From the NCBI GenBank assembly GCA_031216635.1, contig CM062276.1:7299185-7363184 (forward strand): a stretch of 64,000 bases of DNA, written 5' to 3'. This stretch comes from Dissostichus eleginoides (taxonomy: Eukaryota). The translations under genes were made by a program, and so were the position numbers. Of the stretch, positions 1-64,000 are shown one piece after another; within the stretch, counting starts at the first letter, position 1; each line of letters starts with the position of its first letter. The notes under the pieces are model-generated. The model was not told where the DNA came from. It made no database searches and was given only the letters and a program-made list of their open reading frames with translations.

Positions 1-900
1 CCACAGGTTGGTGTCCCTCTTCCTGAGAGGGGCTTTACGGCAGCGTCCCCCTAGCACCCCGAAGGCTCCGGCTTGGGACCTGCCCCTGGTGCTGGATGCC
101 CTATCATCTCCTCCCTTCGAGCCCCTGGCCCAGGTGGGGCTTAAATGGCTGTCCATGAAGGCAGCATTTCTGCTTGCCATAACCTCAGGGAAGCGAGTTG
201 GGGAGTTGCATGCCCTCTCTGTGAGCGATACATGCCTGAGGTGGAACTCCGATGGCTCAGGTGTTGCCCTTTGGCCAAATGTGGCGTTCCTGCCTAAGGT
301 GCTACCACAAACCAACTTCAATCAGCCTATCCAGCTGGCACGCTTTGATATTCAACAGGAGAGCGGCACGTCTGAGTTGCTGTGCCCTGTGCTTGCCCTA
401 AGGGCGTATATTGATGCTACTGCCTGTATACGGCAGTCGGATCAGCTCTTCGTTAGCCATGGCGGCATTAAAAAAGGTTGTGCTCTCTCTAAACATTGGC
501 TGTCCCACTGGGTTGTCGATACCATCTCACATGCCTATGGGGCCAGTGGCCGCCCCCTGCCATGAGGGGTGAGATGCCACTCTACAAGGAGCATCTCAAC
601 ATCTTGGGCTGCCCCTGGAGACCATCTGCGCCGCGGCGTCGTGGGAGTCGTCTGGCACATCCTCCAGGTTTTGTTGACCGCCAGAGCATCCTGTCACTCA
701 GAATCCTTGTGTTCTCGTGAGAAGATTCTGGGAACAGATCCTCTGACGACACCGGCAGATATAGCCCGGTGTCACAGGTGACTTTGTTGGTATTGGTACT
801 CGACCTGCGCATGCGCGCGATGGACATATCCAGTGCTTAAAGCACCGCCTCTGGCGGTCATCCGGGATTCATAGAACCGTAGTTACAGTCGTAACTTTCG
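1..900 (+). mobile_element. 3' portion of a DIRS/Crypton-like tyrosine-recombinase retroelement or transposon
   Basis: Recombinase ORF plus a downstream inverted-repeat-containing terminus; the element ends where segmental-duplication copy A begins (~905). Confidence 0.4.
8..565 (+). CDS. Tyrosine recombinase (phage-integrase-like) ORF fragment of a DIRS/Ngaro- or Crypton-like element; 5' end truncated by the window edge
   Basis: 185-aa ORF resembling the XerD-like recombinase ORFs of fish DIRS/Crypton elements; C-terminal segment ...LRAYIDAT...HWLSHWVVDTISHAYGAS resembles the conserved box II region with catalytic Tyr. Followed at 780-900 by a GC-rich region with short inverted repeats (gaaccgtagttac / gtaactttcgttc). 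Confidence 0.5.
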   Translation: MVSLFLRGALRQRPPSTPKAPAWDLPLVLDALSSPPFEPLAQVGLKWLSMKAAFLLAITSGKRVGELHALSVSDTCLRWNSDGSGVALWPNVAFLPKVLPQTNFNQPIQLARFDIQQESGTSELLCPVLALRAYIDATACIRQSDQLFVSHGGIKKGCALSKHWLSHWVVDTISHAYGASGRPLP

Positions 901-904
901 TTCT

Positions 905-3900
905 GCATTTTTATTCAAACACTCTCTTTGTCTTATTACTGAAAATTAAAAAAGTGTTCCTCATTCTGTGAGATGCCTAATATTATCTAAGATATGAACT
1001 GAGCTAATGGAAAATATTCCAGAGACTGCCTTTTCCTTCTATTCATTTAAAATGTTCCACAATCTGGTCTAGAGTGACTTATTCAACATCGTCTGAATAT
1101 CCGTCTGATTTTAAAATGTTTATTTAGCGCAATACTTTTAGATTTTAGTCTTTAAATGAAGTTTGAAATTGTTTTGTTCCTCCTCCCTAAATCTTGTTGT
1201 ATTAAAATTAGATATCAAATAGCGACAGCAGGAAACAAACAAAGTCGCTGAGAGGCTGAGGCCGGGGCTGTTTGCTATTGTGTGACACGCTACAAAAAAG
1301 TACTTGCTGAGATCAAAAACTCTGTTGAAAAATAATGTAGTTTAATGAGAACTGGGATGATCAACTTATTTTCCTTGGACAGAGACATTGTTATAATAAT
1401 CAAAGCAATCATTTAAACTTGCGGACAACAAAAAGTAAACGACCCTGTGTCACCCTCTCTTCCACACACACACCTCACGCAGGTGAACAGGATTTTAATG
1501 AGTGCCGCCCATATCCATGTGACCCAAGCCAACCAATCAATTGTGATCAAACAAAAATCTTATATTAAGACAATACGCATTACTATATATGCTTCATGAC
1601 TCCTACAGCCGCTAAATTGAAACACTTTTGTCCTGTGAACCAATTAACCATTAAAAAGAGATCTATAAAACATCACACTGTTATTAACACAAAGTATTCA
1701 TGCATATTTTTATTCATTTGTGTTTCATTAAACCCAAAGTCTCTCGTTTTGTCTGTACTATTAAAAAACAACCTTGACTTGAAATTAGAAACGTTCTTTA
1801 GATAAGACTCATACGATAAGAGAAGTAAAGATATGGTTGTATCAGCACCTCCTTAGTTAAACACAGCCACCAGCCCACCACTCAAACACAGTATGTTGAT
1901 CCTGTTCTTTTGCTACTTTTCTGTTCATTGACTTTGAACCTATTTTGCTGTTAAGGAGTCAGGAATTCTTCTTTGAGGAAACGTATTGTAATGAGATTTA
2001 TTAAACATGCCTCTTAATGGTTTCCGTTACAGTAAGAGCAGAATAGGACATTAAATACAACATGCACACCCAGAGTAAACTCATCAAGGTTTTTAAGATT
2101 ATTTTACTGAGAGCTAATTATTATTAATCAGCACTAAAAACTATGAGGAGTGAAAATCTTTCAATAAGAGAAATTAACACATTTGTATTGAGCTATTTGT
2201 ATATATCGAATTCTATTTTTAAAGCCTTGTGGTTTGCAGAATTCGCCTCTTATATTTTAATTTATTATCACCTTAATTCGTTTTTCTACCCATCCAAAAA
2301 TAAAAAAATGGCTTTTCAAATTGTTTACAAAGTACTTTACTGTAATAAGCAGCAATTCCTTGATGTAAAAATACATTTTTTTACCAGCACAAGTGCTTTC
2401 AATACTGTAGTTTTATTAGAAAAGGTTAAAAACAAAGTACTCGTTATACTGTAATATTTCTTGCAATACTCAAATCCAACAATAGAAAATAAAGAAAATG
2501 ATCATAATGTATTTGTTTGACTCTTGCTTCAGCTCTCTGTCCCGCCTAGTGGTGAGTGTTATCCACAGCACCACAGGACATCTTTAATGAATCTTTTCGA
2601 TGTCTAAATGTCCAAAATCGAGTCTTTTTTTGTTTGTTTTTACTTTATCCCAATTTTTTCTTCCAGAATAAATTAGCATTTGTCACCTTTTGTGAAATTG
2701 TTGACTTATTGTTTGTGTAAATGTGTCGTCAATGTCAGAGATCAAAAAACGTGTGAAGGGATGAGGAAATAAAAGTGTCGTTCAGTTTCACAATCCAATA
2801 AGTCTAATAATTTATTTGTTCTGTAAAGGTCTCTACACACCAACCTGAGACCAAAGAACGCGTACCGAAGGCGTCCCGACTTTTACGTCAGCTACGTCGG
2901 GCTTCGTTGGCTTCGTCGGATAAAGCTGCCCGCCTACGAACACACCGCAAATACTTCAGCCGACGAGTGGCAATAACTCTCCTTACCAGCAGGCGGCGGT
3001 AGTGTGTATTCGTCATTCAAAAGAGGCAACAACCGGAAGACAGACTGCGTTTTATACACCGAGAGAAGAAGAACAGACTTAGTAATATAAACAGTTGATC
3101 AGTTGGTCTTCACTTTCTTCATTCCATGCCGTCATGATAAAAAAGAAACTCTTGCGTCCGGGTGAGATGAAAATGAGGAAGATTAGCCGTCTGTGTGTGC
3201 CTTCTTATCGTTTGTTTTGGTCCCTCACTTCCGCTTCACTTCTGATGCACTGATTCGCTAAGCTGAACAGCCAATCAGAGTGATTGATTTGTCCCGACGT
3301 TCTTTGGCCTCCCGCGGCCTCCCGCCGCCGATTCAACAGGTTGAATCGGCGGCGGGAGGAGGCGGGAGGAGGCGGGAGGGTTGAAAATGTGCCGTAAAGA
3401 GACGACACACCACCTGAGTAGTGCGACGCGAATGCCCGACTGCCTCTGACGGCTTCGGACGGCCTCTGACTCCCAAAGTCGGGCCGGTGTGTAGAGGCCT
3501 TAAGAAACCAGCACCATAAAAAATATTTACCCATATAAAATACATAGGCCTACAGTGAACATATACAAATACGAGACGACAGAAGACACCGCTGATGAAT
3601 ACAGAAACACAGTAATACATCAAGAAGTGACATGAAATACAGCAAACCTGACATGAAGGAGTCAGGTTAAAGTGCATCGGTCAACATTTTGTTAACTGGA
3701 TTTAAAAAAAGACAAAAAATGATTTGACACCAAGGAACATTTGACATAATTCCTGTGTTTCTCCGGTTTAAAAAACCCAAAAAAAGGCACATTATAGACT
3801 TAAAGAGTCCCAAAAAAGTTATCCCTGAAGCACCAGAACTAAAGAAATGAACAGACACCGTGTTTCAGAAACACACGTTGAAGACTTAAATATAAATGTG

Positions 3901-4665
3901 TCTCATAACATCGATAAAGAAGTCATTATCATAATAGTAGCAGCATCTCCACTGTACTGTATCTGACATAATTGGCAGTGTTGAGGTATAACATACAGAG
4001 ACATGTATATTGTATGACTCCATGTAATACATGTGTACCATATTGTTTGTGTAAGTAGCTGCGACTACTACTGTGTTCATTGGATAGCTGAAGCACATGA
4101 TGGTGATGTCACTACCTGGGGTATAAGACCGTTGGAGTCACGCCCCTTCTCTCTCTGTCCTTAAGTCGACCTGTGTGCATCTAATAAATAACGACGTGAT
4201 GAATGGCTAAACTTGAGCTGCTGAGAATAGTCACCTTTCTGCTGCAGGGAGACAAAAGGTATAAGTCTAAATCTGCTAACAGGCAGCGAGGTCAGATGTT
4301 GCATTTCTATTCGGATGCCATGCCAAAAAATATTTATATAAAAAGGAGCCTCAGCTTTCGGGAGTAAAAAAAGAGGAAGAGGAAGTTATAACTCCTACTG
4401 TAGATTTGAAAATGTAGTGGTAACATCCATAAAGACAGAAGTCCATAAATGCAGCTTTTTGGCCCTGAAGTTTTCTCTCAACACAATATCAGAACATTCT
4501 AAATAACAGCATTATCACGTAACATTTCTACACACAGGGTCTTTACTTTCTTTATAAAAGCTAAACCAAAAAGTTTGATGAATTGTTGTTGCAAAATCCG
4601 AACCCAGAACAGTTCACTACATTTCCAGTAATCTCTCATGATTAAATGATGGGATCAGACCTAAA
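905..4665. repeat. Segmental duplication copy A, paralogous to 21045-25328
   Basis: Colinear alignment seen by eye: 940-1830 ~ 21090-21575, 1834-2825 ~ 23341-24590, 3490-3980 ~ 24590-24965, 4276-4665 ~ 24965-25328. Copy A carries private insertions at 2826-3490 (GC-rich, with a perfect palindrome) and ~3981-4275. Confidence 0.75.
3317..3358. repeat. Perfect 20-bp-arm palindrome (hairpin) with a 2-bp spacer, in a GC-rich insert
   Basis: ggcctcccgccgccgattcaac-ag-gttgaatcggcggcgggagg(ag); the arms are exact reverse complements, followed by a (ggcgggagga)x3 tandem. Confidence 0.8.
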
Positions 4666-5291
4666 GTCATGGTTTGTTATGTGTACCATGATGCATTTTC
4701 AACATGAGTATAACAACTCTGTTAATGACATGACTCCACAAACAATTACAATTAAAATGTAATTTAATCATTTATTATTTCCCTTTAAAAAGTATTTTAC
4801 AGTCACAGTACATTTTGTAAATATTCACAATAATGACACAGCTGGTTTGGCTTGGGTTTCCCTGAATGTGTGTTGAAGTTTACTTTAGTTTCAGTAAACA
4901 ATTCAAAGCCTGCAAATGTGTGTTTATAAAAAACTACCTGAGGTGCTAGATAGGCTGGATCAGATGGAAACATATTACATAAATGCAAAACTGTAATTAC
5001 AACACTTTTTCTATAGCCCTATGCAGGAAATTAATAACATCATTAATAATAATAATAATAATAATACATGGGATTTTTATAGCGCTCTTCCTAATGCTCA
5101 AAGACGCTTTACATAAAACCAATTAAGTGTTTCATCTGGAGTTTGATCACAAAGTACATCTCATGAACAAACAAAGTGCAAAATTACCTTCAAACATGTC
5201 TTAATGAGTTCAGTGAAAATATTTAATAAATAGCTTGACACTCGGTTTATTTCTTTCTTCATGGCATCAAACTGGACAGCTCTTCCTCCTC

Positions 5292-5344
5292 TCAGACTCT
5301 CAGCAGGACGGACAGCGTGAGGACGCTCAGCAGGAGCAGCACGG
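5292..5344 (-). CDS. DOMON gene terminal coding exon: transmembrane anchor plus stop
   Basis: ctccctccag|CCGTGCTGCTC...; with the 1-nt carry-over reads AVLLLLSVLTLSVLLRV-TGA (hydrophobic helix, stop at 5292-5294). Confidence 0.5.
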
Positions 5345-8300
5345 CTGGAGGGAAGGAGAAAGAAGATGTTAATCACAAAATGTTGAATCATTAGGCTCTT
5401 CCTCCTCTGCTGTTTAATTGTTACCATGGCGCCTCCTTTTTTGTCTTTTGTTTACAGATATCCAGTTTTATATGCAGAGGTTTAAAAAAAGATGGATCCT
5501 AGTTAAATACCTTCACCCAAATACCATGTGAATTAATGGAGGTTTTTTTGTCTAAGAATCTCCCTTCTACTCTAGATGATCCTCTAAACATGTCATTTGT
5601 ATCGTGATATGGTCATATTTCAACCTGGTTTAAAAAACTCATAATTGTACGTCATACAAAGTTATAATATAGTAGAGCATTAAAAAGTCATAATATGCCA
5701 CATGTTATGCCACGTTACAAAGGAAAAAAATATGCTTTAAAAAGCAATTGCAAAAAATCAAAGTATGTCATAGAAAATATAGTAGGTTATAACAAAATAT
5801 CATAACAATCATGGTATAATAAGTACTTATAGATGCCATGAGTATCAACAAATGTCATATTATAGCATGCCATTAAAAAAACATAGAAAATTATGTAATA
5901 AAACATTCTCAAAAAAGTCAAAAACAAATAAGGACAATGAAGCCTTAAAAAAAATGGTTTAATACGGTGAGCATCACAGATGTAATTCCAACCCATTGTT
6001 TAAATAATTAATACTAAATTCCATATTTCCAGGACACAATCGGAACAATACAAACGTTTTTCCTCCTCCCACCCTTTACTGATCTTATCTCTCAGTATCT
6101 AGTAACTAGTCGTGGATTGCTCTCAAATGTGTTGAATCAGGACACCATATACCTCTGGACCGAAGCTTCGGAAAACCTCAAGCTGGAGAGAAATGATATG
6201 TGTGTATTTTCTTACCATGAGGCTGGAGAGCTCCACTGTTGTTGGGCATGGTGGTCTTGTTGGGCATGGTGGTGTTGTTGGGCATGGTGGTGGGTGCTGG
6301 GACGTTGCTGTCGGGTTTGGTGAGGTCCAGTGGTTTGCTGTCGAGCAAGCGAATGAAGAGACCAAAATCACCTGAACAATCACAAGAGGAGGACAAATCA
6401 GTGGGAGGCTAGACATGTATTGACAGCCCTTTAATATATAGTAGAATGCATTAAAGGTCCCCTCATGCTGTTTTTCATCAATATATTATAGGTCTCAGAT
6501 ATATACAAAACATGTCTCTGAAGTGTTTGGCTCCAAACACCAAACAGATTGCAGCATCCCATAATCCCCTCTGTTTCAGCCCTGTTTCTAAAGTGCTGAT
6601 TCTCTGTCTGTTACTTCAGAGGAAAATAAGGAGCCACTCCCCACGCCCCTCTGATACCTCATTCACACCAACGCAACTCCGGTTCAAGCTCCGTGCTAGA
6701 GCTTTTCAGGTTCAGAACCGGTTCTTCGGTTTAGCTCCGCTCTTTTCACACCGCCCAGAGTCCGACTGGTGCTGCGTCATCGTTTGTCATGACGTAACCG
6801 TTTGCGTGCCTGCTTCATAAAGCCAAACCGCGCGGAAACCCCTCACAGCTCACACCGACAACAACAACAATGGCGATTGTGTTGAAGCGCTACTCGTTTT
6901 GGTTTTGCTCTGTCGAAACGAGTAGGTAGCTGGTCTCTTCAGTGGACCACTGCTGCTTGTTAAGTTCTCCATCGTTATGTACAAACTGGATAAAATGCGG
7001 GCTTTTTGTTGTTGTTCAGGAGTTGATCCCGCCACTGCCCCCGCCCCCGCCCCCGCCTCGACGTAAGCGTGACGTATGCGGTGCTTTTGCTCTAGCCGGA
7101 CAATTTTTTGGTGCTTGAAACGAACCGGATTCCGGAGCTAAGAGGCTGCTCCGCTGCGGTGTACATTGGTTGGTGATTGGCTAATGGTTACACAAGCCAA
7201 AAAATCGTTATGACATCATAAAGTGGCCAAAATCTGATCAGCTCATTTTCAGACAGGTTTTTATATAAATGGATCAGGACAAAAAGAGAGAGAATCTTTG
7301 TTCCTGAAACTTTCAGAATCTCTTTACACAGAGGGGACCCATGTTTGATGTAGAAAGACATGAAGAACTGGATTTTGCATAATAGGTGACCTTTAAATAC
7401 AGAATCATATCAAATCAGTAAACGTTTCAAAGTGGAAGCAGTTCATCTGTTCTTATCTCTGGATATAAGCGTGCAAATCTGTAAAAAACAGTAAATAATC
7501 AAGCACTGTGTTTACTTACTTCCGTCGAAGCTTCCGTTCCCGAGCAGGACGAAGAAGGTAGTGTCTTCACTGCTCCTGGTGTTGGAGGCGTTCACGTTGG
7601 GGACAGTGAACTCACACTTGATCATATTTCCGTTCAAGCCACGGATTTCTTTCACTCTCTAGAAAAAGATAGATAATGTAATAACTGTTTCCAAGGCTGT
7701 GTGCTGAAGCCAAGGATAAACACTGCTTCACTGAGCAACTCGAATCTAACAGCAGCTGCCTCTCAAAACCAGACTTTTCAGATCAGTTTTCACATGTACA
7801 AATCTAATGTACAATCTAATTTTGGCATTTGATTGCAAACAGGTGGGTGACAAAAAAAAGAAATGAACGATCTCTCTAGATTAAGAAACTATCATTATTC
7901 TAAATTAAATGTGTGACAGTTGAATGAATGGACAATAATCTGAGTATCTGAGCAATATGTGCATTCATTAAATCACTATCATTTTCTCATATTAAGATTA
8001 AATTGTAAGCAGTAGAAAAAAAGATATGAAGGTATTTCAATTTCTGGTCCTCCATTGTTTCATATCACATAAATAAGTAAATTTCCCTAAGTGTGAATAC
8101 ATGAATATGCCAACATCTCTCTGTATGAGTGTACATTTGAGATCTCACCCTCTCAGTTGGAGTGAGCATATTGCTAGTGTTGTTCATCTGCATTGTCCGG
8201 AAGAAGAACGTCCCGTTGTCCGAGCTGTTCTGAGCGCAGATGAAAAGCATGCTGGTACCCTGCGGAAAGAAATATTGGTGAAAAGATGAGATGAAGTGAA

Positions 8301-8400
8301 GACAGTGACACATTGCTACAGTACAGTGTCTTTGTTAAGGCTAGGAATACGACAATAAAGAGATGAACAACTCTGGAGTTTAGTTTCCAGCTCTCATTGT

Positions 8401-8476
<76 letters not shown>

Positions 8477-11400
8477 TCCCTGTTTGCATCATGTCTTTTT
8501 GTGTTCCTGTCAAGGTCTCACATAGTTCTGGAAAGTCATTGCACATTATGCCTCAAGATATTCGTGTAAAAAAACTCTGATTTGTTGATGTGGAGAATAG
8601 AATAGAAAACAGGAGAAAAATGCCCCTTTTGCTAAATTATAATAACAACTTTGACAGAGTGTTTGGAGACAGGAGGAAAATTCAGGAAAAATCACAGAAT
8701 TTTTAAGATTAAAGTTATTACAAATACAACTTGATGTTCTCTGAGATTTGAGTGCTCGATTTACAATAAAACGTTTAAATACAAGAAAAATACTTAAATA
8801 AATTGTGAAATGATTTTGTCATAGTCGTTGGAGAAAACGTGATAACAAAATAACGAGAAAAAATGGGTGTTGTTTTAAAAAACAAATGTATGAGGCATCA
8901 AGAGTGTACCAATTATACTTAGAAAAGACAGAAAGGCAGCAGCACAATACACAAACACAAGAAGGTCATTGTAAAGCATGAAAGTATAATATTCAACTTA
9001 TTTTTAAGTGGTCTTATGCTATATATCTTCAGCGTTTAAAGAAGTTGCACAGTTAATGACAGTCTGACATTTTCCTTCAGTTTAAATCTTAGTTTAAATG
9101 TATGAAATGTTATATTTTGCATCTGGGTAATGTTGCGTGACACACAAGAGGAAACATTGACGCGCGATTACATAACACATCTTTGTAATATCAGGTAATA
9201 AAACACCGGTTTATTACTTCTCTATGGAAACAAAGCAGCCGTATAGTGTTTCTCAAACAAATGTAGGCAAATATTATGTTATTATGTGTCCTATTTCAGG
9301 GGCTGGATCCTCTAAACCAGTGGTTCTCAACTGGTCAGGCCTCGGGACCCACTTTTTCCTTTGTCAATAAATCGCGACCCAAAATTTGAACCACTCAAAT
9401 CTATTCAACAACAAAATCGTGCAGTAATATATATACGCTTTTCAGCAGACAATGTTAATTAAAGTGAAGTACAGTGCATATATCCCTTATACCCCTTCAC
9501 AGAACTAAAGTATGCTTTAAAAAAAGGTTTAATGAGAAGATGGAATCAAAGCTGAACTGTATAACATAAAAAGGCACACGTGCTGAAAACCCAACCCCAG
9601 AAGGGGGGTCTGGGGGGATTCTCCCCCAGGAGATTTTTAAAAATACTAACATATAAACTACGCATTCTGGTACACTCTGAGAAGAAAATAAATAAATCTA
9701 TTACTACCCGACATATTAATAATATTTGATGCCATTGTTTTTCACTTTGTTCTGACAGCTGAACTTGCTGCTCCTCACAGAGAGAAGAGTAAAGAGGAGA
9801 GAGTGTGAATTACTTTAAATTGTGGGTAGGGTAGATACCCCCCATTGTTCTGTGACCTGTCAATCATCAAACCGGGGGTCATATTTCATTACGTGTTCAT
9901 TTCTATCTGAAGTTCATGGATGTATAAAGAATAGTTCTACCGCAAAGTTATTCTCCGTGGGGACTTCCGGCAACAATCTTGATTCTGATTGGCCAGAAGA
10001 CTCGAAAAAACATCAGCAAAGATGTTTGATTGAGAAGATGATCACTACGTGACAGAAGTTTTCAAAACCGTTTATGGTCTCCGGTACTTCCAGTCCGACG
10101 CCGACTGCATGCACAGCGTTAGAAAATCGGGCCTTCAAAATAAAAGTTTGACTTTTTTCCAAGTCAAGTTTTTTCTTCACTCACACATCTGCGACCAGAG
10201 TTGGGTGTAATATTACTTTTGTCGGTAACGGAGTAGTGTAACGCGTTACTAACATTGCCCCGACACGCGTTACTTCGTTACTTTTATAAAATCAGTCATA
10301 ATCACACTGACAGACAAGAGGGGTTTCCGCCGCAGGTTTATATGTACGTAATCTGCGCGACTCGCGCGTCCACATCTCCACGTGCAGTGCTGCATAAACA
10401 TGGCTGAGTCAGCGATAACTTTCGAGGGGTGGAGGTATGCCCATTATTTTGAGTTCGTCCGAAGAATAGACAGGAATGTGACGGTGAGGTGCAAACTGTG
10501 TCCAGGCCAGAAGCTTTTATCCACTGCTGTAAACACCACGTCAAACCTCAGCAAACACCTGCAAAGAACACATGCTAAGGTGAAGCTAATATCTAAGGAC
10601 CCCGAACCCAGAGTGAGGATGTTGTTTTATACAGGCTATTTATTTGTAAAGTATTTGTTTATTTTGCCAGTGTCACATCACATTGATATGGCCCACTTGT
10701 TCCTTTATTACAATTTTTCTCTTGAAATGCTCTTTACGTTTCACAGACTGTTAGCTTGTTGTGGTAGGCTGGTAGCCTATTTTATTAAAGAGCATAAGAA
10801 AGACTTGTGTTATGTCTTCCTTATTGCAATAGTAATTGGGGTGCAAGTGGAGTCTCGCAGAGGCAAAACTGTGGCGCGCTTACACTGTAGGTGCGCCGCA
10901 GTCTGCGTGATCTGCCTGTAGGGATGGGCGGGCCGGACCTGCGAGTAAAGTAACGAGTAAAGTAACGAGTTACTTTATGTAGAGAGTAACAAAGTAGTGT
11001 AATATATTACTTTTTTTTAAAGTAATATGTAATATGTAATATATTACTTTTTTTTAGTAACGACCCCATCTCTGTCTGCGACCCACTCGAAACGGGTCCG
11101 CGACCCACTTTTGGGTCGCGACCCACCAGTTGAGAACCACTGCTCTAAATCCCACGTCTTTAGACACAACAAACATGAAACAGACAGAGAGAGACACTGA
11201 ATCCTCTTTGGCACAAAGCCTGCCGGAGACACAATGATGTTTTCTCTACGCTCTTCAGTATTTTACAATGGAAACAATGTCCTTATCAACTGAATAAATA
11301 TTTGATCATGTCAATACATATCACATGATGCTACTTCACATGAGATGGTATTCATGTAGTCATGAGATCCTGGTGACTTGTGTCAAGATAGTCAGTTTGC

Positions 11401-11792
11401 TTTGCTGGGAGCTTAGACATCACAATGGGGCGTAACATAAAGATATATCCTGTCGTCAGAATAACTCATAAAACCTGTCTCCCACTGCTGATTCATTTCT
11501 AAAAAAAGTGGGATTAGAAGCAGGATAACAATGCTGATTTATGGTTTTAACTTTTATATTCAGTAGGTGAATCCATTATGTCTTAAACGACTGTGTGTGA
11601 GCTTCACTGTATCTATTTAACTGTAATGATTTTAGCTTTAAACTGTAGTATATGGTCACTGTTGCTCTATAGTCTGAATATGATAAATGAACGGCAGGTT
11701 ATATTTTTTTAAAGAAATCTCTGAGCAGAGGACACATTATTTAAATATCTTGGTTTCGTATTGTTTGTTTTGTCTCTGTGTTCACCCGAGAT

Positions 11793-11833
<41 letters not shown>

Positions 11834-12287
11834 AAACATTCATTAGCTAACAATGACATTATTGTTCTATTAATATAAAGGGAGGTCAGTTACTCTTTAA
11901 AACAGGTGGTAGTTATGGGTACTTTTTACTTAAGTACATTTTGAAGCCCATACTTCTTTACTTTCACTTGAGTAAAGAAGTTTAGTCAGTACTTCTACTT
12001 TTACAAGAGTATTTTTAAACACGAGTATCTGTACTTCTACTTGAGTACAGGATGTGTGTACTTTTGCCATCTCTGGTTACCTCTGAGGCGTTGGCAGTGA
12101 GTCCCACAGCGATGTATCCTGCGGACTCTCCGCTCAGCTCGACAGAGAGGTCAACCCCGTTGGGAGGCACTGGGACGGAGGAGACCGCGGAGACAAACAG
12201 ACAGGGAGAGTTTCCAGAGGGGTCGCAGTTATTTGGAGTCTCCACACACAGTTTGGAGACTCCACAGCCATCTCGAGTGATGTTCAC
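5292..12287 (-). CDS. DOMON-domain single-pass membrane protein gene (ferric-chelate-reductase-1-like DOMON, no cytochrome b561 part); 5 phase-consistent exons found, 5' signal-peptide exon(s) not located
   Basis: Exons 12081-12287, 8149-8259, 7520-7658, 6216-6371, 5292-5344, all with AG/GT boundaries and compatible phases (0,0,0->1,1->1,1->stop). Conceptual product: VNITRDGCGVSKLCVETPNNCDPSGNSPCLFVSAVSS...GYIAVGLTANASE / GTSMLFICAQNSSDNGTFFFRTMQMNNTSNMLTPTER / VKEIRGLNGNMIKCEFTVPNVNASNTRSSEDTTFFVLLGNGSFDG / S-DFGLFIRLLDSKPLDLTKPDSNVPAPTTMPNNTTMPNKTTMPNNSGALQPH / AVLLLLSVLTLSVLLRV*. Confidence 0.6.
6216..6371 (-). CDS. DOMON gene exon 4: Thr/Pro/Asn-rich mucin-like stalk with 3 x PNNTTM-type repeats
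   Basis: tgttcag|GTGATTTTGG ... CCTCATG|gtaaga; 156 nt; tandem 18-nt (ccaccatgcccaacaa[c/g]a)x3 encoding TTMPNN/TTMPNK/TTMPNN with N-glycosylation sequons. Confidence 0.55.
6450..7396 (+). mobile_element. TIR DNA-transposon-like element (family A; TIR TTTAAAGGTC[C/A]CCTATTAT), longest copy (947 bp)
   Basis: Termini cattaaaggtcccctcatgc ... gcataataggtgacctttaaa. Its ends align to the three ~500-600 bp copies; it carries ~500 bp of extra internal sequence (6640-7150), so the short copies look like internal-deletion MITE derivatives. Confidence 0.7.
7520..7658 (-). CDS. DOMON gene exon 3
   Basis: ttctag|AGAGTGAAAG ... GACGGAA|gtaagt; 139 nt (leaves 1 nt, completed by GT of the next exon to give Ser); RVKEIRGLNGNMIKCEFTVPNVNASNTRSSEDTTFFVLLGNGSFDG. 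Confidence 0.55.
8149..8259 (-). CDS. DOMON gene exon 2
   Basis: tccgcag|GGTACCAGC ... GAGAGG|gtgagatc; 111 nt; GTSMLFICAQNSSDNGTFFFRTMQMNNTSNMLTPTER. Confidence 0.55.
8404..8473. repeat. (TG)n microsatellite
   Basis: ~35 uninterrupted TG units. Confidence 0.95.
9318..11143 (+). mobile_element. hAT-like non-autonomous DNA transposon with an 8-bp TSD and a BED-zinc-finger ORF remnant
   Basis: Perfect 18-bp TIRs CAGTGGTTCTCAACTGGT / ACCAGTTGAGAACCACTG. Flanking direct repeat CTCTAAA(C/T) on both sides (8-bp TSD). Subterminal gtaacgcgttac-type repeats at 10230-10290 and 10940-11050. Confidence 0.75.
10382..10921 (+). CDS. BED-type zinc-finger (hAT transposase N-terminal) ORF remnant inside the hAT-like element
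   Basis: MAESAITFEGWRYAHYFEFVRRIDRNVTVRCKLCPGQKLLSTAVNTTSNLSKHLQRTHAKVK matches the BED finger pattern W.YF.F......V.CKLC...LS......TSNL.RHLQR.H; the ORF degenerates afterwards. Confidence 0.6.
   Translation: MQCCINMAESAITFEGWRYAHYFEFVRRIDRNVTVRCKLCPGQKLLSTAVNTTSNLSKHLQRTHAKVKLISKDPEPRVRMLFYTGYLFVKYLFILPVSHHIDMAHLFLYYNFSLEMLFTFHRLLACCGRLVAYFIKEHKKDLCYVFLIAIVIGVQVESRRGKTVARLHCRCAAVCVICL
11795..11832. repeat. (TG)n microsatellite
   Basis: ~19 TG units. Confidence 0.95.
12081..12287 (-). CDS. DOMON gene exon (N-terminal part of the DOMON domain)
   Basis: Acceptor ctaacag|GTGAAC and donor CTCAGAG|gtaacc; 207 nt = 69 codons; motif NITRDGCG..KLC....CDP......CLFVS typical of the start of DOMON domains (FRRS1/SDR2 type). 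Confidence 0.6.
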
Positions 12288-12320
12288 CTGTTAGACACAC
12301 ACAGAAACATCAACACAGGC

Positions 12321-12927
12321 TTTAAAGGTCCCCTATTATACTCTTTTTCATCAATATATTATAGGTCTCAGATATATACAAACATGTCTCTGAAGTGTTT
12401 GGCTCCAAACACCAAACAGATCATTGCAGCATCCCATAATCCCCTCTGTTTCAGCCCTGTTTCAAAAGTGCTGATTCTCTGTCTGTTACTTTAGATGAAA
12501 ATAAGGAGCCACTCCCCACGCCCCTCTGAGAGATATTTGGTTAAAAAGAACACAATGGTGCTCTAGGAGGAGATTCAGGTGATAAGGTGGGGGGGGGGGT
12601 TACCTTGGTTGGTGATTGGCTAATGGTTACACAAGCCAAAAAATCGTTATGACATCATAAAGTGGCCAAAATCTGATCAGCTCATTTTCAGACAGGTTTT
12701 TATATAAATGGATCAGGACAAAAATTGATAGAATCTTTGTTCCTGAAACTTTCAGAATCTCTTTACACAGAGCGGACATGATGATGATCAGATGATGGAC
12801 TTCATTGTGTGTTAAGGATCTATTCCTAGGGGGGTATTTAAGGGCAAAACATAGCTGTTTGTGTGTAGTTTTGAAATCAATAGTATGTTTTAAAAAAGTG
12901 GATTTTGCATAATAGGTGACCTTTAAA
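12321..12927 (+). mobile_element. MITE, family A copy (607 bp)
   Basis: tttaaaggtcccctattatac ... ggattttgcataataggtgacctttaaa; near-identical to 39167-39659 and 44383-44889 (inverted). Confidence 0.75.
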
Positions 12928-13288
12928 CATCTGCGGCTACTCTCAGCTGGCCTCATTCTTTCCTCCTCCTTCATCTATTTTGTAGTTAGATTACATTTTA
13001 TTTAGCTGACGTTTTGTGTAGAAAGTGATTTACTATTTCAGCAATCAACCATGAGGATACAAACTCAGGACGGCAAGAATACTGCAACTACATTACCTTT
13101 AAAGACCCAGTGAAGTGTGCGCCGGTGCATGATCTGTTATGCTAATACGTATAGTAATGACCAAAATTGTCCATTGGAACCCATATCAAAGATGTTGGAA
13201 TAGCAACGAATTTGACGAGTTTTGAATTTTCCGCTGGGAAATCCGCAGTCGACCTCCGCCTTCGTGGGCGTGGCTTGTGATCTACTGC

Positions 13289-14455
13289 GTGACGTCACAA
13301 GATGGGCCCAGCCGAAGTGTTTACATTCACCACCGTTCATTTTGTCTCTGTTTCAAAGTGGAATTTACCAACGTTTTTGAGCGAGTATTTTATTGGAAAG
13401 TGTTTCGCAGTCGACTGGAAGTGATTGCCAATCGAGGAAACCTGACAATGGAGGCGACAGTGAAGAAAAAGGGAGGAAAAACACACGGGAAGCGATGCAT
13501 TGCCGCTGGCTGTGGTAATGTCAAGTCTGCCGAAGTGGCGATGTTTCTGTTCCCAAAAGATGAAGGTGAGTGGCTGGTGTCATTGTTTCGTAGATTCGTA
13601 GATTGTTTATGAAAAATAAAGGCCACTGTGTTTGTGTTTACTAACAAGACTATCATGGCGGCGGCAGAGCTCAAGTCGAGTTTCTCCGCCTGGAGATATT
13701 CTCACTATTTCACTTTTGTCGAGCACAAAGAAAAGAACGTTTTAGTTAAATGTAAGTTGTGTCTTGGCGGGTCAAAGATCCTATCGACTGCCCAAAACAG
13801 CAATTAAAATCTGTTGAAACATCTGCAGAAACAACATGCTGGGACGAAGCTAGTAGCTAAGACCACAGACCCAGACTCATCCGACGCCACTCCACCTCCA
13901 CCTAAGCAACAGCGGCTGGATTGGCACTTTGAAACATATCTTTGTGTTTGTGTTTGTATAGACCACATTGCTTAGCAGAGTTCAGTGATGCAAATGCATG
14001 TCAAGTTGATCAACAGGTTGTATTATTCTCCGATGCAATAACAGTACTGAAATGAAGGCTACAGTATAAGGGCATTAATGGGTGCCCTTTTTTAAGTAAC
14101 TAAAAAGTTACTTTTCACAGTAACGCATTACTTTTTGGTGTAAGTAGTGAAGTAACTAGTAATTGTAACTAGTTACTGGTTTTCAGTAACTAGCACAACA
14201 CTGCATGTGAACATGAATGTTGCATCATGCTATGAACAGATGAATGTATGATCAGGTGATGGCCAATCCTGTGTGTAGATCTACTCTAGATCTATGACAA
14301 AATATTGTCCTCAACTAAATTGACTTCCATGGCCACTTTCCTCATCTATCCTGTCCGAAAAGCTGTCAAAATCACTCATTTCTCTCGCACCAGTATCACT
14401 TTCCGAAGTCTCCGCCATGTTTACAATCACAACTGGGCCCATCTTGTGACGTCAC
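13289..14455. mobile_element. Second hAT-related non-autonomous element bounded by a perfect 23-bp inverted repeat, with a decayed BED-finger ORF
   Basis: GTGACGTCACAAGATGGGCCCAG at 13289-13311 and its exact reverse complement at 14433-14455. Internal ORF MAAAELKSSFSAWRYSHYFTFVEHKEKNVLVKCKLCLGGSKILSTAQNSN* (13655-13805) is BED-like, then frameshifted. gtaacgcattac/gtaactagttac subterminal repeats at 14100-14190. Confidence 0.55.
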
Positions 14456-16242
14456 AGCCGCTATCGTCTGCAGCAGCGGTAGGCTCAGACGGCCGTTCAC
14501 GGGATGAAAAATTTGCGATGTTTATCTCGTCCCTCGCACTTCCTAAAAAATTATTTTAGCCATGAACAGGTACAATTATATGTAAGAAATGAAACTGCCA
14601 TTTCATTTTGGCGCAAAAAAATGCACTTCACGGGCACTTTAAATTAGACCAACAACTTGTTGTGCTGGTGCATTAGCTTCAAACATTTCTGTCAACATTT
14701 TTATTAAATGTTTTCCTTTTTTGTTTAATGGCCAAGGTAGCTAACACTTTTTAGTTGGTGAGTTACACTTCACCAATTTGACAATTGTGTCAGTTTACTC
14801 ATGGCGAGGAGTACTCAGCAGTTACATAATGTCCTATTTTTATTTCAAAAAGCTTTTTTAAGTTTTTGAGATGTCTAGAAACTATTGAGTTGCATTATGG
14901 GAAGTGTAGGATCCACTGTGTTTTGGATGTTGACCAGTTCTTGTCAATGTTTAGGGTATTTAGAATTGTTCTTGATTTTTTTTTTCATATTGATACTTTT
15001 ATTATTATAAACCTCTTAAAATCAGAGCCGTGTTTTGCGGTTTTGTTTGGCTTGGAGTTGAATTTGAGTTTGTAAGTTAGGCTGCGTCAACAACTTCTCA
15101 ATAAAAGAGGGAAGAGAAGTCCAGACCGAGGAAATATGGCAGATTTTAAATACTACACTATACAGATCGACCTGACCTTTTATAAATGAGCTGCTACATC
15201 TAAAAATGTATTTGTAAATTATTATCAACCCTTCAAAATACAAAGGAAATTGGTCCTTGGAAAAATATTTGTTGGTTACCTGTTTGAAAGGTCAAGCAGG
15301 CAATTTGGTTATTTACATTCAGAGGATTGAAGTGAAAGAACTCCCACCTGGGTATTATTGGAAAAAGACAAATGAGACGTTCCCTGGACATCTGGTGACA
15401 GAAAGAGCAGCAACGCAGCGGCCAATACGATCAATCCTCCTTCCATTTCTATCAGGAAGACAGTCATCGACAATGTTAATGTTGACCATGTCTGATCTGA
15501 GAGCCTTTCCATCACCAATTAACCCTCAGTTTTATCTGAAAATCTGAATTAATCCCAAAGATATTTAAACTTTCTCATAGCATATTCATACCTGATCGAA
15601 TTTCACATTTGTATGACTCTTTCATTTAAGCAAGATTGTACATTTTTTGAAAACACATGATGAATTTTACTAATACAGAATTTGTAGTAATGAATTATAA
15701 TTGTTAGAGTTAATACATTCGTGAAATCCTCTTTAAAAATGATATATGAAAATAAAACAATCACAATCAGATCTTGAGACCTTCGTTTTCCTCAGCAAAA
15801 TGATAAAATCACTAAAAAAAGATTACTTCTATACACTACTCTAGTACTAATAGTCCATCTTGCGTTCTTTGTCAGGCTTTTGAGGGAAAGTTAGCAAACT
15901 TAAACATCTACAAATATAAAGTAATATTGAGTTCTTTAATAATCTGTAAACCAGAAAACTTCTCAGTATTGTTAATCTATTCCAGGAAAAGTAAAAACAT
16001 CATAAAGTAGGACAATAGTCTTTAAAATCACACAGCAAACAACATTAAGAGAAAGAAGTGGATATATATTAAAATGAATAATAACAAAACATTAAAAGTA
16101 ATCACTCAATAACCAGGTTTTCCATAAAGACTTACCTGAGGTGTGAGAGTCAAATGTTGAGTTTTAAGAAAGTTTCTTCAGCTGTTTCTGCTCCTCTGTG
16201 TGTGAGAGCTCCTGTGCGAATGATCAGCACTGATGCTGCTGC

Positions 16243-16290
16243 GGGTGATGAGGGAGGAGGAGGAGGGAGGAGGGAGGAGGAGGAGGATTA
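16243..16290. repeat. (GGAGGA)n-like purine-rich simple repeat
   Basis: gggaggaggaggagggaggagggaggaggaggagg. Confidence 0.8.
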
Positions 16291-17965
16291 GGGGGTTTCT
16301 GCAACATCCTGGAACAGGTTTTTCTGCACCTGACTACGACCCGCATGATGTGTTGAAACCGGTAAACAAACACAAGAGGAAATTCTGGTTCTCTGAGAAA
16401 GATCTGACCCAACATAACCCCTCTGTTAGTCAACTCAAAGTCAACTTTATTGTCACTCTTCCAGTTTGTGTGTACAGACCATAGACTGTATATATAAAGG
16501 TACAGACAGAGAGATCGAAATACCGTTTCCCACAATCCTGAATACAAAAATACAAATATATATAAAAACATGTACCTATATATACACAATCAACAGACAC
16601 ATTTATACATATGCACACATTAAGACCTAAATAAAAGCACAACAATCAATATATACAAAATAAGTTAGAAACTGATTCTCAAGTTTAATGTAGTTTACAT
16701 TTTGAGCTTAATTACATAGTACTTTTTTACCTTAGCAGATAATGATTTATTTAAAATGTAATCGGTAAACACATGTTTAGCATACAAGTATGCCAAAGTT
16801 ACAAAATGGCTCCTTTTGAACATCTTTCTAGAACCTATTACTTGAGTATTTGTACAATCTGTAAATAAAGTCAGTGATTTAAGCTGATTTTCTTTTATTG
16901 ATATAACGGTAACATTTAAATAAATATTAAATGTAAGAAAATATAACTATACTTTTCAGTAACACAATGCCAACAATTCAATAAAATGAAGTGAAAATGT
17001 AGCAGTGAGGACAAAAAAAGAAGTTGAAATAACTTTTATCCATGGAAAATGACACATTCATGTCATTATTGTAATTCATCGTGACATGATCCGTTGTTGC
17101 TTCACAGAATAAAGAGACGTCACGACACCGTCAGAGAGAACAGAGACCTGACTGTAAAGTGAAATACAGATCAGGCCGAAGGTGTGATCTAATTCCTGTC
17201 AGATTACTGTGATGGCCTCCTGATATGTTTCCAGTCAAGGACACTTTGATCTCCTTTTTACATTTTTCTATAAATAAACACCCTTCCACACTTCAATTGA
17301 ATGTGAAAGAGAAAAAGTTAAAAAAAACTTAAAGTAATGTCACTTTTTTTTAAGCCAGATCAATACGATTAATTTTAAGTTCAACTATGCCAACTTTTGC
17401 ATTTAATTAGACTTAAAATTCAACAAAACATTTCACAGACCTTGTGTTTCTCCTTATTATACTCCTGTTAAAGTTGAGAGGTCTTAGAAACTATATTTAA
17501 CCAATTATAGGACACTTTGCTCTCCTGAGACTCGGACGGATCACATTTCTTTTGTTGTTGTTACCCTTTCTTTAAAGCAGACCTCACCCTTGCTTAACAA
17601 AAGAAACTGAGCAAAAGGAGGTATGTGTCATTCCTTTACAAAGTAGAGGGGCACTGCTTCACTGGTAAAGTCCCCATTGTCTTAATTGTGGATATTTCTC
17701 AAAAGGTAGATGGTGGGAAAAGAGCACTGAAAGCTCTGGGTAAGAAACCTCAAGAAGAAGTTTAATTGGTGAACAAGTTTCTCTTAACCCATAAGAACCC
17801 GGACCCATTTCTACTTTTGGGAAAATTAAGGGGAACATAATTTAGACTAAATAGACCACCTAGAACACATTTCTGACAAGAAACCGCCCCTATAGTGTCA
17901 AATATCTGAAATGTGACATATATGTCATATTGGGCTTTAATGGTAAAATAACTCTTATTTTTAAC

Positions 17966-18355
17966 TTAAAGGTGGGGTAGGTAAGTTTGAGAAACCGGCT
18001 CGAGATACACTTTTTGTTATATTCCATGGAATGCTCTTAACATCCCGATAGCAATGAATATCTTAAATGCTTTGACAAAAAATCCATAAAAAAATGTCAT
18101 CTGTGGAAGCCGTGGCGCTGTAAAAAGCACGACCAATCATTTGAGCCGCCCCGGCTAAAATAACTGGATGGCCTACCTGCCTGTCAGCCTTCCATCTGTG
18201 CACAAACTCATCTCGTGCCCTCATTGGTCATGTGCGCGTTCGTGTGTGTTGGAGGAGGGGCTCTGTAAGGAAGGGGCAGATTTGTTCCGGCTGTGTATTT
18301 TCAAATTCTAGCGCACTCGAGCTGGTTTCTCCAAAATTACCTACCCCACCTTTAA
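17966..18355 (+). mobile_element. MITE, family B (TIR TTAAAGGTGGGGTAGGTAAGTT), 390 bp
   Basis: ttaaaggtggggtaggtaagtttgagaaaccggctcgag ... ctcgagctggtttctccaaaattacctaccccacctttaa; an inverted paralog lies at 58031-58420. Confidence 0.75.
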
Positions 18356-19820
18356 TTAATGAGGATGATTTTTTGGTTTAAATTAGTTTGAACACTCTTT
18401 GAATTGAAGAATAAGAACATATTAACTCAATATAATTGAATCAGCTAAATTAACTGAGCAGATCATAATCATATTTCTAATTGTGCGTATATGTCACTTT
18501 GGGTTTACTGTGAAAGTTTAGGGTTAAAGTCCCGACCAGTGTCACAGCGATATTTATCTCATTTGTTTCATATCAATTTGATCAATAAATGTTTCCACAA
18601 CTGGTCAAATGTAATAAAGGACATGTTATGTAAGCATTTTAATTCTTAAATGGCTTGAATTTTACCTTTAGCAACAACAAAAAAGCTTTTGAAATGTAGC
18701 TCGTTATGTCACATGTGTTAGTCTGGCACATGGACATCTTGGACATGTTGTCATGGGAACACTAAATCAAATGTCCTGGACCATGACCCACCAGACTGTT
18801 CAGTGTGTGTCACTGAGGGACTTCATGAGATAAAATAAAGGCTAAAGCTGTATGAGGCAGAACATTTAAAGTTCATGTGACCCCCGTGTCACGGTGGGTC
18901 CTTGTGGGTTCAAACTAAATGTCAAAGTGAAACACAGCAAACACAGCTTCTCCAGTAATGTAGCGAAAGCATCTGGCGTTGTTCCTCTGAAAAAACTAAC
19001 AATAAAGTGTACAAACGCACTGAGTAACACCTGCTAATGTAAAATAAAAAGAAACTAATGTCTCTTTTACTAGAAGTTCATATTTGTACCTGATTCTCTT
19101 AGCTTTATTAGAAGTAACACCCTTACAATAATAGACAGTAAGCACATGGTTATGTTTGTTTAATAAATGCTTAATTATACTAAAATATATTTTCTTTCTT
19201 AATGCAGTTTGACAGCACTGACAGGAACAGTTTTGTGAGAATAATAACTTGAGTAATATTTGACAGAATTACTGAACCCTTTAGTTTGTTGTTGATGTAA
19301 ATAGTGATATATTTTACTTACTTTACTCTTTGCAAGTCTGTGTGTGAATACATTTGTGAATCAGCCCCTTCAAGTCCTTAAATCCTCGAACAAAATGCAC
19401 CTGATCTGATCCTCTCCTTCTCAGTTGGTACGATAACATTTGAAGAACTAAACACAAACAGGTGGAGGGGAAAGGTTTGTCATTGGTTTCAATATTATGA
19501 GTTTTAAGCTGCATTCGAGTCTATGTGGGCGCATTAATCCTTATTGTAGTGGATGGTTACAGTAGAAACTCCATTTGAATTTGAATACCCTCAGTATTTA
19601 TCACTGATCGACTGTGAATGAGCTCTTAACCCTCCTGTTGTCTTCGGGTCAAATCTGACCGATTTACTACTTTCATCAATCATAACTTTTGTGTTTTACA
19701 TTCGATCGCATTAAGGCTTTATGATATCCTTCACAGTAGACATTTGAACATATAAAATGGCTGATCACCACTTTCATTGAATTTTGGATGATTTAGTCAA
19801 CTTTGTATCACCCATGGTGT

Positions 19821-19822
<2 letters not shown>

Positions 19823-19882
<60 letters not shown>
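19823..19882. repeat. (CA)n microsatellite
   Basis: ~30 CA units. Confidence 0.95.
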
Positions 19883-19885
<3 letters not shown>

Positions 19886-20640
19886 AGATGTGTTCCCCCC
19901 CCTTATGTGCCCATCCCCCCACATGGATCACACCTGGCACACGCAATACATGTTCAGTGTCTATTCTTTACTGCAGTTGTTCATGTATACCAGTAGTCTG
20001 ATACAATATTTACAGTTTGAAAGGGTGTTCAATGAAATTTGGTGATGATTAATGGTTTTTGCTTTAATGTAATAGCAGTTAAAACAGGACCGGTCAAATT
20101 TGACCGCGAACACCAAAGTAAGGGGGGAAACGAAGACAATAGGAGGGATCTCTCAATGTGTTATTTCTTAAGGGAAAATGCCTCCCTGGTTGTAAAGTTG
20201 GTACTTTGCAATCTCTCTTTATTTTTTGGTATTTGTTTTGCCTCTCTTTGCTCTGATCAACCTGCAGGGCGTATACCTAAGGCGTGTTGTTACTCAAACT
20301 AGAGCTACAGGATAAACAGACACACTGAGGGAAGATCGATGAGGAAAGAAAACCCTTAACAGTCTGCAGAGTGTTTCCTTTAAGATGTGTGGTACAGCTG
20401 CTTTTAGCTGGCAGTTAAGGTGTTAAAAACTGAAATTGATTCATGTAAAATCCCACCTACATCTTTGAAAAATGCAGAGATCTTCCACTTTCAAATGTTA
20501 AAGAGGACATATTACGCTCTTGTTCAGGTTCATATCAGTATGTAGTGTCTCTACCGGGACATGTCTCCATGCTTTAATGTTCAAAAAGCTCTTTATTGTT
20601 CTCATACTGCCTGTGCTGCAGCACCTCTTTTCACCCTCTG

Positions 20641-20740
20641 TCTGAAACCAGAGCCCAGTCTGCTCTGATTGGTTAGCTGGCCGGCTCTGTTGTGATTGGT
20701 CAACCGCTTAGAGATGTCCCGCCCCCCTTAGCCTATTACG
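20641..20740. promoter_or_regulatory. Candidate CCAAT/GC-box promoter-like cluster, orientation and target unknown
   Basis: Two gattgg (inverted CCAAT) boxes 27 bp apart (ctgattggttagctgg ... tgtgattggtcaacc), followed by a GC box gtcccgcccccc; no TATA, and no gene could be assigned. Confidence 0.2.
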
Positions 20741-21044
20741 TATAATAAATTGGAGCGAGTGTTACATAGGGATGTCACTGAAGTAAACAAAGGAGTCCAA
20801 TGTAGTCTTTGTAGACCATGCACAAAAACCTATAGAACACATGGAAGGGAAAACCCACCAAAAGCATATTAGGGCAACTAGTTTGGCTTCTTGACTTTGA
20901 TGTCTTTAAGCAAATAAAAGTGTCTTAAAATATTTGTTCTGCAGTTGTTTGCCATTCCTCTATGAAAGAGTACATGACCTATAACATGCAGATCAGTTTC
21001 AGAGGACAATGATCACACGAACATAAACACACAGACAATAGAGT

Positions 21045-24000
21045 CTGTCCTGCTTTGTTATTCAAAACATTCTTTCTCTGTGTCTGATTACTGTAAACCA
21101 AAAGTGTTCCTCATTCTGTGAGATGACTAGTAAGTAAGATATGAACTGCGCTAATGGAAGATATTCCAGAGACTGCCTATCCCTTCTTTTCATTTGAAAT
21201 GTTACACAATCTGGTCGAGAGTCACAACATCATCTGAATATCTGATCTGCTTTTTGAATGTTTGTTTAGCGAAATACTTTTTGATTTTAGTCTTTAAATA
21301 AAGTTTGAAATGTTTTTGTTCCATTCAAATGAGATATTAAACAGCCGTTAGATTGAAACACGTTTGTCCTGTGAACCAATTCACCATTAAAAAGAGCTCT
21401 ATAAAACACACACTGTTATTAACACAAAGTATTCATGCATATTTTTATTCATTTGTGTTTCATTAAACCCAAAGTCTGTCGTTTTGTGTGCACTATACTC
21501 AAAAATAACCTTGCTTTGAAATGAGAAACTTTCTTTAGATAAGACTCATACGATAAGAGATGTAAAGATATAATAATAAATAATAATAATAATAGATTTA
21601 TTTTGTTAGCGCTTCTACAGGCGCTTTACAGAGATAGTGAAAAGAAAAGAACAGCAAATAAATATAGTTAAAGTCAAGTTAAAATCAAGCAATACAAAAA
21701 CAATCACACATTAAAAGCCAGATTGAAGAGGTGAGTTTAAGTACGTCTTTTGAAGGTGGTGAGGTCAGGGCAGCCTCTGATGGGTTGTGGGAGTGAGTTC
21801 CAGAGGGAGGGGGCAGCGACGGAGAAGGCTCTGTCCCCCCAGGTCCGGTGCTTGATGCGGGTGGGGATGGATAGGAGGTTGGCTTCTGATGAGCGGAGGC
21901 AGCGGGAAGGGGTGTGGTGGTGCAGCAGGTCTGTGAGGTAGGGGGGGGGGGGGGGCTGATTGTTGAGGGCTTTGTGCGTGATGAGCAGGACTTTGAAGTT
22001 GATTCTTTGATGGACGGGGAGCCAGTGGAGGTTCTGGAGGAAGGGAGTGATGTGGTCTCGGGAGCGGGTGTGGGTGAGGAGGCGGGCAGCAGAGTTCTGG
22101 ATATGTTGGAGTTTATTGAGGAGGTTGGATGGTATGCCGTAGAGGATGCTATTGCAGTAGTCAAGTCGTGATGTGATAAATGCACAGGAGGAGAGTGATG
22201 GGCGGAGACGGGCAATGTTTTTGAGGTGGAAAAAGGCAGTCCTGGTGATGTGATTTATGTGGTGATTGAATTTGAGCTGACTGTCGAAGGTTGCGGATGT
22301 GAGGGGGGTGGGGGGATAGAGTGTTGCCGTCAAGGGTGAAGTTTAAATTCTGGATGGTTTTGGTACGGGATGGGGGGCCGATGATGATGATGTCTGATTT
22401 GGCACTGTTCAGTTGGAGATAGTTTGTTTGCATCCATGCTTTTATTTCTGAGAGACAGTTGGTGAGAGTGGAGTGTGTTGTGGGGGTGATGGTCTTGTTG
22501 AGAGATAAGTTGGATGTCATCGGCGTAGCAGTGAAATTGAAGGTTGTGGCAACAAATTATTTTGCCAAGGGGGAGCATGTAAAGGATGAAGAGGAGGGGG
22601 CCAAGCACCGAACCCTGGGGTACGCCTTGGGACAGAGGAGCAGTGGAGGAGGTGCAGTTGTTGATGTATATAAACTGATGTCTGTCGGTGAGGTAGGATT
22701 TCAGCCAGGAGAGTGCAGTGTCGGTGATGTTGAGTGATGATTGGAGGAGGGACGGCAGGATGGTGTGGTTGATGGTGTCGAATGCTGCGGTGAGGTCGAG
22801 GAGGATGAGGATGTTCAGGTTGCCGGAGTCAGAGGAGAGGAGGAGGTCGTTTGTGATTTTGAGAAGAGCTGTTTCGGTGCTGTGTTGTGATCGGAAACCG
22901 GATTGAAATGGCTCAAAGAGGTCATTGGAGCTGAGGTGGGATTTCAGTTGTGAGGCAATGACACGTTCAAGTATTTTTGACAGAAAGGGGAGATTTGAGA
23001 TGGGCCGGAAGTTGGACATGATGTCGGGTGTGAGTCCAGGTCTTTTGAGAATGGGTGTGACAGCAGCCAGTTTGAGAGAGGGGGGAACTGATCCAGATCT
23101 GAGGGAGGAGTTAATGATGGTGGCGATGAGCTGGGAGATGGCAGGGAGGCTCTCTTTAACACATCTGGAGGGCATTGGGTCAAGTGTGCAGGTGGAGTTA
23201 ATTCCAGTCATGAAGTCGGACAGTTGCATGGGGGTCACAGGGGAGAAGTGGGACAGGGGTTGTGAGGTGAAGGGGGGGGAGCCAGGAGGGGAGGTGGGGG
23301 GTGCTGATGAGGGTGTCAGATTGCTGTAAATGTTGGTTATATGGTTGTATCAGCACCTCCTTAGTTAAACACAGCCACACTCAAACACAGTACATGTTGA
23401 TCCTGTTCTTTTGCTACTTTTCTGATCATTGACTTTGAACCTATTTTGCTGTTAAGGAGTCAGGAATTCTTCTTTGAGGAAACGTATTGTAATGAGATTT
23501 ATTAAACATGCCTCTTAATGGTTTCCGTTACAGTAAGAGCAGAATAGGACATTAAATACAACATGCACACCCAGAGTAAACTCATCAAGGTTTTAAGATT
23601 ATTTTACTGAGAGCTAATTATTATTAATCAGCACTAAAAACTATTACAATAGAACAACTAAAAACGTTTTCAGGGAGTGAAAATCCTTTACATTTGTGAT
23701 GTCACTGTACATTTGTAATTCAACATGTATATATTCAACTTCTTTTGTATTGCTATTTTATTGCTATTGAGATGTTGACATTTTTAAATGTTTATTTCTT
23801 GACTTTTAATTTTATTGTACAATGCCATGTCTTTTTATGCTGCTGCAAAACAAACATTTCCCAACTTGGGATCAATAAAGTACTTCTTATCTTATCTTCT
23901 CTTCTCTTAATAAGATAAATGAACGCACTAGTTTTTATTGAGCTATTTGTAGATATTGATTTCGTTTTTGAAAGCCAAAATGGGCCTCATACATTTGAGT

Positions 24001-25328
24001 TTATTTTCTCCTTAATTAGTATTTCTACCAATCCTAATTTAATCCCAATGAAGGGCTTTTCAAATAGTTTACAAAGTACTTTACTGTAATAAGCAGCAAT
24101 GCCTCAATGTATAAAACATTTGTTTACGAGCACAAGTGTTTTCAATACTGTAGTTTTATTAGAAAAGGTTAAAAGAAAAGTAGTCATACTGTAATATTTC
24201 ATCGACTCTCAAATCCAACAGTTTAGAAACAAAAGATCATAATTTATTTATTTATCATTATTGATTAAGTCGTGCTTCAGCTCTCTGTCCCGCCCAGTGG
24301 TGACTGTTACCCACAGCACATCTTTAATGAATCTCTTCGATGTTTAAATCTCCAAAATCCACTCTTTTTTATTTGTTTTTACTTCATTTGTATTTTTTCT
24401 TCCAAGATAAATTCGCACCGGTCCCTTTGTTTGTGAAATTGTTGACTTAGTATTTGTGTAAATGTGTCGTCAATGTCAGAGATTAAAAAAAAGTATTTGT
24501 CAGTCGTGTGAAGGGATGAGGAAATAAAAGTGTCGTTCAGTTTCACAATCCAATAAGTCTAATAATTTATTTGTTCTGTAGAAACCAGCACCATAGAGAA
24601 TATTTACCCATATGAAATACATACAGTGAACACATACAAATACGAGACGACAGAAGACACCGCTGATGAATACAGACACACAGAAATACATCGAGAAGTG
24701 ATATGAAATACAGCAAACCTGACATGAAGGAGTCAGGTTGAAGTGCATCGGTCAACATTTTCTTAACTGGATTTAAAAAAAATGAAATGATTTGACACCC
24801 AGGAACATTTAACAACAGTTTGACACAATTCCTGTTTCTCCGGTTAAAAAACCCACAAAGTCCCACGAGAAACGTTGAGGACTTAAATATAAATGTGTCT
24901 CACAACATCGATAAAGAAGTCATTATCATAATAGCAGCATCTCCACTGAACGGTATCTGACATAATTGGCAGCGAGGTCAGATGTTGCATTTCTTTTCCG
25001 GATGCCATGGCAAAAAGTATTTTTTATAAAAGGAGCCTCAGCTTTAGGTAGTAAAAAAGAAGAAGAGGAAGTTATAACTCCTACTGTAGATTTGAAAATG
25101 TAGTGGTAACATCCATAAAGACAGAAGTCCATAAATGCAGCTTTTTGGCGCTGAAGTTTTCTCTCAACACAATATCAGAACATTCTAAATAACAGCATTA
25201 TCACGTAACATTTCTACACACAGGGTCTTCACTTTCTTTACAGAAGCTAAACCCAAACGTTTGATGAATTGGTGTTTAAGTGAACCCAGAACAGTTCACT
25301 ACATTTCCATGATTAAATGATGGGATCA
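21045..25328. repeat. Segmental duplication copy B, paralogous to 905-4665
   Basis: Same alignment as copy A; copy B is interrupted by a 1.77 kb L2 LINE insertion at 21576-23340 that copy A lacks. Confidence 0.75.
21576..23340 (-). mobile_element. L2-clade LINE, 5'-truncated 3' portion, inserted into duplication copy B
   Basis: RT domain (22330-23238, minus: ...FDTINHTIL...GVPQGSVLGPLLFILYM...YADDIQLI), then after a frameshift the L2-type C-terminal region (21737-22333: [10 protein letters not shown]...[42 protein letters not shown]...[15 protein letters not shown]...). 3' UTR with an (AATAAT)n tail at 21576-21600. Absent from paralogous copy A (junction at 1834). Confidence 0.85.
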
Positions 25329-26099
25329 GACTTTTGTCCCAGTCGACCTTAACACTGTACATGCGTTTATCACATTCATGTTGACATTCCCAAATGTACT
25401 TTGAGACAAGCTGCACGTTATGCTGAAGCTAATGTTGGCTTTCCTTTAGGACGTTTACAACATTTCAACGTGCAATGTGATTGTTATTAATTAAATCTGC
25501 TTGGAAATAACTGGTCGAGGTTTTACAAACAAATGACACCATGTTCTCCTGCAATATTAACGGGGAAGTGGAGAGAGAGAAATCCAAGAAATGAAGATCA
25601 GTATTTCCATTTCTTTCCTGTAAAAACTCCTCTAAATCTTACAAACCTGAAGCTTGATAGCTGAGCCAGCACGACTCCATGATTCATTGATGTTTCACTT
25701 TTTGGCAAGAAAACTTGTCTTTGGCGATTTAAAATGTTGACTTTACCAATCTTAACCTTTAAACCACTTGATCCCATGACTGAAACCTTTGTTATACTAT
25801 ATCTAGTCTTCTGGAACATCACTTTTTTCTTTAGATGTCATGATATTTTATGTAAAAACTGCGGTCTCATGTGCCTGAAATATGCAGCCAAACACAGCAT
25901 GAAGAGAAGATCGCTGCATATCAGAAACTATACATTTTTAACAATAATTTCAAGACTTAAGTCTAACAGGAACACATTTAGCATTTTTCCATTAACATAC
26001 TAAACTAATATTTTGGCACAAATGGTTGTATATGATAATGTGCATATTAATATAAAATAAATGCCACAGGTAAACTGGATTGAATCTAGATATTGAGCC

Positions 26100-27130
26100 C
26101 GTCCTCCAGCATCACTTTGGATCGAGGTCTGGACCCTCTGTGCCCTCTCGCTCTCTCACTTCCTCTCCTCTCTCCCTCCTCTCTCCTCGTTCCCTTCCCC
26201 CCCTCCCCCTCCTCCTCACCTCCTGCTCTCTCAAACCTCCTCACTCGTTTCTCCTCCCCCCTCTCATCGTGAGGAGTCTCCTTCCCTCCTCTCCTCTCCT
26301 CCCTGCTGCTCCCTTCCTCCCTCCTCGACGCCCCTTCCTGACTTCTATGCGACTCCTTCCTCAGGTTTCCATGTTCCTCCCTTCTCGTCCCTCTCTCAGA
26401 CTCCCCTCCTTCTCTCCCTTTTGCCGTCCAGCCCTCCAGTCCTTCCCTCCTCTCTCCTCCTCCCTCCTCCTCCAGCTCTCCGACCTCTCGCTCTGTTTCC
26501 TCTCCTTATCGATATCTAAAGTTTCGTGTTTGCTCCCTCTCTCGCTCCTGTGGGGTCGATCTTTGTCGCTCCTCCCACTCTCCCCCTCTTGCTCTTTATT
26601 CAGCGATCTCCCTTCATGCTTCGTCTCTCTTTCCTCCTCTCTGCTGCTCCTTTTACTTTCTCTCTCCGGTTTTACCCTCTCAGAGTATTTGGAATCACCT
26701 GATCTGCTCTTTATCTCCTCCTGTTCTTTCCCAGCTTTATTTTTCTCCTTCTCCTCCGTCTTTTTATTTGCACTTTTGTCCTCTTTGGTCTGATCTCGCT
26801 TGCTCTCGTGCTTTTCTTTACCGGCTGTGATTCGGTTCTCCGCTTCTTTGTCTTTCTTCTTTCCTTTCTGTGATTGTTCTTTCAAAACCTCCTCTTTAGT
26901 TGCTTTGACACTCTCCAGTTCTGCTCTTTTGCCTCAGCAGAAATCTTCTCCATCTTGCTTTCTCCGTCACCTTTTCCCTTCTTACTCTCCTTCTCCGTCA
27001 TAGCATCCCTTTTTCTCATTTCCTCCTCTATTTCCTCTTTGTTCTTAATTCCCTCTCCTTTTTCGCTCACGCTCTTCTCCTCCTTTTTCTCCTTGTTCAC
27101 ACTTTCCTTCTCCACCTCTTTAATCTTCTT
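26100..27130. repeat. CT-rich (plus strand) / GA-rich low-complexity tract
   Basis: ~1 kb of cctc/ctct/tcct runs; its minus-strand reading gives the E/K-rich tail of APOL-like gene 1 and extends into its 3' flank. Confidence 0.85.
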
Positions 27131-27673
27131 CTGCTCCTCCACCTTCTTGTCCAGTTTCTCCTCCATGAGGTCCAGCTCCTGCTCCAGCTCCGCCAGCTTC
27201 TTGGGATCAGACTCAAAATCGTCGTCCACCTCTTCCTCCACCTCCACGATCTCCTCGAACTCCTCCACCTCGATGCCGTCCATGGTTTTCTGCAGCTGCG
27301 TCTTCACCTTGTTCAGATCCAGGAGGCCATCTTGTAGTTCTTTGCACACGTCCCTGATTTTGGTGGCAAATTTAGTTTTGGCGCCCTTGCGGAGCTCGTG
27401 AGAGTCTTTGGCGAGGAAGAAGACGTCCAGAGCGAGGAAGAGACCCGACATGACGCCCGTGGTGACGCTGATGGCCTGCGCAGCTTTAGCGGCTCCGCCT
27501 GCCACTCCCAGAACCTGCACGGTGCTGATCAGCTTGTCCGTGTTGATCATCAGAGCCTTCCCTGCGCGGCCGCCCTCCTTCATCACGTGCTTCAGGTTGT
27601 GGTTCATCGCCTTCTTCGCAGCGCTCTGTGAGTATTTCTCAAAGTCCCACTCCTGCAGGGTGGCCATACCGGC
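26882..27673 (-). CDS. APOL-like gene 1, terminal exon (C-terminal half of the ApoL domain plus E/K-rich tail, stop at 26882)
   Basis: Phase-0 join to the upstream exon; the tail is encoded by the antisense of the CT-rich tract. Confidence 0.65.
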   Translation of the reverse strand, partial: AGMATLQEWDFEKYSQSAAKKAMNHNLKHVMKEGGRAGKALMINTDKLISTVQVLGVAGGAAKAAQAISVTTGVMSGLFLALDVFFLAKDSHELRKGAKTKFATKIRDVCKELQDGLLDLNKVKTQLQKTMDGIEVEEFEEIVEVEEEVDDDFESDPKKLAELEQELDLMEEKLDKKVEEQKKIKEVEKESVNKEKKEEKSVSEKGEGIKNKEEIEEEMRKRDAMTEKESKKGKGDGESKMEKISAEAKEQNWRVSKQLKRRF

Positions 27674-29020
27674 CTACGAAGGGACACAGACAAGAAAGGA
27701 AAGTGAGAACCGTGTCAGAAAATATATATATTATTCAAAAAATAAATGTCAAGGGACACTACGAAGGTTGAAGTTCTTTCTGTGATTTTTAAGAGCTATT
27801 GCTCACTGGCATCACACCACTTTTTTCTTAGAATTCACCATGAATACATTAAAAAAAAAAAAAACTAGGGTTAAAGTTACTCTCATTTCAAGTATCTGGT
27901 GTTAAAACTACAGGATGATTAAAGTAATTATCCTGAATGAAAGAACCAGATTTTGGCATGAATTTCTGGGGAAAATAGTGCATGTGATCCAGAGAAAAAA
28001 CCACCTTACACCGTACAGTGTGTGTCTCTTCTCTCATATGTAGTGTTGGCAACGGCTAATAATCTTAATTGGTTAATAACCTTTTCAGTATGTTACCAGT
28101 TTTGCTACACAAAGCCACCATCACTCACATTTTAATCTTTAAGTTAATATATTTCCATAACTATTGTAATGTGAAATAAATCTACCGGCTAACTAAACTA
28201 TCTTCATGTGTAGTTCATTAACAAAGCTCAAACACACCTGTTGTATAACGTTCCTTAAACTCTTCTCATGTTAAACTCACAAGTCTTGTATATAAAAAAT
28301 GTTTTAGGCTTTAATAGATAGTTACAAATATTAACCAGTGTTTTTTTTATTTTTTTTTAACATGAAGACATATACATTAAAGAGATATATAGAATATTTT
28401 ATTCCATTCCATTTCTATGTAAATACTGCTATATTTTAAATTATTTTTTACTGTTATTATAGTTTTCTTAAATAGTTATTTTATGTATGCACCATGACAT
28501 CAAGTCAGGTCACCTGTTTCGGATTCTGATGACAGTGCTATGACCCTTGCTGCTCTACATTTATGGAAGGACTTGCAAACCACTAAATCTCAAACATGTC
28601 CTCACCTGCACGAACTCCATGCACTCCCTGATGTCCTTTATCTCCTCCTGGTATCCCTGGATCATTTTCTCCAGATTCTTCCGGTCCATGTTGGAGTGAA
28701 CTGTGTCCGTGATGTTGGCTGTTGCCGAGGTGATGCTGCCGGCCGTCGCCACGGCGATCCCCACCGCCGTCACGATAATAGAGGCGCCCATAGTGAAAGG
28801 AGCCAGAATGAGGCCAGTGATCGTTGCGATGCTGCCCGCCACACTGGCCACGCCCCCCCCCACCGCAGCCTGCACTGTCTTCTTGTGGAATTCATCCGCA
28901 GCGTCGGCCAGAGCCATCAGCTCCAGGATTCGATGCTGTAAGGACGCCCCTCGCTTGTTGAAAAGACGCACGAACAGACGGGCGGCCATGTAGACTCGAT
29001 CTGCCGCCTGCTCCATCATC
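26882..29020 (-). CDS. Apolipoprotein L (APOL)-like gene 1: two coding exons split by an 932-bp intron, with a long E/K-rich C-terminal extension; upstream exon(s) not found
   Basis: Exon 28606-29020 (acceptor tctctgtgcag|G, donor GTGCAG|gtgagg) encodes MMEQAADRVYMAARLFVRLFNKRGASLQHRILELMALADAADEFHKKTVQAAVGGGVASVAGSIATITGLILAPFTMGASIIVTAVGIAVATAGSITSATANITDTVHSNMDRKNLEKMIQGYQEEIKDIRECMEFVQ. Exon 26882-27673 (acceptor cttcgtag|GCCGGTATG) encodes AGMATLQEWDFEKYSQSAAKKAMNHNLKHVMKEGGRAGKALMINTDKLISTVQVLGVAGGAAKAAQAISVTTGVMSGLFLALDVFFLAKDSHELRKGAKTKFATKIRDVCKELQDGLLDLNKV... followed by ~130 aa of E/K-rich low complexity to the stop at 26882. Both halves are colinear with the single-exon paralog at 54149-55100. 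Confidence 0.7.
28606..29020 (-). CDS. APOL-like gene 1, exon encoding the N-terminal half of the ApoL domain (hydrophobic membrane-addressing hairpins)
   Basis: 415 nt (1 + 138 codons); starts in phase 2 at the acceptor, so at least one more upstream exon exists. Confidence 0.65.
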
Positions 29021-29103
29021 CTGCACAGAGACATGAGGGGAGGCTTGAAACTAAAGGTATGCTGCACTAGGTGAAGGTACATTTAGAAGCTTGTATGTCT
29101 AAG

Positions 29104-29638
29104 ACAGGGGGGGTCCAAACTTTTTTCACCGAGGGCCACATACAGAAAAAATACGAAGGGCTGGGCCACTTATAGAGGTGGGGTATATTGCCTCGTAAGT
29201 TAAGTTATAAATTAGCACAATGTAGGTAAATTAGGCTCGATACATGAATATGCTTTTAGAAAAAAGCAGCCTCACAGCTCTCCATAAGGTTTCATATATC
29301 TTGTTGGCAACTCATTCCTTAAAACAGGAGCCTCAGAGTGGTTATAATAAGGGGAAATATTAAGGGTATATTTCAAACTGGTTATGTAAAAAAGTTAATG
29401 GGCTAAGATTTGTCAGAAAATGTTTCCAACTTTAATTGACTGAATGTATTTGAAAAGTGGTCTTATTAACACATGAATACTACTGTGTAATATATTTTTT
29501 AATTTATATTTAAGAAGTACAATATAAGAAAAGCACAAGTTTCTTTTGTGGGCCGTATTCCATTGAATTTGCTGAGGGCCGATTCAAAATGGTCCGCGGG
29601 TCGCATTTGGCCCCCGGACCGCAGTTTGGACACCCCTG
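29104..29638. mobile_element. MITE, family C (TIR CAGGGGTGTCCAAACT...GGCCAAAT), 535 bp, between APOL-like gene 1 and the repeat-exon gene
   Basis: caggggggggtccaaacttttttcaccgagggccacatacag ... ggcccccggaccgcagtttggacacccctg. Confidence 0.7.
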
Positions 29639-30226
29639 AACTAAAAGTATGGTACACTAGTTACATTTAGAAGCTTTTGTGTCTAAGAAATAGCATTTTC
29701 CTATGTGAAGGTGTCCAAAGGGAAATGTGCAGGTGGTCACAGATAAATATGTACTACACCAAACTTTGACAAATATTGGACAATAATGATTCATTCAACC
29801 CTACTTCTAAAGAAAGCCCTTTATTAACAATTTCATAATCATACCAGCTAAAATAATTAAAGTATGCACCACAACACCAAGTCAAATTCCTCGTACGTGT
29901 CAACCTACCTGGCAATAAACCTGATTCTGATTCTGTAAACCAGCTGGACAATGTGGCCTAGAATTATTCATTATCATTCCACTTATTTTAACCCAGCAGA
30001 GCATAACAATAATCCCTCATTAGAAAATGTTTTTGATCATCTCAACCTGCAGCAGGAGAAGCAGCAGACAATTGATGATGGGTTCATGTTGGTTAGTTCG
30101 GGTTCATTCATCAAGCTGTCTCTTGACTTTTATGAGTCATTGAGCTTCCTGGCAATAGTGACAGTGCTTTCTATAGATGTGATGAATATTAATTTGAATG
30201 AAAATGTATTAAAGTCCCAAAAAAAC

Positions 30227-48415
<18,189 letters not shown>

Positions 48416-50613
48416 CCTGCCTGAAGAGACACAGACAGAGATGAAGAGTAAACTCCGACAGGAATATCACAGGTGTGTCACTTCCACCTGGAAAAGCCAG
48501 AGAGACAATATAATATAAATGTTTCTGAAATGGGCCATTCTTCATAATGAGTACTTTAGGTACTGGTATTTTACTTGTAACAGAGTATTTCTACACTGCA
48601 GTGTTGTTGGTTTTAATGTAGACAAATACAGTGTTGTAAGTATTCAGATTTGATACCAAACTGTAAAAATACTCAATTTCTAGTAAAAGAACTGCATCTA
48701 GAATGGTATTTAAGTATTAGTACGATTAGGAAAATGAGAGAGAGTAAAAGACCTCACTGCAACAACAACAAAAAAAACCTAATTTTAAATATTTAACAAG
48801 AACCTGGAACTGAAATATTTTTGGAACAGAAAATATCTTAATTCAGTTAATGTTACTTAAATATAATGTTGATGGTTTAATCTATACCAAATAAGCATAC
48901 ATCAAAAGTATTGTGTGCCTAAATCAGATTTTTTTTAAGTAACTTGTAAATCAATCTGTCAAATAAATGTAGTGGAGTAAAAAGTACAACATTTGCTTCC
49001 AAAGTAAAAACAAAAGTAGTAGAGAAATGAAAATACTCATTCACAACTAAAGTACAAGTACCTCAAATGTGTACATAAGTACAATCAATACTTGAGTACT
49101 TAGATACTGTGCACCTCTGTTAAAATATAACAATACTGTATACAGGAAGAATTGCAGGGTATATTGACAGTGTTCACTCTCTGTATGAAACATTTAGAGA
49201 AGTACTTTAATACACATTTCCTTAAACTGCAGTTTTTTGTCACTGTAAATTAGCCGTTATTAGCTTTAACGGCTGGAAATGTTTAGCTAACGTTGGCTAA
49301 CAGTGAAAAAAAAAGTAGTCGGCATTTAAACGGACGGTAAATTGTTAATTAAAAGCGTCTTGAACTGTAAATAACTGGATCAGGTTGAGGTCAGACTGAG
49401 TGGTTTCACTTACCGGAGATTTGGAGACAGTTATAGATTCATTTACGTTCAGTTTTTACTAACTAACATCAAAGCCTGGCAGTGATGGCTCCTTCACTGT
49501 CACAACATTCCCAGGAGTTTCTAAAACTATACCACACCCACAAAACACATCTGCACACAGGAGGCGTTCGAGAGCTCCTTAAAAAGCTCAGAAATCTTAT
49601 CTTCCGTATCTGAAGTCACATCCGATTTAACCTAATTTACTTTTTTCTCACATTAGTTCTGTTTTGTTTGTCTAAAGTGTTGAAAATCATCCTGAAAATT
49701 GTCCAAAAGGTGTTTTTAAGGAATTGTATTGATGAAATGCATGAAGTGCTCTGCATTTTCATTTTGTGGGTTGCATTGAACTATCATTTGTTCTATTTTA
49801 TATATTCTTTCTAATTGTATAGCGTTTCTTTTTTAGTTATTGCTCCATGTGCCTCTGCAAATAGCTCCCATGGGACACATTATGTATGTTGAATTGGGTT
49901 TAATAATGGTAAGTGTAGCCTACTTATCAAACTTACTTAGCAAAAAAAAGGTATCTTTCTAGTATCACATTTAATTCAGTTTGAATAACCAGCCCTGGTG
50001 TCAACATCCTGATGTTCATAGAAATATGTTAAATTACAGAAGCATAGCACTAGAGAAAAGCATTTGCAATTTGACTTGAAGAAAAAGTGTGCAAAAAATA
50101 AAAATATGCATTCTGAATCCTGTGGCACAGAAGCATGCATTACATTTATTTATGAAAAAAGATAATATGCACTTCACTGTCAGCGTCACTGGTTGACGCA
50201 GTTTCAATCCTCTCCACCTTTAACTCCTCATGTCCACTGCACAATACCATCTTATGTTGTCATGTTTCTCAACGGTAGTCATCGCCACATGAAGTAGCCT
50301 AACCAAATATTTCTGACTCCACCCAAAGGCAACAATTCTAACAGGTCGAACAAAGCATCTTAAACAAACCCAAACACGCCCTGAGAGCTTCTTGTTCCAC
50401 AAAACCTCACTGAAATCACCTGTTGGATAATAAGCCGACTTCCTGCCACACATATCATATCATCTCATTCACAAAATGTCCATCTGATACTTGTTTAAAA
50501 CATAAAAGGCAGCATTTAATGACCTACATCTCACCTGTTATTGCAGTGGGAGAAGATGCGAGGTAAGAAACCTTTGTGTTGCTTCTGGCTTTGTGAGGGC
50601 TGTCGACTCACCT

Positions 50614-50712
50614 GGGAGTGGGCGTGGCCTGTTTGAGTCTACCCGTGGGAGTGGGCGTGGCCTGTTTGAGTCTACCCGTGGGAGTGGGCGTGGCCTGTTT
50701 GAGTCTACCTGT
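50614..50712. repeat. 33-bp minisatellite x3 (gggagtgggcgtggcctgtttgagtctacccgt)
   Basis: Three near-perfect tandem units. Confidence 0.9.
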
Positions 50713-51854
50713 GTCAGTGGAAACGGAAGAAACGCGTTGCTGTGACTCATCGGTTTCACAGGTGAAAACAACCTGTGAAACTAAAACCCAAGCGTGATGC
50801 AAACTGCTGCTCCAAAAATAGAAATGTAGTCATCGTCTTGTCAGGACAACGAACACTTACACAAAATAACAATGAGTTCGACAATATTTTACATGTCAAT
50901 ATTATTTTGTTAATTTAATTGTTAAACGGATATATTTTTTTGAACATATCCATCTGCCTTTATATTTTGATTCATGGCTTGGTTTGATACGCATGTCAGA
51001 TGTGAAACTTCATTAACATGTTTGTCTTCTCTAGGTTGTGCCATTTAACTGTATTGACCACCAGGTGAAATCCAATTAAGGTGTAGAAACTTCCAAAAAT
51101 GATCAGGAGAAAGAGGAAGGCACTTGATGTCAATGTGATTTGTAAGATTTTATTTTTTATTAATTAAAATTGCAAAACAATTATAATCTTGTTTTATCTC
51201 TTATTGGTAAATTTGGGGCATAGTCAAGATTCATCTGGTAAAATTTGAGATATGTTTTGTTTTGTGATCTATTTGGTTTTTAAAATCTATAACACTCTTG
51301 TCCAGTTGTAGATGATATAGAAATACAAGCTTATATTATATAAAAATATTTATAATAAATAAAAATACAACAAATTATTAAATTCGATAAGAAAAAGATA
51401 AGAGGGAAATATAATGTCAGCATACGGGTTGTGAAAGAAATCAATGTGAAGCAGTATCGTTGTTTTAGGAAATGCAAAAAAAGAATAAACTGGCTGTCAT
51501 TTATTTTTATTTTCAATAGTACGACTACAGCATGGCACTTATTATTTCCTGATTGCTTATCAATGAAACTCACATTAGGGTGTACAAGAACGCTGTAGTA
51601 ATAGCCAACTTAAAACTGTTCAATTCAAAGAGCAACTTAAACACAAATGAAGATTTTCTTCAGACCTAAACTGGTTTATCACCTCTGCAGTGATGTAGCG
51701 TGACCTTCAGGGTGGGGTCAGCACGCTGTGATGTCACTGTTGGGTGTAGTAATGAGTGTAAGCAGGGCGAGGTTTCCGCTATATTTCGATTAACAAAACG
51801 GCATGTGTTGCTTCTGTGCCTTGAATCGACTGATCTATGTGGCTAAATAAATCT

Positions 51855-52063
51855 AACCCCAGTCTAATTATTACATGTTACTTGTTAGACGCTTTTATCC
51901 AAAGCGACTTACGTACTCAATACTGTGGGCAATCCCCACAGGAGCGATTTGGGGTGAAGTGTTTGCCCAGGGACACAACGACATGCTGACTGCAGTGGGA
52001 CTCGAACTTGCTATGCTCTGATTCGAAGATCAGCGCATTAACCCACTGCGCCACACGCCTCCC
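51855..52063 (-). mobile_element. tRNA-derived SINE with the conserved teleost core GGATAAAAGCGTCT / AAGTCGCTTTGGATAAAAGCGTC
   Basis: Minus-strand 5' end is tRNA-like (GGGAGGCGTGTGGCGCAGTGGGTTAATGCGCTGATCTTCGAATCAGAGCATAGCAAGTTCGAGTCCCACTGCAGTC, with A-box/B-box-like GTTCGAGTCC), followed by the widely conserved fish SINE core region. Confidence 0.75.
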
Positions 52064-53776
52064 TCTAATAACTGTGTTTGTTCAAGGTCGCTAAACAATT
52101 CTTAATATTGCCACAAATGTAAAGGTGACAGAAATTCAGAGACAGTTTCAGCTAGCAGACCTCCTTCAACATAATTTATGGAAATGAAAAAGTAAACATT
52201 GCTCCAGGACACTTAGACAAACACATTAATCTTGGTTTTAACTGAGCAAATAAGAAATGCAGTAAGTGCACAGCAGAAGAGGAAAAACGAACCGTTTGCT
52301 TGCTGACACACAGACTAACAAAGAAACAGATTGACCAAAAACATATTTATCTGACCTTTATTTGTCAATTTAAAAGTATTACACAGATTCTACAATATAT
52401 TGCACATGTACAGGTATCGAATGAACTCCACCCAGAAAAAAATATTAAGTTCATCAATCAGCAGAGCTTACAGTATGAACCACATAGTGGAGCGTGACTT
52501 TGAAATAATTAAAAAAGATTAATGTAATAAAAGGAAATGGCAAACAGTTATTTTCAGAAGAGGTTGACACAGTCCTGTCATTCCAGTTGTAAGAGATCAT
52601 TTTCCAAACCATTAAAACATTAATATGGCTGAAGACAACGGTTAAACCTGCAGGACTGTTAAAAGAACAAAGAACACCATCATAGAAGTTCTCCTCAGAT
52701 TTTACGTCTGTATCTTCCCATTATTTTGCACCAGTGGTCAAGTGGGTACTAAGTTAAGATTTACACTTCAATCAAATAAAACAGGTGGCTCCACAACAAC
52801 TGATTCGCATGAACAGATTAGTCACTGTTAAAATATTTACACCCAGTCACTGACAGGTATAAATGAGGCATAGCTAACAGAACAAAAGCTAACTTTAGCT
52901 TGCTTTCATTGTGACTAGTTTAGACTCAGGAGATTTGGCAATAATATAAAAAATGGGTGACATACATAAAATCTAACTCTAAAAATTACGTTTAATAATG
53001 GCGTTTAGTGAGTAAAAACCATTCATTACAAAAAAGAGCCGAAGTACTAAAGGACCACGTGGCGTTAGCTAGGTTAGCATAATCCGATATTTCCCATTCA
53101 TCCTAGACTGGATAAATATGAATAATTCTAAAACACATAATTCTCCATTTATGCCCTGCTTGAATATAAAATTAAAACATATTAATTGCATTTAAGAAAA
53201 GTATTGGCAGCTAAGTTTGATTGACATGTGACTTCCTAAAAACTTATTTGTTTAAGGTTTGCTACAGCTAGGTTAATGAGGTTTATTTGTTGTTTTTATT
53301 AGCTCTTGTGAAAAAAAACATCTGATGCAAAGCTTATTGCCCCATTCTTTAAAATGAGACAAAAGTCATCAATACGTTAAAACATCCCACATTAAATCCA
53401 GAACTTCAAGCAGAGGATGAGGGGTTTCGTTGCAGCCCTGACACCAAAACAAACAACATAGACATAGAAAAGATAGACTATTACTACATTGCATTACAGT
53501 GTACGTATTTCTAAGGCAATTTAAAAATAATTAAGGCACCCGTAAGAGTATAAGCAAAGTCTACACCTGATCAGTGAGCGTTTCTAAAAGAATCAACACA
53601 CTTTAATGGAACTAACAATCACTTTAAAGGCAAACTTATAAAGTCTCTAAAAAATACTTTGTACCTATTTCTTTAAAAATCTAAAACTGTACTATCCAAA
53701 TTCATGATTTAGTTTGGTCTTTGAATCCCATTTTCTTGGCAGTTTGGCACAACAGCCAGAGAAGCAGATACTTTAA

Positions 53777-54052
53777 CTACCGCAGAGCTCACTCACTCAC
53801 TCACTCACTCACTCACTCACTCACTCACTCACTCACTCACTCACTCACTCACTCACTCACTCACTCACTCACACTCACTCACTCACTCACTCACTCACTC
53901 ACTCACTCACTCACTCCACTCACTCACTCACTCACTCACTCACTCACTCACTCACTCACTCACTCACTCACTCACTCACTCACTCACTCACTCACTCACT
54001 CACTCACTCACTCACTCACTCACTCACTCACTCACTCACTCACTCACTCACT
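53777..54052. repeat. (CTCA)n tetranucleotide microsatellite, ~65 units with rare interruptions
   Basis: actcactcactc... for ~275 bp, ending ~100 bp 3' of the APOL-like gene 2 stop codon (minus strand), i.e. in its probable 3' UTR or flank. Confidence 0.95.
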
Positions 54053-54148
54053 TCAAAGTACTTGTAATGTTCTGTAGGGGAACTTGGAAACTGAGAATGT
54101 TTGAAGCTTCCATCTGAACCCCTAATGATAGAGCAAAGTTTCAGGCCT

Positions 54149-55100
54149 TCAAACATATTCTCGGTTCTCATAGTCCTTTTTAATGGCTTTTTTGATGCGG
54201 TCGATTTCATCTTCACTTGAACTGTCATGTTTGTCGTCTTTCTTGTCACTGTCCAATGGGGCTGTGTCGTTGCCTTCGTCGTTTGCTGGCCCGGTGCACT
54301 GCAGCTCCTCTCGTATCGTGTTCAGCTCCACCAGGCCGTCGTGCAGCTGCGTCGCCACCTCCCTGATTTTGGCAGCAAACTCGGACTTGGCCCCTTTCTT
54401 CAGTTCTTTGGAGTCTTTGGCCACGAAGTAGATGTCCATGCCTACAAAGAGTCCAGTGAGCACACCAGTGGCCATACTAGCGATCTGGACCGCTCTCGCT
54501 GCGGTGCTTCCTGCCACGTTGGCGATCTGCACCACACGCATGATCTCGTTAGCGCTGATGAGGATGGCCTTCCCTGCCATGGCGCCGTCTTCATAAATAC
54601 TCTTGCTGAGCACAGGGAAGTCTCGGTTGTAGGCGTGTTCTTTCATCTTGATCAGGTCAAACCTCTTCATGTTCTCGATTCCCTGCTTGATGAATTTAAG
54701 GCACTTGTTGAGGTCGACCATCTTCTCCACATAATCATTCACGATCTTCTCCACCTTCTTGCGGTCCTGGGAGTTGTTGACCTGGTTGGAGATGCCGGCG
54801 CCTGCTGATGTCAGACCGCCTGCCGTAGCGACACCCAATCCTACAGCCGTAATAATCAGAGAGACCCCGAAGGTGACCGGGGCCAGAGCGAGGCCGGTGA
54901 TGGTGGCCACGCCCCCGATGGCGCTGGTGGAGCCGCCGGTGATTTGGGCGATCTTTGTGTTCTTGTTGAACTTGTCCAGGCCGTCTGCGATGCTGTTGAG
55001 GTCGATGACGTGCTGCCAGAGGCTCTCAGCCCGCTCCGAGAACAGTTTGTTGAAGACGCGGATTCCCTTCTGCACCTTGTCCGCCGTCACAGCAAACGCC
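54149..55100 (-). CDS. APOL-like gene 2, main (terminal) exon encoding the whole ApoL domain without an intron
   Basis: 313-aa ORF plus acceptor; paralogous to both exons of gene 1 (e.g. RVFNKLFSERAESLWQHVIDL vs RLFVRLFNKRGASLQHRILEL; FVAKDSKELKKGAKSEFAAKIREVATQLHDGLVELN vs FLAKDSHELRKGAKTKFATKIRDVCKELQDGLLDLN). Confidence 0.8.
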
Positions 55101-56871
55101 CTGAGACGAGCAATTTAGAATTACAAAGAGCAAGGTCACAGTTTATTTCAAATACCCCTAGTGGATCTTCCATTCACATACTAGTGGTTTTAGTTCCCCA
55201 AGTTTTGAGATATCCAGCTCTCAATAATACACAGAATTTGTATAAAAGGTTTTTCTGGTGTGTCTAATACATTTTCTTGCTACATTGTTGATGTCAGACA
55301 AACATAAAAAGCTTCAGAGTTTTGAGATGTGGGGTAAAGGTGGTATTGTTTTTGGAAAATTGTGTATTTTTTCTTTTATGTTTTTGACCGTGTTTCGAGC
55401 AGTGAAAACAAAATGATGTTCTCCATATGTTGGGGTCAGGGAAGACATTTAAGATGTGGATATCTCAAAACTAAATCTATCTGCATGGCTTAATACCACC
55501 AGAAATAAAAACATCAGATCCTTTAAAGATCAAAGACAAGGAAGTGAAATATTATATAAACATGTATTTGTGCCCTCACTTACTTCGCCTCTTGTTTTTC
55601 TGTCATGTCATCCTCTTGAGGCGTGTCCTCCCAGGCTGAGGAGGTCAAAGTAAGAAAGAAAAAATGAAGTTAACTTATCGTGCAATATTCAATAACGGAC
55701 AGAAGTATGTGAACAGCAAAACATCCAGAGCATATAGAGTGCCGAAGTCCCTCCCTTTCCGGTGGACCTCCATGGGACCTTATTTCGGAAAAAGTATGTA
55801 TTGAAGTCAATGGCGAGAGAAAGTTATCTTTCGATCCCGTTTGAATTGTGCCACGAATTACACATATGATGTTTGTCAATTTAAAAGATAATTTTGCAAG
55901 TCAAAAAAATAAAACTGAAGTAACACTTTTTTTTGTGTGAAACCGCTCAATGAACTACTTCTCCCGTCTCGCACCACACACCAAGACGGCCGTCACGTTG
56001 CACATTTCACTTCTTTCTTTCAGAATGAGGCGAAAAGTATTAAACGAGGTGAAAATCACTACAAGTCTGGGCATGTTGAGAGCTGTACATACACAAAAGG
56101 AGAGTTAGTCGGTTCCGTAAGAGCCAGCATGCGGGACCGGAATTCTGGGATTTGTAGTCTTTCTAGTTGCGTATTTTTCATAGTCTTGTATTTCAACAGT
56201 TTTAAGACAAACTGTGACTTTTTTGACATGGAAATTATTTTTTAAGATTGATAAACATCATATGTGTAATTCATGGCACAATTCAAACGGGATCGAAAGA
56301 TACGTTTTCTCTCTCCATTGACTTCAATACATACTTTTTCCGAAATAAGGTCCCATGGAGGTCACCGGAAAGGGAGGGACTTCGCCTCTCTATAGTTCCA
56401 CAAGCATGGGCATTAACCTGCTGCTATAACAGCATCCAGTACTGTGGGTTCAGATTTTGGGACCTGCTTGCAGGGTTAGTTTCTATTCGGCCACAATATA
56501 AATTAATAAACACAGAAAACGCTTTTTAACCGACCTTGCTCTGTGTCCCATGGGCATAATGTTAAAATAGATAATGTTATTTCTAAAACTGTTGCCAAAA
56601 AATTGTAAGAACACTTTTGTAGATATAATGGTTTGATGCGGCTGCATTCACTTCCTTTATTTGTTACTTACACTCCACGGTGTTCCACCAATCCATAAGG
56701 CCCTGGAAATCCTGAAACACACCATTAGATTTATATGAGTTTGCATGTTTACGGTTGCTATTCAAACTGTTGAGATCATATTTTGCTTCAGAAACCAACC
56801 TGTCTGTCTTCAGGCTGTGACGGGTCAATACGTAAATCTTCCAACTGGTCGAATAAAGTTCTTTTTCCATT
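54149..56871 (-). CDS. Apolipoprotein L (APOL)-like gene 2: phase-consistent model of 4 exons (A 56800-56871, B 56672-56711, C 55584-55635, main 54149-55100); further 5' exons likely
   Basis: Exon A: gtttcag|AATGGAAAAAG...GACAGACAG|gttggt (NGKRTLFDQLEDLRIDPSQPEDRQ, 72 nt, phase 0). Exon B: gtgtttcag|GATTTCCAGG...GTGGAGT|gtaagt (DFQGLMDWWNTVE plus 1 nt). Exon C: cctcctcag|CCTGGGAGG...GAGGCGAA|gtaagt (2 nt, WEDTPQEDDMTEKQEA, 2 nt). Main exon: tctcag|GGCGTTTGCT... giving ..S-WEDTPQEDDMTEKQEA-K-AFAVTADKVQKGIRVFNKLFSERAESLWQHVIDLNSIADGLDKFNKNTKIAQITGGSTSAIGGVATITGLALAPVTFGVSLIITAVGLGVATAGGLTSAGAGISNQVNNSQDRKKVEKIVNDYVEKMVDLNKCLKFIKQGIENMKRFDLIKMKEHAYNRDFPVLSKSIYEDGAMAGKAILISANEIMRVVQIANVAGSTAARAVQIASMATGVLTGLFVGMDIYFVAKDSKELKKGAKSEFAAKIREVATQLHDGLVELNTIREELQCTGPANDEGNDTAPLDSDKKDDKHDSSSEDEIDRIKKAIKKDYENREYV*. 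The 1-nt/2-nt carry-overs across the three junctions all close codons without stops. Confidence 0.7.
55584..55635 (-). CDS. APOL-like gene 2, exon C
   Basis: See the gene-level entry; 52 nt. Confidence 0.55.
55726..56410. mobile_element. Foldback-type inverted-repeat element (arms ~160 bp, ~90% identical, ~365-bp spacer) in the intron between APOL-like gene 2 exons B and C
   Basis: Left arm 55726-55881 (catatagagtgccgaagtccctccctttccggtggacctccatgggaccttatttcggaaaaagtatgtattgaagtcaatgg...gtttgaattgtgccacgaattacacatatgatg) is the reverse complement of the right arm 56247-56410. Confidence 0.7.
56672..56711 (-). CDS. APOL-like gene 2, exon B
   Basis: 40 nt; perfect GTAAGT donor. Confidence 0.5.
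56800..56871 (-). CDS. APOL-like gene 2, exon A
   Basis: 72 nt, phase 0-0. Confidence 0.5.
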
Positions 56872-58030
56872 CTGAAACAACAGATATATTACTTTTTTAA
56901 ATGTATATATTAACACCAAGATTTGGAGTAAAGACAAAATGTCAGGGTTTAGTGTGTGGCTGAAGTGTGTGAGTGAGACAGAAAGACTGAGAAACATAAA
57001 GATAATGAATTAATATCGACTTATGAGGTGTCTCATATCTTTGGTTTCACTTTTCATGCTGTATATGCTCAGATAAAGAGGGGGAAGTGATAGTAAAAGC
57101 AATTCTAAATGCACTGCTTGTTTTTGCAGAAGTAAAGAACCCCCATGGAAACCTTGAAAAAGGAAGCATAGCAGAGAAACAAGTTTGGGCACATGGCAAC
57201 CTAATCTCATCTCTTCTCCTTCTATACCAGGGAACTGCACAAACACTGCGTGGAGGTGGGTGTCATGTCGAGAGTGGAGGGTAGAAAAACAAACACATGT
57301 TGACTATAATAGTCTCTGTTGGGAGCTAAGTGGACACCCTGGAGACGAACATAAGACAGAGGTTGTTTTCAGGGAGGGGTTGGGTTACTGGAGCAGAACT
57401 GAACCACGATGAGTAAGACTGAAAATGGTCAGTTGGGTGGACAAATATACTGACACAGAGGGAGGTAAGAGGTTAAAAACTTGTGATGTGAGAGCAGACT
57501 GAAGGAGAGAAAGAAACTAGGAAACGTCAAACACAGTTTTATGTGTCATCCAGTTCATTTTCACTACCTCTCCTGCGCCTACAGCGCCGTCCTGAGCGTT
57601 CCTCCTAATGCCTTTGCCCTGAAACAAATGAAAACACACCCAAGGACACACAGTTACAGCATTTGTTATATCAATATACAGTTTTGCTTTTGGGCAGATA
57701 TTAATTCCCATGCAGTCCAAACCGCTAAAAAAACATTTCTCAGAAGCAGCTTACTCACTACTCTTCACAACATAACATGGCAAGACTGCACATTTTCAGT
57801 TAGCAGCCATAGAGATACACCAAAAAAACATTAAATAATTGAGTGGAGATTTGTGTCCGACAACGCTCTCCACCACCAGCATCAAAATAACCTTTTAGAC
57901 AATATTATTAAGAGAATGGTGTTCATGCTATTTTCATCCATGGCAATAATTTTAAGTTATGGTTTTGTGTTATCAGACAAAGGGGAGACTTTATTTAAAT
58001 GTTCTTTACGGCTTCAATTTAATTTGTTAG

Positions 58031-58420
58031 TTAAGGTAGGGTAGGTAAGAATGGAGAAACCAGCTCGAGTGTGCTAGAATTTGAAAGTACGCAGCCGGAA
58101 AAATCTGCCCCTTCCTTCAGACTTCCTTACAGAGCCCCTCCTCCAACACTCACGAACGCGCACATGACCAATGAGGGCACAAGATAAGTTTGTGCACAGA
58201 TGGAAGGCTGACAGGCAGGTAGGCCTTCCAGTTATTTTAGCCGGGCCGGCTCAGATGATTGGTCGTGCTTTTTACAGCGCCACGGCTTCCACAGATGAAT
58301 TTTTTTTAATGTATTTATTGTCAAAGCATTTAATTTATTCATTGCTATCGGGATGTTAAGAGCATTCCATGGAATATAACAAAAAGTGTTTCTGAAGTGA
58401 ATTACCTACCCCACCTTTAA
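58031..58420 (-). mobile_element. MITE, family B, inverted copy
   Basis: ttaaggtagggtaggtaagaatggagaaaccagctcgag ... gtgaattacctaccccacctttaa; same internal sequence (gccacggcttccacagatga, ccaatgagggcac...) in reverse complement. Confidence 0.75.
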
Positions 58421-58758
58421 CATCCAATGGCATAGACCTTTTTTTCTTCTGATAGGTTGTGAATTTGACATTTAACAAACAATGATTAACTCAATTATCA
58501 TAGAATAACAAGCGCTGTCATACAGAAACACAGTCTCCACAGTTCAGATGTATACAGATTCACTGACTTAAAGAAGACACAGAGGGATGCAGATGCTGTG
58601 ACTAAATGTTGTCCTTAATAATTGAAACTGCTCATACAGCAGCATTATGCTTGGTAGTTAGTATTTGTAATGAAGGATTTAGTTAAATTACATTTCAGTC
58701 ATTTTGACAAACAAACATTTATTATCCACGTGTAAGGAAACATGTGATTGATTGTTAC

Positions 58759-58809
58759 CTTGCCACTTGGCATGAAAGGATTGTGTTTCTTCGGTTTCTT
58801 GACTTTGGT
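58759..58809 (-). CDS. Candidate upstream exon (TKVKKPKKHNPFMPSGK), phase 0-0; gene assignment uncertain (APOL-like gene 2 5' region or a separate gene)
   Basis: ctttttag|ACCAAAGTC...GGCAAG|gtaaca; 51 nt. Confidence 0.25.
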
Positions 58810-59704
58810 CTAAAAAGAAAAATAATAGTTTCAGTGTTACCATGAGGAAGAGGCACATCATCACATTCTGGAATATTCCTTGCACAAGTAAAATGTAACA
58901 TTTGTTCCTGATAACTATGGTTAAAAATAATCAAACCAGGAACTGTTATTCTTTTAACCCTTAGATGCATAAGTGGGTCTTTTTTGACCCGGTGAGGTGG
59001 TTTTCTTGAAGTATCTTTGTACATACATTTTTTTATCATTTCATATTCCAGCTATTCCTCAAAAAACATGTTTTGGATATCATGCCATTCAAATTTTAAA
59101 TAAAAATTTTAAGAAATTGTAGTTTTTGTATTACTACCCCAAACTTCCATAAGTGGACACCTCTCAGGAAGATTATTTTACACAGCAAGATCTGATACCT
59201 GTCAGTATAATAATAATACATTATATTTTTATAGGGCTTTTCAAGGACTCAAAATCGCTTTACAATATAAGGGAAGGTTAGGGTGGGGGGTATAGGACTA
59301 TCAAACTTGATCAACCGGCATGGATTGATGGGGGGTGGGCTATGATGAGTAGACAAGAGGAGAAGAGATGAGTTTTGAAAAAGGGACTTTAATACTGTGA
59401 GGGTCTCAGAAAAGAGATCTTTGCATCAATATGTTCAAAACGTTTTTTTCAAAATGTAAAAAAAATGTCTAAAATTATAAATAGGGAAAAATTAAATATA
59501 AAATATTTCTAGTGTGAACCAAAATATAATACTAAATATTATACAAGTGATTATTCTTAACCAAAATGACAAAAATGGCATAAAAACACATATTATTCTA
59601 ATACGGGTCCTTTTCGGCCCACTTATGGAAGAGTGTAGGGTCCAGTCACTCTAAGGGCATCTAAGGGTTAAAAAGCATTTCATTAAAGACATTAATTAAA
59701 ACAC

Positions 59705-59794
59705 CTCTGTTTTTTCCTTGCCCTCTTCATCTTTTGTTTCCTCTTTAGGTGAAGAATCATCTTCTCCATCCAGCCCTTCATCATCAGACTCAGC
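59705..59794 (-). CDS. Candidate acidic exon: AESDDEGLDGEDDSSPKEETKDEEGKEKTE
   Basis: ctttcttcag|GCTGAGTCTG...ACAGAG|gtgttt; 90 nt, phase 0-0; shares the SDDEGL.DG motif with the 61847-61912 exon. Confidence 0.3.
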
Positions 59795-59966
59795 CTGAAG
59801 AAAGAAAAAAAAAGTGTGAACCTAAAAATGAAATAAATGAGTACCAAGGGGAAAAGCAACAGGGTGGCGTATAATCTTACTAATTAAAAAAACATTTTTC
59901 AATTTGATAAAGTACATCAGCTTTGTGAAAATACATTTGAGGTAAGGGACTCAGTATAGTTTATTG

Positions 59967-61015
59967 GGTACCACTTTACAATAAGACTACCCTTATAAAA
60001 GGATTCATAAATGGATTTATAATTAGGTTATTAATTAGGTTGTAAACACTTCATTAATCCTTAAGAACCATTTATAAACCAGTTCTAACAGTTTTCATAC
60101 ATCAACACAGGCTCACTATTTGGCAAGATGACTAATGAAGCTCAGCGCAAGTTCAACCAGGAAGACCGTCTTTACTAACACATTTACTATTTCTATGTTA
60201 CTACTCTCTCGCCTCTCAATAAGTGATCGGGGGCGTCACTCCCCAGCTTAACCAATCACTTCGCTCTATTCTCACAAGCCTATCATAGCGCTCTGCTAAG
60301 CCTTTTAAATCTGCTCTCCCCCCTCCGACAGCTGTCATTTCAGGTGACTCGATGCAACCCTCCTCCCCCCTTTTCACCTCCTGTCCCTCTTAATCCAGGG
60401 TCAAGCTAAGCCACTCCCCTTCAGACCGAACTCAACCATCCATTCACCACCACCAGTGTCTGGACCCCGGGGGGTTTCATCGGATCGGTTCTCCCCTCCC
60501 GAATGATACTCCCGCACAACGGGGCCTAATCGCCAAAACTCCATTACATTCATTTGTGCATTCCTGGCAATAAATATCTATTCTTACATCAAAACCGTCT
60601 CTCCTGATTGAAAGCCTTATATTGGCTACCTAGCTTACTTTGTCTTCTTCATCAGCCAGCATCCTTGGTATCTGGTGTTAACTGAGTTGATTCCCCCCCC
60701 TTCCATCTTGATGTTTCTTGGCATCTCTTTATGACCATTTATTTACGAGTTACTAACATTTATAGTTGCCAAAAGGGAGCCTTGTTGTAAAGTGTAAAAC
60801 ACATTAATGAGTTACTACCATTTCTAATAAGGCTTAGCAGTACAGATAAATGTGGGCTCACTATTTGGCAAGCAACCGGTTACAGTCGCCCTGTTTATCT
60901 CATGGCTTATAAAAGCTTATTAATGATTTATAAAGTGTTCACAACCTAATTAATAAATGAATTACAAACTATTCATAAACCCTTTATAAGGGTAGTCTTA
61001 TTGTAAAGTGGTACC
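59967..61015. mobile_element. DNA-transposon-like element with long (~100 bp, ~80% identity) terminal inverted repeats starting GGTACCACTTTACAATAAGACTACCCTTATAAA
   Basis: Left end 59967-60065 and right end 60915-61015 are reverse complements (ggtaccactttacaataagactacccttataaa...aattaggttgt[a/g]aacac); 1049 bp; no ORF. Confidence 0.65.
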
Positions 61016-61846
61016 GTTTTTTGTATAGATTGAAGTTAGTGCAACACATATACAAGTCCTTATGGCAGTATAGACTTTATATGAAGAGCAAATCAAAAAA
61101 TAAAGACCTTTGCTCCAGCACGCTGCATAAATGGATTATGGCGCCTAGGTTTTTTCACCTTGGCCTGTAAAGAAAAAAGCCACAGTGATGTGAAGTAACA
61201 TGAGAAGCACCAACTGGAAGAACCACATTTCACCACGGCCTGCAGACCTAATGTGTGCTACGGTTCAAAAAGACCTCTGTAACTAATTTGTGTGTCTGTT
61301 TCTTCCTCACACACACACACACACATGTAAGTATATATTTCGTTTACAGTAAATCAAACATAGCATGCAGTCAAGTACTCCGATTTAAACCTGATTGTTC
61401 CACGCAGCTTTAAGTTTAAAAGTCGTTTTTAACTTTTGTGTGGTTTTTAAACAGGCACAACTTTATATCAAGATCCCAACGTTTCTTGCCAACTGTATCA
61501 GGCTGGGTTTAGGAGAAATTAAAACTGTAGGGTTGGGATTACATTGTCTCGTGACTGACGATAACCGCAAGCTTTTGTAAAACTCACGCTAACAATAGCT
61601 GGTGCCAGATGTTATTTGCATTGCACGAAAGAAAAGATAAAAAAGAAGCAGGAACTGGAACTTAAAAAAGGCACCTGCAGCAAACACTTTCTGTTGTTTT
61701 CCCCTGAATGTAGCAGCAATCTGGAGTTCATTACACATTCTCACACTCACAAACACATACGGTACATATGCAGGTCATAATACAGGTTACTACCAATACT
61801 AAGGATTAGGAATGAAAACAGTGTGATGATGAAGAGATAAACTCAC

Positions 61847-61912
61847 TGCTTTGCTTTCTTCCTCTCTGGCTCCTGCAGATCCATCCATGAGGCCTTCATC
61901 GTCTGATTGGCT
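61847..61912 (-). CDS. Candidate acidic exon: SQSDDEGLMDGSAGAREEESKA
   Basis: ttccggcag|AGCCAATCAG...AAAGCA|gtgagt; 66 nt, phase 0-0. Confidence 0.3.
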
Positions 61913-62469
61913 CTGCCGGAAAAAAACAAACTCATTACATTTGATTTAACTTACAGGAGGTTTCAGCTAAATATTTGTTTAGTTTAGTTTGAAAGAGGCT
62001 TGTGAAAACCGTTGACAGCCAAAGTTTAAGACTAGAAATGACATTGTATTCCATCTGTTCAGGGTTAGGGAGGAATCACTTGAAACAGCTTTAGAATCAT
62101 TATTTGTTTCCAGTAATGTTTTAGGACACACAAAAACAGTTAGAACTGCTGTTGGCTTAAGGGTATGCACTGAAGGTTTCAAGTTTCTCTTCAAACTTAT
62201 TCAAATCAAAAATCTTTTTTATTTAGTTTCGACAATCAATAAGCAGTGTTTGTCATATAGTAATGGTAAACATAATATATGCCAATGCAAATGAGCGATT
62301 GGTCTGTGCTGATTGTATGGACAAAAGGAAAAATAAAAAACAAAACGGGACAAACAGAGACAAACAATAACAACGACTAAAGTAATCCCCCAACACTGCC
62401 AGTGATCCTTATACACACGAATATATAATATATGCCAGACATATTGTTGGATGAGTATATATGCATGTA

Positions 62470-62546
62470 AAACAAATGCATATACACACATGCATATACA
62501 CACATGCATATACACACATGCATATACACACATGCATATACACACA
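62470..62546. repeat. 16-bp minisatellite (atgcatatacacacat) x ~4.7
   Basis: Directly visible; resumes as catatacacacacg after the inserted element at 63131. Confidence 0.85.
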
Positions 62547-62554
62547 TGCATATA

Positions 62555-62647
62555 CCAGGGTTTCCGCTAGGATTTTTTCTGGCCGGTCAAATGTCCGGAA
62601 ATAATTTATTTTACCGGACAAATTCGTAAACTTACCGGTCATGTTTC

Positions 62648-62694
<47 letters not shown>

Positions 62695-63130
62695 GAAGAA
62701 GAATTGTGTAGCAGAGTTTCCGTTAGCAGGTAATTACCGGACTATGACCGGACATGCTGGCTCATTTTTATATTGCTTCAGTTTATAATCGTAAAAGATC
62801 GAAAAGTTCTTTTTTCAAAAAATGATACGCTTCTCCAAACAACAAACATCATCATTATTAGACTCAGCAGCTGATCTGATCTCTCTCTTTCGTCCGGACC
62901 GGTTATACTTCACTCGTGTTTATGTCCATATCGATCAGATCCATCGGCCTTTATAGAGAGCACCGATCAAACTATTAAGAGTGAATATCTGCCGATAATG
63001 ATCGGCGGCCGATCGATCGGAGCATCCCTAATTACTACCGGACATTTTGACCGGCAGGTTTTGAATTTACCGTTTTTTTATAAATGTTACCAGCTAAAAA
63101 CCGGTAATTACCGGCCAACGGAAACCCTGG
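62555..63130. mobile_element. hAT-like MITE (TIR CCAGGGTTTCCG) inserted into the 16-bp minisatellite
   Basis: ccagggtttccgctagg ... ccaacggaaaccctgg; flanks gcatatac / catataca (7-8 bp direct repeat); internal ccggtc/ccggac-rich subterminal repeats and an (AAT)n tract at 62651-62695. Confidence 0.65.
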
Positions 63131-63174
63131 CATATACACACACGCAACCTACACATACACATTTGCTGTATACA

Positions 63175-63205
<31 letters not shown>

Positions 63206-64000
63206 GCTGCACTTAAGCTAAACCAATAACAGAATGATTTACAGAGTTTTGAATGCATTTATAAAAGGTCCCCAGGCTTCCTGAAATTTGCTGTTTGAGT
63301 ATAGAAATGAGTATCTGATCTTTTCAAGTTTCATACAGGACATAACATCTGTCAACCACTGTAGATGAGTCTTCAAACTTATTCAAGTTGCATACTGGAT
63401 TATGATTTGCTCCAAACTGCACACTGAGAACACTGATAACATCAAAGTTGTATCTTTCTGCTCCAAAAAAATATCAATATCTTGTTCTGTGCACATGTCG
63501 GTACCTGATGGTTGCTCTTCTGCTTTTGTCTCGCAGCTGTTTTATTCAGTTCCTGAAATGAAACCAGAATAGTTTACTTAACCAAAGGAAGGATACAGCT
63601 CAGCTCCAAACACACACACACTGCTAGCTGCTTTGAATAGTCTGTCAGGGTGGAGCTGCAGCAAAGATCCTGAAGAATCCTTTCACCTCCTCAGCTGAGG
63701 TCATTTCATCTCACACTTAATCCTTCATCAGATATATAACTCTATCAATCCGTCGATACACTCGGCCATGTTTTGAGTTTAATGACATGGTAATGTGCAT
63801 TGTGTTGTAACAGGATAAGGAAAAGACTGAGCACTCAGGAGACTCAAATGAGAATACATATACTGCAGAGAAGCCTAAAGCCAAGCAGGTGGGTTGTTAC
63901 GGCGGAATAACTTCATCTCGTTGAGTTATTATTTATTCCCTGAACACTGAAGCCTTAAATACCTCCTCTGACAATCTGGCAGATCTGGAGATCATGTCCT

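Follow-up and report, generated by a model that had tools for sequence, protein, structure and literature searches.

Amniote APOLD1, or VERGE, is an endothelial immediate-early protein located at cell contacts and Weibel-Palade bodies (PMC9973481, PMC10328887). Links to both endothelial junctions and Weibel-Palade bodies, and to a bleeding disorder, are reported for it (PMC9973481), and it is regarded as an unlikely pore former (PMC11726835). The ApoL family is recognised by a flexible hydrophobic helical hairpin rich in Gly, Pro, Ser, Thr, Ile and Val (PMC11726835), and its members APOL1–6 are a mammal-specific expansion from an APOL6-like ancestor, dated to ~70 Ma ago (PMC8557400). In the searchable literature, we found no mention of apold1a or apold1b. 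Here we analyse 64,000 nucleotides of the Dissostichus eleginoides genome (GCA_031216635.1, contig CM062276.1, positions 7,299,185 to 7,363,184), hereafter the window, in which an initial annotation had described two APOL-like genes. We are confident that the first of these, gene 1, represents the last two exons of teleost apold1a (si:rp71-1g18.13), with a genuine intron and a conserved long tail whose reading frame is broken.

Teleost apold1a and apold1b proteins fill the top 120 protein matches listed for gene 1, and the best of these, annotated as apold1a or si:rp71-1g18.13, are 85–91% identical to it over the ApoL domain; no match from the same species occurred in the protein collection, the best being 91% identical. 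The apold1a gene is a multi-exon gene on the minus strand that runs from ~40.8 kb down to 26,086, with protein matches extending to about 40.8 kb. At least three further coding exons lie upstream of 29020 on this strand. The first, DSTVDVQNVEMAAYPTGENPLETEP (30697–30771), is flanked by ttttccag and gtgtgt and, in the alignment of orthologues, falls on the segment VEMAAYPTE.NPLE. The second, ESDELTLWWNTVK-G (30424–30463), ends in phase 1 and carries the conserved WWxTV[KE]GW motif. The third, (G)WAEWNENSNLQEEDEE-M (30231–30282), is joined in phase 2 to 29020, as placed by its translation and by alignment to L001, an mRNA contig of a related species (Logan, SRR28473478) that aligns to 30288–30230 and whose next block begins at 29017. 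The N-terminal region of the apold1a protein is small and contains the motif W-W-x-T-V-K-G-W-x-E-W-N-E. Since the exon starting at 29020 continues, through a phase 2 junction, a coding sequence that begins further upstream, 29019 is ruled out as a start codon, and the original model of gene 1 at 26882–29020 lacks its 5' exons.

The exon at 28606–29020 (minus strand) follows an AG acceptor at 29022–29021 and ends in GAG TTC GTG CAG before gtgagg. It encodes the first half of the ApoL domain with a Gly/Ala/Ser/Thr-rich hydrophobic hairpin, and holds an in-frame G9 run at 28853–28861. According to the orthologues, the last exon (26086–27673, minus strand) encodes the second half of the domain and then the whole polyampholyte tail, up to the stop after LEDGLNI. 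The spliced 401-aa product of the original model matches Pfam ApoL (PF05461) with 111.5 bits (E = 7e-32; curated gathering cut-off, 25.9 bits) over aa 12–259, corresponding to profile positions 49–297 of 298. Because this match spans the junction at aa 138/139, the intron lies inside the ApoL domain, as had been proposed. The hairpin at aa 53–103 (GGGVASVAGSIATITGLILAPFTMGASIIVTAVGIAVATAGSITSATANI) contains zero acidic residues, and six of its positions, G55, G62, P74, G78, G87 and G94, do not vary among 27 sequences; it is uncharged, helical and rich in Gly, Ala, Ser, Thr, Ile and Val around the invariant Pro, in keeping with the family hairpin described above. By analogy with what has been proposed for APOLD1 and APOL3, it would seat the protein in the membrane. 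The AF2 model of gene 1 has a mean pLDDT of 59.6 and represents the hairpin poorly. It contains a helix at aa 295–337 with block-mean pLDDT values of about 65–86, while the rest of the tail is mostly of low confidence (block means of about 31–76), with two more predicted helices at aa 350–367 and 376–400. A Foldseek search of this model against the PDB returned nothing at E ≤ 0.001; weak rows for alpha-helical bundles and alpha-pore toxins had E values of 0.1–2 and were not counted as evidence. A profile search against PDB sequences also gave nothing meaningful.

The 932-bp intron at 27674–28605 (minus strand) is a GT..AG intron in phase 0 that falls between Q138 and A139 (EFVQ/AGM), with the acceptor cccttcgtag preceding GCC GGT ATG GCC; its coordinates, phase and splice sites are as first annotated. 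L001 joins 28605 to 27675 with the intron removed, and the orthologous proteins run continuously across the 28606/27673 junction. If the intron were retained, the reading frame would hit a stop 15 codons into it. From these relatives, the intron is expected to be spliced in the Dissostichus eleginoides gene. It has no Rfam match and no second copy within the window.

The intron occurs at the same codon and phase in apold1a of Albula, Aplochiton and Garra and in apold1b of Dicentrarchus (sea bass), that is, in all four teleost apold1 genes inspected. A CAG/GT..AG/G junction is present at the same codon in L002, L003 (apold1b), L004 and L007, and the orthogroup pattern F-[VL]-Q followed by [EDA]-G-M is found at 28606/27673 in the window. 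The intron is missing from gar P0240, in which aa 127–412 lie in one exon, from emu APOLD1, whose CDS is intronless, and from apol1, which is a single ORF. Most simply, the intron would have been gained on the teleost apold1 stem.

The second gene, paralog 2, lies at 54149–55090 on the minus strand. Its ApoL domain is contained in a single ORF, hence in one exon as annotated (131.6 bits to PF05461, E = 5e-38), and the site homologous to the intron reads AAG CAG GGA without interruption. Its closest apol1 match is the Eleginops 'apolipoprotein L1', P0121, at 92%. On sequence comparison, paralog 2 is the teleost apol1 gene, an old tandem neighbour of apold1a and not a recent paralogue. The two genes carry adjacent locus tags in Albula glossodonta (018406/018407), Cyprinus carpio (00020449/50) and Leuciscus waleckii (031228/29), and in the window apol1 is on the same strand as apold1a. 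In our tree, teleost apold1a and apold1b are monophyletic (87% bootstrap) with gene 1 inside the clade, and are sister to a Polyodon/Acipenser/gar group at 60%, which gives moderate support for gar P0240 as the pro-orthologue; the NJ split between apold1a and apold1b is poorly resolved (8–33% for a, 84% for b). As gene 1 and paralog 2 each have their own gar counterpart, the intron difference between them is old. The initial annotation had attributed it to intron gain or loss between paralogs, and the difference itself holds, with paralog 2 lacking the intron, but a framing of the two as recent paralogues does not survive their placement in separate, old clades.

That framing belonged to a broader reading in which the two genes form a recent pair of APOL-type immune paralogues, with an intron gained or lost in one and a simple-sequence tail of ~130 aa driven by slippage. 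The presence of an ApoL domain in both genes is consistent with it. Against a recent pair stand the 43% identity between the genes, their separate clades with a gar member in each, and an intron present without exception in the teleost apold1 genes inspected; against the APOL-type immune assignment stands the mammalian nature of the APOL1–6 expansion (PMC8557400).

The remaining part of this reading concerns the tail. The frame-A tail (26882–27270, minus strand) comprises 131 aa after QKTMD and ends at a TGA at 26884–26882. It is 47% E+K and 57% charged, and the tract at 26089–27270 is 79–81% purine on the coding strand, so a charged, E/K-rich tail antisense to a CT-rich tract is borne out. 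The ~130-aa ORF is likewise real, but it takes up no more than the initial third of the tract; what follows is homologous to the coding distal tail of the orthologues and lies in two other frames. In the long-tailed orthologues, a tail of ~270–390 aa is read in one open frame through the whole tract to a conserved L-x-D-G-L-N-I stop, and in Aplochiton genomic DNA a single frame runs onward to RPRSKAFLGDGLYI and a stop. These single-frame ORFs, together with the mRNA contig L001, speak against orthologous transcripts that terminate earlier and a distal similarity that is merely 3'UTR. In the window, sequence for a conserved tail of ~390 aa reaches to 26086 but is distributed over three frames as a result of two 1-nt deletions. 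The purine-rich tract stops at ~26080, just beyond the conserved stop at 26088–26086. Kept in the distal tail are the conserved islands VKAxKEEVLKEQ, KDKEAENxxTAGKEK, SWRRRxEEERGxKDWRA, RKESHRSQ, RRFERA, RRGSExxxGH and LEDGLNI with its stop, and the alignment of the frame-repaired protein with P0001, P0005, P0010, P0012, P0013 and P0017 extends to the final residue. A Pfam search on the tail found no family match.

Tail length varies across species, with many indels between them. In cyprinid apold1a the tails are 45–75 aa, and tail-like sequence goes on past the Garra stop. The Poecilia latipinna orthologue P0009 has four tandem copies of a ~38-aa unit. Both the indels and this amplified unit are what slippage could produce. 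In the window, however, the tract is compositionally biased without a repeat unit, and its islands are shared with Aplochiton, across the distance between that fish and the percomorph studied here. A tandem-repeat origin was rejected, since TRF reported short periods with scores of 30–61 and two-copy repeat matches were 73–84% identical. A simple-sequence tail made by repeat slippage thus finds little encouragement, and the orthologue comparisons appear largely to refute the recent-pair reading as a whole, which we regard as very improbable.

For the two breaks in the frame, tblastn of P0001 gives three collinear HSPs in three frames (27673–26921, 26915–26430 and 26415–26089), and nucleotide alignment with orthologous mRNA shows two 1-nt gaps, near 26919 and 26428. 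At the first site (26909–26926, minus strand), the window reads GAGCAGAA^CTGGAGAGTG, one base short of the orthologous mRNA GAGCAGAAAGATGAGACTG, and the homologous reading frame passes from A to C. At the second (26417–26435, minus strand), AGGGCTG^GACGGCAAAAGG is one base short of the orthologue GCTGAGATGGCAAAA, and the homologous frame passes from C to B. Compared with every long-tailed orthologue, it is a 1-nt deletion that brings the 130-aa tail to its end. We considered and rejected a small intron connecting frames A and C, as the switch is confined to 49 nt (26933–26885) and the mRNA of the related species follows the tail colinearly; L001 is colinear with the last exon over 27675–26766 and 26573–26080, without an intron. 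From frame counts and alignment, the distal tail at 26086–26917 (minus strand) is out of frame with the upstream CDS and stop-free in the homologous frames, where 274 codons contain 0 stops; the remaining frames contain 5 and 10 (S2) and 6 and 3 (S3). Dinucleotide shuffles are stop-free in just 0.35% and 8.4% of cases.

These breaks may reflect a true truncation or a consensus error, and we hold the two to be about equally probable. If the deletions are real in the species or lineage, a reading to which we give slightly less than an even chance, apold1a is truncated to a ~130-aa tail and the distal 830 nt are a very young relic still without stops. Both shifts are located in the tail, with the second further downstream, an order that is expected if the first had released the remainder from selection. 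Moreover, no frameshift occurs in ~2.3 kb of conserved coding sequence elsewhere in the window, the in-frame G9 run included, and short tails occur naturally in cyprinid apold1a (45–75 aa) and in apold1b (~25 aa). A stop in the last exon does not trigger nonsense-mediated decay, and as the premature stop here sits in the last exon, decay is not expected. What a truncation has to accommodate is the complete lack of stops in the homologous frames, against 3–10 in the others, together with intact islands and an intact C-terminal LEDGLNI and stop. Nor is divergence any greater, with the distal tail at 42–44% to P0005, P0010 and P0012 and the intact P0001 tail at 44–47%, so any truncation must be very recent. 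The gene would then encode a short-tailed protein, like cyprinid apold1a.

Preservation of all islands and of the stop in the shifted frames is what consensus errors in a low-complexity purine tract would leave behind, and to such errors, with the real gene having a full tail ending in LEDGLNI, we assign a likelihood just short of one half. Each site fits the loss of one base from a short run, AA(A) at 26920–26919 and GG(G) at 26429–26428. Other models of the tail look frame-damaged or cut too: the C-terminus of Lampris P0006 is uncharged and looks out of frame, and the Aplochiton model ends short of an open continuation, which suggests a tract in which assemblies and annotators easily go wrong. 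On the other side, neither site is a long homopolymer, and the window contains no Ns, with its long microsatellites and the coding G9 run cleanly resolved. By our own calculation at a uniform rate, there is a ~7% chance that both of two errors would hit the 830-nt distal tail and not the other 2.3 kb of coding sequence. With consensus errors, the gene would make the full protein, for which the exons placed in this analysis give about 720 aa. The tail would project into the cytoplasm as an E/K-rich helix and then a disordered polyampholyte that presents short linear motifs. From consensus patterns, RRxS is a candidate basophilic-kinase (PKA-type) site, and the C-terminal hydrophobic-x-hydrophobic a candidate PDZ-type ending.

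A possible but rather unlikely history connects these features. On the teleost stem, after the gar split and before Albula, the apold1 ancestor would have gained a phase-0 intron at a CAG/G proto-splice site and a polyampholyte tail of ~300–390 aa with conserved linear motifs and an L-x-I C-terminus, and the tail would later have been shortened in separate events, in apold1b, in cyprinid apold1a and, should the deletions be real, very recently here. If true, this would be a rare vertebrate intron gain, within a formerly single-exon ApoL domain, and would supply natural short-tail and long-tail variants of one uncharacterised membrane protein. As evolutionary observations, the teleost-specific intron and the long, island-bearing tail are small but testable; apold1a is an ordinary gene with a modest evolutionary curiosity. 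Our result is mainly a correction, as the earlier model would record a 401-aa 'APOL-like immune' protein and miss the 5' exons, ~290 conserved C-terminal codons and the broken reading frame. The locus is also a useful flag for checking this assembly at read level wherever coding tracts are purine-rich. Elsewhere, the window contains transposon fragments. A GC-skew peak at 22–23 kb, considered as a second, plus-strand 'tail', proved to be a minus-strand fragment of a reverse transcriptase (LINE-type), and an Rfam search over 25–31 kb returned nothing.

Five amniote APOLD1 proteins were compared with the window genes (the human-matching cluster P0242, Eulemur, emu, alligator and Podarcis); the human query was confirmed by matching its database cluster at 100% over 89% of its length. 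Gene 1 is 27–30% identical to them (64–74 bits), only over aa 19–140, that is, upstream of the fish intron. Paralog 2 is slightly closer, at 34–37% identity and 86–93 bits, and all five proteins score higher to it, so gene 1 is not the closest fish relative of amniote APOLD1. The amniote gene lies in a CDKN1B/DDX47/GPRC5A neighbourhood, and none of these genes was recognised in the window. Owing to this weak orthology, functional transfer from APOLD1 is tentative; given the reported links of APOLD1 to a bleeding disorder, to Weibel-Palade bodies and to endothelial junctions (PMC9973481), there could be some use in a fish relative that naturally comes in long- and short-tail forms. As APOL1–6 are a mammal-specific expansion (PMC8557400), they are not orthologous to gene 1, whose place in the APOL6-derived mammalian clade is ruled out, as it groups with gar and sturgeon genes within an actinopterygian clade. 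Pore-forming immunity, which the initial annotation drew from APOL family membership, is not justified, APOL1–6 being mammalian (PMC8557400) and APOLD1 an unlikely pore former (PMC11726835).

Among known systems, mammalian APOL1–6, which act in innate immunity and membrane remodelling and include the pore former APOL1, share with gene 1 the Pfam ApoL domain and the hairpin architecture (PMC11726835). Amniote APOLD1 has an ApoL domain with an uncharged, flexible hydrophobic hairpin and a name in common by database nomenclature, but is 246–281 aa long, lacks a charged tail and, in emu, has an intronless CDS. The tail, 55–57% charged and with a proximal part, DPKKLAELEQELDLMEEKLDKKVEEQKKIKEVEKE, predicted to be helical at moderate confidence, resembles E/R/K-rich single alpha-helices and disordered polyampholyte tails, a likeness of composition and prediction. 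Teleost apol1 and gar 'apolipoprotein L6-like' P0240 share the ApoL domain at 43–51% identity to gene 1, and P0240 also the N-terminal LLDWW..EGW..W motif, whereas both hold the domain in a single exon and lack a long tail. Teleost apold1b is closer, with ~75% domain identity, an identical intron position (L003) and a long multi-exon N-terminal region, but its tail is just ~25 aa (ending KKLVELEE), and the sequence beyond it lacks a purine-rich relic. Teleost apold1a (zebrafish si:rp71-1g18.13; 'apolipoprotein L domain containing 1a' in Ensembl/NCBI) has in common with gene 1 the WWxTVKGWxEWNE N-terminal exons, the phase-0 intron, the tandem neighbour apol1, the tail islands and the C-terminal DGLNI, and the window gene differs from it in a distal tail put out of frame by two 1-nt deletions.

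An exon of gene 1, a minus-strand ApoL gene of the window, lies at 29020–28606, is directly preceded by an AG acceptor, and ends in …GAG TTC GTG CAG. The intron that follows starts with GTGAGG…, is 932 bp long, and closes with a pyrimidine-rich run and TCGTAG|GCC GGT ATG GCC at 27673. It is a phase 0 intron, since the frame is kept on joining 28606 to 27673; the unspliced reading meets a stop 15 codons into the intron. Pfam ApoL (PF05461) matches residues 12–259 of the 401-aa spliced product (111.5 bits, E = 7e-32), so the junction (residues 138|139) falls inside the domain. The initial annotation, which had placed the intron there, was right in its coordinates and raw observations (exon, 932-bp phase 0 intron, tail, and second gene). 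Its gene model is incomplete: neither the 5′ exons nor the whole of the tail is in it. Translation and splice-site inspection define three upstream minus-strand exons, at 30771–30697 (DSTVDVQNVEMAAYPTGENPLETEP), 30463–30424 (ESDELTLWWNTVK/G), and 30282–30231 (WAEWNENSNLQEEDEE/M, with a phase 2 join to 29020), all of which are alignable with orthologues. Matches from long-isoform orthologues to window exons extend to about 40.8 kb. At 32602–40816 (minus), a series of putative small exons is matched by the N-terminal regions of two long isoforms of apold1a (P0004 and P0007); one ORF there (…DKGGIFSGMFKKSPKQ…) is like the orthologues' repeated G-x-F-K-[KR]-[ST]-P-K modules, and apold1b has analogous …QKVNPFKS modules.

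In a large protein collection, gene 1 matches teleost apolipoprotein L domain containing 1a, apold1a, si:rp71-1g18.13, and apold1b, the best at 85–91% identity over the ApoL domain. It is an ordinary gene, annotated in databases though unstudied; a literature search found no paper that mentions apold1a or apold1b. Paralog 2 (54149–55090, same strand) is 43% identical to gene 1 and best matches teleost "apolipoprotein L, 1" (apol1), with Eleginops on top at 92%. As had been noted, its ApoL domain is undivided; the single ORF that holds it matches Pfam at E = 5e-38. The apold1a and apol1 locus tags adjoin in Albula glossodonta, Cyprinus carpio, and Leuciscus waleckii, so the tandem pair is old. 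ApoL genes are in tandem in gar too, since an extra single-exon ApoL-domain ORF (L005, 3590–4276) lies ~10 kb upstream of the gar ApoL protein P0240 on the same strand. A neighbor-joining tree of the ApoL domain unites teleost apold1a and apold1b (87% bootstrap), with a Polyodon/Acipenser/gar "L6-like" group as their sister (60%); the apol1 proteins make up a separate clade, which includes a gar sequence of its own.

The gene 1 intron is shared by all teleost apold1 genes inspected. The Logan contig L001 (3,056 nt; run SRR28473478) codes for the 668-aa orthologue P0001. It aligns in separate blocks at 30288–30230, 29017–28605, 27675–26766, and 26573–26080, and therefore represents a related species' mRNA after splicing, with exon 1 at ~87% identity; the intron has been removed from it. 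Orthologous proteins show no break across the site. Genomic loci of four species have a CAG|GT…AG|G junction at the identical codon: Albula goreensis (L004, 572 nt), Dicentrarchus apold1b (L003, 301 nt), Aplochiton (L007, 963 nt), and Garra apold1a (L002, acceptor side only). Gar P0240, with a last exon that encodes aa 127–412, lacks the intron, as do emu APOLD1, whose CDS is intronless, and paralog 2, where nothing interrupts the proto-splice sequence AAG CAG|GGA at the homologous site. The difference between paralogues, initially put down to gain or loss between them, is real, but the paralogues are ancient, and the simplest reading of the sequences is that the intron was gained once, on the stem of teleost apold1, ahead of the a/b split and the Albula divergence. 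Intron gain is rare in vertebrates, with higher turnover in teleosts (PMC12357937). An Rfam search of the intron gave no match, and there is no second copy within the window. In P0018, a 371-aa protein from a Logan contig, the called ORF runs through the orthologous intron (…EFVQ VGYCYF…SVCLQ EGMEAL…), which spans just ~129 nt there and contains no in-frame stop.

The tail in frame A comprises 131 residues (47% Glu + Lys) up to a TGA at 26884–26882, in agreement with the ~130 aa first described; the conserved tail continues, however, to 26086 in two other frames. Comparison of P0001 with the window by tblastn links three collinear segments: residues 186–418 at 27673–26921 (frame A), 421–530 at 26915–26430 (frame C), and 540–668 at 26415–26089 (frame B), the last ending in …RSKVMLEDGLNI with a stop at 26088–26086. 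The purine-rich tract extends slightly beyond this conserved stop, to about 26080. Aligned with L001 at the nucleotide level, the window differs by many indels whose lengths are multiples of three and has two single-base gaps, at ~26919 (GAGCAGAA^CTGGAG) and ~26428 (GGGCTG^GACGG). When repaired at both sites, the protein is alignable to its last residue through conserved islands (VKAxKEEVLKEQ, KDKEAENxxTAGKEK, SWRRRxEEERGxKDWRA, RKESHRSQ, RRFERA, RRGSExxxGH, and LEDGLNI).

Compared across species, as had been proposed, the tail after QKTMDGI spans 270–355 residues in the long-tailed proteins (P0001, P0005, P0010, P0012, P0017, Albula, and Aplochiton); naturally short tails measure 45–75 aa in cyprinid apold1a and about 25 aa in apold1b. 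Acanthomorph long tails end in …L-[EH]-[DE]-G-L-N-I (…DALNI in P0012). Genomic DNA of Aplochiton taeniatus (L007, 4504–4867) holds a single open frame to the conserved C-terminus, RPRSKAFLGDGLYI and stop, past the end of the deposited model, which switches prematurely from the tail exon to a remote mini-exon. In Garra rufa apold1a (L002, 9859–10236), likeness to the proximal tail persists beyond the stop after …KTMQQQ (tblastn E = 6e-15 across the stop), which suggests that the cyprinid short tail arose via a premature stop.

The two single-base deletions may be a very recent real truncation, to which we give a little under an even chance. The window has no Ns, which suggests a long-read assembly, and it resolves long microsatellites; in exon 1, a G9 run (28853–28861) that serves as an internal control of homopolymer accuracy encodes the conserved AAVGGGVAS in frame, and the remaining conserved coding sequence, about 2.3 kb, carries no shift, all of which argues against sloppy assembly. 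The stop is in the last exon, where nonsense-mediated decay is not triggered, so a real allele would yield a short-tailed protein. The deletions could equally be an assembly consensus error, a reading that we likewise place just short of even. Both sites are compatible with short-run contraction (AAA to AA and GGG to GG). The homologous frames contain no stops in 162 + 112 codons, as against 5 and 10, and 6 and 3, in the other two frames; dinucleotide shuffles were left open in 0.35% and 8.4% of cases. The window's distal tail is 42–44% identical to P0005, P0010, and P0012, and the intact P0001 tail 44–47%, pointing to no clear acceleration. These are signs of recent or continuing constraint. 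Further deposited tail models appear frame-damaged. In Lampris incognitus P0006, for instance, the C-terminus looks out of frame, its last ~50 aa (…SNRLPKASLESMTSLRVHAQATQLH…) being uncharged, unlike all other tails, so broken frames may be frequent here.

A CT-rich simple-sequence tract subject to slippage had also been proposed. The coding strand at 26089–27270 is indeed 79–81% purine, but the tract has no repeat unit in the window: TRF rows score 30–61 with periods of 2–23, and a repeat search found only two-copy families at 73–84% identity. Between species, tail length varies greatly via in-frame indels. A ~38-aa unit (PKKSKESxLDIFKxKKEKKEEKSVEKTGEMEE…) is repeated four times in tandem in Poecilia latipinna apold1a (P0009) but is single-copy in P0005 and P0010 (window counterpart QKKIKEVEKESVNKEKKEEKS). 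Judged by its sequence, and given the lack of a unit and the in-frame indels, the tail is a low-complexity, indel-prone region with conserved islands, not a simple-sequence array. Of some interest are the proposed gain of the intron on the teleost stem, the islands conserved within the tail, and the pair of deletions that break its frame.

Elsewhere in the window, a degraded minus-strand retroelement at 21685–23329 (Pfam RVT_1, E = 2e-30), broken up among several frames and with no relation to either ApoL gene, produces the strong positive GC skew at 22–23 kb. The ORF at 10382–10921 (+) encodes a zinc finger of the BED type (E = 4e-05) and is probably a transposase-derived fragment; Pfam searches of ORFs 8–565 and 13277–13612 gave no match. 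A ~350-bp array of 12-nt period (53721–54077; plus-strand reading THSLTHSL…) lies just 3′ of the apol1 stop, probably in its 3′UTR. Long uninterrupted (CA/TG)n microsatellites occur at 45576–46030 and about 40870–41011.

An AF2 model of the gene 1 protein is all-helical with modest confidence (mean pLDDT 59.6). It places a helix in the proximal tail at 295–337 (block-mean pLDDT about 65–86) and further predicted helices at aa 350–367 and 376–400, the remainder of the tail being mostly of low confidence; PDB structure and sequence searches gave no significant match. The tail would form a cytoplasmic E/K-rich helix and then a disordered polyampholyte presenting short motifs. Among these, the RRGS(D/E) pattern presumably fits the consensus of a basophilic-kinase site, and we take the C-terminal L-x-I to fit that of a class-II PDZ ligand. 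By analogy with APOLD1 and APOL3, an uncharged flexible hairpin (aa 53–103, with invariant P74) would insert into a membrane at neutral pH, with amphipathic helices on either side (PMC11726835). Endothelial contacts and Weibel-Palade bodies are sites of APOLD1 action (PMC9973481), and the protein also acts in pathological angiogenesis (PMC10328887). The immune-effector status initially assigned does not carry over, the immune, pore-forming APOL1–6 being a mammalian expansion (PMC8557400).

Amniote APOLD1 falls outside the fish groups in the domain tree. The human query had a 100% database match over 89% of its length. BLASTP of amniote APOLD1 to both fish proteins ends at about residue 134–140, exactly at the teleost intron site; in the latter half of the domain, divergence is too great for alignment. 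Amniote APOLD1 is 246–281 aa long, is alignable with the fish proteins only over residues 19–140, and is 27–30% identical to gene 1 versus 34–37% to paralog 2. On this alignment, the name "apold1" is therefore nomenclature, not demonstrated one-to-one orthology with amniote APOLD1.
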